A DNA stretch of 64,000 nt, taken from contig OZ336878.1 of assembly GCA_965287045.1 (NCBI GenBank), positions 68,324,001 to 68,388,000 of the forward strand, read 5' to 3'. Below, piece after piece: positions 1 through 64,000 of the stretch. The position numbers and the translations under genes are program-made. The notes beneath the pieces were generated by a model, which was not told the origin of the DNA, searched no databases, and saw only the letters and a program-made list of their open reading frames with translations. Each line of letters opens with the position of its first letter. Within the stretch, counting starts at the first letter, position 1. This stretch comes from Carcharhinus amblyrhynchos (Eukaryota).

Positions 1-140
1 CCATATCAATTGTTGTAAAAACCCATCTGGTTCACTAATGTACTTTAGGGAAGGAAATCTGTCATCTTTATCAGGTCTGGACTCCAGACCCTCAGCAATG
101 GGGTTGAATTGAAATGCCCTCAGGGACAATGAATGAATAA
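1..140 (+). mobile_element. 3' fragment of a tRNA-derived SINE (same family as 27618-27977)
   Basis: Shares aaaacccatctggttcactaatg...ggaaggaaatctg...cagcaatg with the fuller copy at 27618-27977. Confidence 0.75.
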
Positions 141-149
141 GAAGAGCTA

Positions 150-903
150 CCCTTGGTGACATCATTTAAAGGCACAGCACCAGTTTTCACATGTTCACTG
201 ATGCCACCCAGTTCTCCCTCATCATTACTTCTCTTGACTCCTCGATTGTTGCTAAATGATCAGGCTGCTTATCTGATGTCCAGTACTGAATAAGCAGAAG
301 TCTCCTCCAATTAAATACATATTAATTAAATATATAAACAACGGAGCCATTATTTTCAACGGAGCCCTGTTCCAATGCCATTCCCTAGTTATTGAGTCTA
401 TTCCTCTCCCTGGCAGCAGTCTGAGATTGTCAGTCTGGTCACAATGTTGTCACATTTGACTCTGTGATGAGCTTATGACCTCATTCACACCATCACTAAG
501 ACTGCCTATTCTATTACATTGCTCGACTTTGCCTCTCTTCATGCTCATCTGTTGCCGGCCTTTACTACCTCTAGGCTTGACTATTTTAACTCAATCCTGG
601 TTGATCTCCATTCCATCCTCCATAAACCTGAGGCCATCCAAAAATCCAAAGCTGCTTTGTTTTAACTCACGGTGAGTCCTGTTCCTCCAGCACTCTTGTG
701 CTCACTTACTGGTTCCCAGTCAAACAATGGTTTCCCTTCCTAGCTCTGCAATTTCCTCCAATCCCATTTTTTAGCTCTTTGACCCAGCTTCTGGTCATTT
801 GATGTAAAGTCTCCTTATGTGGTTCAGCGACATACTTTATTTTATAATGCTCCTGTGAAATGCCTTGGGACATTTCATTAGGTTAAGATTGCTATATAGA
901 TAC
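150..903 (+). mobile_element. Degenerate L2-type LINE 3' fragment
   Basis: cacatgttcactgatgccacccag translates HMFTDATQ, resembling the HMYADDTQ RT motif. Ends in an L2-like tail (ctgtgaaatgccttgggacattt...gctatatagatacaag). Confidence 0.65.
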
Positions 904-906
904 AAG

Positions 907-1962
907 GGGCTCAAGTCTACCATCACGTCATGCCCATTTCTGGGCAGGAAAGCTTGGTAAAGTTGGGCATGAGGTGATTAACGCAATCCTCACCTGCCTC
1001 TATGCTGGTTGCCTTCTTTCCAAGGCCAGAAAATGGCTGCAATCAGGATTGCACCCAGAAAGGGCATGATGGCCATTTAAATGCATTTGCATGAATTTAA
1101 ATTGGCTTAATGGGCTGCCCACCTAACTTTATCAGCACTTCTCCCTTTACCACTGCATTCACCAGTCCAGAATCGGTGCGAAACAGACATTCTTCACAAA
1201 AGTCCACTTCGGGCACTTCAGCTGGTGAGGAAGTGCTGAGTATCCAATGGCTCTCTGCTCAAGATTGGTGGGGAGGTGGGGGATGGTCCGATGGCTCTCT
1301 GCTCGAGATCGGTGGGGGGGGTGTGGGGAATGGATCCAACGGCTGTCTGCTTAAGATCAGTGGGGGGGAGGGGTCGTGAAGGGGACATCCGCTATCACTC
1401 TGCCTGAGATCAGTGTGGAGGAAGGGAGGTCCACTGCCACTCTAACTGCATCAGTGTGGAGGAAGGGGGGTCCACTGCCACTCTGCCTGAGATCAGTGTG
1501 GGGGAAGGGGGGATCCGCTGCTACTCTGTCTGTGATCAGTGAGGGAGAAGCGGGGGGAGGGGGGAGGTCTGCTGTCACTCTACCTGAGATCAGTGGGGGA
1601 AAGGGGAAGGGGCCTGCAATCAGTCTGGGTGGCGGAGGGGGTGGGAGGGAAATATTGTGGGGGTTGGGCAATATCTGTGGGGGCTAGGCGGAGGCATTAT
1701 CCAGCCGGGAGCAATGTGGTAGGGGAGCCACATTCTATCAATTGTTTTCTGCACATGCGCAGTTGGAAATGGTGATCGGAGCTGCAGGGATTCAGGCATG
1801 TTAAGCCCCACCCTCAGGCTTGTGCAGCACGATTCAGACTTGAATATTTTTTCAGGCATAGTGTGTATGGGGGTCTTGAGAACGGGTCTAAAAGTTGGAT
1901 CTGAAACACTCCCAGTTTCAAGTCTGCCCAGCACTTAGAATCAAAATGGTAAAATAGGGCCC
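907..1962 (+). mobile_element. Non-autonomous PIF/Harbinger-type DNA transposon with internal G-rich tandem array
   Basis: Imperfect TIRs gggctcaagtctaccat / atggtaaaatagggccc. 3-bp TSD AAG at 904-906 and 1963-1965. Homologous, in opposite orientation, to 23462-24220. Confidence 0.8.
1240..1660 (+). repeat. G-rich ~40-bp minisatellite inside the MITE
   Basis: Repeated unit like gagatcagtgtgggggaaggggggtccactgccactctgcct, roughly ten degenerate copies. Confidence 0.8.
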
Positions 1963-2423
1963 AAGGTGTTGGCTTTGTTGCCAATTGGTGTGCTGTCTAA
2001 AAGAGCAACCACAAAGCCTACATATTGAGAAGCCAGATTTCAAAACCAAAATAGCTTCTACTGTATGCCAAGAACTAACTGGGTAAGATTCTGTCCATGG
2101 TGTCTCTTTTCCTTTCCAGCCATCATGAATACCTCTATCTGGGAAAACCTGGCAGCCCTCTCCTTTGCCTGTTGCTTTGTTTGCTGTACTTTTCTTCTGT
2201 AGCAGCTTTTGTAAAATGCATGCAGCTCTCCTCTAGGAGTAGTAGGTGCCTTTAAGAGACCCTGCCTAGCTCAGCATCGTGCTAACCACACATGTTGTTG
2301 GGCCCCCTGTTGAACAAGTAGCCAGTGAGCGGTGCACACTGCACACTGAATCATCTTAATAATAAGACAGCACAAAGTTTGTGTGCTGCTTGCCTCAGCA
2401 AAACCAGGTGTTGGATAATAGCA

Positions 2424-2754
2424 CATAGAATCATAGAATCACTACAGTGCAGAAGGAGGCCATTTGGCCCATCAAGAATGCACCAACAACAATCCGACCC
2501 AAGCCTAATCCCCATAACCCTATGTATTTACCCTTGCTAGCACCCCACCTCGACATTAAGGGGCAATTTAACATGGCCAATCTACCTAACCCACACATCT
2601 TTAGACTATGGGAGGAAACTAGAGCACCCAGAGGAAATCCATGCAGACATGGGGAGAATATGCAAACTCCACACAGTGAACAAAGCTGAGAATCAAATCC
2701 AGGTCCCTGGCTCTGTAAGGTAGCAGTGCTAACCATTGTGCCACTGTGCCACCC
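2424..2754 (-). mobile_element. HE1-type tRNA-derived SINE
   Basis: Minus strand has the head ggcacagtggcacaatggttagcact, the V-domain tttcctcccatagtctaaagatg and a CR1-like tail ending (gattctat)n. Confidence 0.85.
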
Positions 2755-3619
2755 CAAACATAACAATTCCCATCCCCAAATTTGGCTTTATCCAATATTT
2801 CCCCTAAGGGTTTTCATCCCTGGTGTCTTGATTCAAATGGATTTCTATTTGATGGGGATGAAAATTTTCTTTTTTCTATGTAGCAGTGGTTAAGGGTACA
2901 CATTCATATTAAATAGATATGGAATGACTGGCAATATTCTACGAATGCCATAGGAGGTTCCCTTCTGGGGATGAATTGAGACACGTTGTTAGGGCAGTAA
3001 AGAATAAGATAAGAATGTTTCTGAATAGGCATGGAAAGCACTTTTTCCCTCAATTTGAAAATCAGAGTATTTACAAAAGATTAAGCAAATAGGAGAATAT
3101 TTTTGAGACAAACTGATATTGATTTCTGTCATAATGGCAGAACTATAATATTTTACAGTACATTCTGACAGTTATTGCATAATTCACCACTGTGAAACAC
3201 ATTCTAATAGTTGCACCATTTTGGTACAGTTTTATAGACAGCACCTTCTAATGACTAATAATCGCATGAATTGTGGATTTAACTATGTGAATGGGTAATA
3301 TAAACAGAAAGAGTGTAATAAAGAAATTTTTTACATGCCAGGGTTTAATTTATTTTAATTGATACGTATCAAACAGAAGCAAAGCTCACCTACATTACCT
3401 ACATGAATGGCTTCCTTTTCTATAGCCATGAACCAACACCAGTAGGACACCCTTGAGTATGCTATTCTATATATAATTCCTTTAATTTTTATCAAATTGG
3501 CTAATATTTAGAAAAATGGTACTTAGGAGCAGGAGTCTTTGAGCCTACTATGCCATTCAATAATATTTGTAATATATATAATGATTGCTCTAGTAAAATA
3601 AATTTGTAACTACAAATAC

Positions 3620-4305
3620 ATGAATTGGGAGTAACAGTAAGCCATTTGGCCCCTCGAACCTGCTCCATCATTCAATAAGATCATGGCTAATCTGACTGTG
3701 GAATCAACTCCATATTCTGCCTACCCCAATAACCTTTGATTCCCTTGTTAATCAAGAATCTATCTACCTCTACCTTAAAAATATTCAATGGCCCTGCTCC
3801 CTTCACTCTCTGGACAAGAAAGTTCAATCCATTCATGATCATCAGACAAAAAAATAATCTAATCTCTATCTTAAATAGAAGTTCTCTTATTTTTAAACTG
3901 TGTTCCCCAGTTTCTCCCACAAATGGAAACATCCTTTCAGTGTCCATCCAGTCAAGTCACCTCAGGATTTTGTATGTTTCCTTAAGATCATGTCTAATTC
4001 TTCTAAACTCCAATACATACGGGTCTAGCCTGTCCAATCTTTCATTGTAAGGTAACCCCAGCCCACTACAATCCCAGATATCACTGAAGTGAATCTTCTC
4101 TAACATGTTCCTAACATGTTTATATCCTTTCTTAAGTAGAAGACCAAAACAATACAGAGGTTTCCAGATGTGGTCTCACCAACACTCTGTACAGCTGTAA
4201 CATCCCAATTTTTATATTTCATTTCTCAAGCAATAAACAACATTCCATTTGCCTTCCAAACCACTTGTCCTATCTGCATAATAACTATCTGTGATCCAAG
4301 TACCA
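3620..4305 (-). mobile_element. Old CR1 LINE 3' fragment
   Basis: ORF 3687-3947 resembles the CR1 ORF2 C-terminus (LNIFKVEVDRFLINKGIKGY). CR1 3' UTR (agccatgatcttattgaatg) is present. Confidence 0.85.
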
Positions 4306-4531
4306 ACAGATGGAAAACTACAACATACCCCACATTAATCTTTGCTTAATTCAATACTTCCAATGTCAATTTTAAGACATGTTTTCATTCTATTTAGACC
4401 CAGGTAGGTGTTATTTTTAAAGTAGAGGAACGCTGGAAGTGATTTTACACAGAGCGATGGGGATTATTATAAAGCAGTAATAGGTAGCGAAAAGATAAAT
4501 CAGTAATGGTTGAAAACATTAAGGCTAAATT

Positions 4532-4643
4532 AAAACTGAAGATACTGGCAATACTAAGCAATTCTGATGAAAAGGCTTTATGCACAAACTGAATCTTTCC
4601 ATGTATTGAGAGACCTGCTCTTTATTCAAACATCTTCTGTTTT
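4532..4643. mobile_element. Short Penelope-like-derived remnant with inverted ends
   Basis: Inverted ends aaaactgaagat ... catcttctgtttt, with an internal ctgatgaa hammerhead-like core. Confidence 0.45.
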
Positions 4644-5884
4644 TATATTGGGCTGGGACAATAAATTGAGAACAAAGTTTTAAACTATCCATTGATTAGG
4701 TTACAAGTTTGAAGTGACATTATGATACTTGCTCCTTTTACATTAGTGATGTTCAGCTATAACATTGTCTAACAGTGTGATACAAACAGCTAAATGCTAC
4801 ACTTTAAGATTAGCAATTATGCATATATAGCAAATTTATCAGGAAATGATATGATTATGATTAATACATATTACATAGGTTTAATTGAAACATTATAGGA
4901 CATCTTGCACTACTCATTTCATCTACATATCCCCATAAAAGCAAAATACTCAGTAGTAAGTTATTGTCACACTTGCATAATGGAGTTCATAATGAAATGT
5001 GTTAATACTGTGTAACATTAGTCTAACATTATGATACTCTTATGGAGATGAATAATGGGAGGTTGCAGGAAGGTTATTTTCCAGTTCTTGTCAGTGCTTC
5101 AGCCATTCATTTTGTCATTTGAGTTGGTAGCATAGAGATTAAAAAGATAGGCTGGAGTCCAGGGCTGTCTTCAAAATACCAGCCTCAGCTGAAATAATTG
5201 TCAATCTAGCCTGGTGACTTAATCCGTTGTAGCAGAACCTCAAAGATTAAAAATCTGACTGTCTCACTTTGTAGAAACTATGCCAATTTAAATCACTGGG
5301 CTTTAGATAAGTGTGGGTATTATGCAAGAATATATCCAGTGCAGCAGGAGGACTAAACGGAAAAATGTATCCTGTGGGAAAAGGCATCATGTTTCTTTGC
5401 CTCTTCAAAGCAGGCGATGAGCTTCATGCTCCTGCTGTCCTCTGAAATTATTTCTACTTGGATTAGCAGTGAACGAAAAAGCTCTGCCCAGTTTTTACCT
5501 TGACTGTGAACTTGTTAAAATGCTGCTGGAGCTCAATGGGATTATCTGGTAAACAACATCAGTTCAGGAAAAGTTTATGTTAATACAATGCCTCTGCAAA
5601 TAATCCTTTCTTCTACAAAACAAGACATATACGATCTTTGATAGATTCCTGACATACATTGATTGTATAATGCTCCTTTTTGCTGATGCATAGCTGTATA
5701 AATATAAATCTTTCTTTTTTGTCCTGAAAAATCAATAGTTTTTTTTCCCCTCGTTTCAGAAATTTTCTTGTATATAGGTTGCTGCATTTCCTCTCCACTC
5801 AAGAATACTTTGGAAAGTACATTGAAGTTACATCCATCATTATTTTATGACAGATCTTGATTATAGTATTATTGGTCCAATGGA

Positions 5885-6195
5885 ACCACTCTCATATGAG
5901 TCAGATGTTTATGAGTTTAAGTCCTACTCCAAAGATATGAACACATACAGTGGCAACACTTCAATGCAGCACTGGGGGAGTGTTGCACCATTGAAATTAC
6001 CATCCTTCAACTGAAACACTAAACTGTCCCCTCAGTTGAACGGAAAAGATCCCATGGTGTTATACAAAGAAGAACAGAGGCGTTCACCCAGTGCCTGACA
6101 ATAATTACCCCTCAGTCAAATTCAGTAAAAAAATTAGCTGGTCATCATCAGATGCTACATTAGGTTTTTGCTGTGTGCAAATTGGTTGCCATATG
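5885..6195 (+). mobile_element. SacSINE/Deu-domain SINE
   Basis: Motifs aaagatcccatgg, gaagaacagag and gctgtgtgcaaattggttgcc are typical of Deu-domain SINEs. Similar copy at 22485-23030. Confidence 0.7.
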
Positions 6196-6434
6196 TGCTA
6201 AGTCTTTCTTTAGCAGATTATTTTAAGCTCATTGAAAGAATGGTATTCTTGGAGGAAAAAACACCATATTTTAGTTTGAACTTGGGTCCCTCAGATATTG
6301 GTGTACAAGTGCTTAACACATTTGTACGGAGTTTGTGGAGTGAAGGCATTCAAATGTTAATTACATTTAGAAACCTTGGATATATCGACCTCCGTTCATC
6401 TGCACATAAAGATGGAACACAAAGCTAAATTTTA

Positions 6435-6669
6435 GGATGGGATTTTCCACACATCACCCTTCCCACCCCACCCAACCCAAACTCCACCACCATCACCCCT
6501 GTGGTGTATTTCCTAATGGCGGAGGCAATTTGCCATTAGCTGCTGATAAATCTTCCATCCCATCAATGTCAACAGCGTTTTGTGTGGCTTGTCTGTTCTG
6601 TCACCAGGGAACATGCTATGGGGGGAACTGAAAGATCCCACTGGTAAGCAGGACTGGAAAATCCCACCC
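6435..6669. mobile_element. Harbinger-type MITE
   Basis: TIRs ggatgggattttcc / ggaaaatcccaccc. TSD TTA at 6432-6434 and 6670-6672. Confidence 0.75.
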
Positions 6670-7399
6670 TTAGCACACAAACCAGCTGATCCCATCAATA
6701 AAAAGAAAATTGTGAATTCCAATTACAAAAATGACATAGTTTTTGAGCGCTTTTCCAGTAACTTCTAAAATGAAAAATTACTGGAAAGTCGAGGAGAGTG
6801 GAATGTCCTGATTAAAGGCCTTTCCCTGACCCAGATTGTTTACTGAATAGAAAAGCATTCTGGTTGCTGTGGTGCTCTGACTGAAGTTCATTTGTCTATT
6901 ATTTAAGTGTTTTAAAAATAATTCTGTTGAGAGGTCATTGAATTGTTCCTGTTTAATGTGTACTTTGATCATACAATGTTGCACAGATTTGGAATTTACT
7001 ACGTGCAGAAAGAGAGACTACAGTGGTATAAATTTTAAACTTTATACACGCTGTGAACTTGAGAATCCATAGCTAGCCAGTTGTAAACTTGGCAGGTCAC
7101 ACGCTATGATGCTGACACAAACTTTAATGTTATAGTAACAAAATAAATCAAATTATCAAACATAATTTTATAACTGTAATACAAACCCTATTCATCTAAA
7201 ATACTTATGGGGTAAAATCTCACCAAAAGATGGCAGAGTGTTAGTTCCAATGTGAAAAATGAAGTATTTCTTGCTGATAGCGCCAGCATGATTTCAGACC
7301 GAGTCTTAGGCTTTCAGAGTGAAAATATTTATACCCACGAGAATCACAGTGCACTTGTGGCGTGTTCTCTCTGAATCAACTGCCCAGCAATAACTTAAT

Positions 7400-8323
7400 A
7401 AGATTGGTGGAAAGGCAAATTGTGCGGAGGGTGTGGAGAGTCTATAGAAGGATCTAGATAGGCTGGGCGAATGGGCCAGGAACTGGCAAATGGAATTTAA
7501 TGTTGGCAAGAGCGAGGTGGTCCACTTTGGTAGGAATAATGGTAGGAAGGATTATTACTTACGTGGAGAAAAACTGCAGCAGGCGACGGTGCAGAGGGAC
7601 CTCGGGGTCCTTGTGCATGAGTCGCAAAAACCCAGCTTGCAGGTGCAGCAGGTGGTCAGGAAGGCGAATGGGATGCTGGCCTTCATAGCGAGGGGGATTG
7701 AATATAAAAGTAGGGAGGTCTTGCTGCGGCTATATAGGGCATTGGTGAGGCCGCAGCTGCAGTACTGTGTGCAGTTTTGGGCACCGTACTTACGCAAGGA
7801 TATTTCGGCCTTGGAGGGAGTGCAGAGGAGGTTTACTAGGCTGATGCCAGAGTTGAGGGGGTTGAGCTATGAGGAGAGGCTGAATAAACTAGGCTTGTAC
7901 TCGTTAGAGTTTAGAAGAATGAGGGGAGATCTCATTGAGACGTATAAGATGATGAATGGGATGGATAGGATAGAGGTGGAGAGACTCTTCCCGCTCAGAA
8001 AGGACAGTAGGACTAGGGGGCACAGCCTCAAGATAAAGGGGGGGTGGTTTAGAACGGAGTTGAGGAAGAACTTCTTCACTCAAAGGGTGGTGAATCTCTG
8101 GAATTCTCTGCCCGTTGAAGTGGTGGAGGCTACCTCGCTAAATATTTTTAAGACGCAGGTTGATGGGTTTTTGATAAGAAAGGGGATTAAGGGTTATGGG
8201 GAGAGGGCGGGAATGTGGAACTGAACCACGACAGATCAGCCATGATCTTATTGAATGGCGGGGCAGGCTCGAAGGGCCAGATGGCCTACTCCTGCTCCTA
8301 TTTCTTATGTTCTTATGTTCTTA
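7400..8323 (+). mobile_element. Young 5'-truncated CR1 LINE (ORF2 C-terminal 244 aa open)
   Basis: ORF 7490-8224 is a CR1 ORF2 C-terminus. 3' tail (ttcttatg)n. Near-identical to 30634-31917, 44920-45888 and 57806-58348. Confidence 0.95.
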
Positions 8324-8798
8324 ATTGCTGTAATCATTGGGGAGCTCCATAAAGATGGTTCCCCAGCGTTTGATCCATTTCAGTTGTTGCAGAGGTTGGC
8401 AGCCAGGAAGGCTACACCTCACTTTTCAGAGACAGCCCTCACCAGGATGCTGGATGGAGCAGAGCAGACATGGGGTGCACACTACCCCGGCTGCTGGAGC
8501 TGCGAATGTGAGCATCAGGTCCAGGTGGTCTCAATGACTCTTTAGTGGCTATGTTGTAGGATACCCCCTGACCAGTCCAGGCACCTGAACCACATCTTCA
8601 AGAGGCCAACTGCCTGCTCGACCAGCACATGCATTACAATGTGAACCTTGTAATAATGAGTCTCTGCAGGTGTTTGTGGCCTCCGCACTGGCATCATCAG
8701 ACATCTTCTGAGTGGATACCTCATGTCCCCAAGAAGTCATTGCTCTCCTCAAGGGCAAGCTTGCTAAGTGCATGAAGACCATGGCTGTAGCATCTTGG

Positions 8799-9068
8799 CG
8801 GTGCAGGATTTAGACTTGGTGAGGCCCCAAGCTATATAAAGCTTATTAAAAAGTTACACCAAAAGGTCTCATAAAGATGCGTACCAAAACAGGACGTTGG
8901 GTCGCCACAAAAAAATTGAAAACATAATTATACCTTTTAATTATTTAATAGCAAGGAATTTAAAGTGAGAAATACAAATTAATTTCAAATCTGAAATTTC
9001 GTGAGGCCCCTACGGATTGTGAGGCCCTAAACTGTAGCTTGTTTAGCTTATACCTAAATCTGGCATTG
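8799..9068. mobile_element. hAT-type MITE, 270 bp
   Basis: Exact 8-bp TSD CATCTTGG at 8791-8798 and 9069-9076. TIRs cggtgcaggatttag / ctaaatctggcattg. Subterminal gtgaggccc motifs. Confidence 0.85.
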
Positions 9069-11469
9069 CATCTTGGCTTGCTTGATCCCAATCTAAGTTG
9101 ATATATATGTGAGCCCTCACACAGGGCATTTATAGCTTCCTAGATGCATTTGTGTGTGGCTGACTGGGAGATGCCACACAGGTCACCCATGTTACCCTGG
9201 AGTGAGCCATTCACAGAGAAATTCACAGCAGTGGGTGTCCTCCCATTCCATGTGGTGCCAGCTCTTGCAGGATCTGGTAGAAGTAATCCACTGTCCCCGG
9301 AACAGATTTAGCCTTCAATGGCACTGAATCTCTAACATCTGCAGATATGATGACCAATATCAGAAAACCCTCGGCCGGCTCCACATATCTGCAGTGCTGC
9401 TCCCAGAATGGTGACAGTCCCAGCCTCTCCCTCCTCTGCAGGGCTCTGGACCTGGATATGTGCCGCGGCATGTTGGTATCTCTGCCACTGCCCTATGTCT
9501 ATAACTAGAATACCCAATTCAACAGGCTCCATGATCCTCCAGACCATGCACTGTAAAGAAGAGAAAACCAAAGTAAGTTAGAAGGACTCATGAGAAAGTA
9601 CTGACCCTCCTCCCTCGATTCCTCTGGGACTACCATCCAATCGCTGCACACTCAGTAGCTGCCTCAATGTCATCCCTCACACCCTTCACATCTCCACATT
9701 GGTCTCTGTCAACTCCAGCAGGATGCAATACGTGGACCCTCCAAGGGTCTCATTCCCTCTCCCACCACTACCAACGCCCCCCTCCCCCATGTCAAAGGAA
9801 CCTGCATTCACGATAGAGGGCAGTGACCAGTGTTTGCATCCCCTGAAAGGGGACTCTCCAATGCACCTTGTCATGACCCCAATAAACATCACCATCACAC
9901 CTTGCACAGAGGTTCACATCATATCTGTATGATGTTGCAGCCTTTCTGAGAATGGCAGCTCAAAGCTTGGGACATACTCTTGCAAAGAGTTAAAAGGTGG
10001 CTTCTGCTAAAAGGCTGTACTGTTTGGCTGCACAGCACGTTTTGGCATGGTCGCTAGTAAGGGGAGGCCAGGGTGGCTGTTCAGCCAAATGCCTGCCTCT
10101 TGTGGCAGACAAGGCAAAGCTGAATCGTGAAGCCAGCAATTAGCACGTCCAGCTCATTCATAGAGTGCATCCTATTTGTCCCAGTTTACGAGGTGCAGAA
10201 CTGAGCAGCCTTCCATGACCCATTGAGATCTACCATTACAGGCAAGCATTGGGACAATAGGTTTTGGACCGCTAGACAGCCTCTCCCCTTTGACCTCATG
10301 CTGCTGTCCAAGTGTGGGTTCCAATCACACTGCAATCACCCTCCCAAGAGTGCAAGGCTCTTTAGGTTGCATGAGGGGACTCACAGTGAATTCCTGAATC
10401 CCCCACTCTGCCCATAAAGCCTGGCCACTCATGGGACCCCACCAGGGTAATGCACAGTAGCCTTGAATGCTGAGTCTCTTGTTTTCAAACCCTTTCCACC
10501 TCTGGATACTCCCTCAGTTGCGATATGGACAGGAACCTAGGAAGGAGGACATGGGAAAGGCAGTCTGTACACAAGCCTTCACAATCCCTTTAAAACAGGG
10601 GGCGCCCTGACATGAAGGAAGGTCAGGCCTGCAAGTGACTCATGTGGACCCTCCCCCTATTAGGACAATTCTGGGACCCCACCCTCAGCCCCAAGTTGAA
10701 TTTATCTGGATCCCATGCATCCTCTTTGTCCCCCTGAGCAATGCACACTACAGGGAATGCTGGCTGTAAGCGCTTACCTCTGAAATCCGCCTCCAAGGTG
10801 AAGGTGCCAGGTTCACGCCTAGGTGAACCTGTTGTAAATGGTGCTGGCGTGGTGTCAAGATGCACCCACTGAACATTCAGTGAGTGGGGAGCAGTCTGGG
10901 AGAGAGTGCTCACTAATGACATGCTAATATATTAAAATGAGCTTCCAGGTATCCTGCAGTATGTTTCACGCTACTCCACTGACGAGGGAGTTGGAAGATT
11001 GGAATTCGGAAACTTGCCGATGCAAATCGTATCTCCTGAGTCTCTCCAGATTCTGAGCATGTGCTGCCATTCCCACAAATGGAGAGGGCGGGCTGAAAAT
11101 TACCCGCATGATTTAAAAACCATTATTCACTGATTCATCCTTATTCTTCCACATTCTCAGTCTTTTTTTACTATTCTGTCTTTGTTTCCAATTGAAGTCT
11201 TACATCTGTTTTTTTCCTATTTTTAAAAAGAAAGTTATGAATTTTTTTTGCCAAAACCATCAGTGTTCCACTATTCATTCTGGCATTGGAATTTGTATCA
11301 TTCGCAATTCAAAACCAAATCCAAAGATTAATGAGCAGTCAGTTGAGATTAAATACTGTTACACGGCTTTACCTTTTACATAAATTTACTTACAATGTGC
11401 ACAGTATTCTCTATCTAGCTCTCCCTTAACTGATCTGTGCTATTCTTCTCAAATACTCCTTTTGTTAGA

Positions 11470-12876
11470 CTATTCGGTTCCTTTATTCAAGAAAGGGGGA
11501 AGAGATAGCCCAGGAAATTATAAACCAGTGAGTCTAACCTCAGTGGTTGGTAAGTTGACGGAGAAGATCCTGAGAGGCAGGATTTATGAACATTTGGAGA
11601 GGTGTAGTACGATCAAGAATCGTCAGCACAGCTTTGTCAAAGGCAGATCATGCCTTACGAGCCTGATTGAATTTTTTGAAAATGTGCCTAAACACATTGA
11701 CAAAGGAAGAGCAGTAGATGTAGTTTATGTGGACTTCAGCAAGGCGTTTAATAAGGTGCCCCATGCAAGGCTTATTGAGAAAGTGAGGGGGCATGGGATC
11801 CAAGGGGACATTGCTTTCTGGATTCAGAACTGGCTTGCCCACAGAGGGAAAAGAGTGGTTGTAGATGGGTCTTTTTCTGCATGGAGGTTGGTCACCAGTG
11901 GAGTGCCCCAGGGATCTGTTCTGGAGCCCTTGCTCTTTGCGATTTTTATAAATGACCTGGATGAGGAAGTGGAGGGATGGGTTGGTAAGTTTGCTGATGA
12001 CACTAAGGTTGTGGATAGTGTGGAGGGATGTCAGAAGTTGCAATGAGACATCGATAGGACGCAAGACTGGGCGGAGAAGTGGCAGATGGACTTCAACCCA
12101 GGTAAGTGTGTGGTGATTCATTTTGGCAGGTCAAATAGGATGACAGATTATAATATTAAGGATAAGACTCTTAGCAGTGTGGAAGATCAGCAGGATCTTG
12201 GGATCCAGGTTCATAGGACGCTCAAAGCAGCTTCGCAGGTAAAGGCTGTGGTTAAGAAGGCGTATGGTGTACTGGCATTCATCAATCAAGGAACTGCGTT
12301 TAGGAAGCGGGAGATAATGCTGCAGCTGTATAAGACCCTGGTCAGAGCCCACTTGGAGTACTTGCTCAGTTCTAGTCACCTTATTACAGAAAAGATGTGG
12401 AAGCCTTAGAAAGGATGCAGAGGAGATTTATAAGGATTTTCCTGGATTGGGTGGCATGCCTTACGAGGATAAGTTGAGAGAATTCAGTCTTTTCTCCTTG
12501 GAGAGATGAAGGATGAGGGGTGACCTGATAGAGGTGTATGAGATGATGAGAGGTATTGATCGAGTGGATTCTCAGAGGCTTTTTCCCAGGACTGAAATGG
12601 TTGCCACAAGAGGACACAGGTTTAGGGTGCTGGGGAGTAGGTACAGAGGAGATGTCAGGGGTAGGTTTTTCACTCAGAGGATGGTGGATGTGTGGAATCA
12701 ACTGCGAGCAGTGGTGGTGGAGGCAGACTCGATAGAGTCTTTTAAGAGACTTTTGGATAAGTACATTGAACTTAGTAAGATAGAGGGTTGTAGGTAAGCC
12801 TAGCAGGTAGGGACATGTTCAGCGCAACTTGTGGGCCAAAGGGCCTGTTTGTGCTGTAGTTTTTCTATGTTTCTAT
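11470..12876 (+). mobile_element. CR1 LINE, RT to 3' end, disrupted
   Basis: ORFs carry [27 protein letters not shown] and KFADDTK. Tail ttctatgtttcta. Confidence 0.93.
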
Positions 12877-14336
12877 TCCACATTCTAACCACTTACTGGG
12901 CAAAAACATTTCTCCTGAATTTCCTCTTTGATCTTTTGGTGAATATCTCCTACTGATATAATGCCTCTCTTAAATAAATGGGAACCAAGGTGGAACTTGT
13001 TCTCACTTGGTAACCAACTTCAAACACATATGCCCGAATGCTCTGAGCCACTGCAGGGATCAATATGTCGCAAGCTTTCCACCCATTTACCAATCTAGAC
13101 AAAAACACTACCAGTATTTTTGAATCATCAATGACTCCTCACAGAACTTCCAAATCTGTGTGACTTGGTGCTATATTTACCAAGTCACCCTATTACATAT
13201 GAACGTACGAAATTGGAGCAGAAGTGGGCTATTCAGCCCCTCGACACTGCTCCGCCATTCACTAAAATCATGGCTCATCTTCAAATTCCACTTTCCCATC
13301 TGTCCTTTTGGCTAATGATCATGCAACGGTTATAAAGAATGCATTACGAAGGTGTTAAATGCAGGGAAACCGTTTACTGATTCAGTCCAGTGACTGCTCA
13401 GTCCAATGTAATTTTGATACCTCGAATAGCACCCTGACTCAGGTGGTCAGATCTGAAGTGCGCATGTGACAATAAAAATAAAGGCTTGACAGATAAATGG
13501 ATGTAGGAAGGGAGCAATCATCAATGTTGTCTGAACGCTCTGGGTAAACTATATTAAAAGAATATTCACTGTACCCTTGTAAAATACTGCGCAACCTTTA
13601 ATTAAATGCTTGACGCGAAAAACAATACTGTTGATGTCTGAATCATACTCGTATGGGTGTTACTAAAGAAAGTGATGCACAAAGCTGAGAACATGATGTT
13701 CAGTTAAAGTGCATTAACAATACTGACAATTGTGCCATCAGTGTAAGAAGTTGATGAAAGAACTGATGCTTTCTAATTTGATATTTCCAGTATCTGAATT
13801 CAAACAGTGACACTGTTTGAATTCAGTTCAAGTTCTTATGTCCTACCTTTTGTCTTGAATTCAGCAAAAAGAATATGATTATAAAAATGAGAAAGAAAAT
13901 CAGAATGGGTAACATGTCGAAGTACTTGGGGGGGAGGGGGTAGAAAACTTGTCATTTTGCTGAGAAACTGTCAAATTGCCTCTTTTTATGGACCATTCCA
14001 CATTCCTTTGTGCTGTGATATGTGAACAGAATTTAGGATTAATATTTGATGGTTTATACAGATGCCAAAGAGTGTCCCAAGGAATTTGTTTTTAGCCAGA
14101 GTAATATCAACTGACTACAATGCAGTTACTGTCTATAGGCAGGTCTTTGGGAAGAAGAGGGTAGCACGGAGACAGGGCAAATGCCTGGTGAACCCAGGCC
14201 GGCAGCAGCCTGCAGCATTTATTTCAGACCCTGAGGAGTACTCCTGTTCCTCTTGGTACATCAAAAATAATCCCAAACTTACTCATTTGGCAGATCATCT
14301 TCAGCAGTTATCAGACAGAGGTTGTTGCAAATTTAA

Positions 14337-14682
14337 TCATAGAAATCATAGAAACCCTACAGTGCAGAAAGAGGCCATTTGGCCCACCGAGTCTGCACCA
14401 ACCACAATCCCACCCAGGTCCTATCTCTGTATCCCTAGATATTTACCTGCTAATCCCTCTAACCTACACATCTCAGGACACCAAGGGGCAATTTTTTAGC
14501 ATGGCCAATCAACATAATCTGCACATCTTTGGACTGTGGGAGGAAACCACAGGACCCAGAGGAAACTCACGCAGACACGAGGAGAATGTGCAAACTCCAC
14601 ACAGACAATGACCCAAGCCGGGAATCAAACCCAGATCCTGGAGCTGTGAAGCAGCAGTGCTAACCACTGTCCACCGTGCTGC
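14337..14682 (-). mobile_element. HE1-type SINE
   Basis: Same head, V-domain and tail organisation as 2424-2754. Confidence 0.85.
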
Positions 14683-15384
14683 CAAAATTGAGTGTCTCTG
14701 ACACCACTTAAAAGTAGCCAACACCTCTTAAACTGCAGAAAGGAACGGCTTAAAGACTAGAATATTGGCCTCATGATTGTCCAAGGTTATTTTGGAGGCT
14801 CTGGTCCATGATGAGAATCCTATACCCCCTGGGTCAAAAGCCCTCCAGACAAAACCTTTCCCACCATTGAGAAGAGTTTGCTGAGAAGTTCCAATGGCAA
14901 AAGAAAGGATGTGCCTTCTCAGTGGAACTAACTTGGTTATGTAAGGCTTAGATACTGTCCAGCTGGCCAACGAGGACTAATGGGGTCATACATGAAGAAA
15001 TCTCAGGCATACTGAGCAGTATGCCAGGAAGATTAGGGACAATAATAGATAGCTTGGAGGGGTCCAGCTCTGGTATGTCAAGACTTTACAGAAAGGGTAG
15101 AGATCATTCTATCTAATATAGATCAAGCGTTTAGTTCCATGAACACCATGACAGTGCCACTACTAGCAACTATGGCAGCAGAATGATGGAAGCTCAAAAG
15201 CCTGTCATTTTAGGATTAGTGTTGACAGAGGATTTCAGAGAGTTACCTCACTCAGCAGTGAGAGTACTGAGGTACCTTAGCTACATGGGAAATTTCAATG
15301 ACAAGTGCAGGAAGGCATGTTAGGTGCTGCATTTGGCAGAGCTGAAAATCAGGTGTCAACCTGGTGAAACTACAACACAAGATT

Positions 15385-17645
15385 AGTTAAGGGAAGGACA
15401 GGATTGGCAGCTTAACATTCCAGGATACAGATATTTCAGGCAGGATGGGGTGGGGGGGGGGATGTAAAAGGGGTGGGCGCGTTACACTACTGGTTAAGTA
15501 GAATATCACAGCTGTACTGCAGGAGGACACCTCGGAAGGTTCGTACAGTGAGGTAATATGGGTAGAACTCAGGAATAGGAAGAGTGTAGTCACAATGTTG
15601 GGGGCTTACTATAGGCTGCCCAACAGCCAGTGGGAGATAGAGGAACAGATATGTAGGCAGCTTTTGGCAAGGTGTAAAAGTAACAGAGTTGTTGTGGTGG
15701 GAGATTTTAACTTCCCCTATATTGACTGGGACTCACTTAGTGCTAGGAGCATGGATGGGGTAGAGTTTGTAAGGAGTATCCAGGAGGGCTTCTTGAAACA
15801 GTATATAGATAGTCCAACTAGGAAAGGGGCCATTTTGGACCTGGTAATGGGGAATGAGCCCAAACAGCTGGTCAACGTTTCAGTAAGGGAGCAGCTCAGG
15901 AACAGCAACCACAATTCAGTAAGCTTTAAGAAACTGATTGATAAAGAAAAGTGTAGTCCTCAAGTTAAAGTGCCAAACTGGAGGAAAACTAATTACAACA
16001 ATATTAGGCAGGATCTGAAGAATGTAGATTGGGAGCATCTGGCAACATCTGGCTTGTGGGAGGCTTTCAAAAGTAAGTTGATAGGGATTCAGGACCAGCA
16101 CATTCCTGTAAGGGTGAAGGAGAAACATGGCAAGTTTTGGAAACCTTGGATAATGAGAGATATTATCAGCCTAGTCAAAGAGAAAAAGGAAGCTTCTGTC
16201 AAGGCTAGGAGGCTAGGAACACTCGAAGCAAGTGTGGAATACAAGAAAAGTAGAAAGAAACTTAAGCAAGGATTAAGGAGGACTAAAAAGATCACAAAAA
16301 ATCATTGGCCAGCAGGATTAAGGAAAATGCCAAGGCTTTTTAAACATATATAAGGAGCAAGAGGGTAGCCAGGGAGAGAATTGGCCCACTCAAGGCGCCA
16401 GAGGAACTGGGTGAGGTATCAAATGAATTCTTTGTGTCAGTATTCACCAAAGAGAAGGACTTGGTGGATGATGAATCTGGGGAAAGGGTGTGTAGATTGC
16501 TTCAGTCATGTTGAGATCAAAAAGGAGATATTTGGGATCTTTTGAGAAACATTAAGGGACACAAGTCCTCAGGGCCTAATGGGATATACCCCAAAATACT
16601 GAGAGAGGCAAGAGAAGAAATTGCTGGGGCCTTGAGAGAAATCTTTGTATCCTCATTGGTTACAGGGGAGGTCCCAGAGGATTGGAGAACAGCCAATGTT
16701 GTTCCTCTGTTTAAGAAGGGTAGCAAGAATAATCCAGGTAATTGCAGGCCAGTGGGCCTTTCATCAGTGATAGGAAAATTATTGGAGAGGATTCTTTGAG
16801 ACAGGATTTACTCCCACTTGGAAATAAGTGGACGTATTAGTGAGACGCAACATGGTTTTGTGAAGGGGAGATCATGTCTCATTAGCCTGATTGAGTTTTT
16901 CCAGGAAGTGACGAAGGTGATTGACAAGGGTAGGGCAGTGGATGTTGTCTACATGGACTTCAGTAAGGTCTTTCGCAATGGTCCCTCATGGCAGACATGG
17001 GTGGAAGGTGAGGTTGCATGGGATCAGAGGTGAGCTGGCAAGGTGGACACAGAACTGGCTCGGTCACAGAAGACAGAGGGTGGTAGTGGAAAAGTGCATT
17101 TCTGAATGGAGGGCTGTGACAAGTGGCGTTCCTCAGAGGTCAGTGTGGGGCCTTTTGCTGTTTGATATATATATAAATGATTTGGAGGAAAATGTAACTG
17201 GATTGATTAGTAAGTTTGCAGACAACACAAAGGTTGGTGGATTTGTGGATAGTGATGAGGACCATCAGAGGCTACAGCAGGATATAGATTGGTTGGAGGT
17301 TTGGGGGGGAGAAATAGCAGATGGAGTTTAATCTGAACAACTGTGTGGTAATGCATTTTGGAAGGTCTAATACAGATAGGAAATATACAGTAGAACACAT
17401 AAGAGTACTGATAAGCAGAGGGATCTGAGTGTACAGGTACACAGATCACTGAAAGTGACAACGCAGGTGAAGAAAGTAGTCAAGAAGGCAAATGGTATGC
17501 TTGCCTTCATCGGCCAGAGCATTGAGTTTAAAAATTGGCAAGTCACATTGCAGCGTTGTAGAACCTTAGTTAGGCCGCACTTGGAATATAATGCTCAATT
17601 CTAGTTGCCACACTACCAAAAGGATGTGGAGGCTTTAGAGGGGGT
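15385..17645 (+). mobile_element. CR1 LINE ORF2 remnant (APE endonuclease to RT), with frameshifts and stops
   Basis: ORF 15595-16353 has YYRLPN, VVVGDFNFP and PTRKGAILDLV. Downstream ORFs contain RT motifs. Confidence 0.93.
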
Positions 17646-18334
17646 ATTTATTCACCACTTATTCATTGTTGCTGGATTAAAATATGGAAACTCCCTTCCT
17701 AATAGTACTGTAGGTGTACCTACAACACATGGACTGCAGCAATTCAAGAAGGCAGCTCACCATCAAGTTCAAGGGCAGTTAGCTTGTCAAGTCAGTGGTG
17801 CCCACATCTGGTGAACAAATGAAAGAAAAGACACATGCTGTCCTCTTTGTAAACCCCAACATATCCTTTTCCCTGCCATCTGTATAGTCAGTGGCCTTGT
17901 TAGCTGGACCAGACTGCAGCAGCCCACCCGGGACCATAGCTGAAATTCAGTTGCTCGATGTTTGATTTTGTTCTGAATTTGGTGCTAATGTTTCTATTCA
18001 AAATGAAATGAAGGCAATATCCAGAAGGTGGATGTAAGTTGGTGGCAGTTAGTACTTGATAAGAGTTGTCTGAGAGCTCTGACAAACATGACACTGTTGG
18101 CCTTCACCTTCTCCTCTTGCTGTAACTGCACTTCTTGCTGCTCAGAAAGATTCAGATTTGGGATCAAAATGATGCAGATGTGGTGTTAGAAGTATTTTTT
18201 TCCTTCTAACTCTTTCAGAGTAACAATTGGGGTAAAACTGGCAGGACCATCCAAAATTAGTGATTTAAATCACTTCCGTTGGACGGTTCTCAGGCCAGCA
18301 CAATCATCTAGAAGTTAGCATGCGATGTGCTCAT

Positions 18335-18790
18335 TACTGGCTAGGCAGGCTTTTATTGCCTATTCCTAATTGCCCTTAAGAAGGTGATGGTGATCCCTTT
18401 GCAAATTGTTCCAGTCAACGCAATGCTGTTAGGGAGGATGATCCAGCATCCAGTAACAATGAAGGAACAGTGATACATTTCCAAGTCAGGCTGGTGTGTG
18501 TGATTTGGGGGAAATTAGACTAGGTGGTATTCCCATATGCCTGCTGTCCTGTCTTTCTTTTGGGGGGTGTCATCAAAAAAGCTTGGTAACTTGCTGCAAT
18601 GCATCTTGCACTTGTTGCGCATTCAGCCACAGTGTGCCATTGATCAAGGCAGTAAAGGTTCAAGATGGAAGGATGGGACTGCTTGATAAGCAGGCTATTT
18701 TTCTTGGATGCTATTGAGCTGCTTGGTTGTTGCTTAAGCTGCATTCGTCCACATAAGTGGAGAGTATTCAATCATGACTTGTGCCTTGAA
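18335..18790 (-). mobile_element. Old LINE 3' fragment (CR1/L2 group; same tail family as 22105-22478)
   Basis: Shares tttattgcc..cct..ttgccctt..gaaggtg.tggtga and atttccaagtcag motifs with 22105-22478. Confidence 0.6.
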
Positions 18791-19999
18791 GAATTTAAAA
18801 CACATTTTGGGTTAGAATTACTGTAGTGTCCTGTGAATGTTATCTATTCAATGACTCCAGATGACTCTACAGTGTGTCCTGGGAACATTGTTGAAGGTTA
18901 CATGAGATAGTAGGTTTAATGAGTTTTTCAGTTGATGGGTTGTCCCAAAGTGCACACATTCTCTTCAGTTGTCATGAACACTTTGTAAACACTGCATCCT
19001 AAAGAAACATAATACACACAGGTCAACTACTTTTGACCCAACCAACTTGGACTGGCCTTGAGAACATCTGCTTCTACTGACTGCAAAATTGTCAAAAAAT
19101 TTATGGATAATTGGCTGAAATGCCGTTATTTGGATGAGAAGAGGATTGAAAATTGAACCACTAAATCCATTAAAATGTTTCCACAATTTTCCCAAAGCTA
19201 GGACAAAAACTTCAATCGCTAAATTCTTTTTTTTAGAATATTAAGTTGAATTATTTGAATCTGAAACACATCAAAGTTTAGTAAATTTTTTCGGACTATT
19301 TCATTCAAGTATGAATCGAGTTAATTAATGAATTTATTTCTGCTTTGGACTAGTGAAAGGGGATTAAGGGATTACGTTATTGCATTTCTCTGCACCGAGA
19401 AGGATGCATGGAAGTGAAAGTTATCCTATCTCATTAGCCCAAAATTCCAGTTTGTCATTGTGTTTCTAGGAATGGGCACAACTTCTATCTGTTTAATTGT
19501 CCTTGGCATGATCCCACCTGAAATTCCAGGGTCAGGCTCATTTATATACTTGGGTGGGCTGATCTGGCTAATGTTGAGAAAGCATACAAAATGTTGCCTT
19601 GAAGATCCCTTCGAGGCGGACCTCAGATTTAAATGAAATCAATTGCCATTTGAGAACAACATTTGTGTAGAGCAAAAAAAAATTCTACCACAATTACCCC
19701 TGCTCTCTTTTGGTGTTCTTAGCACTGGTCATATACTGGAATAATTGGTTGGGATTCATTGGGGAACCTGGGATCGCCCCAAATCTATCCACAAAAATGA
19801 CATTGGAACAGAGGAAGGTTTGATTGTAAAAATTGCTCCTTACTCCCATCACGAACTATTGTCAGAACCAGATTTAATTCTAATTTCCTACTCTCCCACT
19901 GCTATACTCATTGAAACACTGCTCACAAAAGAACAGAACATATTTTCTCTCTTCCTCACAAGGGCCCACCAGCAGTTATTGTGGATATATCTGATTTTA

Positions 20000-21362
20000 T
20001 TTGATTTGATTTATTTTAGTCACATGTATTAGCATACAGTGAAAAGTATTGTTTCTTGCGCGCTATAGACAAAGCATACCTTTCATAAAGAAGGAAAAGA
20101 GAGTGCAGAATGTAGTGTTACAGTCATAGCAAAGGTGCAGAGAAAGATCAACTTAATGCAGGGTAGGTCCATTCAAAAGTCTGATGGCAGCAGGGAAGAA
20201 GGTATTCTTGTGTCGGTTGATACATGACCTCATACTTTTGTATCTTTTTCCCAACGGAAGAAGGTGGAAGAGAGGATGTCCGGGGTGTGTGGGATACTTA
20301 ATTATGCTGGCTACTTTTCCAAGGCAGCGGGAAGTATAGACAGAGTCATTGGATGGGAGGCTGGTTTGCATGGTGGACTAGGCTACATTCACAACCTTTT
20401 GTTGTTTCTTGTGGTCTTGGACAGAGCAGGAGCCATACTAAGTTGTGATACAACCAGAAAGAATGCTTTTTATGGTGCATCTGTAAAAGTTGGTGAGAGT
20501 CATGGCTAACATGTCAAATTTCCTTAGTCTTCTGAGAAGGTAGATGCATTGTTGGGCTTTCTTAACTATAGTGTCGGCATGGGGGGACTATGACAGGTTG
20601 TTGGTGATCTGGACACCTAAAAACTTGAAGCTCTCAACCCTTTCTACTTAGCCCCTATTGATGTGGACAGGGGCAAGTTCTCCTCTATGCTTCCTGAAGT
20701 CAATGACAATCTCCTTCATTTTGTTGACATTGAGGGAGAGATTATTGTCGCTACATCAGTTCACCAGATTCTCCATCTCATTCCTGTACTCTGAGTCGCC
20801 ATTGTCTGAGATCCAACCCACTATGGTGGTGTCGTTAGCAAACTTGAAAATCGAGTTGGAGGGGAATTTGGCCACACAGTCATAGGTATATAAGGAGTAT
20901 AGTAGGGGGCTGAGAACACAGCCTTGTGGGGCACTTGTGTTGAGGATGATCATGGAGGAGGTGTTGTTGCCTATTCTTACTGATTGTGGTCTGTGGGTTA
21001 AGAAGTTCAAGATCCAGTTGCAGAGGGAGGAGCCAAGCCCCAGGCCATGAAGTTTGCAGATGAGTTTCATAGGAATAATGGTGTTGAAGGCTGAGCTATA
21101 GTCAATAAATAAAAATCTGACATAGGTAACTTTGTTAGCTAGGTGTTCCTGAGTGCAGGGCCGGGGGATGGCATCTGCTGTAGACCTGTTGTGGTGGTAG
21201 GCGAACTATAGTGGATCCAGGCAGCCCAGGAGGCTGGAATTGATTTGTGCCATGACTAGCCTTTCGAACCACTTCGCAATGATGGATGTCAGAGCCACCG
21301 GATGATAGTCATTAAGGCATGCTGCCTGGCTTTTCTTTGGTACTGGGATGATGGTCGTCTTT
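20000..21362 (-). mobile_element. Rex1/Babar-type LINE, RT to 3' end
   Basis: ORF 20756-21070 has [35 protein letters not shown] and [13 protein letters not shown] 21206-21481 has [12 protein letters not shown]. Tail (aaatc)n. Confidence 0.88.
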
Positions 21363-21666
21363 TTGGCCCTCAGATTGTTGGAAAGAGAGGTTGTTTTCCC
21401 ACATTTAATTATTTTTCTCCTCCTTGGATTTTTACTACTCAGCTCCAGACATTTGACTGTTTGGGAACATGCATGATGCACTCATGAGCTTTTCCTTCAT
21501 TGCAATTCCATTGACATTTTATTTCTGCTGATGCAATGCTGTTCCACAAAGTGAGAAATATCATATGTTCTTCAATCAGGTTCTAAAGGTCCTTGCCACA
21601 TTGGGTCAATTTAGGAACATTCACACTTTGATATAATGTCCCTGACTCATCTTTTTTTAAGAAAAT

Positions 21667-21890
21667 TGTGATGTTTGTCCCTTTCTATGGGATGGTCTGG
21701 TGAGAGAGTCATGTGACCCAGGGAACCATTCAGGAACCAGAGGAGGGGATCACCCTAACGTGTGGGATTCTGTATCAGATTGATCCTGGAAGTTGACTGG
21801 CAGCCATGAGCTTGCAAGCCTCTGTATTAGAGTTATATGATATAAATGTTGGAGGTGTAATTTATCTAATCAGTGAACAGAATTATTACA
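21667..21890. mobile_element. Solo LTR, 224 bp
   Basis: TGTGAT...ATTACA termini flanked by an identical 5-bp AAAAT at 21662-21666 and 21891-21895. Confidence 0.65.
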
Positions 21891-22104
21891 AAAATGCATT
21901 ATCCAAATCCGTAATTATTATTCAATACCAACCTGGCTCTTTAACAATAAGTTGTTTTTTCTAGTTGAGCCATTTTCATGTAATGACAAAAATAATTCAA
22001 TGAAGAAGCATCCATTTAACTATTAAGACAAAGGCCTTCTCCTTTCAAAGTTGGCCCTCGTATTACTTTCCATTATTCTCATCAGGACATCAACCGTGGC
22101 TCAG

Positions 22105-22478
22105 TTTTCTTAAATTTATTTGTGGGACATAGGCATCGTTGGCTGGCAAGCATTTATTGCCCATCCCTTGTAGTCCTTGAGAAGGTGGTAGTAAGCTGCC
22201 TTTTGAAACACTGCAGTCCACGTGTTGTGGTTGATCCACAATGCTGTTAGGGAAGGAATTCCAGGATTTTGACCCAGTGACTGCAAAGGAATGGCGATGT
22301 ATTTCCAAGTCAGAATGGTGAGTGGCTTGGAGGGGAACTTGCAGGTGATGGTGTTCCCATGTATCTGCTGCCCTTATTCTTCTAGATGGAACTGGTCGTG
22401 GTTTGGAATGTGCTGTCTAAGGATCTTTGGTGAATTGCTGCAGAGCATCTTGTTGATTATACACACCGCTGCTAGTGA
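22105..22478 (-). mobile_element. LINE 3' fragment (CR1/L2 group)
   Basis: Minus strand encodes HSFAVTGSKSWNSFPNS followed by a gggatgggcaataaatgc tail. Confidence 0.7.
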
Positions 22479-22484
22479 GCTACA

Positions 22485-23030
22485 AAGTTGGTAGCACTCT
22501 TCAATCTGAGCCATAAAGGTCTAGGTTCAAGTCCACTCCAGGGCTTGAATACATAAATTTAAGCTCCATAGTAGTACCGAGTAAATGTATTTACTGTCAG
22601 AGGTACTATCTTTTGGATGAGACATTGGCCTAAATTTACTGGTCCCATCCACCCCTGGAATTGTCGCAGGCGGAACAGAGAATTTGATAGATCAGAGAAA
22701 AATCTGTTGACCCCTGGTGAGGATTTCTGCTCCTGAGTGGGCGGCACTGGAAAATCTTGCCGATTAAACCAAGATTCCATCTGCCTGCTTGGATGGACAT
22801 GCAAGATTCCATGGTACTATTTCAAAGAACAGGAAAAGAGTTATCCCCAGTGCCCTGTCCAATAATATTTTTCAATCAACACCACAAAAACACATGTTGC
22901 TATTTTTGGGAGTCATATTTTCTACAATGCAATAGTGACTACCATTCAAAGGGTGCTTCATTAGCTGCAAAGCACTTTAAAACATCTGATGGTTGCGAAA
23001 AGTGTGACATAAATGCAAGCCCTTTCTTTT
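22485..23030 (+). mobile_element. SacSINE/Deu-domain SINE split by a MITE
   Basis: tRNA-like head (ggtagcactct..ggttcaagtcc), Deu domain, and tail gcactttaaaacatc..ataaatgcaag. Confidence 0.75.
22627..22762. mobile_element. Small Harbinger-type MITE
   Basis: TSD ATT at 22624-22626 and 22763-22765. Removing it restores the SINE text gatgagacattaaacc. Related to 37391-37485 and 40141-40261. Confidence 0.8.
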
Positions 23031-23239
23031 TCATCTTGGTTCCAATTTGACTAGTTATTTTGCGCTTAGCTCCCTCTACAGGCAGAACTAGAAAATTGCC
23101 AATTGAGATACAGCAAATGGTTTTCGATGAAAATTTGTTTTATTTTGTCTATGTGAGTAGATTCAGGTTAGGCAGACATTTACTGAATAGCAACTACATT
23201 TGCTTATTATTAATAACAATAGCTATTCAAATTCACAGA

Positions 23240-24768
23240 TAGTGATTGGAGTTGCAATTGGCAGAACCCTTAAGAGTATTGACAGACAGAGGGATCTGAG
23301 TGTACAGGTACACAGGTCACTAAAAGTGGCAATCCAGGAGGAGAAGGTAGTCAAGAAGACATATAGCATACTTGCCTTCATCAGCTGGGACACTGAGTTT
23401 AAAAATTGACAAATCAAGTTGCAGCTTTATAGAACCTCAATTAGGCCTCACTTGGAATATAGGCCCGATTTTACCACTTTGATTCTAAGTGCTGAATTAG
23501 GAGTGTACCAGATCCGACTTGTAAACTTGTTCTTCGGCACCTGTTCACCCGCACTCTGCCTGAAAAAAAGCAGCGATTCTGAATTAGCCTGTGGGCTAGG
23601 CTTATTGCACCCAAAATGCTGCTCCGATCTGAGCCTTCAACTGCACGTGTGCAGTAAAAAAATTATAAAAACACTCCCCTGCCACATTGCTCCCAAGCCA
23701 GATAATGCCTCTCCCCAGCCACACTTCCACAACATTACTATCCCCCTTATTCCCCCACGCTCTGCTACCCAAACCGATCGCGGCCTTGTTCTCCTTCCCC
23801 CTCCACCAATCGCATACAGAATGGCAGCAGACCCCTCCCCCCCCTCCCCAACCAGAGAACAATCTGATCCACCTCCCTCTTCCCCTCCACTACCAATCTA
23901 AGTCAGAGTGCAGCTAGAAGCTCTGAATTTACCTCCTCAGAAGCTGGAGCATCCGAATCAGACTTTTGCGGACCATGTCTCTTTCACGCCGAATCTGGAC
24001 TGCGAACATGGTGACAAAGGGGGAAATGCCAGTAAGTTTGGGCATCCAGCCCATTAAGTCAATTTAAATGCATGTTTCAGGCATGGTCCTGATCACGGCC
24101 ATTTTAGGCTCTTGATAAAGAGTGAATAGGTGGTCATGGATCACGCTACTCATTTCATTCCTGACTTTACTAAGTTTTCGCGCCTGAAAACAGGTGTAAC
24201 TTGATGATAAGATCGAGCCCATAGTGTTCAATTCCTATTGCCACACTACCAGGAGGACATGGAGACTTTGGAGAGGGTACAGAAAAAATTTACCAGGGTG
24301 TTACCTGATATGGGGGGGGCATTAGCTATGAGAAGAGGTTGGAGAAACTTGATTTGTTCTCACTGGAACAATGGAGGTTGGGGGAGGGCAATCTGATAGA
24401 AGTCTACAAGATTATGAGTGGCATAGACAGAGTGGACAGTCAGACGCTATTTCCCAGGGTGGAAGAATCAATTACTTAGGGGGCATAGGTTTAAGGTGCA
24501 AGGGGCAAGGTTTAAAGGAGACATACGAGGCAAGTTTTTTTTTTACACAGAAAGTAGTGGGTGCCTAGAACTTGCTGCCGGGGTAGGTAGTGGAAGCCAA
24601 TATGATATTGACTTTTATGGTGTGTTTTGACAAATGCATGAATAGGATGGGAATAGAGAGATATGATCCCCAAAAGAGTAGGGGGTTTTAGTTCCGATGG
24701 GCAGCGTGGTTGGTGCAGGCTTGGAGGGCCAAAGTGCCTGTTCCTGTGCTGTAATTTTCTTTGTTCTT
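23240..24768 (+). mobile_element. CR1 3' fragment split by a Harbinger-type element
   Basis: CR1 ORF2 C-terminal homology on both sides of 23462-24220. Confidence 0.85.
23462..24220 (-). mobile_element. Non-autonomous Harbinger-type element (same family as 907-1962)
   Basis: TIRs ggcccgattttacca / tgataagatcgagccc. TSD ATA. Excision restores the CR1 text cttggaatatagtgttca. Confidence 0.85.
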
Positions 24769-26121
24769 TATACATCAATATTATTCCAGTCACTTTACAT
24801 AACAGTAGATGCTTGTAGGCTTGTTTTGGGATCTCACTCATAGAACTTGTCCTTTTACCAGATGCATCTTGTGACCTTTATGTGATCATAATTACCATGC
24901 AAACTAACATAACCTGTAACAGAGAGAACTTATTTCATAATGTCTTTGAATTACCCTGTGGAAAATGTAATCATCTGTGGTACAACTGGTTGGAGTAAGG
25001 TAAAAACTCATGCAATGTAATAAAGCTAAGGTAGAAGAATGACTTATTTTAGCATATGAACAAAATAGCCAAAGAAATCAATCACTACCTTTGGTTGTGG
25101 GGGAAAAGGGAAAAGGTTATGTATCCTCAAGCTGGGACATTATAAAAAGGTGTATTCAGGAAATAAAGTATTCAAGAAAATATGTGGAAAAATGCAATAT
25201 TTACTAGAGTATTCAAAAATGGCCTTTGATCAGCATTGTGCTTTAAATGAAATTATTTTTGGAAAATTTGCAATGATGTTATTAAAGAGAACGCATAAAG
25301 TGAATATTTGGGTAAGATAATTTGATCTACCTCTGATATGTCGGTCAAAATTGAATATTTATGCAAAAAAGATAGCTTCTTGAAAGTGAAGCTTTGATGA
25401 AAGATGTAATGTATATTTTGCAAGTCATTGAACTGAAATGGTAAGTTACAGCTAAAACACTAACTTATGCTTGTACTCGGTGCTAACTTTGCTTTGTCTA
25501 ACATTTATTTTTGTCTGTAAATCTATAAACGTTCACAAGCAAAGCAAAAGGTATTTCCAGTAAAATTCATGCAATAAGCAGCAAAATGTTTTTGTTATGC
25601 CATTCTTGTCAATTTATATATTTTACATATACTACTTTACTTTTCAATCCAAGTCTTTTTCATTCTTCATCCTATATTTTAGGTACTAATAATTCATTTT
25701 TATCCCTTCTCAGTTTCCAACAATTATTTTCTTCAGCCCTTTGTCTCTTTAAGATACTGATTCCAACTGAAATAAAGTTCCTGGGGCTGTGGGTATCCTC
25801 CCATACCCTGTTTGATTGGACAATCTTCATAAATGAGGGTGGATAGTGAGCGGTGCTGAGCTACTCATCATGATTGTCATCACAGTTGAACCCAATACTG
25901 GCCTTATCAGAATGGCTTTGCTTTTGGAAATGGGAGAACTTGGCAAGTATTTTTAGTGTCTATTCCTTAACATGCTTCAGTCCTGCATTGTGCTGAATTT
26001 TATGTCTTTTGGATCTTATGCCCAGTCATGGTTTGGCCCCAGATCTGTCTGAGAATTACTCTTTCTTTCCCTGTGCATTTGGAATGGGAGCTCCATAAAT
26101 GTAGGAGCACCAGAAATGAAC

Positions 26122-26437
26122 CATAGAATCTTACAGTATAGAAGGAGGTCATTTGACCCATCGAGTCTGAATGACCACAATTCTACCCAGGCCCTATCCC
26201 ATAAACCCACATTTTTACCCTAGCTAGTCCCCCTGACACTAAGGGTCAATTTAGCTTGGTCAATCCATCTAATGCACACATCTTTGGATTGTGGGAGGAA
26301 ACTGGACCACCCGGATGAAACTCATACAGACACTGGAATGTGCAAACTTCACACAGGCAGTGATTCAAGCCGGGAATTGAATCTGGGTCGCTGGCACTGT
26401 GAGGCAGCAGCACTAACCACTGTTCTACCGTGCTGCC
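26122..26437 (-). mobile_element. HE1-type SINE
   Basis: Head gggcagcacggtagaacagtggttagtgctgctgcctcacag, V-domain and tail. Confidence 0.85.
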
Positions 26438-27617
26438 CCCAAATGATACAGCCTTTCCTTCATTTACAATGTGATTGAATCTTTTGTGCATACCAATTTT
26501 TCTCTTAGCCGTTTTCCATCTTTCTAAATATATTTATTACTAATGAGAAAATATTTGAGCCTCTATTATAACATTCTGAACTAAATTTGTTTTTAAGTAC
26601 CTTAGAGTGAGTGGTTTCAAATTTCTTCAAGTCAGTAATTCCTTTAAAAGTTTTGCTCACCAATGATTGTGTTTGCAGTTGCAATTACACACAGGTTCCC
26701 TGAATTTGCTAACTTGTACCTTTCAATTTAATACTATTCAACCCTTGTAAAATGGGTGCAAACAACCTGACCAGCTGGAAACTTCTACGAAAAGAAGGGA
26801 AAGAAATAATTGCCATACTTCTAAACATTACTTCTCTCCCTCCTTTATAGTTCTACTGTTCCTCAGTTTTATTTCGTTTATAGCCTGAAGAAATAGCACT
26901 TTCTTATAGACATCTTTGTTGCTCTTCAGCCAACAAAACTTTCCTCATTTTGGACAGTAAAGTCCCAACAGAATTTTCTTCTCCCGGACATGCAACATTC
27001 AGCCCCTCCAATGTTCCACATAAAAAATCCCTGTTGGCAATGGTACTTGGCAATAATCAATTTTTGAAGCCAACCAAATTTAGATATGAGTTAAAGCTCA
27101 GATTCAAAACAAAAGAACCAGATCAGAGCCCAACATCCAAATATATCTGAACAAAGTGACGTCACTTCTCAGCTTTGATGCCGTTGGTAGCATTTTTATC
27201 TCAGACTCTGAAGGATGATTGTTTAAGTCCTATGACAAGGATTGAATACAAACTTTAGGCTGTTATTTCACTGCAATACTGAAGGGATACTGTTGAAGGT
27301 TTTAGATGAAATATTAAACAACAAGCCTCAAATGTGTTATTTCGTATGTCAGACGCATGTACTGTAAGTAAAATGGCAACAGCAACACAGATGTATATAG
27401 CAGAACAGATGCTATTTTCTGCAAGGCATGTGTGGTTTTGAAATTTGGATTTTGAAAAATAGATGAATTGACTCTCAATCTGGATTACATTAGATTTTGT
27501 GTTTAAAAACTATGCTGCCCACTTGAGCTGAAAACAATGGGAATGAAAAATACCATTTTGTATTGCTGCAATGAATTCACAGACTCATTACGCACATTTG
27601 CAGTTTAAACACTTTTC

Positions 27618-27977
27618 GGGGAGGCAATAGCCTTGTGGTATTATCGCTAGATTATTAATCCAGAAACTCAGCTATTGTTCTGGGGACTGGGTTTAAATCC
27701 CATCAGGACAGATGGTGGGATTTGAATTCAATATAAAATAAATCTGGAGTTAATAATCTACTGGTGACCATGAAACCATTGTCGATTGTTGGAAAAACCC
27801 ATCTGGTTCACTAATGTTCACTTTACGGAAGGAAATCTGCCATCTTTACCTGGTTTGGCCTACAAGTGACGCCAGAGCCACAGCAATGTGATTGACTCTC
27901 AACCGCTCTTGGGCAACTGGAAGTGGGCAATAAATGCTGGCCAGCCAGTGATGTCCATGTCGCATAAATAAATAAAC
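27618..27977 (+). mobile_element. tRNA-derived SINE with LINE-derived tail
   Basis: A/B-box-like head (gtggtattatcgctaga..gggtttaaatccc). Tail gggcaataaatgctggccagccag is shared with the LINE at 22105-22478. Confidence 0.8.
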
Positions 27978-28285
27978 AGGGTACACACTATAAACATTGT
28001 GAAGCTACTGTGCAAACTCTGTAATAATAGACAAACATGGTTACTTTGCTACTCGAGGTTTGCTACTTTTACCTTCATGAATCAGGACTTCAAACCAATA
28101 GAAAAGTTGTGCTTGTTCAGACTTCTGCAATTCCACTTGACCCAGAATCTGGAGCAATGAACAATTGGTGCAATAACTTTGGGAAAAAAACTAGAGGAGT
28201 TGTACAAAAATTCTGACAATTCAAGATCCACAAACGTTGAAAATGTGATATCAAATTTTTCACTTTAATATTAAGTATAAGATTA

Positions 28286-28501
28286 GGGCCAGGATTCCAC
28301 ACTCCCTGATCACTTCCCCCTCCCACAGCACATTTTCTGGCAGTGGAGGCAGCTCACCTTTGGACTCAAGCAGAATATTCCAGTCCCACCAGAATCTACG
28401 GCATTTTGTATATCTTGCCCACCCCACTGCAAGGGAACCCACCACAGGCTTTTGGCCACCCAGAAGATCCCGCTGACAGGAAGGGCCAGAAAATCCCGAC
28501 C
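28286..28501. mobile_element. Harbinger-type MITE
   Basis: Ends gggccaggattcc / gaaaatcccgacc resemble the other MITEs. No clear TSD. Confidence 0.5.
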
Positions 28502-29939
28502 AATGTTGTGTAAGGCCTGAGCTTGTGAGATTTGTGATACCCATCCTAACCTACTTCCATCACCCAGCTGCTGGCTCCATACCAATTATTAGGGCATAAA
28601 GAATCACTATACAGTGTATTATTGTGTTGAATATGCAAAAAGTTTGTATTTGATGTAACTCAGTCTTTCAGGACTAATTCCTGTTGGGAATTCAATTTTA
28701 CAGATTGGGTAAAGTATGAAACAAAATTCCAGAAAGAGTAGTCAAGAAAAGCCTGGCATCTTTGAAGAACCAATTCAATGCTGGGATTGAGGACTTTAGA
28801 ACCTTAATAAATAAATGAAGTAAGATGAACCAATTGTCCATAATTACCTTGTGATCCTTCTCCTCCCTTGATTGTTTCCTTGTTTACGTCAATTAGTCTG
28901 TTCTTCAAAAGACTATATGATATAGGAGCGGGATAGGCCATTCGGGCCATTGAGTCTGCTCTGCCATTCAACGAGATCATGGATGATCTGATATAATCCT
29001 GAACTCAATTTTCCTGCCTTATTGTCATAACCCTTGATTCCCTTACTGAGTGAAATTCTGTCTATCTCAGCCTTAATCATCATTTCCATCCATCCTGTAT
29101 TTTTTCTTCCAAGTGCAGGTAGACAAGTTGTGGGATTTTATTACCTTACTTCTCTGTTGAAATACAATTGTTTTATGAAATTATATTAGTGGAATGCCTA
29201 TACCAGCCCCAATCATAAATCTAAGAGCATGCAGATTTTAGGAAAAAAAGTATGTTGAAGTAAACATGACTTTGTCTTCCATCTAATACAGTAGGTCGAT
29301 AAATTGATATTCCTATATAGAGATTATGCTGTCAAATTTTACAGTAACAATAACTGTACTGCCATCAAGTGGTGAGTTTTATATTTTTTTGTCTCCCATC
29401 TAAAATTTAAATTTCAGAGCACCATATCAAGACACTTCCTCAATTACTAGTCCAACAATTAGTAGAATCAAACAAAATTAGAATTAATTATTCTACATTC
29501 CCAGAGGAAAATGAAGAGATACTGACAGATCAGCTGTATTGATTGGATTTTCTACCACATCATAAAACAGCAGCTTAGAAAATTGTATAATGTATGAAAT
29601 ATTCGAAACTATCTAGCAATTATGTGATTTTTTTCAGCATAGAAAGTTCTGTTATTAGCAAGATTAAAATGATTTTATTTATAATCTTAATATTAGGAAG
29701 ACTGGAGTTTAAACTGGTAAGTCTGTGACACAATTTCTGATACCTCCAGTAATGCTTCTCATTAACATGTGTTAAACAGGTATCAAAAATCCGTGACTGG
29801 TTCCTAAAAACTGGTTGACAATTTTTACACATTTTGCAATTCCACCAAGTGATGTAGTTTCCTGAGGTTTAAATTCATTTTTGCTTCAGAAATCAAAGTT
29901 AAGCAATTTGGCCTTTTCTCCTAAGCTTCTTAGAGACCA

Positions 29940-30127
29940 GTGTAAGCATAGTGATTAGCACTGTTGGCTTACAGCACCAGGGACCCAGGTTCAATTCCAG
30001 CCTTGAGTCAGTGTGCAGAGTTTGCAAGTTCCCACATATCTGTGTGGAGTAAGATGCTCTTTCGGAGAGTCGGTGCAGACTTGATGGGCTGAATGGATTC
30101 CTTCAGAACTGTAGGGATCCTATGGTT
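29940..30127 (+). mobile_element. Internally deleted HE1-type SINE
   Basis: Head ccagggacccaggttcaattcc and tail gtcggtgcagacttgatgggc..ctgtagggat. Confidence 0.75.
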
Positions 30128-30479
30128 TCATTGTTTTCCAAGTGGTTGTCCCCCTCAACAATGGATGTCACTATACTTGTAAAACAACTGAAAGTACTGC
30201 TTGCCAATTACACAAGGTCACTTCCATCTCAAATGATGCATGATTAAATAAAAAGTTTGAGGAATAATTTGAGGGCAGCAATGATACTAGATGAACTATC
30301 AAACTTAATCAAAAAAAAGGTTTGTTTCAAAATTTAGGAGTCATTTACAAGGTGGGATGAACCTGTTTGTTACTGTTAGAGTAAATTAATAGATGTGGTA
30401 AAAGGGGGATAGATTTAATGCCACTGCATTAGAATAAAATCAGACACTAGTCAAATGGTTAAAGAGTGTCAGTATTCCC

Positions 30480-33400
30480 AGTACTAGATGGGTCAGGCAA
30501 GAGCAGGTCAGAGAACAAGGGAAGTCTAGATTAAACTGCATTTATTTCAATGCAAGAGACCTGACAGGCAAAGTAAATGAACTCAGGGTATGGATGGGTA
30601 CATGAGAGACTGGGATACTATAGCTATTAGTTAAACATAAGAACATAAGAACATAAGAAATAGGAGCAGGAGTAGGCCATCTAGCCCTTTGAGCCTGCCC
30701 CGCCATTCAATAAGATCATGGCTGATCTGTCGCTGCTCAGTTCCACTTTCCCGCTTTCTCCCCATAACCCTTAATCCCCTCTCTTATCAAAAACCCATCA
30801 ACCCGCGTCTTAAAAATATTTAGCGAGGCAGCCTCCACCACTTCAACGGGCAGAGAATTCCAGAGATTCACCACCCTTTGAGTGAAGAAGTTCCTCCTCA
30901 ACTCCGTTCTAAACCGCCCCCCTTTTATCTTGAGGCTGTGCCCCCTAGTCCTACTGTCTTTTTTGAGCGGGAAGAGTCTCTCCACCTCTATCTTATCCAA
31001 CCCATTCATCATCTTATACGTCTCAATGAGATCTCCCCTCATTCTTCTAAACTCTAACGAGTACAAGCCTAGTTTATTCAGCCTCTCCTCATAGCTCAAC
31101 CCCCTCAACTCCGGTATCAGCCTAGTAAACCTCCTCTGCACTCCCTCCAAGGCCAAAATATCTTTGCGCAGGTGCGGCGCCCAAAACTGCACACAGTACT
31201 CCAGCTGCGGCCTCACCAATGCCCTATACAGCTGCAGCAAGACCTCCCTACTTTTATATTCAATCCCCCTCGCTATGAAGGCCAGCATCCCATTTGCCTT
31301 CCTGACCACCTGCTGCACCTGCAAGCTGGGTTTTTGCGACTCATGCACAAGGACCCCGAGGTCCCTCTGCACCATTGCCTGCTGCAGTTTTTCGCCCCGT
31401 AAGTAATAGTCCTTCCTACCATTTTTCCTACCAAAGTGGACCACCTCACACTTGCCAACATTAAATTCCATTTGCCATTTCCTGGCCCATTCGCCCAGCC
31501 TATCTAGATCCTTCTGCAGACTCTCCACACCCTCCGCACAATTTGCCGTTCCCCCAATCTTGGTGTCATCAGCAAATTTCGACACCCTACACTCGGTTCC
31601 CTCCTCCAGATCATCTATATAAATGGTAAAAAGCTGAGGCCCCAGCACCGACCCCTGGGGTACTCCACTAGTCACCATCCGCCAATCCGAATAGCACCCG
31701 TTGACCCCCACTCTCTGCCTCCAATTTGACAACCAATCCTCTATCCACGCTAACACCCTACCCCCAACTCCATGTCCCTCGACCTTCTGCAATAACCTCG
31801 TGAGGTACTTTGTCAAACGCCTTCTGAAAATCTAGAAAGACCACATCCACCGGCTCTCCTCTATTCACCGCCCTAGACACATCCTCATAGAACTCCAGTA
31901 AATTTGTCAGACACGACTAAGGGAGGGACAGGATGGCAGCTCAATGTTCCAGGGGACAGCTGCTATAAGAAAGATAGAACAGGAGGTAAGAGAGAAGGGG
32001 AGTTGCATATTTGATTAGGGAAAACATCACAGCAGTACTGAGAAGGGATATTTCTGAGGGTTTGCCCACTCAATCTATATGGGTAGAACTGAGAAAATAA
32101 GAAGGGGAAGATCATTGTGATAGGATTGTACTATATGCCCCCAAATAGTCAGTGGGACATTGAGGAGCAAATATGTAAGGAGATTACAGATAGCTCCAAA
32201 GAAAATAGGGTGGTAATAGTAGGGACTGACCGGGACAGGCATAGTATTAGGGGCTTGGATGAAGAGAAATTTATTGAGAATATTCAGAAGGAATTTCTCA
32301 TTCAGTTTGCGGATGACCTGACTAGAAAGGGGGCAAAACTTGACCTTCTCTTGGGAAATAAGGAAGGGTAGGTGACAGAAGTGTTAGTGAGGGAACACTT
32401 TGAGACCAATGACCAAAATTCCATTAGTTTTAAGATAGCTATGGAGAATGATAGGTTTGGCCCAACAGTTAAAATTCTAAATTATGGCAAGGCCAATTTT
32501 GATATTAGACAGGAACTTTCAAAAGTTGATTGGAGGAGTCTGTTGGCAGGTAAGGGAAGTCTGATAAGTGGGAGGATTTCAAAAGTGTGTTAACCAGGGT
32601 TCAGAGTAATCACATTCCTTTTAGAGTGAAGGGTAAGACTGGTAGAAGTAGGTAACGCTGGATGACTCATGATATTGTTGCCCTGGTGAAAAAGAAGAAG
32701 AGGGCATATGACATGCATAGGCAGTTGGGATCAAGTGGATCCCTTGAAGAGTATAGAGGGTGTCAGAGTAGAGTTAAGAGAGAAATCAGGAGGGCAGAAA
32801 GGGGACATGAGGTTGTTTTGGCAGATAAAGCAAAGGAGAATCCAAAGAGCTTCCACAAATACATAAAGGGGAAAAGAGTAGGGAAAGAATAAGGCCTCTT
32901 CAGGATCAACAAAGTCATTTATATGCAGATCCATAAGAGATGGGTGAGATCCTAAATGAGTATTTCTCGTCAGTATTTACTGTTGAGAAAGGCATGGGTG
33001 CTAGGGAATTTGGGGAAATATATAGTGATGTCCTGTGAAGAATACAGAAAAGGTGGTGCTGAAAGTTAAAAGCATATCAAGGTAGATAAACCCCTGGGTC
33101 CTAACGAAGTATATCCCAGGATGTTGGGAAGCTAGGGAAAAAATTGTGGATCCCCTGGCAGAAATATTTGCATCATCGACAGCCATAGGTGAGGTGCCTG
33201 AAGATTGGAGGGTGGCAAATGTTGTGTCTTTGTTTAAGAAGGGCTGCAGGGAAAAGCCTGGGAACTTTGGGCGGTCAGCCTGTAGTGGGTAAGTTGTTAG
33301 AAGATATTCTGAGAAACAGGATCTACAGGCATTTGGAGAAGTAAGGACTGATTAGGGACAGTCAGTATAGGTTTGTCAGTAGAAAATCATGTCTCACAAA

Positions 33401-34835
33401 TCTGATTGAGTTTTTTGAGGGAGTAACCAAGAAGGTAGATGAGAACAATGCAGTCACGTTGTCTACATGGACTTTAGCAAGGCCTTTGACAGGGTACCGC
33501 ATGGTAGGTTGTTGCATAAAGTTAAATCTCATGGGATCCAGAGTGAGGTAGCCAATTGGATACAAAATTGGCTTGATGACAGAAGACAGAGAGTAGTTGT
33601 AGAGGGTTGTTTTTCAAACTGGAGGTCTGTGCCTCCGGAATCGATGCTGGGTCCACTCTTCTTCATTATTTATATTAATGATTTGGATGAGAATTTAGGA
33701 GGCATGGTTAGTAAGTTTGTAGATGACACCAAATTGGTGGCATAGTGGACAGTGAAGAAGGTTATCTAGGATAGCAATGAGATCTTGATCAATTAGGCTA
33801 GAGGGCTGATGAATGGCAGATAGAGTTTAATTTAGATAAATACAAGATGATTGATTGAACTAGGACAGGACTTACTCTGTTAATGATCATTGGGGAGGGT
33901 TTTATAGCAAAGAGATCTAAGGGTATAGGTTTATAGTTCCATGAAAATGGAGTCACAGGTGAACAGGGTGATTAAGAAAGCATTTGGTATACTTGGTTTC
34001 ATTGGTCAGTACATTGAATTCAGGAGTTGGGAAATCTTGTTGAAGTTGTACAAGACATTGATAAGGCCACACTTCAAATACTGTGTACAGTTTTGGTCAC
34101 CCTATTATAGAAAGGATATTATTAAACTAGAAAGTATGCAGTAAAGATTTACTAGGATGATACCAGGGCCTGATGGTTTGAGTTATGAGAGGCTGGATAG
34201 ACTGGGAATTTTTTTCCTTGGAGCGTAGGAGGCTTAGAGGTGATCTTTTAGAGGTCTATAAAATAAAGAGGGGCATAGATAAGGTTGATAGTCAACATTT
34301 TTTCCCAAAGGTAGGGCAGTCTAAAACCAGAGGAGAGGGGGAGAGATACAAAAGTGTCCAGAGGGTCATTTTTTTCACACAGAGGGTGATGGGTGACTAG
34401 AACGAGCTGATTGATCAAGATCTCATTGCTATCCTAGATAACCATCTTCACTGTCCACTATGCCACCAATCTTGGTGTCATCTACAAGCTTACTAAGCAT
34501 GCCTCCTAAATTCTCATCCAAATCATTAATATAAATAACGAAGAACAGTGGACCCAGCATCGATTCCTGAGGCATAGGCCTCTAGTTTGAAAAACGACCC
34601 TCTACAACTACCCTCTGTCTTCAGTCATTTTTTTCACACAGAGGGTGATGGGTGACTGGAATGAGCTGCCCGAGATAGCTGTAGAGACAGGTACAATTTT
34701 GTCTTTTAAAAAGCAGTTTGACAGTTACATGGGCAAGATTGGTATTGAGGGATATGGGCCAATCTTGGGCAATTGGATGGCATAGACAAGTTGGGCCAAA
34801 TGGCTTGCTTCCATGCTGCAAACCTCTATGACTCT
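30480..34835 (+). mobile_element. Near-full-length old CR1 ORF2 (endonuclease start to 3' tail) with nested young CR1 and internal inverted duplication
   Basis: Starts with LNCIYFNAR (30531), resumes at ~31918, and continues through EN and RT motifs to a ctctatgactct tail. Confidence 0.88.
30634..31917 (-). mobile_element. Young CR1 LINE (359-aa open RT/C-terminal ORF)
   Basis: ORF 30737-31816 has [11 protein letters not shown] and KFADDTK. Tail (aacataag)n on +. CpGs retained. Confidence 0.95.
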
Positions 34836-35544
34836 GAGTACAACAAACTGTGAAGAGAAAAGTGGTAGATTTCAAAAGAATATGGTGGTGCTGGTGGGTC
34901 TCCTTTGTGCTGGGAGCTGAGGCTGTTTTTGCATAATGGGTGCTTTGTCTTAGGTTTACTAAAGTGCAGTTGATTCAAGCTGTCATGGACATCCCTGGCA
35001 GCTCAGTGTACAGTTGTAGGAAATAGGAAGGCATATAGCAGATGAAATTTAACACTGGAAACTGAAATGATGCATTTTGTCAGAAGAATGAGAAGACATA
35101 ATATAAACTAAACGATACAATTCTAAAGATGATACGGTAACAGAGACACCTAAGGGTGTACATGCACAAATAATTGAAAGTAGCAGTGTATTTATTTTGT
35201 TGGGCAGAGGGGTGAGTGGTGTTTAACTTCCAAATCCACTCACTCAATATTTGCTATTTTGAGACTATAACCATTCAGACAATAGGAGACAATTTAGTGG
35301 TGTAACTCAAGAAAAATGTATTCAACAACAAAACTTATAGTTAACAAGCTAAACAGCGACTTTACTGGCTCAGCATGTCTCTTGCTTCCAAATTCAGCCT
35401 AGGGCACAAGGTGACATGCTATCTTTTCTCCATCTCTCTCAGAAGGTTGACGGTGATCTATTGATATCATCTTCTGTTGTCTCCTGAACAGCCCTTATTC
35501 TTGGGATCTACCTTTTTATTATAGCTTTTTCTGTTATTTCATTA

Positions 35545-36481
35545 AGGCCAGGATTCTCCCAGCCCACTTAGCTGCTCAAACAGCGCAGCAAGCTGGGAAA
35601 CAACAGCAGGGGGTCTTTCATAAGGCTCACACTGGCAGCCAGATGCTGATCACAAATCTCCAAGGTGCTTTTTTTTCAGCACAATCAGCTCAGCGCCAGA
35701 AGTCAGCGCAGAGATGATTATCATATATGCAAATTTAAATGTACATATGATTAGCAAGCCTGGGACGGTTTTCTCCAAGCCTGCTAACGTCTCCCCCCAA
35801 CCTCTGAGCACTAGTGGTTCTCACCAGCTAGGTTTACAACCACTCCCCTCTAATGGGGAAGCAAGCATCCTTATCCCACTGATGGGAACAGAGGGCATTG
35901 AGCACTCCCCCCCCCCCCGCCACCATTTCCCCGAGGAGGTTGGCGGCAAGGGGGCTTTCCCTTGGGCAGTGCCAGCCTAGCACCTTGGCACTGCCCAAAG
36001 GGCAAGAGGTAGGGTCAGAGAAGGCAGGGCCTATTAGTGGGAACCTGCTGCTACATTGCAAGTGGGATCAGTGGGGGAAGGAGGGAGCGAGTGAGAGGAG
36101 GGTTTGGTCTCCAGGGCGGCTGGGGAGGGTTTGTGGGGAGATCAGGGCTGGCCCCAGGGGGTAGGGAGGACAGGGTCAGAAAGGCTTGCAATCGAGGGGT
36201 TCTGGGGGAGTGATTGGCGGCTGCGGCGGTGGTGGGGGGCAATCTCCGCACTAACAGATCGGTGCATGCACAGTGGCCCGCTCAGCGCTATGCTGCCGGC
36301 CTCTTGGGCTGGATGAGGCCCACCCCCCCCCACTTACTTGCATGAATCAGTCTAAGGCATTCAGCATTGCACAGAGTGTTGGAGATTCATTTAGGTAAGT
36401 ACATCCAAAAAAAAGGAGGGGACATTTTCCTGTTTTCCCACCTGTTAGGCATTTACTTTTGTTTTGGGAGAATCCCAACCT
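35545..36481. mobile_element. GC-rich non-autonomous Harbinger-type element
   Basis: TIR-like ends aggccaggattctccc / gggagaatcccaacct. Abrupt GC-rich block in AT-rich flanks. Confidence 0.65.
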
Positions 36482-37390
36482 CAATATTTCGACTTTCTAT
36501 CAAGATAACAGATGCCTTAAGATAGTTTGAAATAAGACAGCATGTGATTTCTAGATCTAATGATGAATATTGGACTCATCATTACAGGTTTGATTGATCT
36601 GTAGGTATCAGTAGCGCATAGCTTGTAGAGCTCTCATTAAGACAGGGCTTATCAGTGTGTTTGTTCAAGGCAGCTGATTTGCAAGTATATGTTTTGTTAT
36701 ATCTGCCAATGCTTAGTATAAATTCATTGAAAACACATAAAAATTACAAAGCTATAGAAATTACAGTCTATACAAAATACTGTTTAAAAGTGATTGGTGT
36801 GCCAAAGGCAACAAGATTTACTTAAAACATGACAAATTCAACTAATACGCATTCCTAAGCAACAAAGTCAAGAGAACTACATAGCTAGTAACAGATCATA
36901 ATTCTAGACTTACAAAATCAAAGGTGGTTACTAACTTTGAAGGAAAGTGATTGCTTCTTCATTTAAAACATCTCAAGTTAAACTACACTAATTTAAGGCA
37001 CAGGCTGACATGTTTTAACACTTATTTTTCTTTGCAAAATAGGGTTTTGAATCTTAAGGGAATACAACTGATACACTTTAATGGCTAGGGCAGTTGATGG
37101 TCCACAGACCAGAATTTTCAACTATGACATTATGCATCACTATTTGGGGCCATGTGGTTTTTCTCACTTTTTTAGTCAGTGAGATTGCTTATGAAAGACC
37201 AAGGCATATGATGTACTAGTGTTCCACAATTCAGAATAATACCATGTTGGCTTAATCTACTTCAATTACTCGATTACTACACATGACAACTGCAAATAAT
37301 GATCAAACCTAAACTTTTCTATAGCCAGAACGGTTGAGAAAGTGGTTAAAGAAGCATATAGGATTGTGGAACATCAAAAATAGATGCATA

Positions 37391-37485
37391 GGTTGTAATT
37401 TTACCACCACACAGAACGGCAATGTCCGTTGGCCTCGGGCGGGATCTTACGAGCCTTGGACAGGCGAGGCAGTAAAATCCCAGCA
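37391..37485. mobile_element. Small Harbinger-type MITE in a CR1 fragment
   Basis: TSD ATA at 37388-37390 and 37486-37488. Homologous to 40141-40261. Confidence 0.7.
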
Positions 37486-37727
37486 ATAGTGAGAAACAAG
37501 AAACCCGAGGAACCTTTGAAAAACACTGGTTCAGTCTCAACATTGTGCCTAATTCTCAACATTGCACCTCAGAAAAGATTTGAAGGCTTCAGAAAGTGTG
37601 CAGGAAAGATTTACAAGAATGGTTCCAAGAATAAGGGGCCTCAGTTATGTTGATAGATTGGAGAAGCTAGGATCTCCTTAAAGAAGAGAAGATTGATACA
37701 AGTGTGTACATTTTTTTTGGGGGGGGG

Positions 37728-38691
37728 TGAATTTTAAACTATAATTGTTCAAGTCAAGTCTGGACTCAGATTATTTTACTTGTTCATAGGAGGCAAGCAA
37801 CAGCAGTCTGGTGAAGTAAAACAGTAGTTCGTAACAAAGCAGAACATAGAGCTCAAACCAGACTTCCTCTCCATCACTTCTGTAAACTTGAGGCTTGCCT
37901 TGGTCACCAAAATCTACTACCTTTTCCAAATCACAACTCACAGCCTGACCAACAGTATCTCTGACCTTTCATTTACCTAGCTGATGCAAGATTAGGTTGG
38001 CTCAGTGATGTATGTATGCTGCATGGTCACTTACTGAATACTCTGAACTCATTGTCTTGGATGGGGCTTAATTGGTGTGACTTCCTGGACACTTATTTTC
38101 ATGTGTTCTAATTAAATTAGTCACTTGCCAACGACTGTGTATTGTTCATTACGTCGGTCACTTATCAAGGGCTGTCTGCTATTAGAGGCTTCCTGCTAGG
38201 TCATGTGATTGTTGTGTTTGGAATGAGCTACCTTAGAAACAAATTGCTTTAAGCAAAGTAATAGAAGAAATAGAGGAGATTGTCCAGTAGGTATTACTTA
38301 AAAATCTATAGCATATATAAAATATGTGCATAGCAACGATCAGTGTTTTATAAAGGTGAGGTTGTGAAATATCCTTTATACATTCAAATAATGCAGTCAT
38401 GCATTGCAATTATCAGTGTAGTGACAGGATGTTTCTCATTCAAACTTGAATGATTGCAAGTCTCGCATTGAGATAGCAGTATCCTACAATTAACACTGTC
38501 TGCTTTAAAAATAACATACTCACGAAGGTTCTAAATTTTAATGAATTAATATGTCTTGATTGTGATTAATCTAATTATTAAACAATACTCTTCCTCAATA
38601 AATAATATGCATTTGATGCCTCATATAATAATATTGTCATGGCCCCCTCTCCTAACTTGTCCCATGTCTCAATTCAAACCAGGGTGTTACA
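37728..38691 (-). mobile_element. Candidate 3' LTR of the retrovirus-like element
   Basis: On the minus strand a purine tract ggaagggtagaaa (38704-38692) runs directly into TGTAACACCC. Candidate CA end at 37729-37728. Lies downstream of the integrase remnant. No second LTR to confirm the boundaries. Confidence 0.5.
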
Positions 38692-38924
38692 TTTCTACCC
38701 TTCCAGAAGGTCTTATGAGGAAAGGTTGAGGGAGCTGGGGCTTTTCTCTTTGGAGCAGAGGAGGATGAGAGGCGGCTTAATAGAGGTTTATAAGATGATG
38801 AGAGGGATTGATAGAGTGGACGTGCAGAGACTATTTCCTCGGGTGGATGTAGCTGTTACTAGGGGGTATAACTATAAGGTTCCTGGTGAGAGATATAGGA
38901 GGGATGTCTGAGGTAGATTCTTCA

Positions 38925-39498
38925 AGATGTGGGTATGCCGGCGTTGGACTGGCGTAAACACAGTAAAAAGTCTGACAACACCAGGTTTTAGTCCAACCTA
39001 TTTATTTTGTTCCCTTCCTGTTGGCGAACACTTCAGTGGTCACGGGCATTCAGCCTCTGACCTTTGGGTAAGCATTCTCCAAGGCGGCCTTCACGACACA
39101 CAACAGCGCAGAGTCGCTGAACAGAGACTGATAGCCAAGTTCCGCACACATGAGGACGGTCTCAATAGGGATCTTGGGTTCATGTCGCACTATCTGTAAC
39201 CCCCGTGACTTGCCTGGGTTTGCAAAACCTCACTCACTATACTGTCTGGAGACAATACACATCTCTTTAAACTGTGATCAGTGCTCCTTCCACTCACATT
39301 ATCAGCGACTTCAGGTCTTGAACAGCAGGTTAGGTGTAAGGATTCACATTCTAATCAGTAATCTCTAAACTGTCTGTGCTTTATATGCTCTGTCTGAGGC
39401 TAGAACTCTCCATTCACCTGACAAAGGGGCTAACCCCGAAAGCTTGTGAGTATATTATCAAATAAATAGGTTGGACCTGGTGTTGTCAGACTTTTTAC
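38925..39498 (+). mobile_element. Penelope-like element fragment: GIY-YIG C-terminus, hammerhead remnant, inverted termini, 11-bp TSD
   Basis: TSD TAGATTCTTCA at 38914-38924 and 39499-39509. Peptide SLPVGEHFSGHGH..RRVAEQRLIAKFRTHEDGLNRDLGF. Inverted repeat 38962-39007 vs 39460-39499. Confidence 0.88.
39418..39446 (+). ncRNA. Degenerate minimal hammerhead ribozyme motif
   Basis: CTGACAA-A-GGGG-CTAA-CCCC-GAAA-GCTT: core boxes flanking a perfect stem II. The CTGANGA box has G8 changed to A. Confidence 0.65.
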
Positions 39499-40140
39499 TA
39501 GATTCTTCACTCAGAGAGTGGTTGGGATGTGGAATAGACTGTCTGCTGTGATAGTGGAGTTGAACATTTTAGAAACTTTCAAGCAGTCATTGGATAGGCA
39601 CACCAGAATTATAGGGAGTGGGATTGCTTGATCTTGGGATTGGACATAGCTCAGCACAACACTGAGGGCCAAAGGGCCTGTACTGTGCTATAATGTTCTG
39701 TTTCTATGTAATCGCATTTGGCTTTTAAACCTTCCCATTTCCAGACTCATAGTTTTGCATCTACATCATCGAAATGGGATGGATCCAATTTGCAATGCTC
39801 GCAGGAAAGGTTATCAGGGATAGATGGGAATGAAAAACTAGAAACACAATCCGATCAGCCATAAATGGCCTACTTCTGCTCCTATTCTGTGTGTCCATAA
39901 ACATTCACATCACAATAGTCTATTGGAATGGAAAGTTTATTTCTGTGGTCTCATTTGCAGTGGCTATCCATATACGACCTGATTCCTAAGCAGAAAGGCT
40001 TTCTTTTGGGATGACATTGATGATACTAGTAACTGCATTAGTCCAAGCATCCTTCTGAATGATGTGAACTGAAAGGAAAGAAAAAATGTAGAGTACCTAT
40101 TCTTGCGTAACTTTAACTGATTGATATCGTACCACTTCCT

Positions 40141-40261
40141 GGGTGGAATTTTACCGTCCCACCCACCATGGGAATTGTATCGGGCAGAACCATGCAAAGG
40201 TCCATTGAGCTCGGGTGGGATTTTCTGGTCTTGGGGTGAGCGCGGCCAGAAAATCCTGCCC
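40141..40261. mobile_element. Small Harbinger-type MITE inside the integrase C-terminus
   Basis: TIRs gggtggaatttt / aaaatcctgccc. Homologous to 22627-22762 and 37391-37485. Confidence 0.8.
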
Positions 40262-40889
40262 CCCGTCTTTATCCTTTGACTTCCTGTTTCTCTGGAATTG
40301 TATCAAAACCACTGGATTCAATTTATCTACTGTGGAAAATTATTCTTTCCATTTGGGTTAGAACATGTTTTCATTTTTAGCATAATTGAGTACCATAACC
40401 ATATCCCATATCTGAAATTCAAAAGGTCTTACTTTCTTATCGAAGAATTTTTTGACCTGCTCCTTTCACTTTCCCAAGTTCATCACAACATAGTGGAATA
40501 TACAGTTTAGGTAAACCACCATCTGTTCTAGCCACTTGGAACTGCAAGGTTCCTGTGTCATTAGACCAACTGGAGTCAGCGACAGGTAGCTTGAAGTTTT
40601 CGTGAGTCTCCCTGTCATGGCCTGAAATAGGGACATCCCTGTCATTCTTTAAGGTGTGGATCTTATTTTCATGAGGCACAAAGTCAGCATGTTAGCCCAT
40701 TGAGGGGGGATGATCTGTATATAACTTAACAATGTTTTTATCTCCTCTCGCAACAATACCAGAGGACTGAGGGTGGTGGGTAATGTGCAATTTGTATGTG
40801 ATTGCTAACGATTTCTGCAGGTTGTCAAAAGAACTTCCCTGTGAAATGTGATCCTTGGGCACTGTACATCAGTGAACATTGTTTTATTC

Positions 40890-41198
40890 AATCATGTTAT
40901 GTGGGTGTTGCTGGCTGGGCCAGCATTTGTTGCCCATTTCAAAAATCAACCCCATTGCTGTAGATCTGGAGTTATATGTAGGCCAGACCAGATGAGGACA
41001 GGCAGATTTCCTCCCTAAAAGGCATTAGTTTTTTATAAGAATTGACAATGGTCTCATTAGACTTTATATTCCAGATTTTTTATTGGATTCAAATTTCACC
41101 ATCTGCCATGATGGGATTTGAACCCAGGGCTTGAGAGCATTTCCATGGGTCTCTGGATTACTACTCCAGTGACAATACCGTTAGACTACGCCTCTCCC
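40890..41198 (-). mobile_element. tRNA-derived SINE (27618-type) inserted in the integrase core
   Basis: Reverse-complement similarity to 27618-27977. Confidence 0.75.
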
Positions 41199-42111
41199 GT
41201 GTAATAGCAGTCTCACCTTATTCAATAAGATTTTAGCTGTGTTAAGGGTGGTATTCAACCTGTAGGGGAAAACTTCAATCCGTTTTGTGAACTATTCAAT
41301 CACAACCAAGTTATAGGTGTAATTACCTCGGATGGCTGGCAGGGGCCCAATAAAGTTAATCTGCAGATGTGTCCAAAGCCCATCTGGTGGTGGAGCATTG
41401 TGTAAATGAACCTTATTATTGTTTGGCAAGGAGTTCTGTTGGAGGCATGACAGATACTATGCCACACACTGGTTTACTGCATTCTGCATATTAGTCTGTA
41501 TTTGTAATTTCCTGGTAAGTAAGCTCAGCAGAATAATGACCACTGATAAGATGGGAGTACAGCACCCACACAATCTGTCTGCTGATTGGTGCATCAGCAA
41601 CTGAGTACCCGAATCGTGAGCCTTAGACATGTTCATGTTTTAGGCCTAAGGGTTTGGCTGGGGAAGAGTATTACCTTGATTATGCGATTTGATAGAGATG
41701 GCATGTGATGTGTACTGCTGCTGGAAGGATCCCAGGTCTATGGGACCACAGACATGTTGTGTTGACTCAGGAAGGCAATGGTTGGTACATTCTGGTCCCT
41801 GTTCTGACAAGCGGTCTCTTGAACTCTCTCTTCAAAGTTCTTTTCAACCTTCTCTTATCATACTTGTTGGCTAGTGTCAGTATTTAGCCTTAGATGGATT
41901 TACCATCCACTTTGGCCTGCATTTACAAACAACCCATCTCCAAGAAGATTCAATTCTAATGAGCCAAGGGCCGTTACCAGCCTTACACTGCCCACAGGTT
42001 AAACATCAACCAGAAGGATTTAGGCCCTAAAAATTTGTCAGAGAAAGGTCTCTGTACATCATACTGCTGGCATCCACCAGGTGAGTGAACAGTCAGCACT
42101 GGGCTCTTCCC

Positions 42112-42435
42112 TAGTATTTAATAGAGATGTTCATTATCTTGAGGAGTCTAGACAGGGTAGTTAAAGAGAAACTATTGCCATTGATGGAATAGTCAAGAAG
42201 CAGAGGGCAGAGAATTAAAGTCATTGACAAAAGGATCAAAGGTGACATGAGGAACAACATTTTACACACTGAATAGTTGAGATCTCGAACGCATTGCCCG
42301 AGACTCAATCGTGGCTTTCAAAAGGGAATTGACTAAGCTTCCAAAGAGAGAAAGGGGAAAGGTGAGGAAATGGGTCATGCTAAATTGCTCTTGCAAAGTC
42401 AGCATGATTAGGCCAAATGGCCGCCTTCTATGTCT
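42112..42435 (+). mobile_element. CR1 3' fragment, apparently continuing the CR1 broken at ~37695
   Basis: gaagagaagattga (to ~37696) joined to tttaatagagatgttc (from ~42117) reads as contiguous CR1 RRL..DLIEMF. Confidence 0.65.
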
Positions 42436-43402
42436 AAGTTGAAGCTTATCCCAAGAACAGTCACCTGGAGGATTAAGCAGCTTAATTCAGCACTTAAGTT
42501 TCCTGCTCAACTTCATTAAGAAGGCTGTACTCCATTTTGGTGCTAACACTTCACCTCATGTCTTCTACCAGCAACTAGCTGATTTGGAGTAAACTAGTCA
42601 CTAGAAAGGATTTTGAGCAATATTGCAGGACCTCTCACCTTTTAATGTTCACTTACAGCTAGAGAGTTGAAGAGTACTTTTGAAACACTACAGGAAGGTT
42701 TTCTAGAGCGCTTTGTCAAGATGTTATGACCCATCATCATTTAATGTGGAAATTTTCTGAGGATTTCGCTTAAAATGTGTGGGTGCTGTGCTATTCCACC
42801 TTAAAGGAGGCACCAAGAGAAAGGGAATGCTTGGTTATTGACATAATGCTTAGGTTCCTCCTCAGTCTGCAAGAGGAATGAGAAAATGAAATAAAGCTAG
42901 GCAGAGCCAGCCCAGTTGCTACAGGATAGAGGAACATGAGAGTTTGGGAGTGAGGAGAGTTCCAGGATCATGGTGACTTGCATGCTCCAAAATCGGGTAA
43001 TTATAAGAGAATAACCATTACTACCAGTAATTGTGCCACAGGGTGCAGCTCAGGAGCCATAAGAGGAAGAGGAGAAGGGGGATGAAGAGAGAGAAAGAGG
43101 AAGACAAGGTAATCTGCTTCCACACTGCAAGTGCAGGACATCTACCCTCCAAACCTCTTCCACCAAAACCTCTACTGTGCATCCTCTTAGTCAGTCTCTG
43201 AGCCATCCAGAAAAGTCAGCCTATTTCACACATTTCAACAGACATGGGTGAGTGGACCCCATGCATGCTGCTCCATCGAAATTACATCTAATCCTTTCAA
43301 GCAGGCTAAACCTGCAATGTTTATGACCTCCAGGTAAATTCAGCAATTAGCATCAAAATTGATGCAAAAACCAGACTTTGAGAGAGGAATGCTTACTCAC
43401 TC

Positions 43403-44096
43403 AACAAAAGCAAATTACTGCGGATGCTGGAATCTGAAGCCAAAAGAAAAAATGCTGGAAAATCTCAGCAGGCCTGTCAGCATCTGTAAAAAATGGTGTT
43501 TTAGAGTCCAGCTAACCCTTTGAGAAAGCTAAAAGGTATAGAAAGTGGGAGATACAGTAGGGTGAGGAAATAAAACTTGAGTCATAGCCACAAAAACAAG
43601 GGGAAAGGATAAGAGATGCTAATGGAAGTCCATAGAGAGAAAAGAAGGTGTGAATGGCCAAATGGCAGAGAAGCTGAAATCAAAGGGTAATCTGTTATAA
43701 ATGAAGATTTGGGGGGGAGGGGGGAGATGGGCAGGAGAGAGATAAAATTGAGGAAAAGGGAAGCAAAAGGGGGGAAGAGTGGGGGAGAAAAGACAATAAA
43801 GAAATAAAAATAAAAACAGTTAAAGATTAAATAAAATGAAAACAAAGGAGTCGAGGTGGGTAGAGCTAATCATCTGAAGTTGTTGAATTCGATGTTGAGT
43901 CAGGAAGGCTGTATTTTGCTTAGCTGAAAGACGAGATGCTGTTCCTGAAGGAACTGAAGGGATCAGCTATGATAGTAATGAATGGCGGAGCAGGCTCGAA
44001 GAGCCGAATGGCTGCCTCCTACCTCTAGAAGTCAGGTCTTTTCTCTCCTTACAGAGGCTTCCAGACCCGTTGAGATTTTCCAGCACTTTTTTTTGG
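43403..44096 (-). mobile_element. Penelope-like element 3' fragment with inverted terminal segment
   Basis: 43870-43946 (-) encodes EQHLVFQLSKIQPS*LNIEFNNFR*, a PLE GIY-YIG end. aaatgctggaaaatctcagcagg at the left is inverted as ttgagattttccagcactttt at the right. Confidence 0.75.
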
Positions 44097-44919
44097 TATA
44101 CCTTTTCACTCACCCATTTAGCACCTGCTCCATTCTTTAATCAAAGTAACTCCCAGTTTCTCTTAAGGAGACCTATTTAACCAGTATCACTATTGTTGAG
44201 AGATTCCTAATCATATTTGAATATGCATCTACAACATTCCTTTAAATTACACAGGTTATTTGAGTACATTAAATTTACTTACTAACATTTTAATCAATTG
44301 ATTCCACTATCTACACCCCATATTGTATTTTAATTAACTTAATTATCATATCACCCTCAGTGATCTTGATTATGAATACATAGCAATGTAAAAGTCATAA
44401 TCAGAAACAATCCCAAAAAAGAAATCAATTTTCTTAATAGTTCATACATTTGTATCACCCGTTATTATGCAGATTACTTATTTTTAGAAGACAATGGATT
44501 GTGGCAGCATGTGGATTTGCATAATGTTCAATAGAAATCACAAATATTTTAACAACTTCCCATCCAGCGACTTCAGCAAACTTCATTCTTTCGAATGCTA
44601 TATCTCCAAACTTCAATGTTTTGGCTTCCAGGCCTTTTCTGCTTGAATTTACCATGAGGTTTTACCTATATGTCTCCTGCTCAGTATCATATATTTGGAC
44701 TTTACATTTGGAAATCAGATCTCCTGCCCATGCGTATTTATGTAAAATCTGGCATGTTAATGTCAGCTCACTCACCCAATGTCATCATGTTGGTCTCCAA
44801 TTACAGAGGCCAGGTGGGCATGAAAATTGGCAAGCCACCTGCCATTTAAATAAAAACAAATCAACAAGCGATTAAGCTTATTAATAGGCAATAGACTTAC
44901 ATTTTACGTTGCCCATGCC

Positions 44920-45888
44920 ATGATCTGGAGGAGGGAACCGAGTGTAGGGTGTCGAAATTTGCTGATGACACCAAGATTGGAGGAAAGGCAAATTGTGCGG
45001 AGGGTGTGGAGAGTCTACAGAAGGATCTAGATAGGCTGGGCGAATGGGCCAGGAAATGGCAAATGGAATTTAATGTTGGCAAGTGCGAGGTGGTCCACTT
45101 TGGTAGGAATAATGGTAGGAAGGATTATCACTTACGTGGCGAAAAACTGCAGCAGGCGACGGTGCAGAGGGACTTCGGGGTCCTTGTGCATGAGTCGCAA
45201 AAACCCAGCTTGCAGGTGCAGCAGGTGGTCAGGAAGGCAAATGGGATGCTGGCCTTCATAGCGAGGGGGATTGAATATAAAAGTGGGGAGGTCTTGCTGC
45301 GGCTGTATAGGGCATTGGTGAGGCTACAGCTGGAGTACTGTGTGCAGTTTTGGGCGCCGTACTTACACAAGGATATTTTGGCCTTGGAGGGAGTGCAGAG
45401 GAGGTTTACTAGGCTGATGCCAGAGTTAAGGGGGTTGAGCTATGAGGAGAGGCTGAATAAACTAGGCTTGTACTCGTTAGAGTTTAGAAGAATGAGGGGA
45501 GATCTCATTGAGACGTATAAGATGATGAATGGGATGGATAGGATAGAGGTGGAGAGACTCTTCCCGCTCAGAAAGGATAATTGGACTAGGGGGCACAGCC
45601 TCAAGATAAAGGGAGGGCGGTTTAGAACGGAGTTGAGGAGGAACTTCTTCACTCAAAGGGTGGTGAATCTCTGGAATTCTCTGCCCGTTGAAGTGGTGGA
45701 GGCTACCTCGCTAAATATTTTTAAGACGCGGGTTGATGGGTTTTTGATAAGAGAGGGGATTAAGGGTTATGGGGAGAGGGCGGGAATGTGGAACTGAGCC
45801 ACAACAGATCAGCCATGATCTTATTGAATGGCGGGGCAGGCTCGAAGGGCTGGATGGCCTACTCCTGCTCCTATTTCTTATGTTCTTA
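44920..45888 (+). mobile_element. Young CR1 LINE (282-aa open ORF)
   Basis: ORF 44949-45797 runs from SKFADDTK to the stop. Same family as 7400-8323. Confidence 0.95.
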
Positions 45889-46329
45889 TATTATGTTATG
45901 AATAAAAAGGCTGCAAGCAGGATTATGGCTGACTTTAGTAGAAGAGTCAGCTGGAGAAGATGGGAGAGTTTGCTAGTGTTGCAAGTTACTTTAATAATTA
46001 TTTTGAGCCTTCAGTTGGAAATATTGTCAGAGAAGGTGATTTAGAGATAGATGGAAAATGAATGTTCTGTACCCAGTACTGGACCCTGAAATCAGTACCT
46101 ATCAGCATTATACATTCCAGCGGATGATCCTGCTCCAGTGAGGAGAAGGGGGAGGGAAGCTAACCAAGGACAAGATGCCCTGTGGTCCAGTAAGTTGTGG
46201 AACCTGCTGCTGAACAAGAGCCTACAGAGGAGAGACAACAGCAGCAAGTAGACAGAAACTAGCCTGCCAATGGGTATACCCTCAAAAGATGACACACTTC
46301 CAAGTGTCGGGGTGCCAGTGTCTGAGAAT

Positions 46330-46895
46330 CTTGGTATTTCTTCAGGGATACAGAAACGTTATTGTGTGACTGGTCGGTTGGGGACATTGCCTCAAATTGT
46401 TTTGGAGAACACATTATGCCTGCAGCAACGACGGTCACAGTGGCCCTGAATTTATTTGCCTCAGTGTCCTTCCAGGCAAAATCTGGAGACCTTTGTGAGA
46501 TCTCACAGCCAGTAGCCCATCACTCACAGATGCAATATTCAGATGTGCCCATGAGTTCATTTCATTAAGCCTTGACAATGCCCACCAGGCAGACACAGCC
46601 AGAGACTTTTTAAACATTGCAGGATTTCCAAAGGTGCAAGACATAATAGATTGCACACACGCAATAATAAAAATGTCACTGGGGCAGCTAGGGTATTTCT
46701 GACCAGAAAAGGCTATCATTCCATCAATGCGCAGTTTGCATATGACCACAGGCAAAGAATAATGCAGGTGTGCACACGCTATTCTGACAGCAGTCATGAA
46801 GCCTCTAATCCTTAGACTCTCTCAGGTATCTGAGATGCTATGTGGACCAGAATACTTTGATGATTGCCTTTTAGGCGGTGAAGGATACTCCCAGA
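46330..46895 (+). pseudogene. Harbinger (HARBI1-like) transposase remnant
   Basis: TVTVALNLFASVSFQAKSGDLCEISQP, IAGFPKVQDIIDCTH, KGYHSINAQ and LLGGEGY motifs in order, with stops and frameshifts. Confidence 0.85.
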
Positions 46896-46904
46896 GAGAT
46901 GTAT

Positions 46905-47390
46905 TTTTAAAATATATATATATTTTTATTGAAGAATATTTTGCTTTATACAAATAATTCAACAAACTCTCAAAGATTGGTACAGTACAGCAAGACCATT
47001 TTCAAACAAGAACATGGAGGAAGAGAGAAAAAAAATTAAAAACCCAGTTAGTTTGGATGATTCATTGTATCCAGCACCTTCCACCACAAAGTGATAAAAA
47101 CATATATTGAAGGATAGGGGAAACATCAGGCTAACAGGATATAGCCACAGTTGGCTCAGTAGTACAGTACCAAGCTCACCGGATCACAGAAACGGAGCCA
47201 CAGTACTTAGAGAAAACCTTTCTGAGCTCAGAACTATTAAGGACCCTATACTTTACAGAATGTATCTGATAGCTCAAAGTAAATAAATCAAAAATACCAA
47301 TGGTATAAATTCCACAAAGATTTTGTACCAATTCTGAATTGAAGGGGGCTTATCACTTATCCACAAGCAAACAATATTCTTCCATGCTGC
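46905..47390 (-). mobile_element. L1/Tx1-type LINE 3' end
   Basis: Minus strand KNIVCLWISDKPPSIQNWYKIFVEFIPL resembles the L1-clade ORF2 C-terminus. Ends in AATAAA plus an A/TA-rich tail. Confidence 0.6.
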
Positions 47391-47400
47391 AAATATTAGG

Positions 47401-47912
47401 ATTTGATTTATTATTATTGTGTATTAGGATACAGTGAAACGTATGTGTTGTCTATATACTCCATCTCGTCATTGTTTTGAGATCTGACCCACTACGGTGG
47501 TATCATCAGCAAACTTGAAAATGGAGTGGAATTTGGCCATACAATCATAGGTATATAAGGAATATAGTAAAGGGCTAAGGACACAGCCTTGTAGGGCACC
47601 AGTGTTGAGGATAATCACGGAGGAGGTGTTGTTGCTATGGTCTGTGGATTAGGAAGTCTAGAATTCAGTCACAGAAGGAGGAGCTGAGCCATAGGCCAGA
47701 GTTTCGAGATGAGTTTTGTAGGAATAATGGTGTTGAAGGCTGAGCTGTAGTCAATAAATGGGAGTCTTTGTTATCCAGGTGTTCCAGGATTAAGCATAGG
47801 GCCAGGGAGATGGCGTCTGCTATGGACCTGTTGCAGCAATAAGGGCAGACTGTAGTAGATCCAAGCAACTTGGGAGACTTGAATTGATCCATGCCAGGAC
47901 CAACTGTGCCAG
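47401..47912 (-). mobile_element. Rex1/Babar fragment, internally deleted
   Basis: Homologous to 20000-21362. Confidence 0.8.
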
Positions 47913-47974
47913 GACCAAAAAGAGTTGTCTTTTTAAGTAAGTTCCTAAGTTGCAAGGTTCTAAAAGAGGAATGT

Positions 47975-48222
47975 TTTGGAATATCCCCAAGTCTCCACAC
48001 TCTGACACCTGCTCGGGTACACCGAGTGAGAATTTAGCGTGACCAATGTACCAACCAGCACATCTTTCAACTTGTGGGAGGAAACCCATGCAGACACGGC
48101 TGGGGGGGGGGGTGGCGGTGTGGGGAGAGGCATACAGATTCTGCACTGAAAGTGACCCAAGCCAATCGATACCCAGATCCCTGGTGCGCTGTGAGGCAGC
48201 TGTGCTAACCACTGCGCCACCA
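47975..48222 (-). mobile_element. HE1-like SINE (alternative tail subfamily)
   Basis: Head ggtggcgcagtggttagcacagctgcctcacagcg. Tail tgtacccgagcagg..ggagtgtgg is shared with 60013-60315. Confidence 0.8.
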
Positions 48223-48299
48223 TGACAACCACACATGCAAGAAACAATACTTTTCACTGTATCCCAATACACTAATAAATCAAATAATTCCGCCTTGGG

Positions 48300-49350
48300 A
48301 TCCTTAAGATATTAATTTCAAGTGTAAATGATTAAATTCGTTGGGTGTTTCGCACATAAGTATGTCAGCAGGAACGTGGGTGTGGAGTTTGAGCACTGCC
48401 GCTGGGCAATGAGCAGTGAACTCCCTGGAAACGTCCTTGCTCACCGCCGCCCTGTCGACAGGCGGAACCGACTTCGTGCGTTTGCCCCGTGAGGCGGGCC
48501 CTGGCCTCGCGCGCACAGCCTGCGGTACCGCCACGTCAGTGAGACTGGCGGGGAGGAATGAGGGAGGGCCGCGCCTTTGCTGTGTGTATTGAGCCGGGAG
48601 GAGGAAGGGGCAGCGGCGGCGAGAAGAGGACATGAGAGCGAGAGAGGCGGGGTGGTACAGCCCCATCCGTGTCCATCAACTCCGCGTGGCCTGGCCGGCA
48701 CCTTTGATGCTGGCTTTAAATACGGGTGTACCCGGACACGGAAAGGCGCGGATATGATCAGTGGGGGCGAGAGTTTTACCTCAGCCTGTTGGAAAAAAAT
48801 ATATATTTGCTTAGTTATAAAATAAAACCGGGCCTACTCACCGTATTGACGGTGCGAAACGAAAAATAAATTCCATTCGGCGTTCAGGAAATCGAATTCA
48901 ATTTTGAAATTTCAAAATATTATAGGTTTTTAAAAAATTGATCATAACTCGTACTGACTGACTGAAGTTAGCCCGCTGAGCTCGCGCTCGGTTTGAAGGG
49001 GGTTTGGAACGCGGGGCTGTTGGTGCGGGCGGCACGCGGCAGGGAATGGACTGGGACCGGGAACTGGCCGACCAGCGCCAGCAGCTGGAGCTGGCCGACC
49101 AGGCTCACTTGCTCCGCTTCTGGGACGAGCTGAACGAGGCCGAGCGAGCCGAGCTGCTGGGCGACCTGAGCGGCTGCAACTTCTCCGAGATCATGCAGTT
49201 CTTCCACCGGGCCATGCAGATGCCGGCGCCGCTCGAGCAGCAGATGGACGAGCAGATGGAGCCGGTGCCCAGGGAGGTGCAGGGCAGCGTGACCAGAGAC
49301 CGGGAGCGGCTGCCCGAATGGGAGGCGGAGGGTAAGTCAGAGCACGACTA
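48300..49350 (+). promoter_or_regulatory. CpG island / promoter of UAP1
   Basis: The only extended CpG-rich, repeat-free block in the window. GC boxes (gaggcggg at 48491 and ~48643) and GCCACGTCA at 48530-48538. Overlaps the first coding exon. Confidence 0.85.
49046..49331 (+). CDS. UAP1: UDP-N-acetylhexosamine pyrophosphorylase, first coding exon (gene continues beyond the window)
   Basis: MDWDRELADQRQQLELADQAHLLRFWDEL..NFSEIMQFFHRAM..MEPVPREVQGSVTRD..WEAEG matches the remembered vertebrate UAP1 N-terminus (QEHLLRFWNEL, NFEELNFFFQKA, MEPVPREVLGSATRD, WESEG) better than UAP1L1. Strong Kozak ggaATGG. Donor G|GTAAGT at 49332. Confidence 0.92.
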
Positions 49351-49904
49351 AATCTGTTTTTATTTTGTGTGTGTATATACATATCCGATTTAACACTTCA
49401 TTTGGGGGGATGCTCTTTACATCAAGCTGTACCCGTAGACCTCAAATTGGCGGCACACCGTCCTTGGTGATGCTTCCACAGTTGATTAGCCACCTCACTG
49501 CACTGGGACATTTCGGATCCTCAAGTTGAGAGTGACAGCTGTAAACCCTTAACACCAACAAAACTGCGTTTCCACAGCCGAGAAAGGCAAATAAAAACTT
49601 CTGTGTCCCACCCAGCGTAGGATGCACATGGCTTCATATCACAGTTCTTCAATGGGGTCCAGATCCTACAGTACACTGTGATTTATTTTTGCTGTTCGTT
49701 GGTCTTTCAAGCCCTTAATTGTCGATAAGCTCAGTGTGTCTGTCTGTTGAACTACTCAATACTTTCTCCTTCTGTCTTTTATAGAACAACACCTTTTTTG
49801 TGTATGTCCATCCTGTTTTAATTGATTAGAAACAGGCACTTGAAGAACGGAAACTCACAATGCATGTGTGGTTGCCAGTGGTCAGGGGCAAAGGGATACT
49901 GGAG

Positions 49905-50115
49905 AACAAAAACAGCAAATTGTAAGGGGAGTCTGACAAGGTTACTCATAGAGAAGAACAGAAACTGGATGACCCTTTTTATCAAAGCTTTGACATAAGG
50001 TCATCCAGTCTGGAAACATTAGCTCTGTTCTCTCTCTCTCTCCACAGAAGCTGTCAGGCCTGAGATTTTCAAGCATTTTTTGTTTCAGATTCCAGCGTCC
50101 AATACTTTGATTTTA
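49905..50115. mobile_element. Head-to-head (fold-back) Penelope-like terminal remnant
   Basis: Symmetry centre tcaaagctttga at 49982-49993, arms actggatgacc / ggtcatccagt. The right part (tgagattttcaagcattt..ttcagattccagc) matches the terminus at 43403-43490. Confidence 0.65.
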
Positions 50116-50699
50116 ATAAAGTGACACTGCTCGCAAGATTATTACTATGAGCAAGGTGGAAGGCGAGAGAGAGAGATGGAAGCAATGAGATGAATTTACT
50201 ATGAGGGAATATGGGAGGGGTAGATGTGATTTGGAATTGGTTAAGTGTAGTAAAATGGCAGAGACAATTATTTGATGCAACTTATTTAGAAGCTATTTGT
50301 GCTAACAGTGAAGATTCACTGGATTTGAATGAAAAAGTTTTAGAAATACTGTCAAGTAAATTGAAAGAATACATGAATGTTGATCCTTTAGGTGAAGAAG
50401 GTGGTAAGTCTTTAGAATCATACTGCGTAAAACAGTAGAGGATAATGTGCATACCACCGCACAAACCTTTAAAGCAATACTGTTGCAATAAATAGAATAA
50501 TTTGACTGCACATGTTTTGTAGGGCTATGCTAGTCTTTCAGATACAAGACAACTTAATGACATCCATTTTAAAATAGAATGATTCTTGGTTTCATGTTAA
50601 CACCTGTTGCTTAATTGCCTGTCCCAAATATTTATTCTAAGGTGTGGAGACTTTTAAAAAACATTTAGGCGTAGTTGTTTCTATTTTTTTCTTTTCAGC

Positions 50700-50932
50700 G
50701 CTTTTATTTCTCATCAGAAAAAGCCAGTTCAAATTAACTTGAACTGGCTTTTGATTAGAAATCTAAGTCCAATCACGGTCCCTATATGAGGAACAAACCA
50801 GATCCAAGCTGACAAGATTTTGCATCCCATCTTGGGCTCGATCAAACAAGATGCATGCTGACAGGATGAGGCATTGTACCCCCTCCTGGGCTTCATCTAA
50901 TGCTTCATCTTAGCCAAAAGGCTGAGGTGGCT
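50700..50932 (-). mobile_element. Short element headed by the 5' end of U2 snRNA
   Basis: 50926-50907 reads CTCAGCCTTTTGGCTAAGAT vs U2 CTCGGCCTTTTGGCTAAGAT (19/20). Then non-U2 sequence with a duplicated ~50-nt unit, a 14-bp hairpin and AATAAA. Confidence 0.6.
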
Positions 50933-51929
50933 TTGAGAAATTGCATCTGGAAAGGCTTTGGTTTAACCTTTTTGGCTATCCTCGCCTGATTACAAAGAAC
51001 AATACAGCACAAGAAACAGGCCCTTTTGCCCTCCAAGCCTGTGCTGCTCATAGGTCCAACTAGACCATTCGTTTGTATCCCTCCATTCCCAGTCTGTTCA
51101 TGTGGCTATCCAGGTAAGTCTTAAACGATCCCAGCATGTATGCCTCCAATGGCATGATGCCTTACAGACATCATGTCAGGAAACAAATCATTCAGATGAT
51201 TAAGATGTGCTACTGAACTTGGAGGTTGTTAATAATCCAGACTAAACACAAGGAATCATTGATATTGTGGTAAGTGTCAATGATCATGATGTCCTGTAGT
51301 TTTTTTAAAAATTCCATGCTAAAAGATTGGTTGCATTGAGGATACACTAAAATATTTGTATAATGATTTAGAATTGGGTTAATAAAACAGCGAATTACAT
51401 TTATTATGGAACAATTTTTGAATTTTACATTTGCATTACTGCAATAAATGAGATTGAATTTATAAGACTGTGTGCAGTAATCTTCAAGTGATGGTTAACT
51501 CGCTTTGAATGCTAGAACAAAGTGGGAAAGTAGATACAAAAACAAACGAATGACGAGATGTAGGGAGAATAGTTAAGTGGCAGTTTTCAGCAATTCTGGG
51601 GTCAAGTAATTAACAGGGTCAGACAACATTTGAAACATTGTTCATTATGGTTACTGAAACATCTGTGTGCTTTGGAGAGAATGCAATGAATTGCATACAT
51701 TCGAGAGGAGAGCAAAATACCATAGACATTGGAAATGTAAAACAAAAACAAATTGCTGTATGTAGATATAGGTTAGTTAGGATTTATGGAAGGAGCACAG
51801 TTAATGGTTTGGTTAAAGTACAAGTGAACATTAAGAAGGATTGAGAGAAAGGATGTGTAAATAGCCAAGAAAGTATGCATGGGGAAATGAGAGAGATGGA
51901 AAACTTAATTAATATCCGTTTGAAAATGA

Positions 51930-52040
51930 TATAACTGATACTGAAGTTATTGACGTCAGTGCTTGGCCTGAGGGTTGCAGAATGCCCAGAAAAAAAATGA
52001 AATATTGTTCTTGAAGCTGGTTGTGTTGGCAGCAACTCTA
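51930..52040 (-). mobile_element. Degenerate Penelope-like GIY-YIG C-terminal fragment
   Basis: Minus strand LQEQYFIFFLGILQPSG..DVNNFS, similar to 43870-43946. Confidence 0.55.
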
Positions 52041-52152
52041 TTCAAGGACCCGGATCAGAAAAGGTGGGGGTTATAAAGTGAGGAACCATAGAGTCACACC
52101 TAATACTCTGTTTATCTGCATTTGTGTTATCGAGAAGATAACACAATCTTTG

Positions 52153-52372
52153 ACAGCAGGGTGTCACAGAGGTTAGTACAGCTGCATCATACCCAGGGAC
52201 TCTGGTTCAATTCCAGCCTTGGGTAATTGTCTATGTGAAATTTGCACGTTCATCCTGTGGCTGCATGGGTTTCTTCCTGGGTGGTCTAGTTTCCTCCCAC
52301 AGTCCAAGCAGAGATTGGCCATTGTGAATGCATGCGGTTTCAGGGATAGGAGAGGACCTGGGTACAATGCTG
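52153..52372 (+). mobile_element. HE1-type SINE
   Basis: Head ccagggactctggttcaattcc and V-domain tttcctcccacagtccaa. Confidence 0.75.
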
Positions 52373-52465
52373 AAGTGTGGCTTCTCGCTCTAGAATGTCT
52401 AACAAGGGGAAACATCCGCTCTACATCTACCCTGTCAATCCCCTTTATTATCTTGTATACCTTAA

Positions 52466-53133
52466 TTTGATTCTATTTATTATTGTCACATATTAGTATA
52501 CAGTGAAAAGCATTATTTCTTGTGTGTTATAAGACAAAGCATACTTTACGAAGGGAGAAAATGCAGAGTACAGTGTTACAGTCATAGTTAGGGTGTTGAG
52601 AAAGATTAACTTAATGCAAGGTAGATCCATTCAAAAGTCTGGTAACAGGGAAGAAGCTGTTTTTTGAGTCGGTTGGTACGTGATCTCAAACTTTTGTATC
52701 TTTATCCCAATGGAAGAAAGTGGACAAGAGTATGTCTGGAGTGCGTGGGATCCTTGACTATGCTGGCTACTTTTCCAAAGCAGCAGGAAGCGTAGACAGT
52801 GTCAGTGGTTGGGAGGTTGGTTTGAGTGATGCACTAGGCTTCATTGACTCTTTGTAGTTTATTGCGGTCTTGAGCAGAGCAGGAGCCATACCAAGCTGTG
52901 ATACAACCAGAAAAAATGCTTTCTATGGTGCTTCTGTAGAAGTTGGTGAGAATTGTACAGGCATGTGAAATTTCTTTAATCATCTGAGAAAGTAGAAATG
53001 TTGGTGGGCTTCTACATGAAGGGGCCAGGACAGGTTGTTGGTGATCTGGACACCAAAAACATGAAGCTCTCGACCATTTCTACTTCATCCCCATTGTAGA
53101 CAGGGACAGGGACATGTCCTCCACAACGTTTTC
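52466..53133 (-). mobile_element. Rex1/Babar 3' fragment
   Basis: Homologous to 20000-20700. Confidence 0.85.
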
Positions 53134-54279
53134 TAGATATCCTCTCACTCTTCTAAACTCCAGTGAGAATAGGCTTAAACTGTTCCATCTCTTTTCATAA
53201 GACAAGTCCATCATTCCTGGAAACAAGATAATAAACGTTCTTTGAACTGCCTCTAATGCATTTACATCTTCCTCAAGTAAAGGGACAAAAATTCTGCGCA
53301 GTACACCAGATGCAGTCTCCCCAGTGCTCTATACAGTTGCAATGGTACTTCTCTACTCTTGCACTTTATTCCATTAGCAATGAATGCCAAAATTCCATTT
53401 ACCTTCCTTATTACCTGCTGCAGCTGCATACTATCTTTCTGTGGTTTGTGCATGAGGGCAACCAGATCCCATTGCGCTGAAGAATTTTGAAGTTTCTCTC
53501 TCTTTGTATAATTTGCCTTTTTATTTCTCCGACGAAAATGGGTAACCTCACACTTTTCCATCTTAAATTCCATCCACCAGATTCTGGCCCACTCACCTAA
53601 TCCAGCCATATCCATTTGTAAATCTCTCATTTCCTCATTACAACTTGCTTTCCCACCTAGTTTAATGTTGTCTTCAAATTGGTTATAGTATGTTCTACCC
53701 CTGCATTCAAGTCATTAATGTTGATCACAAATAGTTGGTGCCCAAGAACCAAATGCTGTAATGCACCGTTAGTTACAGCTTTCCAACAAGAAAAGGACCC
53801 ATTTATCCTTATTCTTCACTTTCATTTGGTCAGCTAATCTTCTGTCCAAGCTAATTTATAATCCTCAATCTGTGGGATTTTACCTTGTGTATTAATCTTT
53901 TATGTGGTGCCTTCTCAAATGCCTTCAGGAACTCCAGATACACTACATCCACAGGACCCCATTATCACTTGCTTGTTAAATCTTCGAAGGACTCCAGCAA
54001 ATTAGTCAAACACAATTTACCTTAAATAAAACAATGCTAGCTCTAATGGATTGTATTTTGACTTTCCAAATGTCCAGTTACTACTTGCTTAATAATGGAT
54101 GCCAACAATTTCCAAATAATGACAAACATTAAACTAATTGATCTGTTTTCCTACACTCTGCTTTTCTCCCATTTTGAACAGGAGCTTTACATTAGCCTTT
54201 TTCCTATCCACTAGAACTGTTCCAGAATCAGGAAATTTGGAATATTATAACCAATACTCCCACTATCTCTAATGCCACT

Positions 54280-55504
54280 TGCCGGAATAATGTAGGGGGG
54301 AGTTATACGATAAAGGGTAAGCCCATTAGGAGTATAGAGTCGCAGCGAGATCTGGGGGTGCAAGTGCACAAGTCTTTGAAGGTGGCAGTACAAATGGAGA
54401 AGGTTGTGAAGAAAGCCTATTGTATGTTAGCCTTTATAGGAAGGGGTATAGAATATAAGAGCTGGAGTCTAATGTTGCAGTTGTATAGAACGTTGGTTAG
54501 GCCGCATTTAGAAAAAAATAAAAGGTACTACCGGAAGGACGTGGAGACTCTGGAGAGAGTACAGGGGAGGTTTACCAGGATGTTGCCTGGTATGGAAGGA
54601 CTGGGTTATGAGGAAAGATTGAACAAATTGGGGCTGTTTTCCCTTGAAAGACGGCAACTGAGGGGGGATCTAATAGAGGTATATAAGATTTATGAAGGGT
54701 ATAGATAGGAAATAGCTTACCTCTGTTTACTCTATGTTAGAAACACACAGTACGAGGAGCCATGGGCTTAAGGGGAGGGGGGAGAGGTATAACACAGATA
54801 TTAGAGGGAGGTTTTTCACATAGAGGGTAATGGGGGTATGGAATGCTCTGCCAAGTAAGGTGGTGGAGGCAAGCACGCTAGAGTTGCTTAAGAGTAACTT
54901 AGACAGGCACATGAGTGGGTTGGAGATGGGTGGATATAGGAGATTGTTTTAAATAAGGTTCATTAGCATTGGGGCGTCCCTGGTAAGGTAAATGGATATG
55001 GTATGATAATAATGTTTTTTCTCTTTTCATTCACAGGTTTTAAGTCAGTCCACCTTGTTGTCCAACGAGGGGCATACACGCGATGGGTCGTACTTGGGCT
55101 GCTCTTGATTGTTCGAGATTGGCCTAGTGCTTCATGTTGTTGGTGTGTGCTTAAACTGGACCAGATGCTGGGCAAGACGACAGCTCAGTGACTATCACTG
55201 TTTGCTGTGCAGACACATGGATTTGGGCCAGTGTCTGTGGGAGTTTGCGCATTCTCCCCGTGCTTGCGTGGGTTTTCTCTGGGTGCTCCGGTTTCCTCCC
55301 ACACCCCAAAGATATGCTATTAGGCTGATTGGCAGTAATAAATTGTCCCGAAATTAGTTTCCCTCAATGTGGATGGCCATAAAACAATAGATAAGGGTCA
55401 TGGGTGGAGGGGGGGACTGGTAGTGTTAAATTGGCGGCGTGGGCTCGTTGGGCCAAAGGGCCTGTTTCCTAGGCTGTTTTTGTTCTTTGTTCTTTCTTTG
55501 TTCT
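54280..55504 (+). mobile_element. CR1 3' fragment with a long 3' region containing a SINE V-domain
   Basis: ORF 54358-54708 is CR1 ORF2. 55160-55340 is HE1/V-SINE-like. Ends in (ttctttg)n. Confidence 0.8.
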
Positions 55505-56734
55505 TTAAGAGTCAAGAATGTAGGCCATCTGGCCCTCAGGACTTGTCTGCCTTTAATCCCAAAAGCTTGTTCAGTACTTTTTCCCTAGTGATGGTGATTG
55601 TTTTCTTTTTGAGTTCCTCCTTTTCAGCAACCAAGGCAAAATATTGATTTAGTGTCTTTGCCTTTTCTGTGTTCCACATTAACTCAGTTTCATCCTCTAA
55701 GTGGCCAACGTTGACTTTAGCAACTCTCTTCCTTTTTAAATACTTAAAGAATCTTCTGCTTTCCATTTTTATATTTAGCACTAGGATTCTTTCATGATTT
55801 ACCATTGCTTTTTTTTATTTTTTTAGTAACCTTCTGTTGGTCTTTAAAAGTTTCCCTATCTGCCAGCCTGCCACTGACCTTCGCGGTATGCTGTGCCTTA
55901 GTTTTTGCCTTTGTTATTTTTAACTAGACTGAAATTTTAATTGTAAAGTTCCTGCACTATTTGTTTATCCAAAATCACTTAGTGACACTTAGCAAGATCA
56001 AAACACAGTAGTGCATGAATATACACAAATATACAAGCTGAAAGTACAGTGATTTTGCTGGAAATTAGGTCACAAGCACTGTTACTTTTTATACAAATTA
56101 GTTGTAAAAAGGTCTCTATGCTTAAAGATAACCTGAATTTGGATATGGCCCAAACTTTGCATAAAATCACGTTCCTTTACTAAGACCTGTTAACCAGTGT
56201 AAAAACGAAATATAAACATCCTTGCGTGTAATTTTTTTAAAAATTGAATTGGTTTCAAAAATGAGTAACATTTATCTCAGTTGCAGTAGGACAACTGTGC
56301 CGTTGCAAAAAAAATTCTGTAAAATAACTACTTTATAAGTTTGAACCCAGTTCAGTATGACTAGCTATGACTTCTTCACTGAATCATTGAATTTTGCATG
56401 TATGCAGCTATTGTCCACTGTAAATTTGAGGTAGCAAAGACAGGAAATGCTGGAAACATTTAGCAACATCTGTGGAAAGAATGGCTGATTTAATATTTCA
56501 CATTTGGCTTGAACTAAATTGACGTAAGTGTTCCAGCTTCGTGTGGAAGTGCTGCCATGAATATCACAAATCCAGTTGATCAGTTAGATGTATATTTAAA
56601 TGATTATCTTTAGAAAAGTCTTTCTTGTAACACTTCATGGAAGTGGTGTTCAATCAACATCTTGTACAGTAATGCCAGTCATGTTGAATCAATTGTCTCA
56701 CCATTGCTCTGCAAAGGAACTTTAAATGTTCATT

Positions 56735-57150
56735 AATTTCTATCTGAATCAGTATCACCAGAGCAGATTTAGTCAGTATATCACTTTGTCATTTGTAGGA
56801 GCTTGCTGTGCATAAATTGACTCTCTTCCACATTACCACAGTAACTGTACTTCATTGGCTGTAAAGTGTTTTGGAACATCTTGAGTTTGTGAATGCAGTA
56901 TACAGTGGTTAGTACTGCTGCCTCACAACGCCAGGACCCAGGTTCAATTTAGGCCTTGGGTCACTATTTATGTGGAGCCTGCATGGGTTTCCTCAGGATG
57001 CTCTGGTTTTCTCCCAAAGGCCAAAGATGTGCAGGCAGGGGACTAGCAGGGTAAATATGTGGGGCTACGGGAATAGGCCTGGGTGGTATTCTGGTCGGTG
57101 CAGATTCAATTGGCCAAATGACTTCCTCCTGCACAGTAGGGATACTATTG
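56735..57150 (+). mobile_element. Deu-domain SINE 3' part followed by an HE1-type SINE
   Basis: gagcttgctgtgcataaattg..cttcattggctgtaaag, then cagtggttagtactgctgcctcac. Confidence 0.7.
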
Positions 57151-57805
57151 TAATTTTTTTTATAAACTTGGTTAGTTGAGCAATATTAACTTTTCTCAAC
57201 AGTCCATGTTTTGTGCAGTCACAAGAATGTTACAATCCAAAATGAAGTGAAATATATAATTGGTTTGCCTAATAATCTAGATTTAATCACTTTGTGCAAA
57301 AAATATTGTTTGATTTATTGAACAAAATCATGCTTCCCACGTTGTTATTGATAAGCATAAGATGATCACTAAATGATAGATTTTGCTTTCCGAATCAAGT
57401 AATTGATCAGTTATTGAAGTTGCTTCAGACAAAAAGCTGAAAGTAACATCTGTTTAAGTCAATATTTACATAACTCATGAAACAACACTATTGTTCTGCA
57501 AAAATGAACCATAGTGTTACACTGATTCTATTCCAACTAACATTATCATACAACAGTGAGCTTGTTTCTCGCTGTTACCTACGTCTCCATTAGAACCCGA
57601 CCAAACACCCTCCTGCAGTTGAGCACGGTTATCTTAATCTGAAAGGACAATCAAGAAGAATTATTGACTAGCCTTTCAGATTTGTTTCAGATTTAAAGTG
57701 TTGAAATTAGATTAGATGTATCTGGTTTCTACCACAACAATTCAAGTTTAATAATTTTAATTATAATTTATTATTATAATTATAATTTAATTATTATAAT
57801 TTTAA

Positions 57806-58348
57806 TTTGGGCGCCGTACTTATGCAAGGATATTTTGGCCTTGGAGGGAGTGCAGAGGAGGTTTACTAGGCTGATGCCGGAATTGAGGGGGTTGAGCTAT
57901 GAGGAGAGGCTGAATAAACTAGGCTTGTACTCGTTAGAGTTTAGAAGAATGAGGGGAGATCTCATTGAGACGTATAAGATGATGAATGGGATGGATAGGA
58001 TAGAGGTGGAGAGACCCTTCCTGCTCAGAAAGGACAGTAGGACTAGGGGGCACAGCCTCAAGATAAAAGGGGGGGGGGGGTTTAGAACGGAGTTGAGGAA
58101 GAACTTCTTCACTCAAAGGGTGGTGAATCTCTGGAATTCTCTGCCCGTTGAAGTGGTGGAGGCTGCCTCGCTAAATATTTTTAAGACGCGGGTTGATGGG
58201 TTTTTGATAAGCGAGAGGATTAAGGGTTATGGGGAGAGGGCGGGAATGTGGAACTGAGCCACGACAGATCAGCCATGATCTTATTGAATAGCGGGGCAGG
58301 CTCGAAGGGCTAGATGGCCTACTCCTGCTCCTATTCCTTATGTTCTTA
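57806..58348 (+). mobile_element. Young CR1 LINE, short 5'-truncated copy
   Basis: ORF 57835-58257 is nearly identical to the other three young copies. Confidence 0.95.
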
Positions 58349-60012
58349 ATTACGTTTCAGAACTATTATATATGAAAAAGCAAACTGATGACCAGGTGTC
58401 ACAAGCAATATTTCCAGCTTAAAATATTCCCAAGTGCTTTTAATTTTTGAGTAAAATTATGAGAGCAAGTGAAGCCCACTGATCCCTAATTACTATACTG
58501 TACTGTTAAGTGAAACTGGCCAGAGCAGTATTGCTGTGAATCTTTGTGGTCCTGTTCCAGACACAAGTGTGAAATTGTCTGACTCAATATGCAAAATAAA
58601 TAGCTGTAGCCTGCATGGGGTAAATAAGCTGTTGACAGTACCTCTTGTCAGTGTAATGCTGATTCATTTCTTTACAAAATTAATGCTTCCCCAAGGTGCT
58701 TCAGTAGAACATTATCAGACAAATTGAGTCACATCCAGAGGTATTAAGACCATTGTTCCCCCTGAATTTCTATGTGGCTTGTTTATTTCAATGCATAGTA
58801 CTTTAAAATTTTTTGCATGGCCTTGCACACATAGTTTCTTATTGGGTGCAAATGGTCTAAACAGCCACGCAGGTGCACAGCTGAGCGGAAACATTGATCA
58901 CGTATAGGCGACCAAAAATTTGTCAAGTAATTTAAACAGAGGAAGTGAAGGGATATATACGATTTACTAATATTTGAAGAAACTCCTAATCCTGATGAAT
59001 GTCCTACTGGAGAGAGAAATTAGTCTACATATCTTAATACATAGTTAATAAGTTCCATTTCAATAATTTATTGTTCAGAGAAATGGTATTTGACTTCAGA
59101 ATGTGCAACCACTCCTTTGTGCAAGTTCTATTAACTTCATTAGCCAGATTGATCAAGCTGTATTTGCTACATTTTAGAATTTTGAGCATTAACATTTGCT
59201 GGAAGAACTTGTTCCAAGTAGTGAAGATGTTGTGGTTATCTTGTTAAAAGCTGCCATTTTTCAGAAAATTATGTTTAACATAATGCTCTTACAAAGTACA
59301 GAATATATCCAATTTTAGTTGCCTAATCAGTATAAAACTGGTTTTCAGTTGCTATTACATAATTATTTTCAAATGAGGCATTACATATTTCTGGGTTTTT
59401 GTACTATCTTTCCCCTTGTGCTTAGTGTAACCGGTCACTTGCAAAAGTAGATCCTGTTTCTGTCATGAACTCGGATGTGCCTTTTCTTCCCAATACCCTG
59501 GTAGATCCAATAACTTAGCTGTCAACTATCACACTGGCATTTTCCGAATACAATAAAATATCAAGGGATATGGGGATAGAGCAGGATAGTGGAGTTTCAG
59601 AAGATCAACTAAAATCTTGTTAAATGGAGAACTCAAGGCATCATGAGGCCCACTACTCCTGCTTTATGTTGTCAAACAAAGGTAGACAAAGAGCAGTTTG
59701 ACAAAATGTTTTAATTAAAAATACATAATGCAATCACCTTGATCAAAAGCAATAAAGACTTCTCCTATGCTAACTTCCAATCTCCAATAATGTACAAGTC
59801 TGACTCAATCTCATTGAAACTTAAAATTCTTAAAGGACTTGACGTGATAGATACTGGGAGGATGTTACCCCTGGCTGGTAAGTATAAAGATAAGGTTTCA
59901 GATTAAGCAGTCAAACGATCGAGACTGAGGTGAAGAGAAGTTTTGTCATTCAGAATTGTGAACGAGATCTGTGGATGCTCAGTTGTTGAGCATATTCAAT
60001 CAGAGCTCAGTC

Positions 60013-60315
60013 AAAGTTAAAGTTTATTTATTAGTCACAAATAGGCTTACATTAACACCGCAATGAAGTTACTTTGAAAATCCCCTAGTCCCCACACTCC
60101 GGCGCCTGTTTGGGTACACACAGAATTTAGCATGGCCAGTCCACCTAACCTGCACATCTTTGAACTGTGGGAGGAAACCAGAGCACTGGGAGGAAACCCA
60201 CGCAGAAGTGGGAAGAATGTGCAAACTACACATAGACGGTACCCAAGCAGGGAATTGAACCTGGTCCCTGATGCTGTGAGGCAGCACTCCCAATCACTGT
60301 GCATACATGCTGCTC
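60013..60315 (-). mobile_element. HE1-like SINE
   Basis: Head, V-domain and tail cattgcggtgttaatgtaagcct..aataaataaacttt. Confidence 0.85.
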
Positions 60316-60325
60316 CAAAAAATTT

Positions 60326-60398
60326 CAAGCCAGCCAGGAGTCGAACCTGGAATCTTCTGATCCGTAGTCAGACACACTATCGATTGCATCATTAGCCC
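60326..60398 (-). tRNA. tRNA-Arg(ACG), probable pseudogene
   Basis: 73 nt GGGCTAATGATGCAATCGATAGTGTGTCTGACTACGGATCAGAAGATTCCAGGTTCGACTCCTGGCTGGCTTG. Anticodon and T arms match vertebrate tRNA-Arg-ACG. The D-loop GG is broken and the acceptor stem has an A-C mismatch. T6 run 3 nt downstream. Confidence 0.9.
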
Positions 60399-62399
60399 GG
60401 CACATGGATCTATGGATATAAAGGGAAAATGGAAATAGTGTGAGATATAGCTGAGGTAGAAGATCAACCATGATTTTATTAAATGGCACACCAGGCTCAA
60501 CAGGCCAAATTGTCTCCTCCTAACTTATTATAATCAAATGCATGGCTGGTCTCTAGTTTTGCCGCAGAATCTTCTGGGTAGGTCTGTGTCCCTGACAGCT
60601 TTAGATTGCTTGATTGAGCTGAGGAATTTGGGGACCCTAGCTGCAAAGCTCTCCATCAAAGGACAACAAAAAAATAGTAATCACAAACTGACTACGCTGA
60701 AGGCTGTCAGTCAAATCTGTTCTACCAAAAAGACTGTAAGGATATCAATTGTATTCGAGTTTTAAACTGAATAATTTAATTCCATGTTAATCTTTTTGTA
60801 ATATTTCAATCAGCTGGTCGTTATGAGAAATTATCACTTTTCATTCATCACACCTTTTACAAATCATCAACAATTTTCAGGGAAAAGTATACGAAAGAGA
60901 AACTTGTCATCAAACCTAATCCTTAAGTTTTCTATTAAGTGGGTTAAAATAAAATTGCCTTAGTTTACTTTTATTTTGAGAACCACTAAATAGCTAACAT
61001 TAAAAAAAAGGTTACTGCATAGGCAATCCCTAAATAGAATTGGAAAGTATGCTGGGCATGACTTTCAAGAAGTCACCTCACTCTGGTGCCATCTCCTATT
61101 TAGGATGCATTACACAGGAATTCCTTGAGTAGCGCCCAGAAAGGGACAGATGAAATGCCATGTTAGCACCTAAATATTATAATGGTGCAAACATTTTGAA
61201 AGAATGCCATAGAAGATTAGAGCAGGGTTAAGTTGGTATCCTTCAAATGAGAACTTTTTTCCCCCATAAAGATATTGGTGTATTGATAATGTTTTTCTAA
61301 CATGAGTCAACGATTTGTGAACATCTTCACAATGTATCTTTCTACATCGATTGCTAATAATTTGTTACATAGGCAGAGGACTCCAGTTTGCCATATAGTA
61401 TTGCATGTTAAAGTAAACAAAATTCTTCTGAAAAGGCAGGCATTTGTAAAGCAAGTTGGTGTACTGAAATGAATTATTCATTCATCAAAATAGTTTTTGG
61501 TCAAAGTCCAAGCCAGACATAATGTTGAAATTCTCCTCTGCCTGTTGGGTAAAGTCTTTTTCAGTAAATGTTCATTCCCAGTGGATACAGGCTTACAGAG
61601 CACAATTGTAAATTCAATTCATGTTCGGTTTAAAAATGTATTCAATATTTGGTTTCATACTCCATAACTATAGTTCTTTGTCAACTTTTGGAAGCTTCCA
61701 AACTGCATTTATCAAGACGAAATAGTGACATTATATGGAGCTCCTATGAATTCTGTGCTGCACTTCAGGCCAAAATCTTAGAATAAGATCATCTTTGGAA
61801 CATTTGACTGTTGGCTGTTGTAGTTGTTTATGTTTTATATTTGCCAGAGGCATATTAGATTCAAGGAATTGATGGATGTCATTAAACTTGAGTGGTGGTA
61901 GGGTATATTTCAGAGGGAGAAAGGAACTCAGCAAGTAATTCAAAAGCAATTCAAGAAGTCTGCTGGATTTTCAACTGACTTATGGTTAATTTTATGACTA
62001 TATCAGCCAGAATTGGCTGCAAATACTGTTAAAATGGCGTAGAAATACTGGAGCGGCACAGTGTGGTTTGCCCTGTTAGAATTTTCCCCCTTGGAAATTG
62101 CTGGAAACGCAATGTGGTATGGTAAAGGTAACAGAGCATTTGGGACCTTGGTTAATGATGGAAGCTCCTGAACCAATGAGATGTAAGGATTGAGAAAGAA
62201 ACTTGGATGACAGAGAAGGAAATAGAGTAACTTAGAATCATGCTGGGTACAGAAAGAAATTGGAATAATGAAAAGGGACAAAAGTGTGTAAGAAAATATT
62301 AACTTGGGTCTTTACTCCTCTTCTTTGGAGTAGTGCTTTTGCAGGAACTTAAATCTTATTTAAAAACAAAGTGCTTGCAGTGACTAAAAACATACATAC

Positions 62400-62895
62400 A
62401 AACATGCATTAAGAGCAGGAGTAAGCCACACAACTCCTCTACTCTTCTCCACTATTCAATAAGATTATGGCTAATCTGATTGTAACTTCAGCCTCGCATT
62501 CCTGCTTACCACTGCTAACTTTTCACCCCCTTGTTAATCAAAAATCTATGTAGCTCTGCCTTAAAAATAGTCAAAGATTTGCTTCCACCGCCATTTAAGG
62601 AAGAAAGTTCGAAAAACTGATTACTCTCTGAGAAATGTATCCTCATCTGTCTAAATGGGTGGCTCCTTATCTTTAAACTAGTGACCTTCTAACCCTAGAT
62701 TCTCCCACAATAGGGAACATCTACCTTGTCGAATCCCTAAGGAACTTTTCTGTTTGAATCAAATCACCTTTTAATCTAACTTTAGTGGATACAAACCTAA
62801 TCTGTCCATCCTGTCCTTGTCAAACAATCTGCCCATCCAGGTGTTGGGCTAGTAAACCTCTGAACTGCTTCCAATGCATTTACATCCTTCACTGA
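62400..62895 (-). mobile_element. Old CR1 3' fragment
   Basis: Same 3' UTR and C-terminal pattern as 3620-4305. Confidence 0.8.
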
Positions 62896-63145
62896 AGCTT
62901 AAAAATAGCCCTCAACTTCTGCAGTGGTTAATTAGCAAAATGTGTAAATGCAGGAATTCCATGAAATTCAAGGTGTCTGACAGCCAACTATCATTTGCTT
63001 CATGAAAACAGGAGTGTGACTCAAATTGCCTATCAGTTGTAAACTAATGTTTCCTTCCCACAAATTACTGACTGATTTATACAACAGCAGCACATCATTA
63101 ATGGTTCCTGTATGAATTCTGATTTGCTCTATCTTTTATTCCAGT

Positions 63146-63303
63146 TATAAGACCATAAAGACATAGGAGCAGAATTAGGCAACTCAGCCCATTGAGTCTG
63201 CTCCGCTATTTAATCATAGCTGATATTTTTCTCATCCCCATTCTCCTACCTTTTTCCCCATAACCCCTGATTCCCTTATTAATCAAGAACTTATCTATCT
63301 CTG
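63146..63303 (-). mobile_element. CR1 3' tail
   Basis: ataagaccataagacataggagcagaattaggc...ccataacccctgattccc. Confidence 0.75.
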
Positions 63304-64000
63304 TTAATAATACAACTTGGCTACTAACTTAAAACGCAAGTCAGAATCTTGCAATAAGTCTATTCCAATACAGAATTGCAAAAGGAAAGCTACAGGCTGG
63401 AGATTGGTTTAATATTTAATTACAAATAATGACTTTTTTTTTACTGTCAGAAACAGTAAAGGTACCGGGAGATATGGGAGGAAATGCCCTACACTAATAT
63501 TCCAAACTTAATGGAACGGAAGTCCAGGTCAAACTCTTATTATTCAACCCTGGACTCTTGTTCTTAAAGCAAATGATACCTTTCACTAAATGCAACTCCC
63601 AGCTCCTGCAATTTAGGAACCAAAAATTGAAACACAAAATACTGGAAATACTCTGGTATGGTAGCATGTGGAGAGGGAAACAATGCTGATGTTTCCAGTC
63701 AAATCTGATTCTTTATATACTTCAGTCACCAAAATAGAGAGATTAATGAGCCATTAAAGCTGGCTGGATTGTTTTGTGGAATGTATGGTGTGTTTCCCTG
63801 TTAGCCAAGTCATCAGTGCCTTTTGTGAGGGCACTTTATATAATTTGACAGGTACAAAACAATAATTCCAGCAGCGGAATGTTGGCCTTTATTTTAAAAG
63901 GGCTGGTGGATAAAGGATTGGATGTTCTCTAAGCTCCACTTGCACTGCTGTGCTCTGTTCTGGGGACTGCACCTTATGACATTGGAAAAGGCCAAGTGGA

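Follow-up and report, generated by a model that had tools for sequence, protein, structure and literature searches.

Within the window, which is the whole 64,000-nt stretch of DNA analysed, a block of retroviral sequence on the minus strand interrupts an older element. The left half of this target (37542-37696, plus strand; 13 matches at 64-67%) is, as we take it from its reading frame, the 3′ region of an old CR1-type LINE, and the right half lies at 42116-42334 on the same strand (starting at 42116/42117; five matches at 60-66%). In one intact CR1 copy the two halves are colinear and 8 nt apart (one colinear pair), in agreement with the proposal of an earlier note on this DNA that the block splits a single CR1 at about 37696 and about 42117.

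Between the CR1 halves, a decayed integrase is preserved on the minus strand in collinear pieces at 41744-41214, 40875-40277 and, for the C-terminus, 40136-40098, the order in which it had been read from the letters before. The first part (41214-41744) comprises the RNase H-integrase linker, a decayed zinc finger and the first half of the integrase core; it matches the Xenopus tropicalis Pol P0010 at 31% over amino acids 768-959 and the next genomic copy with an E value of 5.6e-17. The second part (40098-40889, minus strand), comprising the decayed second half of the core and the C-terminal domain, is 40.5% identical to P0010 over 148 aa and, over the aligned parts, 58-64% identical in DNA to sibling copies, eight of which group with the window in the tree described below. 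The pieces contain seven stops plus frameshifts, with decay also at the zinc-finger and catalytic positions. P0010 is the best match of the integrase (summed score of 234 bits), while a Pfam search with a 94-aa piece of it returned no family. Further 5′, the stretch 41745-42115 (minus strand) is of a length that would fit RNase H, for which no significant match was found there.

Two multi-copy inserts interrupt the integrase, as had been suspected of a SINE at 40890-41198 and a MITE at 40141-40261. The former is a short repeat that spans 40871-41197 (no strand assigned; 41 matches, the best at about 70%) and is presumably a SINE; the latter, in the second part of the integrase, has 22 matches. 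A younger CR1 3′ end (38708-39712, plus strand; 93% to its best copy) lies at the expected place of most of env and has in turn been interrupted by a second repeat (38925-39498), with 16 colinear pairs spanning this inner insert; no target duplication was found around it.

Directly behind the integrase is a predicted env splice acceptor (40069-40086, minus strand), in which 15 of 15 pyrimidines precede CAG. No other site of this form exists on either strand of the 64 kb, and a pyrimidine tract with AG is found at the equivalent place in five of the eight sequences compared. The strong 3′ splice site claimed for 40086-40069 is thus upheld, at a position common to sibling copies. The sequence that follows (39713-40068, minus strand) is likely the first part of env, as its position and a short Cys motif (judged by eye) resemble those of siblings, with no significant alignment; searches of 40068-39715 gave no significant protein or DNA match. 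The ATG at 40050, which had been taken to open env with MLGLMQLLVSS, is present, but its frame stops after 37 codons and has no significant match, and 39806-39899 is a host-repeat fragment; as an env start it is not supported. Sibling copies carry env, most of which is gone from the block, as the earlier note had it.

Beyond the place of env, a PPT-like purine tract (38692-38704, minus strand; 12 of 13 purines) stands immediately ahead of TGT. The PPT proposed at 38691 was correct in so far as the tract abuts TGT, but because 24 similar purine+TGT sites occur in the window, the tract by itself argues only weakly for a PPT. The TGT opens a low-copy LTR-like repeat of TG...CA form (37761-38691, ~930 bp, minus strand), with homologues of 64-72% identity at four other loci (C3:92.53M, C15:31.98M, C20:31.88M and C5:58.35M). 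Of the LTR previously set at 37728-38691, the old TG...CA repeat stood, but its distal end, common to the C3 and C20 copies, falls at ~37761, about 33 nt earlier, and a pair was never found: at the four other loci, the repeat is unpaired and has no pol or env of the window's family adjacent to it. The LTR-like profile matched no sibling locus among 112 stretches of 10 kb, and the repeat bears no resemblance to the sequence downstream of an intact env at C10:83.04 Mb described below. Two neighbouring signals that might have lent support were rejected: the env beside the C3 copy is part of a different multi-copy family, which has a 680-bp LTR of its own, and a weak integrase match at a distance of 19 kb from the C5 copy most resembles a Gypsy row.

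The repeat is likely the 3′ LTR of the provirus, given that it lies on the correct strand and in the correct place, begins with TG after the purine tract, shares its CA end with two copies and is of an age (64-72%) resembling that of the pol copies. A different old LTR or DNA-element family that adjoins the block by chance would account for the lack of pairing, for the absence of pol or env of the window's family within 15-20 kb of the four other copies and for the foreign env at C3; we regard this as unlikely, though by no means negligible.

The 5′ end of the block poses a second question, as the cut is sharp, falls at most 8 nt from the CR1 target and shows no target duplication; such a cut is not expected from normal integration plus random deletion. 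Instead of a trimmed provirus, the block might be a 5′-truncated retrocopy of a read-through proviral RNA that was pasted by a LINE into the old CR1. The abrupt 5′ end fits this origin, as do the gap of just 8 nt between the CR1 halves and the segment that separates the LTR-like repeat from the CR1 (37697-37760, 64 nt, minus strand), which is C9-A8-rich at its end, so that an A8 run would mark an RNA end 64 nt beyond the LTR. On the other hand, a target-site duplication was not found at the block, the A-run is short with 14 nt more behind it, and the CR1 split is backed by one colinear pair only. The retrocopy is an improbable but serious alternative, and the block is treated below as the trimmed remnant of a provirus.

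The placement of this provirus was determined from integrase (IN) and reverse transcriptase (RT) trees, which contained no foamy virus, no certain ERV-L and a single, long-branched class III row. In the IN tree (49 rows, three references having been dropped as too short, and without a host NYNRIN row), the window grouped with eight genomic copies at 97/92 and together with P0010 at 100/100, apart from 12 Gypsy rows (100/100). An env-bearing copy at C8:67.05M stayed outside this tree, having a match of 75 aa only. Because the window is without RT, the RT placement rests on siblings: two sibling copies joined P0010 at 97/96 within the canonical retroviruses (100/99), with the lokiretroviruses outside. 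Gypsy rows formed one side at 99-100 in four of four RT and IN trees, so that the nesting within Gypsy that would have contradicted the earlier note was not seen, and its view of a retrovirus lineage rather than an ordinary Gypsy is borne out. In the IN tree submitted to AU tests, the lokiretroviruses were separate (99/96), but neither the family with the lokiretroviruses (p=0.10) nor the family beside Gypsy (p=0.23) was rejected. A position as sister to SnRV itself was rejected for both IN (p=0.011) and RT (p=0.043), while for RT a wider group with SnRV was tolerated (p=0.175); the SnRV row, P0015, was identified by motif identity with the row in the supplement of PMC7947760. Moreover, three sibling loci (L051, L080 and L094) match the tether plus RNase H parts of P0010, revealing a dual RNase H. 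For the window's family, a strict first look found no open pol, a count to be read as a floor, and a scan of viral contigs for RT found nothing. A family with an open pol of ~1458 aa, considered as a lokiretrovirus, is class I (epsilon-like). The window block is likely a class III / clade Huo-grade ERV.

The nature of the lost envelope can be approached through sibling loci, 2 of 12 of which carry env remnants behind IN, and through a related young family, of which 8 of 10 loci examined have paired LTRs of ~790 bp. The latter encodes gag (with a CCHC zinc knuckle), a pol that follows in frame after a stop and includes a dual RNase H, and a third ORF. The model of this third ORF (pLDDT 64.9) matches the RSV and paramyxovirus F proteins at E 1.5e-10, with low Foldseek TM-scores (0.31/0.47), and the F-like Env also matched the Env of WDSV/WEHV1. 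The Env of the window's family would therefore be F-type by homology to this modelled Env, and behind the acceptor, where the earlier note advised looking for env or fusion-protein folds, siblings have env remnants and the young family has an ORF with an F-like model. An exhaustive search recovered 58 homologues of the young family's Env; a word-index search for them recovered none, and PDB sequence searches with Env were blank or noise.

Foamy viruses are not known to have a CCHC knuckle in Gag, and they make Pol from its own mRNA. A foamy-like ERV of clade Tu has two points in its favour, in that the young family's Pol finds its best solved-structure matches in foamy Pol (E 7.7e-70, versus 4.7e-62 for MLV) and an F-like Env occurs in foamy viruses too (PMC11468914). 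However, the young family's CCHC Gag and its pol in frame behind a stop are unlike those of foamy viruses, and its RT motifs are, by eye, nearer the SnRV row than the fish FLERV rows in the PMC7947760 supplement, which makes this origin very unlikely.

A lokiretrovirus, which would be the first in a cartilaginous fish, is suggested by the NYNRIN-like integrase (P0010 shares 38-41% identity with loki IN versus 28% with SnRV IN, with the IN AU test at p=0.10), by the dual RNase H and the F-type Env of relatives, both loki features (PMC7947760), and by six chondrichthyan genome rows without a star in Table S2 of that paper, yet it is extremely improbable, as a loki placement of RT was rejected (AU p=0.0046), sibling RTs read LPQG and lack the CPFGY motif, whereas the loki rows in our trees carry the CPFGY/NSPAEF motif of published loki sequences, and F-like Env extends to foamy viruses and WDSV/WEHV1. 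Of the lineages suggested earlier, NYNRIN-like thus proved apt for the integrase, as NYNRIN/loki-like via its closest relative P0010, and membership of the lokiretroviruses did not. Nor is the grade, a little-studied branch of aquatic retroviruses, new to cartilaginous fishes, in which such lineages had been supposed to be poorly sampled: the SnRV-related CmiERV lineage I of the elephant shark (PMC4422223) and clade Huo, present in all major vertebrate lineages (PMC6001957), were already published, and the window element is a new copy of this known grade.

The family of the window is probably also the source of a solitary, intact env at C10:83.04 Mb. This ORF of 754 aa is open, has a signal peptide, furin site, fusion peptide and TM, and is most like the env remnants of the window's family (40-49% identical, E 5.6e-10 and 9e-10, versus 25% for the young family's env). 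No pol match was found within 50 kb, and the next DNA matches are fragments of 64-80%. It is 86% identical, gap-free, to GCC29952.1 of the bamboo shark C. punctatum, and sequences from organisms C and D likewise align to it without gaps, making three such sequences in all; in the latter two organisms, DNA contigs extend into its 3′ flank. Among the 40 of 149 differences listed, 24 of 33 changes in the ORF are silent, with 10.4 expected (0 of 5000 simulations), indicating constraint. Run X15 did not cover the gene, one 266-nt contig of it came from a run whose RNA nature is a guess, and a single-sequence model of the Env N-terminus was too poor (pLDDT 38.9). An Atlas search gave one chordate cluster at 0.83, noted as a lead only.

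Judged from its sequence, the C10 env is likely a captured host gene, with a putative F-type fold. A fuller proposal, of a shark/frog lineage that combines a canonical RT, a loki/NYNRIN-like integrase and an F-type Env and whose env was captured in sharks with chiPu_0008396 as the bamboo-shark orthologue, is tentative, standing somewhat short of an even chance. Wang and Han, in 2020, reportedly counted 177 co-option events. In the literature searched, nothing described the capture of an F-type env in sharks, and Wang and Han 2020 or the supplement of PMC12813294 may already list the gene; as 371 C. punctatum env ORFs are given there by coordinate only, that supplement may contain the C10 orthologue.

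Taken together, the block is best read, with a probability of roughly 0.8, as the dead 3′ half of an old class III / clade Huo-grade provirus that has lost most of its env, with the C10 env as a likely capture. Gag-Pol was likely once made from genomic RNA, and the F-type envelope likely from a spliced mRNA that used the acceptor behind the integrase. Once fixed in the germ line, the provirus would have lost its 5′ half and some 1.9 kb of env (an estimate from sibling env length), the latter likely with insertion of the younger CR1. The block appears to have taken in at least four further repeats and to retain no function, while one env, likely of the same lineage, would have stayed intact at C10:83.04 Mb, probably kept by the host. 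The insertion itself may be shared: word shares of the window stretch are 0.37-0.56 in seven runs of organisms A-C, and orthology there rests on these shares because the reads are unaligned to the stretch; no RNA runs were listed for the window.

The window element is an ordinary dead ERV fragment of known grade, which adds one more case of F-type envelopes across canonical aquatic retroviruses; such envelopes are not a loki speciality. The lead of interest is the intact C10 env, a candidate whose role in cell fusion or in blocking antiviral receptors could be tested directly in sharks, which include egg-laying, yolk-sac and placental species. If true, the F-type retroviral fold would have a host-kept example here, and cartilaginous fishes a syncytin-like capture.

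Among known systems, SnRV-related and clade Huo ERVs (PMC4422223, PMC6001957, PMC8922424) share with the window's family an LPQG-type canonical RT with SnRV-like motifs, dual RNase H, a predicted spliced-env layout and occurrence in cartilaginous fishes. They differ in that the family is not sister to SnRV (AU p of 0.011 for IN and 0.043 for RT) and that its IN is far nearer loki/NYNRIN than SnRV IN, a comparison that leaves CmiERV-I sequences aside. Closest are the amphibian and coelacanth NYNRIN-like Pols, foremost X. tropicalis UniRef A0A803JYW4 (P0010), which is sister in both trees (IN 100/100, RT 97/96) and 44% identical over 298 IN columns; the frog Pol is open whereas the shark copies are all dead, and the database names of these Pols give no retroviral label. 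Lokiretroviruses (PMC7947760, PMC9040795) resemble the family in the NYNRIN-like IN, the tether plus RNase H, the F-type Env with an RXKR site and the predicted acceptor behind IN, but the family's RT is canonical, with no CPFGY. Finally, like the captured env of syncytins, percomORF and the Sebastes env clades (PMC12813294), the C10 gene is solitary, intact and constrained; unlike them, it would carry, by homology to a modelled Env, an F-type rather than a gamma-type fold, and it resides in a cartilaginous fish.

On the minus strand of the block at about 37728..42110, six-frame reading recovered the pieces of an integrase (IN) in order, with the linker and zinc finger at 41744-41214, the core at 40875-40277 and the C-terminus at 40136-40098, in agreement with the earlier note. 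The printed pieces carry seven stops and several frameshifts, the catalytic positions are decayed and the IN is interrupted by two multi-copy repeats. The strong 3′ splice site proposed at 40086-40069 was likewise confirmed, being the sole site with 15 of 15 pyrimidines plus CAG on both strands of the 64-kb window. By eye, five of the eight sequences printed show a tract of pyrimidines and then AG behind the IN end (or, for the intact env of this genome at C10, ahead of its ATG), and the window at 40140-40080 was matched by a profile built from five further copies (E 1e-6; 0 of 60 shuffles). Past the acceptor, where an env start had been thought possible, neither env N-termini nor sibling copies gave a significant match and part of the sequence is host repeat, so this proposal was not borne out. 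The 3′ end of a younger CR1 (38708-39712; 93% to its best copy, and itself split by another repeat) is placed between these remains and a purine tract of 13 nt directly before TGT at 38691.

The halves of an older CR1 flank the whole block, and in one intact CR1 copy a gap of 8 nt separates them, consistent with the claimed split of a single CR1; no target duplication was found around the block in this element. Four young CR1-type copies (7400-8323, 30638-31614, 44920-45892 and 57806-58348; mutual identity 95-97%) are present in both orientations elsewhere in the window. In established retroviral biology, genomic RNA is translated into Gag-Pol and a singly spliced mRNA into Env, and the layout suggests that the exogenous ancestor would have followed this scheme. 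In the window copy the 5′ half and the greater part of env have been lost, and at least four repeats have inserted into it. The block could instead have arrived as a 5′-truncated retrocopy, for which the 8-nt gap and an A-run speak; this route is judged less likely than whole integration followed by trimming. As 37-56% of the words of the block are present in unaligned reads of seven sequencing runs of three other organisms (A-C), the insertion is suggested to predate the split of these organisms.

The repeat at 37761-38691 has four homologues (64-72% identity), two of which share a distal end ...CA(G) that stands 33 nt inside the LTR end at 37728 put forward earlier. No pol or env of the old family (the window element and its siblings) was found within 15-20 kb of the four homologues, and a profile search of 112 10-kb stretches found no copies at sibling loci; 37728-38691 did not emerge as paired LTRs. 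An env beside the homologue on C3 was rejected as support, as it belongs to another family. The repeat resembles an LTR, putatively from a family that survives chiefly as solo copies. The family of the C3 env, a third ERV family (L024:1638-3333; C3:92.53M), has a 680-bp LTR with 43 matches at 74-87%, its own copy included; its env remnant is 30% like an env cluster from cyprinids.

With the first IN piece as query, the best non-self matches (150 of 856 candidates scored) were 40-46% identical and represent a related young family, of which the window is not a member. The second IN half, in DNA and protein searches, recovered 12 old loci with 58-64% identity to the window where aligned. No open pol of the old family was found in the genome search (a floor), and its nearest database relative is the X. 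tropicalis Pol P0010. One sibling (L096:8690-8850; C1:74.92M) carries, past the IN end, an inverted duplicate of that end.

The young family, of class III grade (L026-L033, L042-L043; C6:64.54M, C1:112.67M, C41:5.75M, C45:1.76M, C15:34.57M), has paired LTRs of about 790 bp in 8 of the 10 loci fetched (78-100% identical; 96-100% within the copies named here), a CCHC Gag, then a stop and an in-frame pol that includes tether and RNase H, and a third ORF. Of four copies checked, two show a clear 4-bp duplication, and primer-binding sites vary among copies, presumably being tRNA-Asn- and tRNA-Arg-like. Its F-type Env has a signal peptide, RSKR site, fusion peptide, heptads and TM; the Env model (37 sequences, pLDDT 64.9) matches the F proteins of RSV and paramyxoviruses (E 1.5e-10, low TM-scores), and its matches in a set of viral models were the Envs of WEHV1, WDSV and feline foamy virus. 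An Ig-like N-terminal domain seems present in F-type Envs of this group (P0135, P0103, P0104), from a weak V-set match in P0135 (E 0.045) and the UniRef name of P0103. Open pol copies are numerous in two further families, of class I (epsilon/gamma-like; L161-L165; C22:44.36M, C4:56.52M, C96:0.40M), with LTRs 99.9% identical in one copy. Shark RefSeq/UniRef gene models P0063, P0093, P0112 and P0127, which fuse ERV pol/env pieces to host genes (LPC symporter, fbxo15, Niban 1, a GPCR-like piece), are likely annotation chimeras.

Env remnants are kept in 2 of the 12 sibling loci and match the bamboo-shark protein GCC29952.1 (C. punctatum chiPu_0008396), which has one intact counterpart in this genome (L140:1456-3720; G000:C10:83042969-83045233, plus strand; 754 aa, F-type; 86% identity, no gaps). 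The closest named homologues point to a shark as the host. This C10 env shares 40-49% identity with the sibling remnants versus 25% with the Env of the young family. A predicted acceptor directly precedes its ATG, no pol match lies within 50 kb, and the rest of the genome holds only decayed fragments (64-80%). Contigs of organisms C and D span the ORF without gaps; of the 149 difference rows 40 were shown, and among the 33 that fall inside the ORF, 24 changes are silent where 10.4 would be expected (0 of 5000 simulations). The 5′ part of the ORF is also covered by a 266-nt contig whose source run is guessed to be RNA. A captured env would be expected to look like this, and the interest of the find comes mostly from this candidate gene. 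Five decayed pieces of C10-type env have no pol nearby (L173, L176, L179, L182, L185; C3:122.44M, C10:31.94M, C13:33.09M, C1:5.80M, C18:46.62M). In two of them the sequence downstream of the 3′ end of the C10 env is present as well (61-65%), and the five may have arisen as retrocopies of the C10 env mRNA or be the remains of proviruses that kept env alone.

In the IN tree (49 rows, three references dropped), the window and eight copies grouped at 97/92 and P0010 joined at 100/100, while 12 Gypsy rows were separate at 100/100, in keeping with the earlier view that this is no ordinary Gypsy. The 30-row RT tree put two sibling copies together with P0010 (97/96) within canonical retroviruses (100/99) and five lokiretrovirus rows outside; uniting the family with the latter was rejected (p=0.0046), and a 54-row quick tree gave the same placement. 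The lokiretrovirus rows bear the motif of published sequences, and one row bears that of snakehead retrovirus. On IN alone, the lokiretrovirus placement was not rejected (p=0.10) and that with snakehead retrovirus was (p=0.011); therefore ‘NYNRIN-like integrase' is apt. Lokiretrovirus membership falls on the RT. A wider amphibian, coelacanth and shark group with snakehead retrovirus was tolerated (p=0.175). Class III / clade Huo grade is a fair label for the old family in these trees, which held no foamy virus, and the window element is a genuine dead ERV fragment, though an ordinary one of known kind.

The NYNRIN-like IN is in line with the IN shuffling described in PMC7947760. F-type Env is recorded for lokiretroviruses (PMC7947760, PMC13524379) and foamy viruses (PMC11468914), and the available portion of bioRxiv 2021.11.23.469661 treats gamma-type Env only. 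Class III / clade Huo-type ERVs are known from elephant shark (PMC4422223) and, according to PMC6001957 and PMC8922424, from all major vertebrate lineages.
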